From NCBI GenBank assembly GCA_036172245.1, contig JAYWIR010000035.1:1116001-1180000 (forward strand): a stretch of DNA of 64,000 nt. Direction: 5' to 3'. Positions within the stretch are counted from its first letter, which is position 1, and every line of letters starts with the position of its first letter. This document shows positions 1 through 64,000 of the stretch, in pieces. A model generated the notes under the pieces. The model made no database searches. It had not been told where the DNA came from and saw only the letters and a list, made by a program, of their open reading frames with translations. The position numbers and the translations under genes were made by a program. The DNA comes from Raillietiella orientalis. Its lineage: Eukaryota.

Positions 1-1429
1 CGGCGCCGCCACCTACGGAGACAATAGCGCTCGAAGCATTCGCCGGCAGATTCGAAGAGAGGAGCACCATGGGATTGCATCTCATCTGCAGGGGAAGAAG
101 GGGATTCCCAGATACCGGGACAGAGAGGGGAGCAGTGTTTCGCGAGCGAGCTATCGAGATTCCTGAAGACTCAGTCTCTTTCAAATTTATGCTCGCATTT
201 CTTTTGGCGCCGCGCCTTTGCCCATTGAACGGCAGTGAAATAGGAGCTGAGGAAATCCGTGCCGTCAGTTCCGGAGGTAGTAAAAGAACACGACAAATCT
301 CGGAGGGATCTCCTCGACGACGACGTGATGGTTATTGGTAGCGTCGCGCAGGCTGCGCGTGATAAACACGACTTGTTCAAAATGCACAACGAAGAAGGAT
401 GAAACAGGGGATGACAGCTTGATTCTGACGATAGGATGAGCGGAAACCGGGACGATCCGTTCCGTTTTTCCCTGCACGCGGGAGGGGGGGGAGACACATC
501 AAAAGTGGCTGCAGACGAAAAGCAGCACCCTCGCTGGAGGTCCTCAGCCCACACAGCACTGAAGACCCAAGAAAGATCTATTCTGGTGAGCAGGCCGATG
601 GTTGGAGTATCCCCACGCGCTACGCAGCAGATCCGGATCGCAGGACTCTGTTCCGCAGGCCGTCGGACACACAGCAATGGTCAGCGCCGCGTAGTTCTTT
701 CCTTTTCTTTGCTATCCTTGCAACTGGAACCATCGCAAAAAGCTGATAGGAGTCATACGGTTTCACCGGGTGACGAAGGGCACGTGCGTGCGCAGCGAAA
801 CTCCACGGTCGGGCGACTCGTCTCGAGAGGGACGCTCGTCTTGGGCCTGCCAAGGCTGCAAGAACGAGCACGGCTTCATTACGGTTGGTGGCTGAGGCGA
901 GAACGCTCCTCTCCCCCTCTACTCCTCTTTCATGCCTTGCCGTACACGTGCTCTTCCGCTTCCGTCGGAACTACTGGCGTGGACGGGTGCATTTTATCAC
1001 CCACATGGGATTGGCAGCTCCAGACGATTTCCGGCGCGCAGCTCCCCGCCAGTATCTCCCGCCATCCGCTCGTCAAAGAAATCTTCACGAGCGGATCTTC
1101 TGGCCCTGCCCCGAGTCCAATCTCTGCTGGAGACGCTGTCTTATCTCGAAGAGCGCCGCCGTCTGCGTTCCGGAGATCCTAGTCAGCGTGTGACGGTCAC
1201 CTCCCGAGCAGAGGCGCACCAGCAGACGCCCGTCCGTGGCGGTTTCGGGTCGAGGGAGAACGCAAAAAGCACCGGCGAGAGCTGTCGCCCACTTCCTGGA
1301 AGTTCCGGGACGTGTCCACTTTCTACCGCTTAGGTGTCGGGAAGGGGATGCCTCCAGCAGGGTGCCATTAGCCAACGGGAGAAAGAAAGGCAACTTCCCA
1401 GTCAGTTACTCGGTTGCAGCCCGTAGTTA

Positions 1430-1671
1430 CTGCAATGGCGCTTGTGTAAGGGAACACCGAAGGGAACCTCCTCCTTGATGTCCTGGAAGGACCCAGGACG
1501 GTAGTCAACTTTCAATCCCGGCCAGTCAACGGGGTTTCCACTAGTTTTCCATTCAGGCCAACCAGAGTCATCTCGCAGGGGAGACTGGAAACTCACAACG
1601 TACCATTTCTCGGCGTCGATCCTACCCGGAACTCACGGTATCACGAGGGGAGACCGCAACCACATGGCCCC
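1430..1671 (-). mobile_element. SINE-like family copy C (partial)
   Basis: Shares an exact 24-mer gtcaactttcaatcccggccagtc (1504-1527) with 31954-31977. Its 5' end GGGGCCATGTGGTTGCGGTCTCC...GGATCGACG aligns with the copy at 15427. Confidence 0.7.
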
Positions 1672-2319
1672 AGGAGTTTTTAAAAGTTAAGGTTAGCATG
1701 GCGGTCAGAGAGCTTCCAAAGTTTGTGGCTCCAAGGAGCCGCACGTCCCGGGTGGATGCGCACCCACATGCATCGGAAAGTGGATTTCTGCAGTAAGCTC
1801 AGAGCCCGCGGTGGCTCTGCAAAGGTCAAGGCAACAGGAGTCCGTCGTCAAGGGTGACGCAAAGCTTCAGAAGGTCGCATTTTCACCCTCACAATAAGAT
1901 GAAGGCGGGAAAGCGAAGAAACCGTCAAGGTGAAGCAGATGGGCAATCGGGAAGTGAGGTCGAAATCGAGCTCTCGGGGTATTCGCATGGTGGCACCTCA
2001 GGTCGACACAAACCAAACGAGGGGGGCTTTCTGACACCCTTCCCCCCCTTCCCTTCCTTCCCCCTTCCAGCTCCGAACCGTTCTGCCTCATGGCGTGACC
2101 GCAAACGGCCCCATGATGCAAGGTTTGTGAACGAGTTCAGACAGCCGGGGCGGTATAGAATGAGATCGGCGCGAGGGTCTCGCAGCAACGGAGCTCAAAT
2201 TCCGCCAGCTTGCAGGTTGAAGTCCTCTTCTGACGACGCGCAAAGACACATACGCGTTCGTGCTGCATGCGGATACCTCAGTGCCATGCATCCTGCCCAG
2301 TGGTTGGCAGTGGATGCCC

Positions 2320-3140
2320 ATCCGAAAGTGGCTGTTGGGTTCCTGGGTGGTTTTCTCCCGCCAAGAGATCGTCCTGTCTCACGGAAGCTGCGGCGATTCC
2401 GGAAGTGGTGAACGACGGGAAAGCCGGAGAAGAGATGGTTGTCTACCTGGACTGACTTTCTTGCATTAAGCGGCCTCGAACTTGTCCGTGCAGGCACCCC
2501 CAACCCCCAACCCCAGCCACTTGTTGAATCAGTTGCTTGACAATGAATGCTACCATCACTTTTCAGAAGACAGGCAGGGGGAAGGGTGAAATGGCATTTC
2601 AGTCCTTCAATTTGTAGAAATCAAAGTCAGATGCTGAAGAGTGGAATTCGTATGCGGTACATCTTTTTGCCGAAGAACAGGTCTTCTTGAAAGAGCGCCG
2701 CAAAAGCTTCCCCCAAAACTGTTGTCTGGTGAAGCAGCGGCAAGGGTGTTCGACTAAGGTTCGCAAATTAGCCTCGGGAGAGATCGGTTGAAAGGTCGAG
2801 ATCAGATTTTAAGGTCTGTATGGGAAAGGTCCGTTATCCTGCAGTCGGATCTCTCTCTCTGCGTGCCTCCGTCCTCAGGGACGAGAAGTTGCAAAAGCCA
2901 TAATGAGCCCTCAACTCCTCACAAGATTACCGACGTAGGGGAACCCAGGCGTGCACGCTGGCAAGAAAGAAGAGCGAACAAGAGAAGGGAGGGCTATCTG
3001 GACGTTGTCTATGAAATCGGTGCGCTCAGAATCCCACTTCGAAGATGTCGCCCGAGCTCTCTGAGATATGGATCTGGCTGGAAGAACTGCGACATCAGCG
3101 GCTTCGCGATTCGATGCTTCGGAAGGTGGCGGTGCACCAG
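2320..3140 (+). mobile_element. Decayed RTE-type LINE RT fragment
   Basis: Ordered degenerate motifs: VRAGTP..PSHLLNQLLD (cf. GVRQG..LSP.LFN..LD), HLFAEE (LFADD), SLRYGSGW (LLYG.E.W). Confidence 0.45.
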
Positions 3141-3224
3141 GGGTGAAAGAGAGCAGTGAATGTTTACGGAAACATCATGGCAAGTTTTCTTTCTCTCTCG
3201 TCAGCCCAGAGGTCAGCCCTTTAC

Positions 3225-3440
3225 CTTGATTTCCTGGACGGTGATGCGCTTTCTGCGATCCTTTTCCAGCATCCTCCCTATCAGATCTTTAAGTTCGGGA
3301 GAGATCTGACGGGTTGAAGGGAAAGACAAAGGCTGGTGCTGTATTTTGTTGTACAGGCTTATGATATTGTCGTCAACGAAGGGGACGTTGCCGTAAACCA
3401 AGGAGAACAAAGTGATCCCCATGCTCCAGACGTCAGCTGC
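3225..3440 (-). CDS. CAMKK: CaMKK coding exon 7 (subdomains IX-XI); gene continues toward lower coordinates
   Basis: ttctAG|AADVWSMGITLFSLVYGNVPFVDDNIISLYNKIQHQPLSFPSTRQISPELKDLIGRMLEKDRRKRITVQEIK|GTAAAG; 216 nt, phase 0-0. I did not find the next (HPW) exon in 1-3224. Confidence 0.95.
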
Positions 3441-3833
3441 CTAGAAGAGGAAGAAAAACAAAGCGGCAACGCAACCCAGGGGAGCGTCGCTGAAATCCAT
3501 CTCGAATCTGTAAATGATCGATGAGCACCCGGCGCTTCGTTTCAGGAAAAAGCTCAGGGTTGAGTTTCCATAGCACCCTCCTTCTTTCCTACTGGGAGGT
3601 TCTCGAGTGCGGATCGCAGCTGCCGAGCAGTCCGTCTCTTCCTCTCAGAGAAGAAGGGCGTCTTTTTTTCTTCGTGGAGAGGGTAGGAGGGGAAACCGGT
3701 GAGCAGCGAGAGGGAGGCGGATGTCAGAAGGCAATATCTTTCGAAATGATGGCGCCGTCCGCCATTCTTCCTTTAGAGTTCGAAAAATTTACGAAGACCA
3801 GATCCTGACCAGGTTCATCCTGGGGCCATTTCA

Positions 3834-4172
<339 letters not shown>

Positions 4173-7056
4173 CTAAGCGTCGCGTGCCGACATGACAAAG
4201 TGACACGAATCCCCACTCGCCCTTCCTCTTTCGACGGGAGGGTGGGTCTCCGTGCCGGGGGCGGAAGGCTACCCCGGTGCTCCCTGATACGTGGTTCCTC
4301 AGCGCGCTTTCTGCCCACCCCCCTGGGTGGGAACTAAGTTCTCCCGGCAGAGAGAGGGCGGGGTCCGAGATTCGGAACGGGATTCGGGAACAGCTTGCTC
4401 TCCTTCCAGGGCGCACGCTCCCGCTTCCCACCGGGAGTCGCCCCCTTTGGGATCGCAGGAGAAGGGCGAATCGACTTCTCGACGCGAATCTTCTTGCGGG
4501 TGGACGCGCGCGCCCCGGGTCCGCGAGCTTTCCGGAGGGCCGCCCGATCTCCTGCTTCGAAGCAAACGAGAGTTCTTCGCCAAGTTCGAGAGGGGGACTT
4601 TAATCCGAACTGATCGCGGTCTCCGTTGAAGATCTCCAAGGGCATCTCTGCCCCTTGTCTTCTTTTTCCCCCTTTCACCCACTCCTCCCCTTCGCACTGC
4701 GGCAGACATCCCTCCGCTGGATGGAACGGATGTGCCTCTGCGACAGTTTAAGAAGAGGCCGCTCCCCTCTTCCTCCCGACCGCACGCTTTCGGGGAGGCG
4801 GACTTCACGACGGAGGGAATCACGGGAATGGCGCCTGCAGTCAGATGGGTGGAGCGACCTCCCAGCGCATCTCGCGACAAGCAGGGATTGGAGCTGCAAG
4901 GTGCACGCGGGATACGAGGTGGTCCGCCGCTCTGAACACCCCACTCTCTTCTCACCAGCGCTCTCGAGGCGCGCGACGAGTGCTTCCCACTTTCTCCGCC
5001 AGGGTGGATCGCCAGTGGACAGCGATGGCGGCGACTCGCAATTGCCGGGGCAACGGGACCCTTCACGACTGCTTGCCTTTGAGATCGCGCTGGTCCGCCA
5101 GCGGAGAGATCGTTTCCATTTTCTGCGAAAGATGGGGAAGGGGATGTGGTGCTTTGAACGCGAGGAGGCATGCAACATCAGAATGGATGGAAAGTTACGG
5201 CACGTCAACTGTTTCTCCTGGCCACGTGTTACGCCACTTGTCCTGAAAGGGTCGGGGCGGTAGGACTGGAACGGCCGCATGCTGCTCATGTTGCGAGCAG
5301 ATGTTTCATGCCGAGTTATGCTGGAGCAACGCTCCACCAGCTCGTCTCCTTCAGCTCTCAAAGATCACAAGGTACCGAGCGCGTGCTCTTTCATCTTTCG
5401 GCTGGATCTTTTCATTTGCGCCACACGAATGCCCTGGCTCCTCCTGCCTTGACGGAGGACCGCGAACTGATTTTCCCAACGCGGCGCTTTCTGTTCCGAG
5501 AGACGGTTCGTCAATCCTCTTCGAAACTTGGAGGATTTGGTCCTGACGGCAGGCTGCATCGGTTCCAGGGGCAGATCGGTTTCGGATCACCATGGTGGGT
5601 TGCTGGTTCCCACAGATTTGCGCTTTCAGAGTGCAGGGTTTACAGGGGATAAAATTCCAGTTTCCCGGCAGAGGATTTTTCTAGAAGTGTCGTTCGCCCT
5701 GCCACACGGGTTCGCGGAGCAGAGTGGCTAAGGGCAGCATCGAGTTGGCGCACAGGGAAACGTGCGCGCGCTCAAGAAGCAACGCACACGCCCAGCCTGC
5801 TCCCCTTTGAAAGAAGCAAGGTGGTGCCCGTCTGAAGCCCAGCTAGTCGGAAAGCTTGGCGAGCCCAGCAACCCAAAGGGGAAGGAAGCGCAAAAGCTAG
5901 AAGGAGCTCGCAGACATCATGACAAGGAGAAAGAAAAATTACGCCATCGCAGCCGTGGCCCCGATCGCCAGCATCGCCATTCGGCATCTGGCCATGAGAG
6001 CAAAGACCGTAGCAGGTCATCCAGCAAATCACATAAATCAAGGCATTGTTCCCACAGCTCACATCGCAGAGATCAACATCACGAGATCCACAAAAGGGAA
6101 AGAGATCCCCCACTCACGAGATGGAAAAAATGGAGGAAAAAAAATAAAAATAAAATCAAGAGATGCCTCTGAGGAAAGGCGAAAGCTTCAAAAGCGGAGG
6201 AGGACGAAAGCACCATCTCGGGGGGCAGGATCGAACGGTGGATAGTCTTGGAAGAGTTTTGAAGATGGCGCGTGCAAGATGGAGTCCCAAAGCGTGCTGT
6301 TCCCAGAAAGCACGACCCCCTCTGCAGAGGCACCCTGGTCCGGAAATCGCTGCCTAGTGATGGAACAGATGCTTCGTCGAAAGCTTCACAAGGATGGCGG
6401 TGGTGATCAGACTCAACCTGAGGGATTTGTTTTGAGCCTGCGTGTCGGGCAGATGCAGCTGGAGTATCCCTGTAGTCAAGACGAGAAGAGCGAGAAGCAG
6501 AGACGAAGGGACACCCCGGAAAAAGACATGCATCAGGAACCAAGTTTGTCGAGGACGATGCAACGGTCTTCCTCTTTTCCTTGCGATCGGATCCTCCCCC
6601 TCTGCCTCTTCGTCCCCCTCAAGGGAACAACACGAGCGACACTGGGATGCTGCCGTCCTGCCAGCACCCCTGCCGTCAGCTACCGTCCCCCGTGAGCTGC
6701 GAAGCATTCCGTGGGTGAACTCCTGAGTGAGTTTACCCCTTATGAAGAAGCTGGCGGCTCCGAGCGGGCAGTAGCTGCTCCCGTCACGAAGTTTCTGGAG
6801 TCACCGATCCACCAGATCCCGTCGCCTTCTCCCGCCCCCGCGAGTTCCGCTGCTCCTTCCACTCGGTCGGAATCCGGGAGCGGGTGCCCCGCGGATTGCC
6901 GTTTTCGGGTTCGGCACGTGTGCTCGCTCCGTGCAAACGGAATTCGCGCTCGTGGGGAGAGGGGCAGACGGATCGAGAGGGCGCAGTCCCCTATTCCGGT
7001 TCTGGTTCCCACATCCTGAACAATCAAGATCCCGAACGATAGTGAGAGGTAATAAG

Positions 7057-8424
7057 CGCGTGTGTTTATCCCACGTAGATTCGTATACGAATTTGTTTCC
7101 TATTCGTATTTGTTAACGTACATGTTTTTATTAAGAGTATTATTGTTGGAACGGATGTATTTATGAAGATTCAGTGACGTACATCTTACCAATAAAATTA
7201 ATAAGCCGTTTATTACATTGTTGATGCACATATTAAAGAATATAATATATATATATGTTTATTATATGTATTCATATAAAGAGTAATGTATGGATTCATA
7301 TACATCATGAGGATGGTAAAAAATAAATACATGTGCTTATTATATATATACATATATATCCATCTATCTATCTATAAATGTTGATGTATATAATAAGAAG
7401 CATATAAAGGTGACCCTCGTATAACGCGCGGTACTTTTACAACGTCGTTCCGATATAACGCTGTCTACAAATCTCCGCGAATTGGTTCGATTGATGGAAG
7501 ACGGCAAGCCAAATACAAACGGTGGGGAAGTTCTACTGAAGACTCCGACTGCGCCGAGTCCGTCAGAGAGTTCGGTTTAAAGAAATGAGCAGAAGGATCG
7601 AATTTGGCACAGAAGTTAGGAAGTTCTTTTCCGGGCAATGCATGACAGAGCGCTCGGGAAAATTCAAGAGACAACTGGATGGTTGTTTGGCTCCATGCTG
7701 GGAACTCAGCAAGAGATTGCAGCATCGTGGTATGCAAGGTCCTGTCACAGATTTTTGGATAAGACAACCAGCTGAAGCATCCAGCGAGAATTGTACAACT
7801 GATGCCGAAGAGATTTCAAGTGATAACGGCATCCGGCCACTCGTAAATAGATAACATCCACGGAATATTCCTTCTGAAGACAGTGGTGATGATTAAAATA
7901 TTCCTATCTTTGATTTTGCAATGTATGCATCATGTACAATGAACTTTATATACAATTCCTAATTTTTATAATCTTATGATTTGTTAATTACATAGTTCAT
8001 GTTCTTTTAATCATATGGATTCTTGAACGAATAAAATGTGTTTTTTTTTTTAATGTCAAATTTTTTTTAATGTCATTGTTGTTTTTGTAATTAAAAAAAA
8101 AACTACAGAATATAACAACTCTACACTTTGCATGAAACCTCATACAACGCGATTTCTATAACGCGTGATATTTCTGGAACCTGACCTCCGCGTTATACAA
8201 GGGTTACCTGTGTATTTATTTTTGATCGTCTATCGTACATACACCAACAATGTAATCAACAGCTTGCCAATCTTATTCGAGAAATGTACGTCGCTGAATC
8301 TTAATAAATACATTCGTTACAATAAGAGTACTCTTAATGAAAGCATACACGTCAACAAATACGAATCTCTATATGTATATGGAAATAAAGTCGTATATGA
8401 ATCTACATGGGATAAGCACACGCG
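7057..8424. mobile_element. AT-rich non-autonomous TIR element with ~170-185 bp diverged inverted arms
   Basis: Arm 7057-7228 (cgcgtgtgtttatcccacgtagattcgtatacga...) is the reverse complement, with mismatches, of 8240-8424. The ORF track shows the shared peptide RVCLSHVDSYT on both strands. Confidence 0.75.
7407..8210 (+). mobile_element. pogo/Tigger-like internally deleted DNA transposon nested in the TIR element
   Basis: TIRs aAGGTGACCCTCGTATAACGCG / CGCGTTATACAAGGGTTACCTG, TA on the left and TG on the right, with subterminal TATAACG/TACAACG repeats. An internal remnant reads RSGKFKRQLDGCLAPCWELSKRLQHRGMQGPVTDFW, like a pogo C-terminus. Confidence 0.72.
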
Positions 8425-8929
8425 TTCACTTGTTATGGCGCTTCGGGATTTCGGTGGGCGCCGCCCTTCCTCCTCCGTCTCTCCCATCACGCGGCGTCGC
8501 CGGAAATCGCCCCAGAAGATAATGAATAGGTGCGCGGAGAAAGCGCACGACAGGCCCAACTTTCGTTCTTCAGCGTGTGGGGCTTAAGAGCGAGAAGGGG
8601 TGAGATCGTGATGCTGCAATCCTGGGCAAGGAGAGAGACGGGAGGGGAGGGAGGAGTGGTGATGTGGTCAACGCGACATACCCAGATCGCAGAGGAATCC
8701 CCCCCCCCCCCCCACCCGACTGCGGCGAGCGCCTGAAGTCGAGACCGGATGGCCGCCTAACCTGACTGGTCCCGAGCAGGGGGGTGGCGGAGGCGAATTT
8801 TCTGACGAACTCGGCCGAGGAACGAGGGAGAAGTTTGGGTGGACAGGAGGAAAAAATTTTCTCCGGTGACCCTTCCGCTCCTTGACGGAGCTCCGCACGA
8901 GGATCCAAGATCCCGTCAAGCTAAGGAAG

Positions 8930-9480
8930 AAAACTCCTGGTGCACTGCACCAAATATCGCTTATGTGAGCGCGACGGGGTCACCAGGGACGACGCGAACC
9001 GGCTGGGGACGCCTGCAAGCAGGGAAGAGAGGAACCTCATCCGTGCTTCCGGAACGCGAGGTTGGGATTGTCGCTTCCTGGACGGTCTCAGGATGCGCGG
9101 CCGGGCGACGTCATGTCCGGCCAAGAAGCTGCAGAGTGACGTAGAACCGAAGTCCGGGTCGAGTAGCTGAGCGAGCACCAGAGGGGAGAGACGTCGAGCA
9201 GAGGGCGCTCCTCCGCGCGAGCACGCACGTGCGTGGCCTTTTGGAACGCGGCTTGGCAAGTCTGCGAACTCGCAGAGCACGGCAGCGGACGCTCCTCCCG
9301 CGAGCCCCGCAGAGACTCCCTGCGGAGTTGCTGGGGAGTGAAGCCGCAGCTCCTTCTCCCAAGCTGCTCCGCGCTGCTTGAGGAACCTCGGAACGGTCCA
9401 AGAAGGCTTTCCGCTGCCTGCTCGCTGCGTTGCGCGCGCGGCACGTGCCTTCCCCATCCTCCTTCTGCACCCCTAACTAG
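8930..9480 (-). mobile_element. Decayed LINE RT fragment
   Basis: EFADLPSRVP, RLSPLVLAQLLD and FLAGHDVA occur in the order expected for the D..KAFD.V, LSP.LF...LD and YADD motifs. Confidence 0.35.
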
Positions 9481-9939
9481 GGCGCGTGCCGATGGAACGC
9501 AAGGCTCCTCTTCCCCCCTGTGACCAAGGCTTTCGAAGCGCCAAAGCAACTCTCAGGTCAAGGGGGGCAGGAGCGAAAGTTCTTCGGAGGTGCAGGAGAA
9601 AAAGGGTCGCACTGGATTCGGAGGCACGCGAATCCGCCCGCCCACTCGCCCGCCCGAATGGGATTCCTAAAGTGGGGACGACGGCGGCGCCCTGGGTGGC
9701 AGGGAGCGTTCCGACAACGGGAACGCATTTCGACTCCTGACCCGGGGAAGGGAGCCTAAGAAGACGAGACGTCAGAGGGAAGGCGCTCACGGGGGGAACG
9801 GAACAGCCGCCCGCTGGCACCCCGCGAAAAAACACCAAACAGCAGCAGCTCGTTACCAACAACGGCGAGCAACTGCTCTACCGACGGGTTCTTCTCAATC
9901 CGGAAGTGCCCGTTCATTCTTACACAAAGAAGCAGCGGG

Positions 9940-10260
9940 AACAACGACAATAAAAAGAAGAATAAGCATAAGAATGAAAAGGATAAGAATGAGAATGAGA
10001 ATAGTAATAGTAAGAATGAGAGTAATAATAATAAGAAGAAAGATAACAAGAATAATGATAAGAATAAGAAGAAGAAGGAAAATAACAAGAACAAGAACAG
10101 CAGCAACAGCAACAACAATAACATCAGCAACGACAATAATAATAATAAGTAGCAGCAGAAGAAGAATAAAAAGAACAAGAACACCAGTAATAACAACAGT
10201 AGCATCAGCAGGTGCAGCAGCAGCAGCAACAACAACAGTAGTAATGATAATAATGATAAG
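9940..10260. repeat. Compound trinucleotide low-complexity tract (AAT/AAG/AAC/AGC)
   Basis: Directly visible; produces spurious poly-L/I/R ORFs. Confidence 0.95.
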
Positions 10261-10431
10261 AGGACAGGGCCCCAGAATTCGGAGACTACGTGGGGAAGGA
10301 TGGCTTGCAGCGAGTTGGAGCGGGCTGCTTTTGCATTTCAGGGTCCCGAACACAACCGCCTACCTACCCAGGGAATGCTCTCTTCAATTAGCCATTCGTT
10401 CCCACGCTTGAATAGTAGGATGGGTACTTAC

Positions 10432-10542
10432 AATATTCTATCCCAAGCACAATGTCGCGGAAATATTTCCAGGCCTGTTGCTCGCAAAGGGGTTTGTCTG
10501 TCGGGACAACCAGGATTTCGCCTTGGCTGAGCAGCTCGAACA
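10432..10542 (-). CDS. CAMKK: CaMKK coding exon 5 (hinge, alphaE)
   Basis: (TC)n tract + ttccAG|(V)FELLSQGEILVVPTDKPLCEQQAWKYFRDIVLGIEY|GTAAGT; 111 nt, phase 1-1. Confidence 0.95.
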
Positions 10543-12099
10543 CTGGAAGGGAGAGAGAGAGAGAGTGGTTAACGCCGACGGTTGCCGAACCGGTTTCAAG
10601 ATTTTCCATTTCTCTCGGGAGCATCGGAAAAGCCTGGAGCCGGGAGCTAAATCCTGACCACAGTCGCTCCGCGGCCCCTGCGTTCAAAAGGAGACTCTCG
10701 GAAGGCACGTCCGAGGTGGGACCGTAAAACGCATCTTTGCAAAGTTCGAAGAATGGCTACGGGCAGCGGATTTCCGGTACGGAGGCCCTCGAGTCTTCTA
10801 TAGGGCGCGCAGACGTAGCAAGCAGCTTTCCCGGCGACCTCGGGCAATCAGAAGAGAGGGGGGGCTTTTCAGAAAGCGAAGGGCAGCTTTCCTTCCGCGG
10901 CCGGTTCCCTCGACGATGCATCGCGGACGCAGTGGCGGCGATCACGACCTCGCCCCGTTCTGTGTCTTGGTCTTCGCGGTCTCCGCTGCCCCTTTGTCAC
11001 GGGAGCCACGTTTCCATGCCCCGACTCTCTCCAAGAGAGGTCGGGAGCAGTCGCACCTTCCGGTTTCAGGAGGGGGAGCTCGAAACCAGGCACCTGCGGG
11101 TCGCTCGGGCGACGGAGACTTTCCCCAACGGCCTTCGATGAGCGGGGTCGGACCGAAAGCTTTCAAGGAGGAGGAGCAGGGTTGTGTTTCCCCCCTCCGG
11201 GAGTAGACCGCCTAGGGTCTCGGGATCTGCTGCTCGTCGACGCAGTGTCGCTGGAGGACCAGGCCAACCAGGTGTCCCCATCAAGGGGGGAGGAAGACGC
11301 TTCGGGAAGAGAAAGCTGGGTTTCCATTCCCATCCCGTGGTCAGGGTGAGAGAGCGGGAGCAGGGCGTTCCGCTTGGCTGCTCGAATGATGAAACAGGAG
11401 CCAGGACACCAGTTGTGTTTCCTAGGTGCGTGAGCCCGAGCACTATCGGTGTGTCTCAAAGCAAATTCTCCTTCCTCGTTCAGGAAAACTCGCTACTTTG
11501 CTTCCGCTCCTCCTCTTCAATCGCCATGCCGCTGCCTTCATCTCTCCCTTTTCTTCGTCCTTTTCATCCCGCATCAGGGAGCGATCGGGATGCAGATCCT
11601 CTTCACGGACTCACCTGGCCCGAAGAAGGAGTAGGTTGGCGCAAAGCCTGACCTCGAAGCGTGAGAGGCACCAACAGTGCAGGCAGGAGCCGGCGCACAG
11701 CGGCAGCAGCCAGCAACCATCCGGAGACCTCGGCCAGATCGGTCAAGTGAGTTTGAGACGGCGAAGTAGAGCGCGCCTGTGCGAATGAAAGACGGGGTGA
11801 GAGTTGAACCTGCGCTTTCAGCAGTTCGGCGTTGAGGGTGAAGAAGGAGGGGAGGTGAGCGAGAGTACGAGAGAACGCCAAGCACAAGCACCCGTCAGTT
11901 ACGGAAAAGAGAAAAGGAAGAAGGAAAAATCCTCGTGCGTGTGTGAGACGATGAAAGTAGCCACCTGCAAAGAACTGCGTCCCCCTCCCCCTCATCCAGG
12001 CAGGAGACCGCACGTGTCCACTGGATTCTCCGTACGGGGCTCGAGAATTCCATCATCTCCAGATGACAAGTTCCCGAACTACGTAAAGGATGCGAGGGT

Positions 12100-13020
12100 C
12101 CGGTTGAGGTAACAACAACCATCCGCTCACTCACATGGAAGAGGAAGACAATATCTGGTGCACCGGCAATCTTTTTAGCAGGAATGGTCCCCGAGAAACA
12201 CTGGGTTATATGGCTGTCGGATGCCCGCATCCCCCGCTAAAAAAAAATGAGGGAACCTCTTGCTTCTCTACATTCGTTTCAGCCAGAAGGCACTCGATAG
12301 TACAGGGTGATTCAAAGGTTCACGAGAAAGATCTCTGACATCCGCGCAGAACAGCACGAGGTGGCAGGTTCTATGCGCGCTGCTTGCCGGACCTCCTCCT
12401 TTGCTGCTTGGAAATCAGACTTGACGAGCGACCGTGGAGCAGCAGTTTTCTGCTGTTTGCCATGGCAGTAGCCCTTGGAGAGAGATAAGAAACTCTTCTC
12501 AAGAAGCAGCAAAAGCGACGGGGATGCGAGAACGGAAGATGGAAAAATAAATCTCATCTCCTAACCCAGCTGATCTCATTCCGGGACAGTTTCACGTCTT
12601 CGATCGAGGAGAAGGGTGGGTGGCGGGACACGCATGCGTGGGAGCAGCCTGTAGAGAAGCAGGGGGTCGCTACGATCAGCTTCCATTAAAACCCAAAGAA
12701 AGATACTGCTCCCGCGAGCAACGAATGCGTTCCTAAGATTTGGAGACGGACAGGGCGTCGTTTCCAAGGGAGCAATAGAAGTGAGTGAAAAGTGCCGCCA
12801 TCTCTTTCGTAACCAAAAGTAATCAGCTGACGCAAACGCTGGGGACACTTCTTATCCGTTGAAAAGATAAATGGGACCCTGGGTATCCAGTGAGGAAATT
12901 CAGTCGAGTCATTGCAACTGGTGTGCATTCTTTGAGCAGGTGGGCGGCGTGGGGGGTAGGATGTAGGGAGAAAGAACTGGTTGTGGTTGGGAGTGCATCA
13001 TTCCCAGCCACAAACGGTAT
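12100..13020 (-). mobile_element. Decayed RTE-type APE endonuclease/linker fragment
   Basis: SADYFWLRKRWR resembles the IDYIL.RKRWR motif of RTE endonucleases; a K/A-rich linker follows. Confidence 0.4.
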
Positions 13021-13709
13021 GCGGGTCTCAGCAGGAGAAAAAAAAGAAAAGGTGGGGGAGACAATGAAAACCTTCTTTCTAGCTGTCTATCGACGGCAGC
13101 GTCGGTACCAAACGGTCCTCCTGTTCAATTCCCGGAACTTTCCGCTTGCTTCCCCCTGTTTTCGAAGAAAGGGCGAAGGGATGCTTCTGATTTTTTTTTT
13201 TTTTTGCCAGCAGGCAGTACCGAACGCGGGCGAGAGAAGAAGAGAGACTGGGAAAGCGGACCACTCGGCCCCCTTTCTCTCCTCCCCGATCTCCCCCCAC
13301 GAAAAGTGGAGCAAGAATCTCACGCTGGCCGCCAGCTCGATCGCTGGGCGCTCATGCAGACCTCGCACCGTTCTAAATGCAGCGTGCCAAGAGAGCCCCA
13401 GTGAGAGAGAGGGGGGAGGAAGGAAGAGACTCTGTGGATCCAAGGAACTCAGCCACACCAGAGGAATTCGATTCCTCCGCCGGTGGGACGCCCGTAGGTG
13501 GAGCAAGACCTCGGGTGCAAGGACGATCCCTCCTAGCTCAGAGAACAAAGGATCGCCTCTTTCCTCGCCTTCCAACAGGAACGTGTGCGTCTCCAGAGCA
13601 ATGATGGATGAGAGAATTTCAAAAAGGAGGATTTCAAATTTTCGAAGGAGGATTTTGGGAATAATTCGAAACAAAAGTGATGGATGACTACCTCATTAAG
13701 GCAAGGAGA

Positions 13710-14080
13710 GGGTGGATGCGCGCATGGGAACCGGAGCGAGAACCAGCCAACAAATCAACATGCCCGGTCTCTTCGAAGGATCACTTCATGCCGGGAGCCA
13801 CTCTATCAGACGCGGGAACAAAGGATAAAGAACAAAAAAAGATGGGGATGCTCGTTGTTTCACGGGACAGCGGGTGGCGGCGGAGGCGTCCTCGATGCTT
13901 CTCAAGAGCTGGAAATCCCAAGGGTGTGCTGGAAGCATCTCTGTTTCACTAGTAAACGGAAAGGTCTCCGCCATCTTCATGAACTGCCTTTCCTTTCGTT
14001 CCGCCGACGCGAAGCTGTTATGTCTTCTTTCAGATGGAGTCTTCAGGCTTCCAACGCAGGGCTGGACGTACTCTACACGT
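13710..14080 (+). mobile_element. Decayed RTE-type RT fragment
   Basis: GTGARTSQQINM (GRGT.DQI), CREPLY, ELEIP (ELGIP), VNGKVSAIF in the expected order. Confidence 0.4.
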
Positions 14081-15426
14081 ACCGGCTAGGACACGCCACA
14101 AGCAATGGAGCGCAGGTCGGCGCGGTCAAGTCGTCTCAGAGCAAGAATGGTCGTGAGGAAGGCCGAAACTGAGGAGGGGAGAGAGGGCACAGCAACGAAA
14201 AAGCTCCAGGGACCGGAAGAAAGATTCGAACCTCGGAGAGGGGAGGAATTCCCTGCTCTTGAGTACTGGTCCTGGACAAGCCTTTCGCGAGCAACGGAGA
14301 GGGTTTCGCGCCGCTGCTCGAATCCCTTCGCGCGGCGGGTGGCAAAGCGCGGAACGAGTCCTCTCGCTCTTCCGAAGGACTGTGCTTCCGGCAGTAGCTG
14401 CTGCGACGGTTCTTCCACGTTGCGGCAAGGACTCTCGACCGCCGGGACGCCGGGAACTCTATGCCGAATGCGAGGCTGATAAGCCTCTCCTCGCGACGCC
14501 GCGCCCGCGGACGGCAACCATAGGAGGGCGTCCGTTTCCACCAGCGTCCTTCCGTGACGAAGAGGAGGAAGATGGCAAGCTGGCCTCGCCGAAGACCACA
14601 AATGCAAGAGGCAGACCGCAAAGAAGACGTGATCTTCCTTGCTTCTTCCTTCCTTCGGCTTCCTCGGGCTGTGTTGCTCTGACCTGCACCCGGCGACCCC
14701 CCATTCCTCTCTTCTTTTCTCTGCATTTTTCTTCCCCCCCTCCCTCCCATCTGCTTGCCCGTCTTTTTTTTTTTTTGTCTTGCGCGGCTGCCAGCCTGCA
14801 AGCCGGTGCTCCCTTTTCATGCCTTTCTGCACTTGCATGTTTATTTATATATTTAATGAAACTTCCCGGCGAGAATGAAAGCAGGGAATGAAAGCAGGGA
14901 GGGGACTGGATAGGTCGACGCGTTAGGGTGCGCAGGCGGGAGGTACACGCGGCAGAGAATTGGCGAGGACCCGTTTGCCACGGGGTCTTCCTCCTTGGGG
15001 AGGCGAGGCAACCAGAGCTCCCGGCTGGGGAGACAAGCAGAGGAGTCACTTCCGGAGAAGTCGCTTCCGGAGCCGAGTGAGAGGAAAGGTCCCGTTGCGA
15101 CTCGCAGCGAGGGCTGGAGGATTCTCCTGGAATATCTCGCCGCTGCCGTCGACGACGCAGATAGCGGGCTGAGCCTCCCTTCGCGCCAGGGGAGCAGGAA
15201 AAGCAAAGAGCACCGGCGCGGCGCGAGCTCACGCTCGAGCCGACCCCCGAGCCTCCTCAAAGGTCGAAGGTCTGAGAAGGGAAATTTCTGAGGCCAAGCG
15301 CGCGCCTAGATGAAGGTGGGTGAGGTGCCGCTCTCCTGAGCAGCCCTCTCGCGCGCTTCCGGAGGCCGCCATCTTCCACGTGGGGGACCCCGTCGCTATC
15401 CCCGAAGACCTGATCAAAGGTCCGCG

Positions 15427-16090
15427 TTGGCGGCCGTGTGGCTGCGGGTCTCCGCGCGTGGCTCCGCGGATTCGAACCCCCGCCCGGGGCAGGATCGACG
15501 TCAAGAACGGGAGGTGGGTGGGGGCGCTCCGTGGGATTCGAGTTTTCTCCCCCCAGGACGGCGCTGGTTGGAACCGGTGAAAGCAGCCGGATGCCCCCTG
15601 CTAACTGGCCGAAGTTGGAAGTCGACCCTCCGGGGTCATTCTGGGACATTAAGAGGAAGGTTCCCTACGATGCTCCCCTCCGGTTGGGAGACGGGATCGT
15701 CCTCCCCTCCCCACCTGATGGAGGATCTTTCATCGCCAGATGGTCGCCTTTCCAGAGTTTCAAGAAGTGCGCTGCTCCCTTCGGGGAGCGCCCTCCAGAA
15801 AAATCGGGAAGCGTTCCTTCGGAGTTCTCTCTTTAGAGGAGGAAACGGAGAGGTTTCCTTGCGAGAGTTCCCTCCGGAGAATAAACGAGGAGTAACCGGA
15901 GAGGATAAGAAAGAGGTGGTTCCCTTCGAAGATCCTTCCCCAGGCGCGAGAGGAACGGACACCTTTCCTCGGAGCCCTTACCGGATCAATAGGGTGGTCC
16001 CCTTCCGGACTGATCTCTATGGGGTAACGAAGAATTGAAGGGTCACGCGCACACGCGGGCGGCGTTAAGAGCTCCGTGGGGTCTTCTCTA
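15427..16090 (+). mobile_element. tRNA-headed SINE-like element, copy A (~660 bp)
   Basis: B-box-like GGATTCGAACCC at 15468-15479. Colinear by eye with the reverse complement of 31490-32202 through head, core and tail (e.g. aatcgggaagcgt, atagggtggtccc). Confidence 0.75.
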
Positions 16091-16953
16091 AGGAGGCGAG
16101 GCGAGCGGCTCTTTGGCACTTGGCGAACCGAAGGTTCCCGAGGAAATGACCGGGGATAAGGGCTTTTAGTATCCCACGAGAAAGATCCAGAACAGCTGCC
16201 GGGCAGATCGGCGATCGGAAGGCCCCCAGCCCTGGAGAGAGGTCTGAGCAGCGGTATGGGGAGGGCGAGTTGTTCTGGAAGGAATCTCTCGAGAAGGGGC
16301 CTGGTCCTCGCCTCCTCGAAAGCATCCCGAGAGTTGCTGTCATCTTCGGGTATCTTCCTCGCGTCGGCGGCACTCTTCCTGCATCGCTTCAGGGAGGGAA
16401 ACGCGGCGCGCTTATCGCTTCCGGGGTCTCCAGAGCCTCGCGAAGCGCACCTCGCGGAGGCGGGCGGAGAAAAATTCCCTCAGGGAAAGGAAGTACTCCG
16501 TCTCGGCGAAAAGACGAGTGGGTCTTGGAACCCCATTGCGGCCTCACGCGGCGCCCCGCAGGCTGCTGGTCCCCCCCAGCCACTCCGCGGAACTCGCGAG
16601 ACGCGGCCGGTGAGGAGGCGGGAAGATGGAAAGGACGCGTACCACGCAGCGCGTGAATACGCCCAGGCAGGTTCCCTGAGGGTGCGCGCGCGCACCTGCT
16701 CGGGAGGGTTCCGGTCCGTCCAAGAACTCCCCTCCCAGTTTCGGGACATTTTGGGTTCCTCCGGCTCGCAAAAAGGGGAGATGAGGGTGTGTGAAGAAAG
16801 CAGCATGCTATTCCTTTTTTTCTGGATGCAAAGTCAGCTATCTTGGGAAGAGGGGAAAGCCGTTCATTGGGGAGCGGAGGGCGAACGAGGTGAGGGCAGG
16901 GCGGACGCCGGGGAGGAGAAAAAACAGCAATTCTGAACTGAATGCCTCCTTCA

Positions 16954-18260
<1,307 letters not shown>

Positions 18261-18499
18261 TCCTCCCTCCCCTCCCCCTTCCGCGTGGGAAACTTCCGAT
18301 ATTCTGTGTTCCGCGACGCCGATGCGGCCTTCGTGAGTGAGAACGCCGTCCACGGGAGACGAACTCCGCTTCGGGAACAGGAAGGAATGCCGCTATCTGC
18401 ACCACAGGTGGGTCAGTGACGGGATCCCCGACACTGCTCGTTCCGTCCTGGTCACACAGAACGTCACAGGGATAAAGGCTGTCTGGAAAACGACCTTCT

Positions 18500-18920
18500 G
18501 GAACAACGGCAGGGAACGTCGCAAGAGGCCATTTGGGCTCCGAAAAATTCCAGGCAGGGTGCTGCGAAGCACCTGCTCATTTCGCTTTTCCTCCAGTCTC
18601 TTAGTCAAGAAGGCATCTGTCCTTTCCCTTTTCGTACTTCCCTTCCAGAGCTCAAAGATTCAACAGGAAAAAGACATGAGTTCGCAGGCATGGCAGTCGA
18701 GCAGGGTCTCTGATGAGCCTTTCGGCCAAGGAACAGCAAGATGACTGGAGACAGTGGATCGGAAGACGTCACCGGACCCCGAAACGTGTGCTTGATTTCA
18801 CCCTGGAGGGCGCCAGAAGAATTTTCCATAGGGTGAGAGACGTTACGCTTGGCGAGGCCGGAAGGATCCAGGAAGATTCACCCGAGTCCAATCTCCAGAG
18901 GGATATCGCGCGAGTTCCTG
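18500..18920 (+). mobile_element. Decayed RTE 3' region
   Basis: AWQSSRVSDE (WQD.VSNE) and RTPKRVLDFTLEGARR...IQED (R.PK.VL...G.RR.GRP...W...I.ED). Confidence 0.45.
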
Positions 18921-19199
18921 AAATTTGTTCGGTATCCCTTATGCAAATGATCGCGCACTTCAGGGGAAGCTGATCCGCTTAGCTTCCGCGAGAGTGAGTC
19001 GAGCTCTGCCGCGGCATTGCACTGCACACTTTCCGGAAAGTGAGAAAAAGACGGGAGAGGAAAGCGGGGTGCGATTCCTCGGCAGGGCGAGTCGCTTCCT
19101 TTTTGTTCCCATCTCCCCCCCCTCCCCGCACAACGTGGCTACTATATGACTATGGCCTCGGAGGTTCCTGTGGGTTGCTACCGGAACTTTCGAATCTCG

Positions 19200-19620
19200 C
19201 GTTCAGAAGCGGGTCTGTCCGTGCGGGAGGGTCACGCCTCCCTGCCGTGGTCCGCGTTCGCCTCGTGGGTGTGTCCAGGGGCGCGAGCAATGATATCTCG
19301 GCGCGCAAGACGGAAGAAGCCACGAGTACGGTGGCGGGTAGACCAACTCTTGCTCTGGTTTTGAGTTCGGAGTGCCACGACCCCTCATCCGGACGGAACA
19401 GCGGCAAGCGGGACCCCAAGAGATCCCCCCAGTCTTTCCCGATGGGACTCGAGAGCAGGGTGCGGGTCTCTCGAACGCAAGGGGCTTCGCGGTGGTCAAG
19501 ATGGACAGGGGGACGATACAGGGGTAAAATGTTCCTGCAAACCGGAAGCTGCGAGCACACAGAGCGAGTCTGTGTGCTGTCTGGAACCTGTTCCAGCTGC
19601 TCCACATTCTCGGAAGCGTC
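19200..19620 (-). mobile_element. Decayed CR1/L2-type APE endonuclease fragment
   Basis: NILPLYRPP followed by GDLLGSRLP (GDFNLP-like). Confidence 0.35.
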
Positions 19621-20214
19621 CTCTGCACGGGATGTGGAATGATTTGGTACTCGTTTGGAAAAGATTCGGCAAAAGGGGGGGGAGAAGTGGAAAGGAAGCG
19701 GCGCAGGATGAGCGACGGAAAAAAAAAAAAAATCTGTTGAAATTTCACGCCGGGAACCGGGCGTTTCCAAAGCAACGGAGCCTCCACACGGCGAGTCGCA
19801 GCTTGGACCTCCATCGGCTCGTAAAGCGGTAGTCCCCAAAGCTTCAGACTCGAGTTCTTATCCGTGGAGGAAGCAGCAAGTGGCAAAACCCAGCAAGGGG
19901 CAAGGTGGTGTGTGCAGTGCCAACACGGAACAACACACAAGAGCATGCGCGGCACCGCGTACATGGGGGCAGCTGTGGCTTCATGTAGCAGTGGGAACAG
20001 GAATTGGCAAGAACACGGACGGGAGAGCAAGCGAAAGCACGTGGTCAGTCACGTTGCGGCGAGAAGACGCGGGCAAACGCGGAGCGTGTCAATGCATAAT
20101 GTCAAGAATGCCCCATTATCCTGCAGCAAGATCTCTGACCTCTTTCTATCTCGATCTGGAAAGGAAGAACTGAAACGTGGGCTAACGCCAAGACGTCAGG
20201 TGCGAGATCGTGTG

Positions 20215-20912
20215 GTGTGATGCCCGTTCGGGCTGGTTGTTTGCTTTCAGCACCATTGCCCTCCGTTATTGTGAACAAGAAAGTTTTTTTTTTGTTAAAA
20301 TATCCCTACCTCCCGTGAATGAAGTTCTTACTGCGAAGCTGGAAGCAGTAAATAGAAAACACATGAGAGGCGTCGTAGGTTGCTCAGAGACGCAATTTTT
20401 CAGCTCGTTCGGTTCCCGGAAAGAAGGTATTCCGGGAGTTCGTTAAGAAACGTCTCCTGTTTCCAATGCAACGGAACAAACGTCTCCTGTTTCCAATGCA
20501 ACGGAACAAACGTCTCCTGTTTCCAATGCAACGGCACAAACGTCTCCTGTTTCCAATGCAACGGAACAAACGTCTCCTGTTTCCAATGCAACGGAACAAA
20601 CGTCTCCTGTTTCCAATGCAACGGAACAAACGTCTCCCATTTCCAATGCAATAAAACCATGTGTGGGCCGACGGCAAATTCTTTTCCGGACCCTTTCTCC
20701 TGAAATACTTGCTCGGACGGTCCATGCTCATTCCACCAGAAACGCACAAATTCATCCTTTTTGTGTAAGGACGATGTAAGCACTATGGGTTTCGTGCGAA
20801 TCAATTTTCGTGCGAGTCCTTTTGTTACCACTACTCTGCATACTCTTCCAGGTAAGAGAGCAGGCCACCCTTTCACAGTCACGTTCTGCAAGACATCTAT
20901 TATATTACTCAA
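20215..20912 (-). mobile_element. Decayed gypsy integrase fragment carrying the minisatellite
   Basis: VKGWP...RVVVTKGL...SLH...FWW (integrase Zn-domain pattern), then PLHW, and HNNGGQW (SDNG.QF-like) downstream. Confidence 0.4.
20448..20651. repeat. 30-bp minisatellite, ~6.8 copies of AAACGTCTCCTGTTTCCAATGCAACGGAAC
   Basis: Directly visible. One unit has GGCAC and the last unit has CCCATTT; there are no spacers. Confidence 0.98.
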
Positions 20913-21504
20913 TAAGAGATCTACTACGCATTAGTAAGTAAGACAAATGGTGTGCACGGCGACGAACATCAGTGCTAATTATGCCTGGAGATTCTGAAAG
21001 ATGCTGACCCTGTTTTATTTATGCACTTCAGATCGCTTTCCGCAACTAAGTGCACTTTCCCAGCTTCACTTGTTCTCACTCGCCTATTAGCAGTTCAGGA
21101 AGAAAACGCTTGGGTTTTTTCGAAGGAGAGAATAAGTTCGTTTTTGTAATACAATCACAGAAGAGGCAAGCGATGACGTTTACTTTCATGCATCCATGCA
21201 CTCACTTCAAATTGGCACGCGTGCAAAACTCCCTTTTCCCATCATCTTTTTACTTGCTCTTTCCGATAGTGGCCAGACTATGGATCGCTTTCACGAGTCG
21301 AGCAAATCAACAGGATCCAGGTCGTGCCCTCAAAGGGTGACCAAACAGGAGGATGTATTCTTGACGTGTCTTCCGCTCGCCATGTGCACACGCATGGATG
21401 CAAAAATTTCGGATCAGCTATATCCCGTAACACTTTCTGTGAGACGCGAATGGATTTCGGTCTTGGTGATCCGGTCCAAGTCAGTCAACGTGAAGCCGAA
21501 TGTA

Positions 21505-22418
21505 CGAGGTGCATCTCAAAGGTAAGGGCGGGTCGGATGTAAAGAAAGAACCAAATAAGAGAAAGAAAAATGTATGAGTGGTTCGAAAGACACACATTCC
21601 CATGTCATTTTTCTACGTGGTCACCATTTTTCTTCCCCCAAACACTTTTGATGCCGTGGAAGAAGCTCACTGAAACGATCTGCATGAAATTCCGCCTCCT
21701 GGGAGGTCAGTCAGCTCAGCACTGCAGTTTTCCACTCCTCGCCTCACCCCTCGGATCGCTGGGCCACTTCTTGAGATGGAGGGAGACGTGGTAGTCACTG
21801 GGCAGGACTGTAAGGTGGGTGATCAAAAAGTTCCCACCCGAATTTCCGAACTGTGGATGTGCGGGCAGCAGTGTGTGGGGCCAAAAGGATGTGCTTTTGG
21901 TGGAGTTTATGGAGCTTGGAACAACCACCACTTCACAAGTCCACTATGGAACACTTTCAAAACTGCCGTTCAGCAAAACCGACGAAAGTGGAATGCTGAG
22001 ATCAGGAATTGTTCTTCTCTTTTACGACAACGCGCGCCTTGGCAACATATGCTGTCCACACATTCCAGACAATTCGGAAATTCGAATGGGAACTTCTTGA
22101 TCACCCACCTTACAGTCCTGCCCAGTGACTACCACGTCTCCCTCCATCTCAAGAAGTGGCCCAGCGATCCGAGGGGTGAGGCGAGGAGTGGAAAACTGCA
22201 GTGCTGAGCTGACTGACCTCTCAGGAGGCGGAATTTCATGCAGATCGTTTCAGTGAGCTTCTTCCACGGCATCAAAAGTGTTTGGGGGAAGAAAAATGGT
22301 GACCACGTAGAAAAATGACATGGGAATGTGTGTCTTTCGAACCACTCATACATTTTTCTTTCTCTTATTTGGTTCTTTCTTTACATCCGACCCGCCCTTA
22401 CCTTTGAGGTGCGTCTCG
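21505..22418. mobile_element. Palindromic mariner derivative: two inverted 3' ends (~350 bp each) with a TA on each side
   Basis: TA|CGAGGTGCATCTCAAAGGTAAG ... CTTACCTTTGAGGTGCGTCTCG|TA. Plus-strand remnant reads VLLVEFMELGTT...GIVLLFYDNAR...ELLDHPPYSP...DYH...KCL..NGDHVEK*, a mariner DD34D C-half. ORFs 21570..21794(+) and 22129..22353(-) differ at one residue. Confidence 0.92.
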
Positions 22419-23167
22419 TACAACTAACTCCGTCCGGACTCGAATGCAGATGAAATTGCCAACAGTTTGAACCGGCATGCGTACGCGCGCATGGTTTTCA
22501 ATTGCCAGCTGAACTGTTTGCACCATTTTCCTCTATGCGCAGAGACCAAAACCACGATACCACTTGGTTTCCACGAACTGTGAGATGACGGAAAACCGTG
22601 TAACAGGGAATGCATCGTGACGGTGCAAATAATAAGCAACTGTGCGTCTTAGAAACTTGCACACGAGGATTACGGAACAAGAGCAATAAAAACTATGCAG
22701 ATGAACAAACGGATTGACGCGAATTGAGACAAATGAATGGAAAGGGAGAAAAAAAAGAGGCCGCATATATATGAAAGGCTCTCCTGCAATGGCGAATGCA
22801 CACAGATCAGAACGACTGCTGTCATCTCTGCACAAGACTGTAGAAAGTAAAAAAGCGCGTGTTAAAATAAAACGGGAGAAAGAGTGGTGCAAAAGCGACC
22901 CACTGTGAAAAAGAGACTACAGAAAACTTTGAATTCGCAAGTACCGATCGCAAAGAGCAACGATAGAAGGGAAAAAAGAAATGCTCTGAGCAGTACCTCA
23001 TGGCAAGAACTTCTAGTTACAGAAGACAATCTATATGATGGTTAAGATGAAAAGTCCTCAACTGCGAGTTCGGGAGTTTTCGTCCTAGTATGGAACGCAA
23101 ATCAGTAAGCTCTCTAAGCAGCTACTGTCGGACGCGATTTTTCGATTTTTGTTTCCAAAATAGCTGT

Positions 23168-25050
23168 GACTTGATGACTTGACTTGATCGCATGTGTGAC
23201 TTCTACAAGACCGTAGAAGTCAACGTCTGTAGAGCAGCAAGAGATGACCACTGAATGTAAAAAACTGGTCTGTCCCCCCCACGCAGAGCTGCGTCCATAT
23301 TCAAGAGGTTATGAAGGAACTCAAGAAATGCTTGCTTGCGTGTAAGGGAGGACAGTAAATAGGGGTACCTATTCCGAGGAGCCGAAAATCTTCCCAGAAT
23401 ACCACTCTGGGAAGAATACTCGAGACCGTCTGCTCTCCTCCATGAAAGATGCTTGAAGTGATCTGCTTGCGCGAATGTTTCCTAACTCACCAACGTGACG
23501 ATTGCAATGCAACAAACGAGACACTCAGATATTGTCCAACATGGAGGTTCCGGATGTTCAAAACGTCTGCCCAGAACTTGTAAGCACCGCTTTCCTTTTC
23601 CTCACGCGATGGAGTACACGCGGCTTCGCTCTCGCGAGTCGTCGCTTCCCGAGCGAAGCAGCCGAGCAGTACCACAGTGAAGGGGAACGTCCTGATGGAA
23701 GACCTCGGGGAACTCGGATGTGCTGGAAGCCTTCGTCGCAGCTCATTTTCCAGACCCAGGGAGCAGATCAGCTCCATGACGAGTTGGATGGACGCCGGTT
23801 GCGTGCACGGCACGGGAGAAGCGTGGGTCGACTCAGTGGGACTTGCTTGAAGGTGCGGCATGCTGAAAGCCGCGAGCCGCAGGTCTTCAAAGCTCGAGGA
23901 AGCTGCTGACGAATGAATTCCTGGTGGTCTCTCTGCAGTTTCCTGTCATCCTTGCTGCGGACCCCGAAATCAAGCGGGGACGCAAGAGTTCATTTGCCAT
24001 TCTAAACGAGGAAGCCTCTCATTAATCTCTCATTATCCTTTCCAAAAGGAAACCTTCTCTTAACTTGCAATCTCGTTAAGAAGGACGCGACCCCATAGAG
24101 CTGTAATGGAATTACACGCCCTCGTTCTAACTTTACGCTGACAGACGTTAATCATCATTGTGAAAGATGGCATCCCGTTACACTAGGTCCAGTGCTAGAC
24201 TGTGGCAACTGCTCGCAATCAAAGAACAAAAGTCGGTTAGCACCCAGAGGAAGCTCAAGAGAGAGGTATGCGTCCAGAGCAGAAACCCTCCCCGACGCAG
24301 GAACGGTGGAAAAGAATGAGGAGATGGCAAGGAGCACTGGATACAAGGTTGCCAAGGGAGCGGCACCAATCCCCCAGTATGCGAATTTTCGCTTCGATTT
24401 CTGGATTCTGGAAGGAGAAATCGCTACTTTGCTGGAGCTTCACGAAGAGCGAAATGCTCAATGCAAATCCGGCGCTGTAGATCTGCCGAGTTCATGATTG
24501 GCCTCTTCGAAGAGGTCTCGCACTTCGGTTTAAGCTGGTTCGGCGACCGATGGATAGTCTTGATGCCAAAAGGGTTCTGAGCTGGAATCTGGCTCGCACC
24601 AGAGTGGCGCGTGGATGCTCAGAAGTCCTCCGAGAGCACGTCGTCTTAGCTGCCTCAACTCACTGAACAAGGCGGGAGGTGCTCTCATTCGCCGAATCGT
24701 ACCATCAGAAAATCGAAGCGCTCGCCGAGTCGGCTGCCTCGCTCCTTGTCAAGATTTAGAGGTAGGAAAGGGGGGAGAGAAACGCCTCCAATGGAAGAAA
24801 AACTCTCCTAAGCAAATTTCCTTACTGTCGGACGGGAAGTTTTACTCTGATTATCTTGCTGCTGCCTCCAGAAAGCACTGTTGATGACTTACTTTTCGTG
24901 CTCCAAGCATCACCTTTAGGTGTCCGGAGGAACCCAGGAGTGAAATCCCGCTAAAGACTGAGCTTTCATTAGTTTTGTTTTCCTTATGGTAGTTTCCAGT
25001 CTTAGGATCTCCGTCGAATTTCTTCGTTTGCCCCAGCATTTCAACGTTCT
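23168..25050 (-). mobile_element. Decayed RTE LINE with recognisable 3' end
   Basis: Ordered motifs KENKTNESSVFSGISLL (K.D.....YRGISLL), QCSLPSPHSF, LLFFD (LLFADD), MMINV, ENELRRRL, VVLLGC. Ends in a (CAAGT)n-like tail at 23168-23187. Confidence 0.55.
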
Positions 25051-26299
25051 GCTTGCTGAGCGCGAATTCGGAACGCAAAAGTCGTGAACTTAGTGCGCGC
25101 GCGCCAACTCCTCTCCTTCCAGCTTGCTAAAGTAAAGTCTCGTCTCGAAGCTGGGAAGTTCGAGGAGTAAAAAATGGCCCAGCGTCCAGATCTTTTCCGG
25201 GATATTTCATCTCGAGCATCCGCGTTCAGCCTGGAAGTTATCCAGCTCTCTAGTACTTGGAGGCAAGCATAACTTGCCCCCGATAAGCTGGATAATTCCA
25301 TAATGCAGGTTGTCGAACACTAATTTTGGAGAACTTTACGGTAAAACACATCCACTTTCTCCCATCTTATCGGACTACATCTCTTGATGTCAACGCATTT
25401 AGATCTTAGTGAATCTTGAGTGATCGAAAATGTTCCTCAGTGCCATCATGTAACCACATGGGTCGCTGGTTCCTTGGTGAGTTCACTGAGCACCGTTTGG
25501 CCACTTTCCCAGGAGGTGGACCTCCTTTGCTTAAGAGGAAGCCGTCTCAAAGGGTTCTCACAGATGCAGTGACGAACGCCAGCACACACCGTGATGACGC
25601 GAGGACGAAAATCATCATGTTAATGACCACTTCATCAGAAAACAGAAGTAAGGGATAATCGAGGATGGGTGAAATCAGGCACTTCGAATTTTGCCTTTGT
25701 TGCTCACTCTGTTTCCCCTTTAAGGTCTTCTTTCTCGAGGTTATCTTTGCTACTGCTGATCTATCTCTCCAAAGTCTTCCATGAACTTTGACTTCCCGCA
25801 GTCCGCGCCCGTGTGTCTTCGACAGCTCACTGGCACTTCACAGTCCCAGATGCCCCTGTTCCTCAGTCTCAGAAAAAGCAGTCACAACAAAGTCGAACGC
25901 ACCATCCTTTCAGATGAAGTGAAATAGCAGGGACCTCGAGCAGATGTTTTGAACCTTGAAGAGGCTGTTTCTTGCGTACATTTTGTCGTAGCGGGAATCC
26001 AGAGTCTAGTGTATTCGGCATCGATTCCGAGTACCGGGAATCTGATGACCTCCTTTCATACCCAGTAACGAGAGAGAGGACTTTCTTGGATGAAATCCTC
26101 ATGACACTGTACCTTATCTTTTGAGTTTCACCTGCGTTTAAGAGCACTATTGCCTTCGCTTAGATCTTTTGTACTTCTTTCCAGAGATGTGGCTCCAGTA
26201 CGCAGTCAGGCGGTGCTGGAATGCCGGAGTGACATTTCTTCATGCTCCTCCGTTCTTGGTTGGACGATCTCCGAGACGTCTCCGAATGCCTCGTCGCCC

Positions 26300-27190
26300 T
26301 TCCGATTCTGGGATCCCGGCGATCCTATCGTTCGAGTCCTTGGCGGATCCACTGCTCTTCTGATTCTTCCGCAGCTTCTTGCACCTCCGTTGTTCTTCCC
26401 ATTCTCTTTCCAGCGCCTTCCAGCACTGCCGAGTTGTCAAGCAGGCAGCCACCGCCGAGTGGGACGACTCCGTCCCAGGAGCACCCCGTTTGAGTAGCCA
26501 AAGTTCTGGTGTTGAATGGCCGGAGATCACCGGCTCCCGTTTGCCCCGCGCGACTCCCTTGACGAGGCGAATCGGGCAGTCTCGGATGGTCTCGGAGCGG
26601 CGGCTGGAGAAAATGAGGCAAGGACACGCATTGAACGCCACCTCCTGCACGTTTGCCGCTTCTCGTGGGAACCAGGACGGTAAGCTGAGGTGGGGTGCGC
26701 GGATCGGCAGTCGGAGGAGCGCGTGCAGTGACCGTGGGCATGGAAGAAGAGCCGATGCTCGATGCCACCCCATGAGGGACGTGGTGCTTCCTCCTGGAGT
26801 GGTCGCTACTCGACGAGGGACTTTCGTGGATCTCTCCTGCCCTTGCGTGAGGCCAGAGGAGAGAGAATACGCCACTCCCGTGCCTGCCAGACGTGGACTC
26901 CAACTCTTTGACTGTTGCTTTCAGTCCGTCTTCTTGCACAGTCAGGCCGCGGGCCGAAACAAGCGCTCTCCGCGGCAAGATTCGCGTTCAAGGAAAGGAG
27001 GAGGCGCAAACGCGGCCCATGGGATCCACCATTTCACAATGATGATTAACGCCGAATCTTCCGACGATGCAGAATTCCGACATTTTCACCTTCGCGTATG
27101 TGACCGCTCCAGACCACGTGGCCGTGTGTTTCTGCAAGTGGAGACTGGAAGTTTAAGTTTACAAGTTCGTTCTTTTCCGGGTGAGTAGCA
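26300..27190 (+). mobile_element. Decayed RTE RT fragment, opposite orientation to the 23-25 kb copy
   Basis: GSTALLILPQLL, SAFQHC, KMRQGHALNAT (GVRQG..LSP), FTMMINA. Shares an exact 20-mer with 24146-24165 in inverted orientation. Confidence 0.45.
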
Positions 27191-29729
27191 ACACTTGAGA
27201 CTAGGAGGCGTGCGGGTCTTCAAGGACCGTTTCCGTTTTTTATTTTTATTTTTCGAGATGTTCCGTTCGCGCTGGAAGGATGGTCTGCTGCTTCCCATTC
27301 GGGAAGAGAGATCTTACTGCCTTCTAGATGATTTTTCTTCCAGCCATGCTGGGGCTGCTCTCCTCTGGAGAGGTCTGTCCTTCTGCTTCGAATCATCGCT
27401 TTCGGTAGCAGCGTGAGTGCAATGGCTTCCCGGACCCCTCCTGCCTTGGCTTCCCGTTTTCGACTCGGACGTTGGAAGGATAGCAGTGGTGCATCCCATA
27501 GATGCTCATCGACGCAACTCCCGGGTTCCACCCGGCATCCTCTTTCCATCCGTTTGAACTACTCTGACGCTCCGAAGAAAAAGCCGTGACTTCCGAAATG
27601 ACGCAAATGGGGCACCGTCAACGCGGAACGCGATCAGCGGAAGCGAACCTCCTCTCTCTTTCTTCCTCCCTCTCCTCCTTCGATTTGTTTACTCGTATAA
27701 ACTGGACCATCCTCGGCGATTTCTTTGTGTATTCGCGCTTCCAATTTCCAGATTTTTCCTTGAGAGTTCGTCTCACCTTCCGTTCGTTCTCAACAGCGGG
27801 ATGTTCTTAGCCACGTCCCTGACCATTCCAAGGGACGCCCGTGCCAGCAGAGGCTCCGAATTTCAATGATTCCGGGAAAAAAAAAAAAATGGTTTCCTTC
27901 GGGATCGCGAGTCGGCGCATGCGGTCCGTGTTTTCTCTATTCGGTGCCGAGGTGCTAGGTTGCACCAGCCACCGCAGAGCTTTCGCTAGCAATCGCGTGC
28001 GACTTCTCTCCCCGTTCGTTAGCGTCCTACAGGTTCGCGCGCGGTCCATGACAACCTTCGAGTGGCCACCCTGTCTGCTCGGCTTGCCAATCCCCCCTCC
28101 CTCGGATACTGCTCCTCGGTACCAATGCGCATTCTTTCGACTTCGCCGCAGGTTCCACGACCCTTCCGGACAACTCGGAGGACTGCGTCTTCGGACCGAA
28201 ACCGCGAGCATTCTCCCAGATGGAGAGGTCGTGGAAATAACCGCGCCCCCTTCCACCCTTCCTCCTGAAATTCTTTGGCCCCAGTTTCTTCGCGACCTCT
28301 CCTCCCTTTCGTGCCTGTGGAAAGACACTCGGGAAGGCCACCACTCCACGAGACGGATGCGCCCTCTCTTTCTCACGGGATCTCATGTCTTCCGTTCTCC
28401 CGGAATATCCCCTACACGGGTTCCCAAGTGGAACAAAGATCTTGATTCGTTGTCGGAGGTGTGCGCAAACTAAACCAACCACAAATCTTTGATTTTTTGT
28501 TTTCCCTTTTTTTTCGCAGCAGGATGAAAAATGGATTATCTCCTGCGCTTGTCCACTATTCATCCTTCATGGGAAGGTTGACGGGTCGGCTTAAGAACCA
28601 GGAAACTTTCACGCTTGGATGGACAGTTCCTCAGCTCAACAGTTTTTTTCCAGGGCCCACTGGGCAGGTCGTGGCTTATAAACTGCCAGGGAGAATCGAA
28701 TACTCGTCAGTGCATCCCGGAGACAGCTCTCGTATGGCCCGTACGAGCGCTCTCGGTTGGCTCCTTGAGATCGAGCCAAGGAACGCCCACGTGCGTGGCG
28801 GCTGCAGAGATTTTCACTCTTCTAAAGGAAGTCGAGGACTGCACTCGTGACGTCTAGCAGGAGGGTTCCAAGCGAGAATTCCGCATTCACTAAATGGATC
28901 GAGAGGAGATCAAACGATGAAGGAGAGCCATCCGTTCGAGTGGAAGATCCGATGGAATCCTGGAACGAAGGAGGAACGGGACGCCGAGAGAGTTCTGGCA
29001 CCGCAACCGATGTTCCACTCGCTAGGCAAGGATGCCGAGGTTCGCTGTTTGTACCAGTGGTAACAGCTTGTTCGGGTGGCTGCAGCCGTTCGGAACACGG
29101 GAGCTCAGAAAAGCCAGAGGCTTTCTCGACGAATAGCAGCCGCAGCTCGAGACCAGGAGAGCGGATGATCCCAGAGAAACTCGAGCTGTGTAATTCAGTG
29201 GTTGCTGGCTGGCCACAGTAGTCACACACAAACTTTTGTTCCTGGAGATCTGTCTTGAATGTCCAGCAGCAATGGAAGGGAAGTCAAATCCCACGTCGAG
29301 ACGAGAGGACATGTGACAGGAAAAGTGCATGGCCGACTTCATCACGAGTGGTTGGTCAAAGAACTGGCTTGTTGCATGATAGGGGGCAAGGAACACAGAC
29401 AAAGTATCCCCATCGGTCGACCACCACGCTGGCAGTCCGTGCCTGCAACGCAGTCCGGTTCGAATCCAAGCAAAAGGAGTGACTGGTTCTTGATGGGCTG
29501 CAAGCCGGTCTTGAAATCTTCGAGAAGCGAGAACTGGGAAGGAGGGAAGCCGAAAACGAGAGTGGCGGGCAAGCAATCTGCTGCAGCCAGCGGCTGGAGA
29601 TGCAGAACCGATGTTCGGTTTCGAGCGCGTGTTCCTTCACAAACGGACGCAACGTAGTTCATTGATGATAGTGGCGAGTTGGTGCCACTGATTTACAAAG
29701 ACAAAACAAGAAATGAAAAACATGGGGAA

Positions 29730-29789
29730 AGGCAGGCTAATGTAGCTTCTATCCAATAACTTGACGCTTTTAAATTGCTTCAAAATTTT
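29730..29789 (-). pseudogene. Bacterial IS4-family transposase fragment (Wolbachia-like)
   Basis: KILKQFKSVKLLDRSYISLP closely matches my recollection of the ILKQF.SVKLLDSSYI.LP segment around the first catalytic Asp of Wolbachia IS4 transposases; not searched. Confidence 0.6.
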
Positions 29790-29790
29790 G

Positions 29791-29892
29791 AAAAGAAAAA
29801 AAGCTAAAAGAGGTAGAGAAAGTAAACTTTGTATAGAAGACAAGCTGCTCATGGCATTGGAATATATAAGGGAATACTGCACATACTTTCAT
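29791..29892 (+). pseudogene. Bacterial IS5/ISL2-type transposase HTH fragment (Wolbachia-like)
   Basis: The frame from 29761 gives KRKKAKRGRESKLCIEDKLLMALEYIREYCTYFH. This matches the GR..KL.IED.LLM.LEY.REYRTYFH motif (HTH of DDE_Tnp_4-type IS) as I recall it from Wolbachia/Rickettsiales; not searched. Confidence 0.75.
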
Positions 29893-31489
29893 CAAAAAAG
29901 CCTCATTTTCCATCATCATTCTTGCATTATTTAAATCTATTAATTTTAATGCAATGGCCATCCACGCTGGAAGCCCGCAGCGCGGAGAGAGACGAGCTTC
30001 GCTTCAGGCGAAGACTTTTCCACCTGACGATCCATCCAGCGATCTTCTCCCCGGGATGAGATCCGCGCCCTTCGACAAAGGAAGCAGCAGTGGTTACCCT
30101 GTTCCTCCAGCTTTCGAGTTCTGACGCGTGAAGAGCGATTCCACCTGGATTCCAGGGGCTTCCATCACCGCCACCTTCCTCGAAACCAGTTGCAGGAGGG
30201 ACAATTGGTTCCGGGAAAGGCAAAGCCGCCCCTTCCCCGGCTGCTCGCACCGAAACAAGAATGCACTCTGCACCGCAGGTGACCATCTTTATTTTAAGGG
30301 AAATTTTGCAACTTTGCCTCCCGTAAAATCGAATCATCTCATTTTTATTTAATCTTCCTCATTCCACCTAATCTCCTGCGCTCTCAGGCGCTTAAGAGCT
30401 GTGCGTGCATAATTTATGCTTCCAAGGCAGCAATTTGTATTCACTCTGGTGAAAGGTGCTCGGCACATGTTCTCGCTGCGACGAGACCAGATTGAGGCTG
30501 TCAGCTCATTATGATTTCATCATCGTTCCCGTTCTCCGGGTTATCGTCGGTCTCATAGTCGTGGTGCTTAATTTTTCCGTTTTCGCAAGGATCCGCTCAT
30601 CTATCGATTGAAGAAAGACACCACGCGAGAGGACTGACAAGAGGTCTGTCGGCCTTGCCATCCGCTTCAAGGCCTTGGCTCTCGAAGGCAGTGCCTTCTC
30701 CCTGAACACGTCGGCACCTTGGCCCTCCCCGCAGCTTCGTCTCTGGCCAGTAATCTGCTGGAGTCTTCTTCGCACCTCTTCCTGTTCCAGAGTTACGAGG
30801 GGAGTAAGCCCGAGCAAACCACGGGCACGAGCAAACCCACCCTTCCATCCCGCGATCGAACCAAGTGCGCCTCCTCCCCTCGCGTCCTGCAAGCGCTGGG
30901 GAGGCGGAGCGGAGCAGAATTTCGGAACCGGCGGGGAGCCGCGATCGAACCCCGCCGAGGCCCAGCGAGTTCCACGGTGTTCCGCTGAGCGCGGGAATCC
31001 AGGCTGGCAGTCCCTCCCTCTCCCCCCCTGCGCGAGATCTGAGCGGGCAGGCACCGCTGGGTGGACCATCGCGGAACCCGAAGGCGGGTGTGCCGCGCAC
31101 CGCGATTTCGCGACGGGTGGGTCGACCCCAGCCAGCCCCGCGCCGGCGTAGGAGTGGTGAGGATGCTACCGAACGCCATCCTTCTCTTCTTCCTCGCTGC
31201 CCCGCCGCGCATGCACGGTGGACGACGCACTCGCGCAGGTTATTGCGTGCCTGACGTGCATGCGCAAGCGCAAGCGGTAGTGAGCTTGAAGAGATGCGTG
31301 AAGAGATGTGTTCGCGCACGTGTGAGCACATACATCCTTTTTTTAAAAAAATAAGATAAAATAAAACAAATAAATACAACGCTTTGACCTGCGATGATAG
31401 AAATCCTTTCGGGTCCTGTTCCTGCTTTTTTTTCTTTCTTTTTCCAGGTTTTCCTCTTTTTTTGGTTCTCAGAGTACTGAAGACCTGTC

Positions 31490-32202
31490 CGTCTAGGGGC
31501 CCACGCACCTCCTTGACACTATCTCCCGCCTCCTGAGGGAGCATGTGACTCTCCAAGTTATAGGGGGCCACCCCGGGATGGGACCACCCTATGGATCCAG
31601 GAAGGGCTCCGGAGGAAGAAGCTCATTCCTCTTACTCTTGGGAGGGAAACCCTCACCAGGGCTGTCTCCGAAGGGAACTTCCTTCTTTATTCTCTCCGGA
31701 GGGATCTCTGGGGGGGTTCGCTCCTTTGTTTCTTGTCCAAAGGGAACCCGCAAGGGAACCTCTCCTGGTTCCCTCCTCTGAAGATGAACCCTGAAGGGAC
31801 GCTTCCCGATTTCTCTAATGGGCATTTACCCGAAGGGAGCAGAGAGCTTCTTACACTCCGGAGAGACAACTCCCCCTGAGGGGAATATCAATCTGTTCAG
31901 CCGGAGGGGAACCCCGAAGGACTCCTTCATGTCCTGTAAGGACACCCCGGAGGGTCAACTTTCAATCCCGGCCAGTCGATGGGGGTATCCATCCGGTTTC
32001 CGGCTGCTTCCACCAGTGCCGCGCTGCACCAGAATCCCACAGGGTGACCATCGTCATCCTGCGGGGAGTTTCTCGAAACCCGCGATGCAATCCTCCCCCC
32101 CCCCCCTGCCCTCCCATTCTCGAAGTCAATCCTCCTCCACGTGGGGATTCGAACCCGCAACCGCTTGCTACCACGTGCGGAGGCCGCAGCCTCGCGGCCG
32201 CT
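31490..32202 (-). mobile_element. tRNA-headed SINE-like element, copy B (~710 bp)
   Basis: Perfect B-box GGTTCGAATCC (minus strand, 32145-32155); core shared with copies A and C; repeated TCCCTTCGG motifs in the tail. Confidence 0.78.
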
Positions 32203-32972
32203 GGAAATGGACACATCAGCGCATGCATCTTTGATTTTATGGCCGAGTGCCGACTTTTGGACGTTTGGATCGTGCCTTACCCTTTCAGATAAGGAGGATA
32301 ATGGGACCGACTGGGGGGAGAGATGCTCACGCGCAAAGTCGTAACTGAGGTCAAACCCGAATGGAGATTATCACAAGGCAAATCCTCGACCGCACACATT
32401 TGCAAAGACTTGACGTTTCCGTCTTGATGCCCTCTCTCTCTCTTAATGCCTGCAACGCTCCGTCAAGTCATTTGCCGTTATCGTTCCTTCTCTGTGAGGT
32501 TTGCTTTTCGGCTCTTCCAGGCAGTTTATCTGTTGACGACAAGGCGCTCTTGGTGATCCCCCATTTGCGTAAGCAGCCGTTTCCGCTTTGGAATGCGAAA
32601 TCACGGAAGCTTCTGGAATGAAGTTCTCAATAAATCCAGCTCGCTGCCTAAAAGACTTGGGTGCGCCGACGGACCGCACCATGCCGTCCGCATACTGTTC
32701 TGTGGGTACACAAATCTACCGTCTTCCAGGAGCCTTTATCCCACTTGATTTCCGGCGAGTATTCCCATCCCTACTTTCTCTCATCTTCCTTGTTGCCACG
32801 ACGACTTTCCGGCACGAATCCTATGCTGGGTTCCATTCGATCTTCGATTTCCCAGGGACTCCCACCCTCCCCCGCCTGGGGCAACGAGCAACGAGCCATT
32901 CGTTCCCTCAGTCCCTTTTCAAGCGGCAGAGCAAGCGGAAGACCGGAGGGCGCAGAGCGGTTGTTTGCTTAC

Positions 32973-33024
32973 CGTACATTCCGGCTTTCCTCAGCAGCTG
33001 CTTCTTCGAGAGGATCTTCATGGC
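32973..33024 (-). CDS. CAMKK: CaMKK coding exon 3 (catalytic Lys, AMK)
   Basis: tttcAG|AMKILSKKQLLRKAGMY+G|GTAAG; 52 nt, phase 0-1. Confidence 0.95.
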
Positions 33025-36000
33025 CTGAAATTCAGTGTGCATGAACAACGCTGAAACATCATCGTCCCTTCTGCGCGGAGATGCCGGCTCGTCTGTACCG
33101 AGCGGCAGCACGGGTTTTTAGAGAAATGCCGAAAGCTGGAAATCTGTGGAAGCAGCAGGGAGAGGGAAGGCAGAAGCGAAGCCACACAGAGAGGGATTCG
33201 GACATGAGGAATGCGCAGTTTTTTTTCTTTTTCCTCTGGAAGAGCAGTTACGGGTTCCCTCAAGCGATGGGTTGTTTTCCCGAACTGGACACGTGAACAT
33301 TTCCACGTGTCTGATGGTTTCCCGTGGCTCGCGGCCACCGTACGACGGGAAAACGAATTCCACGGAATACTCCGGGAACGGCGAATTTGTCTTTTCTTGC
33401 TCATAATAGCCAATAAGAAGGGAGGGGTGAGAAAAGGACGCTCAGCTAGTGTTGCCGAGGCAAACAGTGGACAGACGGACCTGCGAGAGAGGATGTGTGT
33501 GTTTTGCGTGCGTGGAAACTTTTGCGCACGCGTGGCACTCTCGCAAATAATCAACCGAACCGAGTAAACGCCACGTTCGAAAAACGCCGTCGATCCAATT
33601 CAGGGCATCGAAAAGCAAGGCGGATTTGGAAAACGAGGCGGAACACTCCCTCCGTAACCGCGTTACGGCCACTGTGTTGTTCCTTTTACAGGAAAAGAGG
33701 ATTCGCGTCTGACGGCACGCGTGTGATGTGTGTGTGTGATACAGCGTCCCTTCCCCGAGGAAATGCTTCTTCCCAGCCAGCTCCTGCAGAAGGCTGCACA
33801 CGACCACACACGCTCCTATCCACACCTACGTACGGCGCCACCGCGCACGTAACCTCCGCATAGGTTAGCATTTTCTGCTCACGTGTTAGCTTTCCTCCTC
33901 TGCGCCCCCAACACGCAGCTTGGCCGGCCGCACCGGCGCATGCGCTGGGAAGGGACCCGTACGCTCTAGGGTGTGGTGCGCGCGCAGCTGTGTACACACA
34001 CACACGAGCTGATTATTCGTCAGCTGACAACGACGACGACGTCACTCGTGTCCATCGCAACAAAAATGAAGCACGCCCCCGACGCTGACTGTGATTTCGA
34101 TCCGTTGTCCATCCTTCTCAGAAGGGGAGGGGGGGGGGGAGTAGCGCAATATTTATTGCAGCAAACACTCGTTCGAAGGAGAACGTCGGAGAAATGGGGG
34201 AAGGGGGGGAGGGAGGAGAAACTGCCAAGACGGAGATTATGGGGGCTCGGGCGCACGCGATCGAACAAGCGTGCTCGACGCCGCCATTCCTTTGCCTCTG
34301 CTGCACGCGGAGGAGGCCCCTGACTGGACTATCCCTCGACAAGACCGGGTTCGCCGCCTCGATCTGTGAGCTGCCGCGGGCGGGTCCGGCGAGGCAGTGG
34401 CTTCCGCCGAAACGAATGAGTCCCCGGTTCTTCGGAAGGGGGCGAGGGAGTTCTCGGCTCCCCGGCTCGAACGAAGAACGCGGAACCGGAAACGAGCAAA
34501 GGAGGATGGGAACGGGCAGGTGGAGTTTTACCGGGAGGAGAAGGGCCCCTCGGGACCTAGTGCATGGTTCGTCCCGCAACCTCCCTATCTGTCCACGTTT
34601 CGTCCCTTCCTTTTCCACCTATTTTCCACGTGGGGAACGGAACGATAGGAGAGGCTGCGGCGTTGCCTCGGTGCTACAGGCACGCGATGCCTTCAGCGTG
34701 ATGTCCCGATGGAAGGAGGCCCCCTCCCCTTCCCCTCTTCCTTCCACGACTTTGCTCTCTGGCCAGGTTTCCCCCGTCCTGTGATTAGGCGAGGGCGGAA
34801 ACTGCGCTGCCGATGGAACATTCGAAAAACACGTACGGGAAGGGGAGGGGGAGGAGGAGGAACAGAAACACGCGATCCTGCTCCTCCTGGAGCAGGAGAG
34901 ACGTCACGGAGTGGTTCACTGCGGCCGGTTTGGCTTGCAAGACAGAGCAAGTACTCCGTTGCCCTACGGGGATGCACTTCGGGAACGAATTTAGTCCGGG
35001 GTCGCCTCCACCCCATGCGGGGGTGCAGCGCGTGCGCTGCTGGGAGTCTTCTGCTGAGCTCTCCGAGCGCCCATCCGCTCCTTCTTCCACCCCAGGGCGA
35101 GGGAGATAAGAAGGGAAGGAGGGAGTCACTCATGTCCTCGCCGTAGGAAATTTGGCTGGGAAAGCGCGACTTTCGAGGGATCGGCGCTTCCCGCAGCCCG
35201 CGGACTCTTCGAGGGCAACTGCGGGGACCCCGACCATTCTCCCTCAGTGCAGCCGGTACGGGGATCTTCACCCGGAGTCGACTGACCGCCTGTTGTCCTC
35301 AGTGCCTTGGTCGTTCCCGCTGGAGGTTCCGCCGAGTAATTTGGGGTGGGGCACCGGAGGGGGGTCATTCTTCACCGAGGGGGACGAACCAATGCTGCTG
35401 CCGTGCATCGGAGCTGCAGACACCCTGAGAGATTTCCTCCCTACCTCTGCCCCATCCATAAGGCGCATCTTGCAGTCCCGAGTCATCCTCCTAACAGGAA
35501 ACTCGGGCTCGAGGTGGATCAAAAAACAAGTACTCGATAGGGATGGAGTTTGCGCGCTTGCGTGAGCGTGCGCCTTGGTTCCCCCTTTCCGTTCCGCGGG
35601 CCGCGTATTGGTTTCCGCCCTCATCGGAAGGACAGCTCCCCATCTAAGAATCCGGGAACGGTCCCGGAGGCTGATCCCGGATACTCTCCGGGCCTTGGCT
35701 TAGAACCGAGTTGCAGTCGGGAACGAAAGAGAACCCCGCTGGCGGTGCTTCTCCGACACAACAACAGGGAGCCAGGTGTTGAGCATACAGAGCTCGGAGC
35801 CATCCTTCCGACCCGGTTCCATCTCGGTGGTCTTCCCGTTCCTGAGTCCTCCCTCTCGCTCCTGTACCGAATGCAGGTGAATTGCTTTCTGGCAAGTTTG
35901 GGATCCTCCATCCTCCCCAACTCTCGGTGGAACTTTCCGAGAGTTCGGGGCAACTTCCAGGATTCCAGAAGCGGTGAAATCCTTCCGACAACCCACTCCT

Positions 36001-38979
36001 CACCTTCGCCTCGTCCGGAAGCCATCGTGCCCGCCTGCGGTTTGCGTTCCTCCTGCCCGCCTGCGATTCCTCGATCGCTTAGCTCCAGCGAGACCCGGTG
36101 CATTCTGCACCCCATTGGATGCAGCATTTTTTCCCCCCTGTTTCCCTGACGACGACCTCCCGGGGACGAGAAACGCTCTGCTCGGCCTCCGCTGAGGTGG
36201 GCGGGCACCACACGCGTGGGTCAGTGAAGCAGTCGTTGGGAACCCTAGCCGCGAGGAACCATTCGCTGCTGCGGTTGCGATGGTGACTGCCCTGAAAGAA
36301 GTCCCGGGGCGGCGCTGCTGCCATCGTTGCCGCATGGCGCCGCGTTTCCTCGGTTTCTTCGGCACTTACGAAGTCGCTCCTACCCTCTCTTGTGAGGCTC
36401 CATGAGAAAAAGGGTTCCAGGAACAAGATACCACCCACCGCCCGTGGCTCGTGAGAAACGCCTAGGTGATGACCTACGAAATAGAAAGCGGGTCTCGCGG
36501 TGTCGCCTGCGCGACCCCAAGCCCCGCTCTTCCTCCCTCTTCGCGGGCAGAGATTTGCGCCATCTTTGCTGCCCTTCGGCGCTGGTGGCGCCTGTTCTTT
36601 CTTGGGGACGGGTGTGGCGTCGGCCGGTTCTCCTCCGCGGCATTCTTTGCACGGAAGGGCGATCGAATTTCCCGGCTTGCCAGTATTCCAGGATGCGGGA
36701 GAGGGAAAGCAAGCCGTCGTTCCGGTGCCGCTGCGGGGCACGGGTGCGGCGCCCCTCCTCTCTCCTTCCACCTGGTTCGCTCCATTCCCAGCCCCGAACC
36801 TCAGCTAGCGGACCTCATTCGCCGGGAGCGATCAGCCTACGCCCCTGGCGTTTCCAGCGCACGGAAGATGCTTGCGGCCATGTTTGCTACGTTCGTGATG
36901 TTTGGCCCTGGCAGCGAACATCCGCTTCACGAACGGTCGGTTTGCCTCAATGGACGGGGATGCCAAAAGGAAAACAAACAAACCGACGACGAAGCCTCTA
37001 GGGTTTTTCTTTTTTGATCAACCAACGAAAGTGCCACGTTGGTGACCGCTGATCCGTCGGAGGCGACTCCTTGCACGCTGTTGTCCAGCTCGCAGATTTG
37101 CCGCGAGTGAGCCACCACGCGCACCGCATAGCGAAAGCACCAGAGGTGCGTCGGCCTCCTCCTGTTCCCTGCCGGAGGCGCGCGGTGACCTATGAGGACA
37201 GGCGGCGCGTTCCGCGGTGGTGCAGCTTCATGTTTCTCCTCGTTGTTTGCTACGGCATCGGCGTCGGCACGTGACAGCGTTCGGAGCCACCGCCTAAGTC
37301 GAGTTTCCTTTACCGCCTCCCCCCCCCTCTCGTGACTCGGCCCATCGTCCTAAACTCTGGATAGGGGATCACGCCGTCCCCAAGTGCGCTCAGTTGTCGC
37401 GGCGCGCAGGATCGCGCGCGTTTCCTGTTTGTTTTTCTTTGTGAGGGAGAAAGGAGGCGGCACTCTGGGTAGGCGGGTGAACGCTTCAATTTCACGCGCA
37501 TCCTTGGATGGTGCTCCCGTCCGCTCTGGCTTGCTCTTCCCTTGGGCGATGGCGACTCGCTGCAGACAGCAGGACGGAATCCACATCCTTCCGCGACTTA
37601 CCCGGAGAGGATGGGATCGACGGAGTGCGCAGTGGCCGCCGATGCACCTCTCTGCCTCCCCCCTGCTTTCTTCTCACAGCACCTCAGGACGGATTTCTCG
37701 AGGGAGCTTTCGGCCGACCTTCGAGACGCTCACTGGCGGGAACGCCCCCGTCCCTCCAGCAACGCGGTGATCAAACGGCGACAGACCGTCCGAGTTCACT
37801 GCTGCAAAAGCTGTTGCGCCTCACCCAGCTGGTGACGAGCGCGGAGCTCCCGACAATGAGGAGGAGAGGTCGCCGGCCGGTGCTTCATCCTCCTTCCTGT
37901 CCACCATCCTTCGGTCAGCCAACCGCGCGGCAAGAGAAGGAGAAGCCCAGCCTTGTCCGGGAAGAGGCACACGACGGGAGTCAAAGCGCACGGGTGGACG
38001 ATGCACGCCCGGGTAACGCCACGCCACGGGACTGCCGCCATAGAGAGCGAAGGCGGAGAGGGATGGAGTGGGGAAAGCGCTCTTGCGGCCTTCCAAAGAA
38101 GCGCCCGGAGAGGTACGCGATCCCGACCAAGGGACGGAGCGGGAGCCACGGGCTACTTCCAGTAGGGTCGCTAGGAGGAGCAGGTGGACGCTGCAACGAC
38201 TCGCCGCCTGCCCGCTCAGTGATCGCGCCCTCTGGGCTCAGGACGTCCGCGGCTCAAGCGACCCTCGGTTCCATGCCTCGCTCGGCCCTCGCCCGCGGGA
38301 CGGCGCTGCGCATCGATCGATTCCTCGCGCGTAGCGTTCGGTACTTCGCGTCCTCTCTGTGGCTGCTAGAGGAGCAGAGCGCCACTACTGGGTCGAGCGT
38401 GAAGAGAGAGGAGGAAGGTGAGACGAATAGCCTCTTGTGATCGTTCCGCGCTCTTGGTGTCTCGGACCGACGCACAGCAGACAATTGTTTTGCGCCATGC
38501 CATTGGGGATGCCGAGAGCTTTTGTGACGGCGTCATCCGCTCGGCCCCTGTGGCGCCACTCCCGCAATGTCCCGCGGCCGCGCGCGAGCGGACGTGCAGT
38601 TTCAGCAGCTGCCTGATTCCTTCCCCCCTCCCTCTCCATCCCTCCTGCTGGCCCGCGCGGTAGCATCCCGTCTGGACTGGTTGTGCCCCGGGACGATTAC
38701 TCCTCCTCCGCATGCGGCGCGTTCTGCCTGGGATCTGAGGGCACAATGCGGCAGCCAAGGAAGCAAACGGAAGCGGCTGGTCTGCCAAGCGGGCAGAGTA
38801 ACCGGTGGTGGCGCGGCGGATCGAGGGGGATGGCGGCTGACCGCCGGGGAACGCCCCTGCCTTGTCATGCAAAGTCGCGAGTAGGGAAAGGAAGGCGTCA
38901 AAGGTCGCGGGAGAACGCAGCGGGGTTGGCTCTCCTCTCTCTCTCTGCAAGCCCACGAAGGGACGGAGGAATTCAAGAA

Positions 38980-39200
38980 ATCTGCTGCTGCTTTTTCCTA
39001 TTCGGAGACGTGAGATGGGCTGGACACGAAATGCTGGAGGCTGGGATGCCCGACTGGAGTGTCAGAAGGAGCACCCTGATTCGTACTGCGAACTGCTCGC
39101 GCTCGGGGTGGTCGAAGCCGCGCGGGTCACGAGCAGCGACGCAAGTCAAGATTGGGGAAGGGAAGGGGGGGGGAGTACATGACCACCCATCACGTTGCTG
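38980..39200 (+). mobile_element. Decayed RTE C-terminal fragment
   Basis: VRWAGHE...W...KPRG resembles RWAGHV.R...RGRP. Confidence 0.35.
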
Positions 39201-40725
39201 CTTGGAACGTCTGGCAGGCCGCTCTCGCAAGGTTGCTGGACGTCATTCCACTCGGTTCGGAGCGCCGATCGTCGGACGTCGTTCGGACACAATTTCAGCG
39301 GCCTTCCAGCTGCCTGACTTTCTGTACGTCGCGCTGGCTTGCGGCTTGCCGTTGCATTCAGGGCCGGTGCTCGGGGCGCGAACCCCCTGAGGCTACGGGA
39401 CCTTCGAGCAGCGAAAGCACCGGGTCGGAAGGTGCTCTGTTCCTCCTCCTTCTCCGAGCTTCGTTCCCTTCCTCTGGGAGAGAGAGAGGGGAAGAAGGGG
39501 GGAAGAGGAAGCCAGCTAGCGGGTGCTGTGCAAGTCCGCGTTTTTCTCGCGGTGCGCAGAATCTTCCTGTACGCTTTTGCAAAAGCTGGTGGACCAAAAA
39601 GCTGCCCTCAACGTGTACTGGCTTTAGATGAGCACGTGAGTTCTCTTCCGGCGCCAAGGCCTCCCTCCGCATCTCTCGAGCTCGCTCAAGCGAACGTCAC
39701 CTCGAAGCGTCACCTCCAGATGTCTTCCGCAAGCAGTGATGCCCAGATGGCATGCAAACGGAACCTTCGGAGACATCGTACTGCTCCACTGTAGACGTGC
39801 TTATGTGGATTTCCGTCTTTCGGCCTTTTCGCTCTCAACACCCAATGAAAATGACCGCCTCCTTTGTTGAGAACGAAAATTTGCTTGCGGGGGGGGAAAG
39901 ACCCGCGTCTTTCAGGTGGTCATCCGGCGTCTTCCTGTTCCTTTCATCCTCCCTCCCTCTTCCTTCAACTACCCTGACTGCACTCTGGGATTTTGGCAGC
40001 GACGTGACTAACAAGCGGAGCTCGCGAGCGAAAGGCGGCGGGCGGTCTCTCGCCGGCAGTCGCAGAGGAGGAGGGCTGGTCGGCTGGAGCGAAGCAGAGG
40101 ATCGAAAATGAGCTGCGGGACGCGACGCAGAGTCCGCGGGGAGAATCGTGCGGCCCTGGTCAGCATGCTCCGCTGCCCTGCCCGTGTTTTCCCTCCTTTT
40201 GCATTCCGGGATGGCGGCGCTGCAGTCCGTCCCGTCCGTCTCCGTTTCGTTCCTCTTCGCAAGGTCCCTTGCGTCTTCCCCCGTTCGACCGGGAGTGCCT
40301 GCACGCACCATCCGTGCGCGCTGCACATCCTTGGCTTGGAGGTCTGCACATGCGCCCTTCCTCTGCGTTCAGAAATCAAAATGATGCAGCTGCCTACCGC
40401 TGCCACCCCCACTTTTTTCTTTTCCTTTTTTTTCTTGAAGCTCTCGGAGAAATTCTCGAGGGCCGCCCGAACGTTCCTCTGCGCGTCTTGGGTCTCCCCT
40501 CCCTTCGGAGTCTCCGCTCCGAACCTGGCATCTTCTCTCTCTTTTCCTCACTGAGCTAGAGGAACTGACCCTGCGTGAACCCAGGGCGGAGAGTCGGAGG
40601 TCCAGCAGGTCGGGTTTTTAGGATGCACTGCGCAAACGCACCCCACGGAAAGGAAGGATAGAAGGGGTGCATGGATCGGTGAGGGTTGCAGCAGTTGACC
40701 ACAAAATGGACAAACGGATACTTAC

Positions 40726-40779
40726 GTAATGATGATCGTCTTCCTGGTTGTAAGCAAGCTTCACGATCCCGTAGGAGCC
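40726..40779 (-). CDS. CAMKK: CaMKK coding exon 2 (Gly-loop)
   Basis: ttcAG|GSYGIVKLAYNQEDDHHY|GTAAG; 54 nt, phase 0-0; completes IGQGSYGIV. Confidence 0.95.
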
Positions 40780-40829
40780 CTGAATACAGAAATATAATGT
40801 AATGTAATGCAGTAATGCAAGCATTGATA

Positions 40830-40870
40830 CATCTCTCTCTCTCCCTCACTCTCTCTCTGTCTGTCTCTCT
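40830..40870. repeat. (TC)n microsatellite next to (TAATG)n, just upstream of the exon 2 acceptor
   Basis: Directly visible. Confidence 0.9.
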
Positions 40871-41859
40871 CGAGAACATGCCTCAAAGTGGATTCTTCCC
40901 CCCGCTTCCCAGAGCGCCCTTGTCTGGGATTCGGCGCGCACGAAGACTCGGCTCGGTCCCGGGACGAAACGCCGAGTAGGAAGCGATGCGGGGAACGTGC
41001 CCGCTGCGAGATCGCCGCCGCGGTGCCGAGGAGACACGAGGCATCACAGTCGAGCCGGCGTCCAAGGAACGACGTGCCGTTCTCTTGCAGCGCGCGCGCC
41101 GCCGGCGGACATCTCGCCACTGCAGAGTTTGCAGTCGAGTTCGCCGCCGGCGGCCGCCTCGGACAGCCTTGCACGCGCGATCGAGTCGGGAGATTACCCC
41201 ATTCGCACCGCCGGGGCGGCCCCGCTTCGAATGGCAAGAAGGAGGGAGTTCCGCAGCCGCTCGAAGGGCACGGTCTGCACCGCCCGGCGCGACTGCCGCG
41301 CCTCTCCTCACCTCAGCTCGCGTTCACCGCTGGCGTCCGCGGAGGACCTTCCACATGAAGACGGGCGGATGCTTCATAGTCTCCGAGAAAATTTCAACGA
41401 TCACGCGGCCGGTGCTTCTAAAAAGGAAGATTCCTTCCTCATTTCCTTGATCGGCAAAGATCTTTAGGAAGCTGCATCTCGTCCCGGATCGGACAGGAGC
41501 CAAAGGTGGCGGCAGCCAGCAAATCCCCGAAGCCAGATTAGCGATACGCGTTCCGGCGCCCGCAATTCGCGCGCATACTTGCGCCTTTCCGCGAACTTTT
41601 GGTGATCGGGGGGGGGGGGAGTGTTTACATTCGCTTTCTCGAGAACCACGCGGATTTTCACGACCCGGAGATTTGTACACATCCACACTTTCAGAGTGGA
41701 TGCGTACAAATTACCAAGTCGTAAAAGTCTCGTTGCCTTTCCCCGGGATCGACGGCAAAACAAATTTCTTGCGGCGTGTGCTCGAAGCTCGGGCGGAAGG
41801 ATGGATCACGCATCGTCCTCTTCAGGCATCGCCGAGGCATCCAGGCCATCAATAAGGAC

Positions 41860-42590
41860 GCTCAAAGGGATGAGGTAAATGGTGAAAGTTGAAGAACAAG
41901 GACTCGGACCTCGAGGAAGCACTCGGAATGAAGGATGGCAAATCTGCGAGCGGCTCTCCTGATTGAATTAAACAACGTATTCGGGGACTCCTATGTACAC
42001 AGTGGATGAATTCAAGACGAATCTCCCTAACAACTCTTTGCCCCTTAACGACGCTGATCCTTCCCTTCGTTGGCAATCAGCGCGTTTCCTCCCAAGGAGC
42101 ACGAGGGAAACAGGGGAAAGCTGCCAGGGCTGTCGATCTCCAAACGTTCCCGTCTCAATCTCGATTCGTCCTCCTGCAGCTGTTTCGCTTTCGTGGTAGC
42201 TGAAATCATCATCACAGTTTTCTTGCTTATGTTATTCTCTTCTCGGTCCACTGGCACAGCCCGCGGAAGAGCTCACAGCGCGGAGTACATGCGCGCTCCG
42301 CGACATGAGATCCTGGAGCAGACCCGGGGCGGCAGCCACGCGGTGTACGTCGAGTGCGGCAGCTATTCCTGCTGGGCGATGGCCCAGGAAGGACGACTTC
42401 CGGAGCTGTTCGGTGGGTTTCCCGGTTCGCTCTTCCTTCCGGACGCCAACGAGGGAGCGTCTCATTCTCCAAGCACTCTGGGTGCCAGGATGCCACGCGG
42501 AAGGCAGTGCAGGAAGGACGTGCAGGAAGAGGAAGCTCTTCCTGCACGCGTGCCCGTCGATACAGACGCCTTCAGATTGAGACATCCGGA
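41860..42590 (-). mobile_element. Decayed RTE RT fragment
   Basis: GVCIDG...F, NISKKTVMM (L.IS.KKT.VM), KGRISV. Confidence 0.33.
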
Positions 42591-43289
42591 CTGAAGGAAG
42601 GTGAGAGAAGGGAACTGATGAAGACGGGAGAGGGTGGGGGAAGAGGGGCCGCAGAAGAGTTCAGAAGAAGGGAGACAGCATGCGCACTGCATGGTTTCGA
42701 CCAGAGGAAGAGCTGCTAGGCTGTCGCTTCGAGGACGGCTCGGTCGTTGCCTTGAGGAGGCGAGTGAGGGCGTTTTCCTGCCAGAGGGCGGGTCCACGTG
42801 GCTCCGCTTCTCGAGGAACTCCCGACTCTGCCCACAGAAAACTACGGCCTCGGTCTACGGGAGGCAAGTGCAGGCAGCAGAAAAGAGTCGTCTATCTTCC
42901 CATGCTAGACACTCTCCACTCTCGGTGCTAGATTTCGATTTCCTTGCAGTTTATGTAGCAACAGCGCTCCTGCAGCCGATTTCGCCGCGAACGCTGGATG
43001 CGTTTCAAGGATGCAGACAGCAACAGCACGACGCACGTTTTTTTTTTCTTTTTTTCCAAACTACGGCAGCCAGAACGCGCGTCCAAACGAAGTCATCCAA
43101 TTACTAAAGAAGAAGAAGAAGAAGACCAACCAGAAGTGGAGGAGAAATCGATCGGCGGAGGATGCAAAATTTCGCTTCGAGGAAGAGGAAAACTATAATT
43201 TTGTTTGGGAACTTCAAGGAAGAAGATCCCTAATTGATTCCAAGGAAACAAGTTGACGGAGAATCAGTCGGGGCGGTCACAAACGATTC

Positions 43290-43750
43290 CATCATAATTG
43301 GGGAAGCGGGCGAGGTTCCTGGCATCAGCTACGGAGCGGAGCGTTCGCTTGATGGCATTCGACGCGAGAGAGAAGTGCATGGTTGACTTGGCGACGGCTG
43401 ACTGCGATTCCAATATCTCGGGGAGCAGAGAGCTCTGCCGTCGATTTGCGACAACGGGTCACGTGCAGCGGCGGTCGCCTGGAGCCACCACATCAGTGCA
43501 GCGGCGGAGGTCTCCCAGGTCCGCGCGACGCTCAAGGATGAGCTGGGGTTGCTCAGGTGGAAGAAGGGCAAGTAGGGAGTGGGCCGGGGCGTGGTTCCAA
43601 GTCCGTCCGCAGTTCTCTCGCGAACCACGCGGGTCATCCCTCGATGACCTCGGCGGAATCCCTGCTCTCTGTGTGAGGTCAGCCCGGTCGCAACAGATGA
43701 AAACAAGAGAGTGGGCGTGGGAAACTTCCATCCCAGGCGTAGAGAGCGCT
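43290..43750 (+). mobile_element. Decayed RTE C-terminal fragment
   Basis: RLMAFDAR...SNIS..ELCRR...RRSRMSWG resembles RL.AFE.R...ISN.EL...RRLRW.GH. Confidence 0.33.
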
Positions 43751-46055
43751 CGATCTATTTCATCGATCCTTCCTCCCCCCCCTTTCCCTTCCTTGCTACA
43801 AAGCCTTTCCCCTCCTCCTCATATGCGACAATCAGATGAAAGAGATGAGAGTCTCGGAAGAGAGAATTCTGACCCCGAGACGGCAGCACGATCCAGTGCC
43901 CGGTTCGTGAAGTCCCAGGAGGAAGATGCCATCCGAAGAATGCCCGACGAGCTGAGAGAGAGGAGAGAGAACGGAGGAGAGAGCAGGGAGGAGGATGGCT
44001 GAGCTCACCGTCGGGCTGGGGGTGCCTGGGGGAACGGGGCTGGGAAGGCGTGGTTCCATGTTTTCCGAAAAAAAAAGACCGGGGACCGAAGAACCAGGAA
44101 GGGCATCAGGTTTCGACTGCGGCCTCCAGGTGGAAGACGCGGGGCCAGCCCGCCGGAGAGCGCTCTGCTGGAGAAGGAAGCGCCCGGAGCACGCAGGGAT
44201 TCCACGTGTCGCCGTCAGCATGGCAAGGGGAGAGCTGCTAAGTGGGAAAGGAAGCGGGAAACACCCTGCCACCGCCAACCTCTACGCTTCCGCAGCTGCG
44301 TAGGTTGCGGCTGGGGAGGCGACTTTCAGCTTCCGAGACCTGTTGCTCTCCCTGATCCTTCGCCCCCCTACCATCCCGTGTCACTGGGGATACCCAAGCT
44401 GAGGAGCTGCCGCCTGACCGAGCTGCTCACCAGCTCTTCCTCCTTGCAGCCGAGGGGAGGAAGGGATGCGAGTCCGGCGCTCCTTTTCCTGCTTCAAGGA
44501 TCCCCGAGGGGTCGACCCTACCTACCCTCTCAAGCTGGCTCTCGCCAGGGAGGCTACGCGTGGCGGAGGGGATTTCCAGCCCATGGGATTAGCTAAAGTT
44601 CGCTGGCCCACGATGCGGGGATCCAGGGGAGTGGGGGGGGCTTACAAAGGGATCACCCTATGGACATCGGGTCAATGCTGGCGGGGGAGGGGAGGAAGCA
44701 AGGGATCACGCCAGAGAATGGCAGAAAGGGTGAGGGAGACGCACGTTCAAGAACAAGATAATGATCCCGGTCACGCCGAGTGAGCCGAGTTCCGCGACCG
44801 TGGGGGTCTCGGAGGACCGGGAAAGAGAGGAGGGGAATAAGATAGCGTCCGGGAAGCACCTAAGGAAGCCGAGGAGGAGCCTTTCTGCGCCCCTTGAGGC
44901 ACGGAGACCGGCGGAGGCGGTCAGGAGGCGCCTCTTTCGCAAGGATTAACCCCTTCCCCCCCCCTCCAATTCCCTTCCCTCTGCTCCTGCCAGCACTCTG
45001 TGGAAGGGCTGCTATGAATGACAGGTAGGAGGGAGAACGGTATGGAAGCAGCACGTGCTCGCGCGACCTCGGGGAATTCAAGTGGGATCCGCCTTGGGTA
45101 GGGGGTAGGGGATGCGAGACTGCGGGCAGCGATCCCGGTGCGCGAAAGGCGTCGGCTGGGACGCGTCTTTCAGGAGCAAGTGAGGTTCCTGGCCGTCGGG
45201 GAAACCCCTCCACTTCCCGAGGCTGAAAGCTCCCCGGGAGGGGGGAGGATCTAAGAGGCGACCGCATCCTGCACCTCCGGAGAGCCCTGAGTACTGCCGG
45301 GGGCTCATCCACAGCTTTCGCTCTCCCTCACCGTCCAGGTCTCTGCCCTTCGAGAGCATCGTTTGGGATTACACTTCTTCTCTCCCCGGTATCCCAGTGG
45401 AGTTGGATCTTGCTAGACCGCCGCCCCGGGGGATAGTCGGAGCGGCTGGTCTCACCGGACCGGGAGTCGCTCAAGGGAAGAGGAAGGAAGCCGAAGCGAA
45501 GGGGAGAAGGCGACGGACCCATCCCTTTCTCGCTCACCAGGCGCCGAAATTTCTCTCATGGGGGGGGAAAAAAAAAAGAAGGAGGGAAAGTTCATCCCTG
45601 AAGCGACGCGTCCTCCTCAGGGGTCACCCGGACAACGGAAAATGAAGAAAATCTTCCCCTTCTCATCCATCCTAACGGCTGGGGAGAGCTCCTTTGCCAT
45701 CCCCTTGGCGCCTCTCCTGAGGGAGAGTGAGGGGTCACGAGGGGGATGAAAACGAGGAGGCAACCCCCGAGGCAGCGCCTTCCTCTGCGCGTTGGATCCT
45801 GAGAACCTTCCTTCCTGCGACGGTCTGCGCCCCCCTGGACGGCTCAGGAGCCGACCGAGGTTTCTTGTCGAGAGGGCGTCCGAGGTGAACGCCACTCCCG
45901 GGAGTCCCTCCGCCCGCAGAATCTGCGGGTGAGATCGCAAAGGGGGAGCCGAAGGTCACCTCTGGCTCTTTCGCTCGCCGGAAATGCGCGTCTTCCAACA
46001 ACACGCCACGCGGTGGGAGGCGGAAGCTGCGCCGGTGCGGCGCGGGCGGTCTCAC

Positions 46056-46559
46056 CTGACCGATCTCCTTCTTCAGTCTGTACTGGTTGAGTCGCAGGTA
46101 CCCCTCGACGCTCGCCCTGCTGCTGAGCTTCATGGGCCTCCTCGAGGCTCTCGGGGACGAGCAGGGAGACCCGTAGGGCGAGAAAGGGTAGTTGGGGTAG
46201 ATGGGGCGTCGGATGCTCCTGCCGGATGTCGGACGCTGCGCCTCCGCTAACGTCGTCCCCGGAGCGGCTACCTCCGCGGGTCCATCTGCGAGCGGGCGGG
46301 GCGACAGAAAGAGGGTAGACGGGGAGGAGGGAGATAGGGAGGGCTCTCCACCTCCGGCCCGACATGAGCGATCCTCCGGCTCCCGTCCCGAGGCCACATC
46401 CAGGCGGCGGAGGCAGAACTGCACCGCCTCCAGTGCATCCGCCTCCGGGGAGGAGGAAGTTGGGGGAGATGGGGGGGAAGGAGACGACGGAGGAGGCTGC
46501 TCTCTGCTGCCGCCGACGTCGGGGCGCAGCGAGAGGTCCATCGCAGGGGGGAGCGTCAT
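46056..46559 (-). CDS. CAMKK: CaMKK coding exon 1 (N-terminal region, SP-rich regulatory segment, start of kinase subdomain I)
   Basis: Translates MTLPPAMDL...PIYPNYPFSPYGSPCSSPRASRRPMKLSSRASVEGYLRLNQYRLKKEIGQ, followed by a GTGAG donor at 46055 (phase 0). A pyrimidine-rich acceptor tctctgtgtctttcAG at 46609-46610 suggests the exon starts at 46608. ATG at 46559 is the first in-frame ATG after it, but the frame is open upstream, so a longer N-terminus is possible. Confidence 0.88.
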
Positions 46560-47127
46560 CGCGGGGCCGTGCCTTTCCCGGCTTCCGGAGTCAGGTCCGG
46601 AACGGCAGCTGAAAGACACAGAGAGAAGGGCGTCGTCAGGGCGGTCACTGATGTCCAGAAGGGGTGTGGGGTGTGGATGGGGAGGGGAGAAGTGCGTGCA
46701 GAGGGAAGTCGGACCGACCTCACGTCTTCCAGAGCGGCGCTGGCCCAGGGAAAGTCCGGCGGACGGGCTGCCAGCCTGTGTCCTCACCCTTCCCGGCGCC
46801 TGCCGTGCCGAGACATGTGGGGTCAGTCGGTCTGCCCGCGCCACCGGTTGCGCGCGCCCTCCTCGCGCGGGCGGCTTCGCCTGCTGCGTTCCCAGGCAAC
46901 GGGGGGGGTGAGGGGAAGAGACCGGCCTCCCTTCCAGCTCGGATCCATTCTGATGGCGAACCAAACTTCTCCCCCTTCCTCCCTTCCCTGCCCCTTTTGC
47001 TCGCCCATGTCGTCCCGTCACCCAGTCCCTGGTCTAGATCCCTCGCAGAGGGGGGTCGTCCGTCGACGCGCTTCCCTCCCTGGGGCAATCCTCGTGGTGA
47101 GGCATGATTGCGAAGCCACTGAGGGGC

Positions 47128-49812
47128 TGCTTCGACCCTGGAGCAAGAAAAAAGGGGAAAGAGACAGCGAGGATAACGAGAGCAACCAGGAGGAGGAGGA
47201 GAACTTGCGAAGAGAGTGGAAACGAGCTCTGAGAACGGGCACACTGACCGGAGAGGAAGCAGCGACCCATTCCAGCAGGGAGCTCCGCCAACCGTCGGGA
47301 CCAGGGGGGGGAAGGGGGAGCCCGACAGGACCCTCCCCAAAGAGTTACCCCCTACTGACACCGAGATCGCCTCTCGATGGACGAAGAAAAGAGGCTCCTG
47401 ACGGAGGCCACGCCCATCCGAACTCATGAACCTCCTTGAGGGTGGTGCCGCTTCTGAGGAACCCATCTGGGAAAAATTTTCAAAGAACTTTTCGAAGAAC
47501 TGAGGCTCTCAAGGAGGCACCTATTCCTCAAACAGGACCTCTGCGGGATGAAGTGCCGAGCGAGGGAAGCGGAACGAAACCGGAAATCCCGGATGCTGCT
47601 GTGCGAGAACGAAAACGACAGTGGGCTCGCCTTTTCGAGAGACTCCGGAGCGGGCTTCCCACGTTCAGTTTCTGGAGAATCCCTAGATGAGCGCTTCAAC
47701 AAGGTGTCGAGTGTGGGGTGGTGATTCTCCAGGAAATAAAAGTGAAAGTGCGTCTGCATCATTAAGTGGTCGGATTTTCGGGATCGACCCGGAAGCCAGG
47801 CCTCAGTGAGGACTTTTAATGGGGTCAAGGAGCGTTTTTGCCCCGTCTTCTATTTTCATCTGAACGAGAAAGCTTTTGACAGTTGCTGTGGCAACCTCGG
47901 CAGGATGATAGATCGATTCTGCGAGGACTATGCGCGCCAGCACAACAGGAGACCCTCGGAACCGTCCGCTTTCGAGAGCCCCGTAAATCTCTATCCGACT
48001 CCTGGAACACCGGGAGGGTCCTCTTGAAGGTTGCTGGCAAACTCGCAGCATCCAGGAGGAAGCGCAAGGATGGAAGCCAAAAGCACGGATCTGGCAAGGG
48101 TGGTTGCAGAAACCGTTGCAGATGGTGGCTCAGGTGCTTGGGGCGCGTCCGGACTGAGGCATCGAGAGCAGTCGGGGTGCGGTTGCTTCAGGGTCGGAAG
48201 TGACCTTGCTCCAGGCAGCAGGGTGCCACCGGACTCGCAGACTGCTCGCCTCGAAGTCAAAAAGGAAGAAATCAGTCTGAAAATCCGACAGGGAGGGTCC
48301 GTCCCTCAGGGTCACGCTCAGATCAGTCATCCCGCTCTCGCTTCCAGTGCCAGAGGTAACGTGAGGACGATGTGTGGGCATGGGAGTCGACCACAGAGTG
48401 GCTTGTGGTCGCATAGGGTTGTTGAAAACAGGGGTTTCCGTGCCTCTGGGCGATGCTCTTCTTCTCTTCGAGGGGATCCTGGTCAAGATGGGAGCCGTAA
48501 CCTACTCCAGGTCGAAACGCAGCGCCGCCTCTCGGACAGGAGACGCGCGTGACCGCCGCGAGCACCTCCGCGCGCGCCGTTCCTCACCACCCGAGCGCCG
48601 GAAAGGGAGAAGCGCGAGGGAATCGGCGCCTCTCCCATCTCGGGGGCGGAGGGAGGCGGCATGGGTCTTGCCTCTGTGAGAGTCCCCGGATACGCAGCCC
48701 CGTGCCGGGGAAGGGATGGAAGGCTTCCCGTGAGCCAGTTCGGGTCGCTGACGCATTCAAAGAAGGAAAGAAGGACCTTCGAGGAACCGGCAGGTGGGCA
48801 CGGCGGTCGCCCGCTCCTGGGTCACGCTCGAACCGGTTCTGGGAGCCCTGGAGTGGCGCCTCCTCCCGTGACGAGTCGCTGTCTTGGGAGGCACCTGTCC
48901 TGCGGCCCCCTCTGAGACCTTGAACGACCTCTTTCCTTCTTCCCCCCGCTAACCTTCCCTCCCGACCCATCTCGATCGAGGTGGGAGCTGAGCGTTCCTG
49001 AATTGGCGAGACGTGCGGGTGTAAGGAAGGAGCCAAGGGGAACCTTGGTCGAAGGATCTCTTCCCTCCGTTCTTCCCGGAACCGAGCGAGTCCCCTGAGT
49101 CCTTGGCGCGCTCGCTCCAGAGGGTGCACTGGGGGGAGAGCGCCTTCCTCGTCGCGTTCCTTGCCCGTCCCCAGATCGGCGGTCGCGTGACAAGGTGCGC
49201 ACAGGAGGTGGAACGAACCCTTTCCTGCGGGGCAGGCAGGCGATGGATGGATGCATCCTCTAAAGCTCCGGGAAGATGCCTGAGGAACAGCAGGGGGGAA
49301 TTGCGGAACTGCTCTCATCGCAGAGAAGGCGTCCTCGGGTGCCAGCGGCAGGCGGGATCACGGCCCTCCCTGCCTTCTCTGTTTATTCCTGAGGTGGGTC
49401 CCTCGAATGCGTGTCTCTTCGAAGGGAAGTTCCTTGGGGGTACTAGTTCTTCGAAAAGTTGGGATTTTTCCCAGATGGGTTCCTCAGAAGCGGCACCACC
49501 CTCAAGGAGGTTCATGAGTTCGGATGGGCGTGGCCTCCGTCAGGAGCCTCTTTTCTTCGTCCATCGAGAGGCGATCTCGGTGTCAGTAGGGGGTAACTCT
49601 TTGGGGAGGGTCCTGTCGGGCTCCCCCTTTCCCCCCCTGATCCCGGCGGTTGGCGGAGCTCCCTGCTGGAATGGGTCGCTGCTTCCTCTCCGGTCAGTGT
49701 GCCCGTTCTCAGAGCTCGTTTCCCCTCTCTTCGCAAGTGCTCCTCCTCCTCCTGGTTGCTCCCGTTATCCTCGCTGTCTCTTTCCCGTTTTTCTCGCTCT
49801 AGAATCGAAGCA
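47128..49812. repeat. ~370 bp near-identical inverted repeat (47128-47501 / 49445-49812) around a ~1.95 kb spacer
   Basis: Direct reverse-complement match; the ORF track gives the same peptide MGSSEAAPPSRRFMSSDGRGLRQEPLFFVHREAISVSVGGNSLGRVLSGSPFPPL on both strands. Confidence 0.95.
47700..48200 (+). mobile_element. Decayed LINE RT fragment inside the inverted-repeat spacer
   Basis: NEKAFDSC (KAFDSV), TPGTPGGS (GVPQGS), VADG (YADD) in order. Confidence 0.45.
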
Positions 49813-50599
49813 TTCGTCCTGTCCCGAGAGTCACTAGGCACGCGAGCCGCACCGTTTTCCCGAAGCCGATAGGAGCTGTTGCGTTGGTGTGGGCATCAGC
49901 CAGCGCAACGACCGGATTCCCGAAGGATGTAACTCCCTGCCTCTGAAAGTTCCCGCGGCGAGCTTCCGGCATATGCTCTACGGCCTCTTGTGGAACTTTT
50001 CACGCGCCACCGGTTCTGCTCTCTCGGAAAATCTGTGGGAACTTTGCAAAGATAAGCTTTTTATTTCCCGCCAAACTTTCAATCGGGACTACTTGCGATT
50101 CCCCTCTTCCCTTCCCCTCCCCCCCAATACAACCAGGAGCACTTTTCGTTTTCCTTTTGGGCCTCTCGTCGCATGCAAATTAGTTTCTTGGCTCCCCGCC
50201 ATCATTCTATTATAACTTTGTTGGCTCCTGCTATTCCCTGTAAGAGGCCCTCCGCGCTCCGTCTTAAAACAAATCCCATCCATCATCTCTTATCGGCCTT
50301 CCGTATTCTTCCAGCACTCGGACGAAACAGCCATTTGCGTTTTCATTCACCAAGTGCGTCGCGCGGGTGGAGATTCTCTGCGAGGATTGCCGGCGGTCAC
50401 ACAAGTTGGTGACGCTCAACAGCCTTTGCATCACCGGTCGGCAACATGAAGGCGGCACCTCCACATCCTTTCCTTCTTATAGGTCACCGGAACATTGTTT
50501 TTCATGTCTGCGTTCTTGCGGGAGGTCCCTTCTTGGCAGTCTACTTCCTCTCAAACGATTTTTTCCTAACAGACCATTGCCATTTCAGCCAGATCCTAC

Positions 50600-51720
50600 A
50601 GTATTTGAGAAACTGTTAGCATGTTCGGCACTCTTGCCAAGAACAGACCTAGGAGGCTGCATTGCCGCGATCGTATCTCCAGCATCTCACAGTCTTCCGA
50701 AGATCTAGGCTGCCTTTACTTGAATCACTTTTGGAGGTTGCAGGGCATTCGGAAAATCGACACATTGCGTTCGGTTGAATTAAGAATATTCCACCCACCC
50801 TCACGGAAGATGGATCGCCGGTCTTTTTGGCGCTGCTTGCATGGATTCTGGTGTTGCGAGGTGCAAGGTCCAAGGTACGCAGAATCACAACTTCGCAAAG
50901 TCGTTCCTTCGGCAGCTGACCGAAACGTCATCTTGGCGGACTATTTTTCCTCGTGAGAAGGGATTCTGTTCGAAAAGCAGATCATCTTTCGAGAGTTGCT
51001 TTTAGCGTGAACCACAGGACGACGAGCCGCGATCAGAGAAAACGCCATCGTGATTTTCGAGTTAGCGAATCAAATACCGGGACAACGCCCCGAGTCTTTC
51101 GGGTGACTCGCATATGACCGCTTTCTTTCGTCTCTGAACCTGCTTAATTGCATCTTCCCTTTTCACGTGCTGCCCAGCAAACACCTGCGTTCGAATCCTT
51201 TCGTGTTGACGATGCACACTGCGCGGTATCGGAATTCTCACAGCTCTTGCTCACCAAATCAAAGCCTGAGGAAGCCAACACGCCCAGCATGGGTGCCGCT
51301 CCAATCATTCAGGGAGTGAACGCATGCATTTATGCAAGCATACGACTTTCGCGTTTCCTACACACCATCCTGCGAGACCCTGAAGGACAAAATCGATCAG
51401 GTGCCGCTGTCTGCTCAGTTCACAAACGAATCCGTTTTCCAAAAACAGCACACACATCCGTCGCCAGGACCACCTGGTTAAGCGGAATTTTTCCACGATT
51501 GTGTTGCAGATTCGTCTTAACGTAGTGTGTGATCCTTCGATAGTGGACTTCCGATAGTCGGGGGATTGTTCTGATTTCATTCTTAACGCACTGAAAGCTA
51601 TGCAAAAAGAAACAGCATCAACAGAGGAGAACACGGAAGACGAATCAGAATTGCGAGGTTCCTTCACGGGAAGCTTCACCCAGTTCAAAATTGAGGGGGC
51701 GTGCAAAAGTGGTCACCGCC
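50600..51720 (-). mobile_element. Decayed CR1/L2/Jockey-type LINE RT
   Basis: ALRMKSEQSPD...W...LSRQRHLI (K..GPD...W...NYRPIS), AVCIVNTKGFE (D..KAFD), QDDVSV (ADD). Confidence 0.45.
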
Positions 51721-54700
51721 TGCCACCATGTGAAAAATGAAAACCCTGGTCTGGATGCATGGCGGGTGCTATCTTCAACAGCGGTCTCCTCCGGACGTTT
51801 TTGAAAGTGCATTCGAAGCTCCGAATCATTAGGGGGTTGTCCTCTTCCCATTCGTTCCGTTGTGCATTAGGGAGTAACGAAGTCTTACACGGAGAACTGG
51901 AGTTGTTGGATCTCGTTTGCTGTTGGCGGTTATTAAATCAGTGAAGATCGTCTCAGATGGAGAGGTTCCGCTCAGGAATAACTCAGAGTGGAGGTAAGCG
52001 CGCTGAGAAGACGGGAGGCTGGGCTCCTGGTTCTCATTCGAAACGGGAGTTCAGCAGTTCTTGGTGGTTTCAAGACAAAAACAGAAAGGAATCCAAACAG
52101 AATCTTCAAGGACAGGAGGCCTTCAAAGGATTCAATAGCGTTCCTTATGATGATCTCAGAAGAACGGACGAACGATCAGTACGAACTCTCGGAATAAGTT
52201 TTCTGATGGGAAAGGCAAACGCCTGAGAAGAGATGAAGAGAGTTGGATCGGCATTCTTCTGGAGACTTTTGCCTCCTTGGAGCGTGTCACTGTGACGGCT
52301 GCTTAGTACCGTGTCATGGTCAGGTAAGTCAGTTTTCCTCGTTACTCTTTAATCAGCTTTCGTCTCTGGAGATGTTTCCTTTCCACACCAAGAAACTTTA
52401 CTGATTAAACGCCACGCTACAAGGATTATGGAGCAGTTGGAGCGGAAAAGGATGAAACCAGAACAAGGTTCAGCAGAAGATTAGATGTCTTAGGATTACC
52501 TGAGAGGCGAAGAGACGAATCCAGTCTCTAGCTCCCTATTTTTCAAATTCCTCTCTGACTCCACTCGAGTGGGACGACTCGCACAACGTAGATGCAGTAA
52601 CAATAAATTACCACTCTCTAAGATACACTTCTCTTCCCATCAGTATTATAAGAGAGACTCTTGTTCAGTTAAGACGACGACTTGTCCAATGGTGGGCAAT
52701 GGTAGGGCACTTGATTGTTTAATCGCTATGTCTTGGTGATGCTCTAGTCGCTTCGTCAACATCTGTGTCCATCCACCTAGGAGCTTCTCTTCGACTTTCA
52801 AAATCGGAAGAAACTGCTTGTTTCTCCCTCCCTCCTCCCCTCTCTCTCTTTTGAGCTCGAAATTCCCTTTTTGAGGACATATTTCCGGAAAGGCAAGCAA
52901 ACGCTCTCGGAAGCTAATGAGGATAAGCTAATCACTTATCTTCACGGCTTCCTGTTAAATAGATAAAAGCAGGACTGAACCCAGCGGACAAATTCTTCGA
53001 AGGAAGTGTCTATAAAGGCAAGCATGGTAGGAGGAAGCATAGATTCCAAAACCCTTGCAGTCGAAACGGATGCACTCGATTGGAGTGCGCTTTGCAGTAT
53101 CCATACCATGCGTTTGCGTAGTGACCCTCCTCTTCCTTCCTTGACTTCCACCACTGCAGGATGACATGATGCAAACAATTCGCCATTGCTTATGCAAACC
53201 GCTGTGACCAGACGATCAACAAGACTCTTCCTCCAAGGATTGCCGCCGACTGCTGCGCCTTGCTTCACTTCGCCCAAGACATGCAGATCCCATTAACGAA
53301 AACACCGCCGAGTCATCGCAGGTTGCGCAACTGTTTTAAGGAAAGCGGCTGCCCTAGATTTTTTGCCCCGCTCTCCGAAGGTAACCTACATTCGAGATCG
53401 CTCCACTGTAGCAAGGATGGCCGCTCTAAGACACCACAGAAAATGGTGACTTGAGAGTGACTGCAGGATCAAATGCAAGACGGTGAGAGGAAGCTGCTGG
53501 CTCCGGTTTCGATCCATCGCGAAATCGGTCTCCGAAGGGAGCGCGAGGAATTCGGAAGCTTCGCCGAAACGAGTAAAAAACGAGAATACAAGAATCACGG
53601 AGCAGACCTTACGAGATCAAGGAGCGGTCGTCAGAAAGACGCCAGGAATTCGCAGATAATCGTCCTGTCCAGTGCTTTTCCTCTCATATTCAGGTCACCC
53701 AGCCGAAGGAAACACCGGATGAACCGCGGCTCGCATGCTGTTGATGCGGCAGATTTCGAAGAATCCACCAGATTGAGTTGAGAACGCTAAATCACCAGAA
53801 CCTTTCTTTGAGCGAGTGAAATGTGCACGCACACGCAAACATGTGTGCGTGTGTGCCGTAGATATGAATCTCCAGAAGAAAATACAAGCTGATTTTGGCA
53901 GGCGAGCCATTGCGCCAGAGAGAGCCCTACAAAGATGAACTTCAGTCGTTCCACGATGCCTCAAGTGCGCAAGCAGCCACACCAGTGACTGGGGTTCCAG
54001 AGAAGCGAAGGAAAAAGGAACGATCAACTACTGGTACATGTTTTTCACAGTGCCATGCTTTGCAGACATGTAAAAAATGTGGTGCTGATGAGTGCTTCAG
54101 ACTCGCGAACATCGCATCTTCCAGATTTCTTCGAATAGCTTGCTTTCCGGCATTGGCGAGGCGCCCCTAAGTATTTTTATGAACTCTATGGGTCTTCCTT
54201 ATTTCCATCCCATTGCTTGGAGAAACCGAGACAATGATTGGGACCGAGGTTACAAATCTGCTTCCCTAGCTGCGCACCATCACCCAAAGAAAGGAAAAAT
54301 CATTAGACAATGCCAAGCACATAGCGATATTCCTTTGATATGAGATGTGAGGAACTCGACAGCACATCCACAAAGTTTTTTTTTTTTTTTTTCCTCGACA
54401 CTCGTTTTCCACTCAGCCGAAGAAATAAAACAGAATAAATGAGCGTACAGAAAGCACTTTCTCGAGCTGGCTATGAGCACTTCAGATGGAAAAGCAGCAA
54501 ACGCTGATAGCACTTCCTTCGGCATGTGAAGGGAAACAAATTGTAATAAGCTGTCCATAGGATAATGGACCTCGGTGGATCGGCAGCATTGTGGTACGAA
54601 GTTGAGGGGCATTCAGGCACCGAAAACGATTTCTTTCCTTCTTTTCGTTTGCTGAAAAGTGTTGCTTATGAAGATGAATTTTCACGAGAGGTCAGCTCAG

Positions 54701-55249
54701 ATAAAAGTTATCGCTGATCTGAGAACCTCGTTAAGCATCATCACTTCGTGTGGATTTGCAATGATGAGATCCAAAGAGCCTGAGTGCGCCCGGCCGTCTT
54801 GAAGTGGGGGTGCTTTGAATAACAGAGATCTGTCTTTTTCAAAGTAGCATCGCCTAGGCACAATTAGTCCCCGGCTCAGGATACGCCACGGTGGCTCTTC
54901 TAGTCAAGCTAAGTTGGGTTGTACGAGAGCCACTCAGTCGGGAGTTCCGGTTCCTTCCACTTTCCAAGCAGGAGGCAGTCCGCAAAGTTCCGAACCGCAG
55001 GAAGCCGCAGTGCTCCAAAGCGAGATCATGATTTAAGTGTTGTCGAAGAAAGAGCAAACAGTTTCAAAATGCTACGAAAACAACGATAATGCCATTTTCT
55101 TGCAGCGAGGAAGATTTTCTGAGCTCATTCCTTACCGGTTCTCACGTCTGGCAGAACCAAAAGTGACGAGAGCTGGACTGCACTGTGGGCAAGGGATGCA
55201 GGTTTGTTCATGGAGTGCGAGGACGTGCTCATGTACTTTCATGCTCATT

Positions 55250-57400
55250 GGATCCACAACCTCCGTGCTTCACCTCCCTTTGTACTTTACGCAGCAAGCC
55301 ATGTCCGATATATCCGACCGCACGGACGGAGAACGGAGCACGGACGGCTTCAGAAACACTTTTCTTTCGCTTCCGACGGATTCACAGGTTGCAACAAAGT
55401 TGGGATGGCTACGCATAAAAGATGAGGAAGAGAACTGCTTGAGCAAGAAATGGTGAAGTTGGACTGAAAAGTTCACACACTTCAGATGAAAACACAAGGA
55501 ATTAAATGCTGTAGTTCTTAAACCGTCCTTTTCTACCAGGATTAAAATTTGCAGCATCTTATTATTTAACTTGCAGGTTCACGCTTTTCTTCCTGGACAG
55601 ACGATGTCCCTATCCGTGGTGCTCATATCATAAAAGAACGGATCCTTTCTCGGAACTTGGGTAATCGGGAACGACTTTTGAGGGATCCTTTTCGATGTGC
55701 GTGTTCTTGAAAAAGTAAGCGCCTGCTGGGGACTTCTGGAAGGTCCATGATCTGCTCCTGGCTTAGGAATTTCGATTCATCTTCATAAAAGAGGTGTAAG
55801 TCGACCGTGGACAATGGACCCGCTTTCCTAGTGTGGCACTTTCTTGAGAATCAATAGCTCGGATGTTGTTCAGCATTGCTCAGAGCCGCAGGCTCTCTTA
55901 TAACAAACAAACAAACTCCAGCAGCACATGAACTTGTACCACTGGATCATCGGCTTGTGTGTCTACGGACTCACTGGCATCTCATGAGGAGAGCCGCTAT
56001 AGGTCATTTTTCGATATTCCCCAAATTTCTTGGGCTTGCGTGAATGATGAGCTTGGAAATGAAGAGGAGAAAATTCAATATGGCAAACTGCATTTCCAGT
56101 AAGAAACGCAGTTTCTGAGGTAGAAGAAAAAAAAAAATTTTTTTTAGCAAAGATTCCCGTCGCAGTTTCGTTTACTTCTATTTTTCCTGGGGACACTACA
56201 ATCTTTTATCCATTATGCACTCATGGAATGTTACAGAGGGTTTCTGGAACGAATATCAATGAATTTCAGAAGTTTCAAAATACTATGAAAGCAAAGAATT
56301 TCAGAAATCCAAAGACATCTCCGGCAGGAAAGTAAAATTTCCTCTGGAAAGATTTGATTTAATTTTCTTGTACGCCCCCTATGCAATCGAAAACCAGGAA
56401 TTCTCAGAGTCGTAGCTCATAAAAAGAGAAGTAGAATTTTCAGGACTTTCAGGGCTTCCCTTCAAGTTGATTAATTCTGCGCACTGCCGCCTCTCTGAAT
56501 CCACGATTTTTCTCTTGATGATTTCCGAAATCATAACCAAATTCCAACTTTCTGTTGAAAAAAAAAAAGGAAAATAAAGAATACGGAGTTCAGAGGAGCA
56601 TTTGTTTCTCTTTTCCCTGAGCGCCCGATATTAAAGCCGAAACCGCTTGGTGCTGTTGGTAACCGCAGACAGCTTTCCTTTCTCCCCATATAAGGGCGCA
56701 TGCATTTTTGGATACATCAGACGTTCGTATATTCGAATGGATTTCGTAATGCGCCGTGATCTCAAAACAGTCTTCATTTTGAGCAGACGGTTCACACCGG
56801 AGAGAGCAGATCGGCACGTAGAATCTCCTATTCTGGATTTCAGAGAAGTCCCGTTTGCGACGTCAGCGACGCACACAGAGAGGTCCAAAGGTACACTCGG
56901 AAGGTGCAAGAATAGGCTTGGATTAAAAATGGGTCACAAGCGTTTTCGCCACCGTCCACGGAACGAGCAGCAGCTCAAGAGACCAACAGCTACCGAGTTC
57001 CGACCACTTCTCTGGAGCCCAGCGTTCCATCATCCGCATGCCCCTTTCGCATCGACACCCTTTCGTGCTCTTGTCCAGCACACACCCCGGCATCCTTTCC
57101 TGCGAGCCCCAATCTGGAAGATCCCTGGGCTTATTCAAAGTTTTCAAACGCTGATCCTCTCGAATGCCTCACAGACACTTCATTCACTTTCAGCTGGTGC
57201 AACAGGGAAAGACGTGTTCGCAGGAAAATCATTGAAAATGGAATGTACACCGACAGTGACAAGCTTCCAAGTGGCAAAATTCCATCTCCGAAACTGCAAG
57301 CCTCCCCTCTGAACGAATAAAACATACGAAAAAGTTTCGCACCACTCCCTTTCCTTGACAAAATGCCGACACACTTTGAAGAAGTCACTTTCAAAATAGA
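55250..57400 (-). mobile_element. Possible decayed DNA transposase (hAT-like?)
   Basis: Only the C-terminal ATCESVGSERKVF resembles the hAT dimerisation motif; the rest is coding-like but stop-ridden. Confidence 0.2.
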
Positions 57401-58419
57401 GACCGTTTTGTTTGTTTGTATGTTAAAATTCGCTGAGGTTTTGGGCCTGAGGTTTCTGTGGCACCACTTGTGAAGGATTCTTCCTTTTCTTCACTTCCCT
57501 TTCGCACCCACTGGACGTGGTAAAAGATCACGATGCCAAAAAGAGTAAAGATCACGATGCTTCAGATGATGCGTGGGATGTTTCAGGATCTCGAATCAAG
57601 GAAATGAGCGTGCTTTTTTTTTGTGCGTGTGTGTGTTTTCTTCTGCACCGTTCTTGGAGTCTCACTACTGCCGCCCCGCACGAGTTCCTGGCGGTGTTTC
57701 GCTGCGACTTTGAATTTTGATTTTTACTACCCGGGAGGTGCACGAATGGGAAACCTCGAGGAACACTCCGCTCGTGCACGCCAAGGGAACGCAGCACGCG
57801 GTCAGTCAGCTGCGCTTGACGGAAATCCTCTGAAATTTTCGAATGGGTGTTTACGTGAAATCTGCTGAGATGGCAAGCGTAGCGAGCAACACACTCTGCT
57901 TCTGGATGTAAAAAAAAAAAAAAAAAAAAGAAAACAGAAATCTCACGAGCCAGCTCCATGTCAAGAATCATGGAACCAGCCTCTCTGCTTTATTGGATGA
58001 GGGGATGATAACTTCGCCTCCCAATACAGAATCATAAATGTTATACCGAATGAGAGGCGTTGAATAAAAATGCACTTTATTAAACGATAATTACATATAT
58101 CCACGCCACGCAATCCATATCTCTTTAATCAGATTGATCGAATATTTACATAGTTTGAAACACGAATACGAAATGCCAAGACAAAGAGAGGCATTTAAAA
58201 TTAATTTCTTTCCTTCTACTCAACCTTATCTCAATGCGCCCATATTATATTGTCCCACCGGTTTCTGAAATAGCAGCTTGTCAAATGGACTGAATTTCGA
58301 AAGCATCAACAGCAGGAACTTATTCAAACTTTGTCACGTCCACCAACTGAGACACAATGAATTGGCATTCCTTTATCAGCCTCCTAATGCACCTTGCCAC
58401 GGAAGATAAGCTAATTCAA

Positions 58420-59150
58420 TGCTAGTAGGCGCATATCTCCTCCATGGCCCGACTTCTCAAACCATCTATTTATTCCCTTTTCACCCCCCAGCCCTGCTTG
58501 CCTTACCTCTCAATCGTTTCGTCATCGATCAGAAATCCGAAGATTCCTGATCTCAATTCCCACAAAACAACTGTTACCACGAATAAAAATAGAAATCAGT
58601 CTAATCTTCAGATGATCCATACATTCCGACTATTACCACCGTTCGATTCGCATCATCTTCTGTCACGTCCTCTCCATCTACCCTTCACTTCCTTCGTTCC
58701 ACGACAAAATACAATTCTTGATGCAATCAACTTCAAATCCTGCACAGCACCGATCCTTCTGCCCCATCCATAAGGCCGACCACTCAAAATTAGGCATAAT
58801 CCCATTTCATTACTGCTGTCATCCTTAATAATCATTGAAAATGGACAGCCACAATCGCTGACAGAAATCAATCCCCAAATCATCATTTCAGCATCCCCAT
58901 CCACCGCCGCCCTCGTCCTAGCACGAATCAGGTCCACCATCCCTCTTCGTGGCCAGGCTCTCACCACACGGGCTCGATGAGCCAGCATCTCTCGATTGCT
59001 GCTTCGTAGGAGTATTGCAAACCTAACGTTAGCACAGTGGCCGTTTCCTGGAGTTTAGTGGGGCAAGGCCTTTGGCAGCCAACCCCCCGAACGACGTTCC
59101 CTCGAGATTTGCAGCATTTGTTCTGATTTGCGGATGCAGACGAACCGTCG
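58420..59150 (-). mobile_element. Decayed RTE RT fragment
   Basis: RGVGCQ, LGLQYSYEAA, GMVDLIRA.TRAAVDG, GCPFS in the expected order. Confidence 0.45.
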
Positions 59151-61389
59151 TTCAAACATTTTCACCACCTTCGACATCCTGTCTTAGACGTGTTAGACGG
59201 CAGGTCAATTCCTAGGGAACAATCACCCTTCTCCTGCACGTGAACAAAAAAACGAAAAACAAAACATGGCTTTAAAGCAACTGCCGAAGAGTTCGCTCAG
59301 GAAGCACCTCTGGATTCCAAGAGCTGCTTTAGTTCTAAATAGGGAGCTTTTCCAGTTCGAGTCTATTAAATGAAACACGCGGTCTTCCTTCCTATCCTCG
59401 CAGCGTCTCAGGAAACCGAAGCACATCCACGCGGGGAAAGCAGCGAGATCCAAGAGAGTGACCATCGGTCGAACAAAAAGAGAGAAAAAAAGGCAGTCAA
59501 TTCCAACGGAAAAAAAAAAAAAAAGAATTCGTACTCCAATGCAAGAACTATCAAAATTCTTCATCGCTCCACGCAGCTACTTTCAATTGATCTGAAAGGC
59601 ACGAAGCTCGGTAAATCTGAAGCCATTCTTCCGGCTCGAAGTTTTCCTCGGTGATGCAGCGGGGAATGCTGTTGCTGTGCTTTCTTTGAATGTATCTTCG
59701 AGAAATACGATCCATCACGATTTCACCGAATCGTAACCGCAAGTGTAAACTTTCTTCCGACGTCGGATTCCTACCCGTTAGATCGCCGCTCTCCGGCCGT
59801 GGAGCAGCAGCGGACTTTCCAGCCGAGCTACGAGGTCCGTAAGACTCCATGACAACCCAGCATCATACAAGCGGAACTCCATTCCGGTTTCTGATCGCGA
59901 AAAATAAGAGCAAAAGATTTGCGCTGGTTCGAATCCGTCATTTCTCCATTGGGACGGGAAGGGGGGGGGGGGGGCAAAGAAGGAAACACGCGAAGTTCAG
60001 CCACCACGGTGTTTGCATCGTCTCTTCGCCGGACCGGACAGAAATCCTGCAAACAAATCCACGTGACACACACCAGAAGATCTATCAGGTTTCTTCGAAA
60101 ACTTTCTGGAGGCACTCCGGAGGCAAACTCATCAGATCTTATGAGTGTAAAGCTCATTCGAAGTCAATGACGACCATCAATGACGATCCCTGATTTTCTT
60201 TCTTTCTTTTTTTTTCTCCCGTTTGGCGACGTCGACGGAAAGCATCTTTTCGTTGTTTTGTCTTTCCACCAACACGGAGGCCTCCTTTGATAATTAAAAT
60301 TCAAAAGTCAAGTACTACACAAGTTTATCCAGTGAATGGCGTGGTGGGATTTTCGAATCGTCATACCGGGATGGGGAAATTCGAACCTGTTTGGACGCTG
60401 CACGCAGGCGATATTGCTCCTTTCCTCCGGCTTTCCATCCTGCTACGCTCCCGGACCCGAGGAGAGCACTTCTCATCGTTACTAAATAAATAATTTGAAT
60501 ACTGCACAAAAGCATCTCGGGATCGAAAGAAAAATTCATGGAGACACGCATAAATCTTGGGGGAAGAGAAAAAGCCTTTGAGGTGTCGCGAGGCAAAGAG
60601 GGGAATCTCTCATCGCTGCTATTTTCTTTACTTTGATGGGAAGCTCTCCCAGATGGGAGGACGAGGATTCGGCCGAATATTCGAGATGCACTCGGGGCTG
60701 CCGTCGCGTTCGTCGTGAAAGCACGACTTAGAAATAAATAAGTAAACGCGGGGATCGTTTCACGAGAGGTGATCCCGGATGCTACGGAGCCTCGTCGGGA
60801 TGGAAAGAAAACCCGACGACGTACGCGCACGTTGCAAATTCCAGGGGGAAAGGAGAGGAGGAAGGAAAGGAACACCGACTTTTATTGGCGACGGTCATCC
60901 TCGGGAGCGATGATCACGAGCGGTCAGCTTCGATTCGGTAGCGCCGTTTCACGCTGCCGGGTGTCGGAGGAGAGGAATTCGGGCTTCGATCAGCTGGCAA
61001 CTCAATCTGCATCCTCTGGCCGCAGGTGAACGGAAAAAAAAGAGCAAAGGAGGAGACGTTGCAAAGGAAGCCCCTGTTGTGCGTGAGCCCTGGAGAAACA
61101 TCCAGACGGACCACCAGAAGGCCCCCGAACTTGGGGAGCGCAGTAGCCGGATTAACGTCCATCGCATCTGCTGAGATTAATTAACGCGCACTCCCCTCGC
61201 GGTTCCAACGCGGATACACAATCCTGGCGAAGGAATTTATTTGCCGATCGCGGCACAGCATTCGTGTCTTCGAATTCTACTCGTACAGAGATAACAACGG
61301 TGCCGTAAAGATGTAAACACACGCCGCGTAATCCGCGATTCGCTTCCTCCCCTTCCCCGAATAAATAAGTCCATCAGAGCGCAAACATC

Positions 61390-61406
61390 AAGAAGAAGAA
61401 GAAGAA

Positions 61407-61439
<33 letters not shown>

Positions 61440-61440
61440 C
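61390..61440. repeat. (AAG)n(AAC)n compound microsatellite
   Basis: Directly visible. Confidence 0.95.
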
Positions 61441-64000
61441 GCCCAATGAGAAGGTTTACGGACTCAACGGGAAAGCTTACATATCAATCAGGGAGCAAAG
61501 AGCGAAGCGCCTCTGCAGCAAATGAACCCGTGTTTCGCAAATGTCCGCGCTTGGAGGAGAAATCTTCGTCACCTCTCATCTCCGGGAAGGCTTCGAACGG
61601 GAGACCACGGAACGTGCACAGACGCCTCCTCCGCCGGCCAGCGCTCCGCACTGTCCTCACACTCGATAGCAAACTGCCTCTCGTCCACGGTCGGGAGAAG
61701 CGGCTCGCCGGATAGGCGGTCGGTCATGTGCGAGCCAACTGCGCATGTCCCTTTCCGGGACAGACGGGAACAGTCGCTGCCGGCTGCGGAAGTTTCCGCT
61801 CGCTTCCTCGTCGATAACGCCGGAAAGCAACAGCGTGGAAAAGCCGCTTCCCCGCGACCAAAATAAATAAATAAATAAATAAACAGGCTTCGAGGAAAAT
61901 GGCCTCGATAAAACAAAGAGCCTAGTTTCGGAGGATGGCTTACTTATAAAACGAGTGCGACCAACCGGTGGTTTCCTGGAGATCTCATGAGGCTAGGAGC
62001 TGGTGTTCCAGGGACATCACTTCACCGAGGCTGCTTCCCTGGATTTTTGCAGTGTCGTTTCGGAGATCTTCCCAGCCGAATTCGAATGTTAAGAGTAGCT
62101 CTGCTTCATATGGCGTAGATTGAGACCAGGGATAATTATGAGGGATGTGGCTAGGGATAATTATGTGGGGGGAGGAGGTGCAGATGTGGCCTTTCTTGAT
62201 CACGGAAGGAGTAGAGAGGAAGAAAAGAACCTCACATCTTATTTAATAAACAAGTACCACTGCAATGCTGTCGTTCGCTCTTAGACGGAACGCTTCTGTA
62301 GAAAACGTTGATAGAAAAATTGACGGGCGCAGTTGATTTCCATATACCGTTACGGTTTGTGTCCTCTCTTGCTGATCAACTTTATCCACATCCTGGGCAC
62401 GGGAGGAGGGGATGAGGAAAAAAAAACGAAATTTCGCAGAGAGAACTTTTTTTTTCTACATCTCAACTAAACAAGGGGTCCTGCACAAACTGCTCCTGAA
62501 CTCTTGTCGTTCTCTCTTGTTCCAGTAGGAGAAATCCTGGATTCCTTCTCGAATTCGTTCGATTACAATGAAATGTTTCTCGCATCGTTCTGACCAGAAA
62601 AAGGGGAATAATTCGAAAACAGAAGTTTCAGAAATCTCGGGTCGGCGCCTGGAGCACCTGTTTTCCAAGCGAGTCTTTGACGTATTTGCGCAAAAGACTT
62701 CCCTGTGATTGCTTTAAAAAAGGAAGAAAAAAAAAAAAAAAAAAAAAACTGCTCCCCAAACAAGCACCTCGTTTTTAATTTGCCAAGGTAAACATAAAAG
62801 GAAGGGAAAAATCGAGGGAGGGAAAAAATAAAATGCGATTTTTTTCCTAAAATAGCAGATTGTTCTAATTGATCTTCCTTTGTTCCTTCCTCCCTTCCTT
62901 TCCTTTTTTCTCCATTTTTTGTCCCGTGTTCCCTGCCTATGAATTTTTATTCCTATCTGGTAGCTCTGAAAGGCAACCAGAAGGGGCGATTCGGAAGCTG
63001 CAAATGAAACGAAGGCGCCAACTGGAACCGGTGAAATGCGAGTGTCGAACTGAAATGGGTGAAATCCGACTGCCTTCACAGTCGATTGCAACGATCAATA
63101 AATGGAATCGATTCGAACCACATGAAATGGAAGCATTCGAAAGTTCTGTGTCGTGCACGTTTCGTCTTCTGAATCCGTCCGTGCGACTCGCCGCATCTCG
63201 GGATGCTGCTTACCTTTTCGGAGGAGTCGGCCGGATGAGGCCCTATTCGCACATTTTCAAGATCCTTGCAGCCGGACTTTGCGACAGCCCCCAGCATCTC
63301 CTCAGCATGATCAAAGAGACAAATCCGCCGAATTTGTATTCAACGGACTCCTCATACTTCTTTTAATGCACAAGACATAGGGTGGAGACTTCGTTCCTGG
63401 TGTGCATCGCATCGAATGGTTCGGTCCTGCAGTGCAAGCCACGTCGCGACACCGTGTACTGTACAGGTTGGCAAAACTCGAAACTCCCTTCGAAGTTTAT
63501 CCTTTCCCCGCAAAGCATTCCACCCTGCTAGGAATGCTCGTTTCAGGCATCTTGCACACGTAGTGGTGTGACGCTTTAGGTTGCACCGCACGGAAGGGTG
63601 CTTCAGGTGAAAGAACCCTTGTCTGCAGGCGGAAATGCCAAACATTCTTACTCTGTGACCCTCCAAAGCATCCTGGGAACCACCCACCAACTGACGAAGC
63701 AGGATTTCGAATTCCTTCTCACCTTTTCATCTGCCTTGGCATGCATTCCGCTGAAGGATCTCAGAAGATCGAAATCCGTGGATGCAGATTTCTTCTATCT
63801 CTCACAGGAATTCCTACTCAACGAAACACCTGGAAAAGTTACGCTCCCAACTGTCTATTGCAGCTGCCCCTCTTTTCTTGCAGATAATGCACTAAACGCT
63901 CCCCTCCTTGAATAAGCCATTAGAATCCCTGTTTGCCTCTCGCCAGCATGAGCAGTAGGCAGCGAATGCTTTTCGATTACGTGAGAAACGGCTCGTATCG

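What the first reader, a model, noticed from the sequence alone, without database searches (positions are those of the whole stretch)
29655..29960. Mosaic of short endosymbiont-type IS fragments inserted in a CaMKK intron
Seen: a sharp ~305 bp AT-rich island in GC-rich intron 3. It holds abutting pieces in alternating orientation: 29730-29789 (-) KILKQFKSVKLLDRSYISLP, 29791-29892 (+) KRKKAKRGRESKLCIEDKLLMALEYIREYCTYFH, and two unassigned open pieces (about 29658-29729 FIDDSGELVPLIYKDKTRNEKHGE (+); about 29887-29960 AIALKLIDLNNARMMMENEAFLMK (-)). Knowledge (recalled, not searched): the first two closely resemble Wolbachia IS4 and IS5/ISL2-type transposases, which are unrelated elements. Inference: this is not one contiguous bacterial insertion but several 60-100 bp shreds ligated together. 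That fits end-joining capture of fragmented symbiont DNA. If such mosaics recur and are enriched for symbiont mobile DNA, they could be a small-RNA 'memory' of the symbiont, which is speculative.
Basis: partly seen in the sequence, partly recalled or inferred. Interest (0 to 1): 0.85.

Follow-up and report, generated by a model that had tools for sequence, protein, structure and literature searches.

The report
Bacterial transposase scraps in host intron
A 306-base AT-rich patch inside an intron of an animal kinase gene is a dead relic of DNA from an intracellular bacterium, carrying tiny pieces of two unrelated bacterial jumping genes; this kind of transfer is already well known.

Summary
Window 29655-29960 has 33% GC against 53% in its flanks, and all four quoted peptides are in the sequence. 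The island lies in a ~15.5-kb intron of a minus-strand CaMKK gene.

Two of the four pieces are identifiable:
- 29791-29892 (+) is codons ~37-70 of a bacterial IS5-family transposase. It matches Pfam HTH_Tnp_4. It is 82-88% identical at protein level to a family whose named members are Wolbachia proteins.
- 29721-29790 (-) is 82% identical in DNA to a broken IS4-family transposase gene on a Rickettsia endosymbiont plasmid. The nearest relative is therefore Rickettsia, not Wolbachia.

These two pieces abut head-to-head at 29790/29791.

The two outer pieces (29655-29720 and 29893-29960) matched nothing. Their open frames are what chance gives: 39% and 61% of shuffles reach them.

The island is therefore a non-functional nuclear relic of endosymbiont DNA. 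No donor genome and no sequencing reads could be reached to decide. No other bacterial-like piece was found in the parts of the 64 kb that were screened. The small-RNA idea is untested.

Verdict: new member of a known kind; modest interest.

The parts
29655..29720 (.). Contains the short hairpin-capable GTGGC...GCCAC.
   Evidence: GC 0.37. No match in plasmids or phages (only chance-level hits at E 2-7), the fetched IS loci, Rfam, NCBIfam or Pfam, or viral contigs by exact 20-mer. Its open frame is reached by 1948 of 5000 shuffles.
29721..29790 (-). Internal fragment (about 23 codons) of an IS4-family transposase gene, from the region that corresponds to positions ~97-124 of the 332-position NCBIfam model
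   Evidence: blastn 82.0% over window 29730-29790 to plasmid pREIP of the Rickettsia endosymbiont of Ixodes pacificus, E 1e-6, 2 places in the record. The alignment extends to 29721. tblastx gives 59% over 27 residues. The pREIP stretch scores NF033592 IS4 family. The window piece alone gave no hmmscan hit.
29791..29892 (+). Internal fragment (34 codons, about residues 37-70 of a 145-aa OrfA) of an IS5-family transposase: the start of its HTH_Tnp_4 domain
   Evidence: Pfam PF13613 E 1.9e-6. 88% and 84% identity to P0004 and P0005 and 82% to P0007-P0009. P0009 and P0011 are named Wolbachia transposase family proteins. P0004 scores NF033581 IS5 family. DNA is 80-84.5% identical to metagenome IS5 copies L063/L062 in blastn. 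Over the 96 aligned bases counted codon by codon, identity is 76% and 14-17 of 23 differences fall at third codon positions.
29893..29960 (.).
   Evidence: The overlapping segment 29887-29960 has GC 0.27. Homology to IS5 relatives stops at 29892. No significant match in plasmids (E 2-7 only). The search of 1.84 billion representative proteins with the minus-frame ORF gave only a spurious satellite-like protein. No exact 22-mer in viral contigs. Its open frame is reached by 3037 of 5000 shuffles.
29779..29792 (.). Perfect 14-nt palindrome TTCAAAATTTTGAA overlapping the IS4/IS5 junction (29790|29791)
   Evidence: Self-hit. Twelve of its 14 bases lie in the IS4 piece, and the pREIP copy has a similar imperfect palindrome. 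It is therefore mostly inherited from the IS4 sequence and is not a signature of the junction.
32980..33024 (-). Host CaMKK exon upstream of the island (AMKILSKKQLLRKAG...)
   Evidence: Motif search and splice context ...tttcag|exon|gtaag.
17314..17412 (-). Host CaMKK exon downstream of the island ([33 protein letters not shown])
   Evidence: Motif search. The kinase core HRDIKPSN...DFG...APE lies at 3954-4109.

Best explanation
The island is a dead relic of DNA from an AT-rich intracellular bacterium of the Wolbachia/Rickettsia kind. It became integrated into a 15.5-kb intron of the host's CaMKK gene, most likely as one captured piece during repair of a chromosome break in the germ line.

Shown:
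- It carries only short internal fragments of two transposase genes: 70 bases of an IS4-family gene and 102 bases of an IS5-family gene.
- It has no element ends, no catalytic domain and no intact gene. It cannot transpose or encode anything and has no function.

Inferred: the patchwork was either already present in the donor or was produced afterwards by deletions in the host. Endosymbiont genomes are littered with truncated, nested IS copies.

The bacterial ancestry itself I put at about 0.8. The confidence given below is for this particular route to the patchwork.
For: Bacterial ancestry:
- Piece 2 matches HTH_Tnp_4.
- Its nearest proteins are IS5-family (NF033581), 82-88% identical, and two are named Wolbachia proteins.
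- The nearest Atlas clusters are 100% Bacteria.
- tblastn of P0004 finds IS5 copies on plasmids of other intracellular bacteria: Fukatsuia 65%, Legionella 62%, Spiroplasma.
- Piece 1 is 82% identical in DNA to an IS4-family pseudogene on a Rickettsia endosymbiont plasmid.
- Island GC of 0.33 is what I recall for Wolbachia and Rickettsia genomes (about 32-35%).

Coding signature: differences from IS5 relatives sit mainly at third codon positions (14-17 of 23), with 10-13 synonymous against 6 non-synonymous codon changes.

Donor-side patchwork is plausible:
- In four Wolbachia genomes 71% of IS copies are non-functional, including truncated copies and fragments. IS4 and IS5 families are both present, and 18 nested insertions were counted (PMC3205602, passages read).
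- On pREIP the IS4 copy is itself broken and lies next to ORFs that I read, from memory, as remnants of another transposase family.

No support for a multi-insertion hotspot: the island is unique in the window, with no other IS4- or IS5-like piece.
Against: - No bacterial genome holding the IS4 and IS5 pieces side by side was found. The junction peptides CFKILKRK and EYCTYFHQ confirmed no locus in 38 genome loci or 32 metagenome loci.
- Both identifiable pieces are very short internal fragments joined head-to-head without any IS end. That needs at least two rearrangements on the donor side, or several deletions in the host. A single multi-fragment ligation would explain it in one step.
- Half of the island (pieces 3 and 4) has no assignable origin.
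- The two pieces have their nearest known relatives in different genera (Wolbachia-named and Rickettsia).
- Junction-spanning reads could not be examined (none was listed).
Confidence: 0.45

Rival explanations
1. Several 60-100-base shreds of degraded symbiont DNA from separate loci, or even separate bacteria, were ligated together and into a chromosome break in one end-joining event. This is how mosaic insertions of organelle DNA are thought to form.
For: - Two unrelated IS fragments abut within a base or two, with 0-2 bases of possible microhomology. They are in opposite orientation, and both are cut inside the gene.
- The two outer pieces match neither IS family nor the flanks of 70 fetched IS5 loci.
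- The nearest relatives of the two pieces are in different genera.
- Adjacent nuclear Wolbachia fragments from different parts of the donor genome are reported in Brugia malayi (PMC3849323, passage read).
- One event explains four pieces.
Against: - Non-contiguity in the donor was not tested, because no donor genome was reached.
- IS elements move between intracellular bacteria, so different nearest genera do not mean different donors.
- If shreds were drawn independently from a genome with a few per cent to about 10% IS (PMC3205602 table), two IS pieces side by side would be rare. IS copies cluster and nest in donors.
- Only one such island was found in 64 kb.
Confidence: 0.3
2. Assembly or library artefact: symbiont reads in the same DNA preparation were joined into the host contig, and the island is not in the chromosome.
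For: - The junctions could not be checked with reads (none was listed).
- Symbiont DNA is commonly co-sequenced with arthropod hosts (general knowledge).
Against: - The island is only 306 bases, embedded in tens of kilobases of continuous host intron on both sides, with host exons in order.
- A chimera would need two precise joins.
- It is itself a patchwork of tiny fragments rather than a clean piece of a bacterial genome.
- It carries a Cys codon (TGC) where all five aligned relatives have Arg (CGC or CGT in L063 and L062). This looks like a change after the copy left selection.
Confidence: 0.07
3. Fragment of a repeat resident in the host genome: a bacterial-type IS sequence acquired earlier and since multiplied as host repetitive DNA. 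On this reading the island is one decayed copy, not a fresh capture.
For: - The window holds other AT-rich islands that are host repeats with long inverted arms (7050-8430).
- The host genome was not available for a copy count.
Against: - No second copy in the window.
- No terminal repeats or target duplication around the island.
- The nearest relatives are bacterial throughout.
Confidence: 0.08

Closest known systems
Nuclear insertions of Wolbachia DNA ('nuwts') and other bacterium-to-animal lateral DNA transfers
   Same: - Bacterial-ancestry DNA of endosymbiont type embedded in host chromosomal sequence, non-functional and decaying.
- Short and fragmentary insertions, and adjacent fragments from different donor regions, are described for Brugia malayi (PMC3849323, passages read).
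- Transposase genes are among Wolbachia-derived transfers in the ant Formica exsecta (PMC13320244, passage read, citing that work).
   Different: - The donor is not identified. Only one of the two assignable pieces has Wolbachia-named relatives, at 82% protein identity; the other is nearest to a Rickettsia plasmid.
- The pieces are unusually small (66-102 bases).
- In B. malayi junctions were depleted in introns (PMC3849323, Table 5); this one is intronic.
Mosaic insertions of organelle DNA (complex NUMTs/NUPTs) and capture of DNA fragments at double-strand breaks by end joining
   Same: Short unrelated fragments joined in mixed orientation, with little or no microhomology and no target-site duplication.
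   Different: The source here is a bacterium, not an organelle. That the fragments were separate before joining is not shown.
Degraded and nested IS copies inside Wolbachia and Rickettsia genomes (Cerveau et al. 2011, PMC3205602; plasmid pREIP)
   Same: Truncated IS4- and IS5-family fragments lying side by side, without ends or intact genes, are what such genomes contain. The pREIP IS4 copy that matches piece 1 is itself broken.
   Different: Here the scraps sit in a eukaryotic intron. An IS4-IS5 junction like this one was not found in any bacterial sequence reached.
IS-associated transfer of Wolbachia DNA into a eukaryote (Miao et al. 2023, PMC10083226, passages read)
   Same: That letter links an IS (ISWpi4) with a Wolbachia-to-butterfly transfer. 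It also notes an IS5-family element in Wolbachia that clusters with Parachlamydia; the best species-representative genome hits of piece 2 were also Chlamydiae bins.
   Different: There a whole IS with flanking DNA and target repeats is proposed to have transposed. Here there are no IS ends, so transposition cannot have delivered the island.

Membership tests
IS5-family insertion sequence (NCBIfam NF033581; Pfam HTH_Tnp_4 + DDE_Tnp_4) | N-terminal HTH_Tnp_4 DNA-binding domain | tested here: met
   PF13613 E 1.9e-6, 27.8 bits against cut-off 27, profile positions 2-24 of 53 only. NF033581 E 0.024 on the 34-aa piece. 82-88% identity to IS5-family OrfA proteins.
IS5-family insertion sequence (NCBIfam NF033581; Pfam HTH_Tnp_4 + DDE_Tnp_4) | DDE catalytic domain and terminal inverted repeats (a complete element) | tested here: not met
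   Homology stops at 29892 in the best HSP of nearly all 70 fetched IS5 loci and in alignment A2. There are no inverted terminal repeats around the island. It is a gene fragment, not an element.
IS4-family insertion sequence (NCBIfam NF033592) | Similarity to the transposase core around the first catalytic Asp | tested here: inconclusive
   The link is indirect: 82% DNA identity to a pREIP stretch that itself scores NF033592 positions 97-124, E 0.005, with neighbouring ORFs at E 4e-14 and 7e-25. The window piece alone gave no hmmscan hit and no protein hit.
Nuclear insertion of endosymbiont DNA (nuwt-like lateral transfer) | Sequence of bacterial ancestry | tested here: met
   for 172 of the 306 bases. 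The other 134 bases are unassigned.
Nuclear insertion of endosymbiont DNA (nuwt-like lateral transfer) | Physical continuity with host DNA confirmed by reads or PCR | not testable with these tools
   The assembly shows host intron on both sides. No sequencing run was listed and no whole genome is held.
Nuclear insertion of endosymbiont DNA (nuwt-like lateral transfer) | Identified donor lineage (Wolbachia for a nuwt in the strict sense) | tested here: inconclusive
   The IS5 relatives include WP_082941444.1 [unclassified Wolbachia] and MBA8756965.1 [Wolbachia pipientis] at 82%. The IS4 relative is on a Rickettsia plasmid. Attempts to reach Rickettsiales genomes through the genome search failed.
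Multi-fragment (mosaic) end-joining insertion | Pieces map to non-adjacent places in the donor genome | not testable with these tools
   No donor genome was reached. The junction peptides found nothing in genome or metagenome contigs, which shows neither adjacency nor separation.
Small-RNA-producing archive of foreign DNA (piRNA-cluster-like) | Several foreign fragments clustered in one locus; small RNAs map to them | tested here: not met
   Clustering: no other IS4- or IS5-like piece in the 64 kb. Among 150 ORFs scanned out of 953 ORFs of at least 45 aa, the only mobile-element Pfam hit was this island. Small RNAs are not testable here.

The most novel reading that the evidence does not exclude
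The island is one of many genome-wide mosaics formed when shredded DNA of a resident or lost symbiont is stitched into germ-line breaks. On this reading symbiont mobile elements are over-represented, and the mosaics are transcribed within host introns and feed small-RNA pathways that act on the symbiont or its mobile DNA.
Probability: 0.03. Interest if true: 0.8.

Novelty: new member of a known kind. Interest (0 to 1): 0.3.

Why it matters
The island records that this animal lineage once carried, or still carries, an AT-rich intracellular bacterium with Wolbachia/Rickettsia-type insertion sequences. It is also a clean small example of how such DNA ends up in introns.

If the donor genome were available, the four-piece structure would tell whether symbiont DNA enters as ligated shreds or as scrambled loci. 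That is a small but open point about bacterium-to-animal DNA transfer. In itself the island is non-functional, and the phenomenon is well documented.

Tried and rejected
- **Sequencing runs.** None was listed for 29450-30150, so read laying was not used and the junctions remain unverified.
- **Whole genome.** None is held for the window, so copy number in the host is unknown.
- **Pieces 3 and 4.** Nothing was found by:
  - blastn against plasmids and phages at E 0.01;
  - blastn against plasmids at E 10, which gave only chance-level hits to unrelated bacteria;
  - Pfam and NCBIfam and Rfam;
  - tblastx and blastn against all fetched IS loci with flanks;
  - exact 20- and 22-mers in viral contigs;
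  - The search for homologous proteins with the minus-frame ORF 29640-29813 (9 candidates, none at E <= 0.1).
- **Representative-protein search.** The minus ORF 29773-30003 against 1.84 billion representatives gave one hit, P0006. It is a tandem-repeat, satellite-like protein matched by ten weak stretches, and I rejected it as spurious.
- **Piece 3, plus frame.** It could not be searched in the large protein database because 33 aa is under the 40-aa minimum.
- **Reaching Wolbachia or Rickettsia genomes through the genome search.** These attempts all failed or hit unrelated small orders or genera:
  - order or class of a bin;
  - the pREIP IS4 protein (0 of 401);
  - P0004 (7 of 401, best 69%);
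  - orders or genera of those hits;
  - PF01617 used as a marker (25 of 401, not specific);
  - one 56-genome genus (0 of 56).

  The nine short matches (window ~29768-29838) fall on A/T-rich low-complexity sequence, and I treat them as chance.
- **P0004 in other collections.** Nothing in viral contigs. In phages, only a 38% match in an Acinetobacter phage.
- **The 14-nt palindrome at the junction.** Considered as a junction signature and rejected. Twelve of its 14 bases belong to the IS4 piece, and the Rickettsia copy is similarly palindromic.
- **Earlier findings of this scan.** Nothing for this genome or these sequences.
- **Host species.** Not determined.
Full report
**1. The observation**

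Window 29655-29960 is a sharply bounded AT-rich island. Its GC is 0.33 against 0.53 for the 500 bases on either side, and only 1.1% of all 306-base windows of the 64 kb are as AT-rich.

Three are at the quoted coordinates. The fourth is on the minus strand at 29958..29887.

The host gene is a CaMKK-type kinase on the minus strand. Its exons have canonical splice signals:
- 46056-46091 (LNQYRLKKEIGQ)
- 40726-40779 (GSYGIVKLAYNQEDDHHY)
- 32980-33024 (AMKILSKKQLLRKAG)
- 17314-17412 (…[16 protein letters not shown]…)
- 3954-4109 (HRDIKPSN…DFG…APE)
- 3378-3434

The island lies in the roughly 15.5-kb intron between the exons at 33.0 and 17.4 kb.

**2. What the pieces are**

*Piece 2 (29791-29892, +).*
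- It matches Pfam HTH_Tnp_4 (E 1.9e-6).
- In the 5.8-billion-protein collection its nearest relatives are 145-aa proteins P0004 (88%) and P0005 (84%). Shorter forms P0007-P0009 are 82% identical.
- P0009 is WP_082941444.1 'transposase family protein [unclassified Wolbachia]'. Its cluster-mate is MBA8756965.1 [Wolbachia pipientis].
- P0004 and P0005 score NCBIfam NF033581, IS5 family.
- The nearest Atlas clusters of P0004 are all bacterial.
- tblastn of P0004 against plasmids finds IS5 copies in Fukatsuia (65%), Legionella (62%), Spiroplasma and others.
- In species-representative genomes, the pattern-based scan with the window ORF found 38 loci, mostly Chlamydiae bins, at 47-76%.
- In metagenome contigs the same scan found 32 loci, the best at 81% protein identity and 80-84.5% DNA identity in blastn.
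- The piece corresponds to residues ~37-70 of the 145-aa OrfA.
- Homology starts at 29791/29792 and stops at 29892 in the best alignment of nearly every locus.
- Counted codon by codon over 96 aligned bases, identity to the metagenome copies is 76%. Differences sit mainly at third codon positions (14 and 17 of 23), with 10-13 synonymous against 6 non-synonymous codon changes. The fragment therefore still carries the imprint of a selected coding sequence.
- One invariant Arg is Cys (TGC) in the window, where L063 and L062 have CGC and CGT.

*Piece 1 (29721-29790, -).*
- It is 82.0% identical over 61 bases (E 1e-6 in 7.3 Gb) to two places on plasmid pREIP of the Rickettsia endosymbiont of Ixodes pacificus.
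- The alignment can be carried to 29721.
- The pREIP stretch is part of a broken transposase gene. Its ORFs score NF033592, IS4 family, at E 4e-14, 7e-25 and, for the 34-aa ORF that aligns to the piece, 0.005.
- At protein level the window reads …KILKQFKSVKLLDRSYISLPFPM against …NILQQFNSVKLLDSSHIILPANM.
- The window piece alone is too short to hit the profile or the protein database.
- No Wolbachia relative of this piece was found.

*Pieces 3 and 4 (29655-29720 and 29893-29960).*
- They matched nothing in any search (listed under Tried and rejected).
- Their 'openness' is no evidence of coding origin. 39% and 61% of shuffles of the same bases have an equally long open frame in one of the six frames.
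- Their orientation is therefore unknown. 'Alternating orientation' is established only for the two middle pieces.
- Their low GC (0.37 for 29655-29729; 0.27 for 29887-29960) suggests they came in with the rest. That is inference.

**3. Anatomy of the junctions**

- The IS4 piece reads leftwards and the IS5 piece rightwards from a common point at 29790|29791. At most one or two bases could belong to either.
- Neither piece includes an IS end. There are no terminal inverted repeats and no target duplication around the island.
- The 14-nt perfect palindrome at 29779-29792 lies almost wholly in the IS4 piece and is foreshadowed in the Rickettsia copy. I do not read it as a junction mark.

**4. 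How it most likely arose**

Shown:
- At least 172 of the 306 bases are of bacterial IS ancestry, from two unrelated families.
- In the assembly they are embedded in a host intron.

Inferred:
- The island is a nuclear relic of endosymbiont DNA, captured at a chromosome break and functionless. Transposition cannot have delivered it, because no element end is present.

Three routes give the patchwork:
- (a) The donor locus was already a scrap-heap of IS fragments.
- (b) A longer insert was whittled down by deletions in the host.

For (a): in four Wolbachia genomes 71% of IS copies are non-functional, including truncated copies and fragments. IS4 and IS5 are both present, and 18 nested insertions were counted (PMC3205602, passages read). 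The pREIP IS4 copy is itself broken and lies beside other transposase-like ORFs (the family of those neighbours is my recollection).

For (c): one event explains four pieces, both identifiable pieces are internal fragments joined without IS ends, and adjacent nuclear Wolbachia fragments from different donor regions are reported in Brugia malayi (PMC3849323, passage read).

The decisive test is whether the pieces are adjacent in a donor genome. It could not be run. The junction peptides found nothing in genome or metagenome contigs, and I could not reach Rickettsiales genomes through the whole-genome tool.

My split is 0.45 for (a)/(b), 0.30 for (c), 0.07 for an assembly artefact and 0.08 for a host-resident repeat. 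The rest is unexplained.

**5. Comparison with what is known**

- Lateral transfer of Wolbachia and other symbiont DNA into animal chromosomes, including short and fragmentary pieces and transposase genes, is well documented. I read passages of PMC3849323 and PMC13320244, and for PMC4046930 I saw only the search listing with the opening lines of its abstract.
- A link between IS elements and such transfers has been proposed (PMC10083226, passages read). There a whole element is thought to have transposed, which cannot apply here.
- The island is thus a new member of a known kind.
- I ran no search of papers aimed specifically at mosaics of symbiont IS fragments, so I make no claim about what is or is not in print on that point.

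**6. The small-RNA 'memory' idea**

- Nothing here bears on it, except that the island is alone.
- tblastx of the whole window against all fetched IS loci hit only 29600-29999.
- A Pfam scan of 150 ORFs from 15-50 kb gave this island as the only mobile-element hit. These were 150 of the 953 ORFs of at least 45 aa in the window, chosen by amino-acid composition.
- The other AT-rich islands I inspected are host repeats or low-complexity tracts. Four further ones (31.3, 56.0, 58.0 and 62.7 kb) were printed but not separately searched.

**7. Verdict**

Novelty: new member of a known kind. Interest 0.3.

Noticed in passing
window 21523-21854 and 22069-22400: Two 332-nt arms, 98% complementary and 214 nt apart (they may extend further). 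This is a near-perfect foldback inside the CaMKK locus. Its ORFs gave no Pfam hit. A resemblance to mariner-type remnants is only my recollection.
   Followed up: partly
window ~7050-8430: A very AT-rich (GC down to 0.18) host element with long inverted arms (154 nt at 77%, plus a 27-nt inner pair), probably a non-autonomous DNA transposon. It shows that AT-rich islands in this genome are not all bacterial.
   Followed up: partly
window 9900-10260: Purine-rich low-complexity tract of AAG/AAT/AAC-type units.
   Followed up: no
window 29878-29880: Piece 2 has Cys (TGC) where all five aligned IS5 relatives have Arg and the two closest DNA copies have CGC/CGT. This is a C-to-T change at a CpG, as expected for decay in a methylating host genome.
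   Followed up: partly
window 40726-40779: An 18-codon CaMKK micro-exon (GSYGIVKLAYNQEDDHHY) carries the end of the glycine loop. It is flanked by cag| and |gtaagt. The kinase N-lobe is split over at least three small exons spread across 13 kb.
   Followed up: partly
L001 (plasmid pREIP 1-3957) and L052: Both copies of the IS4-family gene on the Rickettsia endosymbiont plasmid are broken into several frames, and in L001 the copy lies beside other transposase-like ORFs. By tblastn this IS4 type was found on no other plasmid at more than 37% identity: 4 records matched, and the other 3 were at 30-37%.
   Followed up: partly
window 31300-31476, 56000-56400, 58000-58276, 62676-62926: Four further AT-rich patches (GC 0.31-0.33 minimum). 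None matched the IS loci. Otherwise they were not examined.
   Followed up: no
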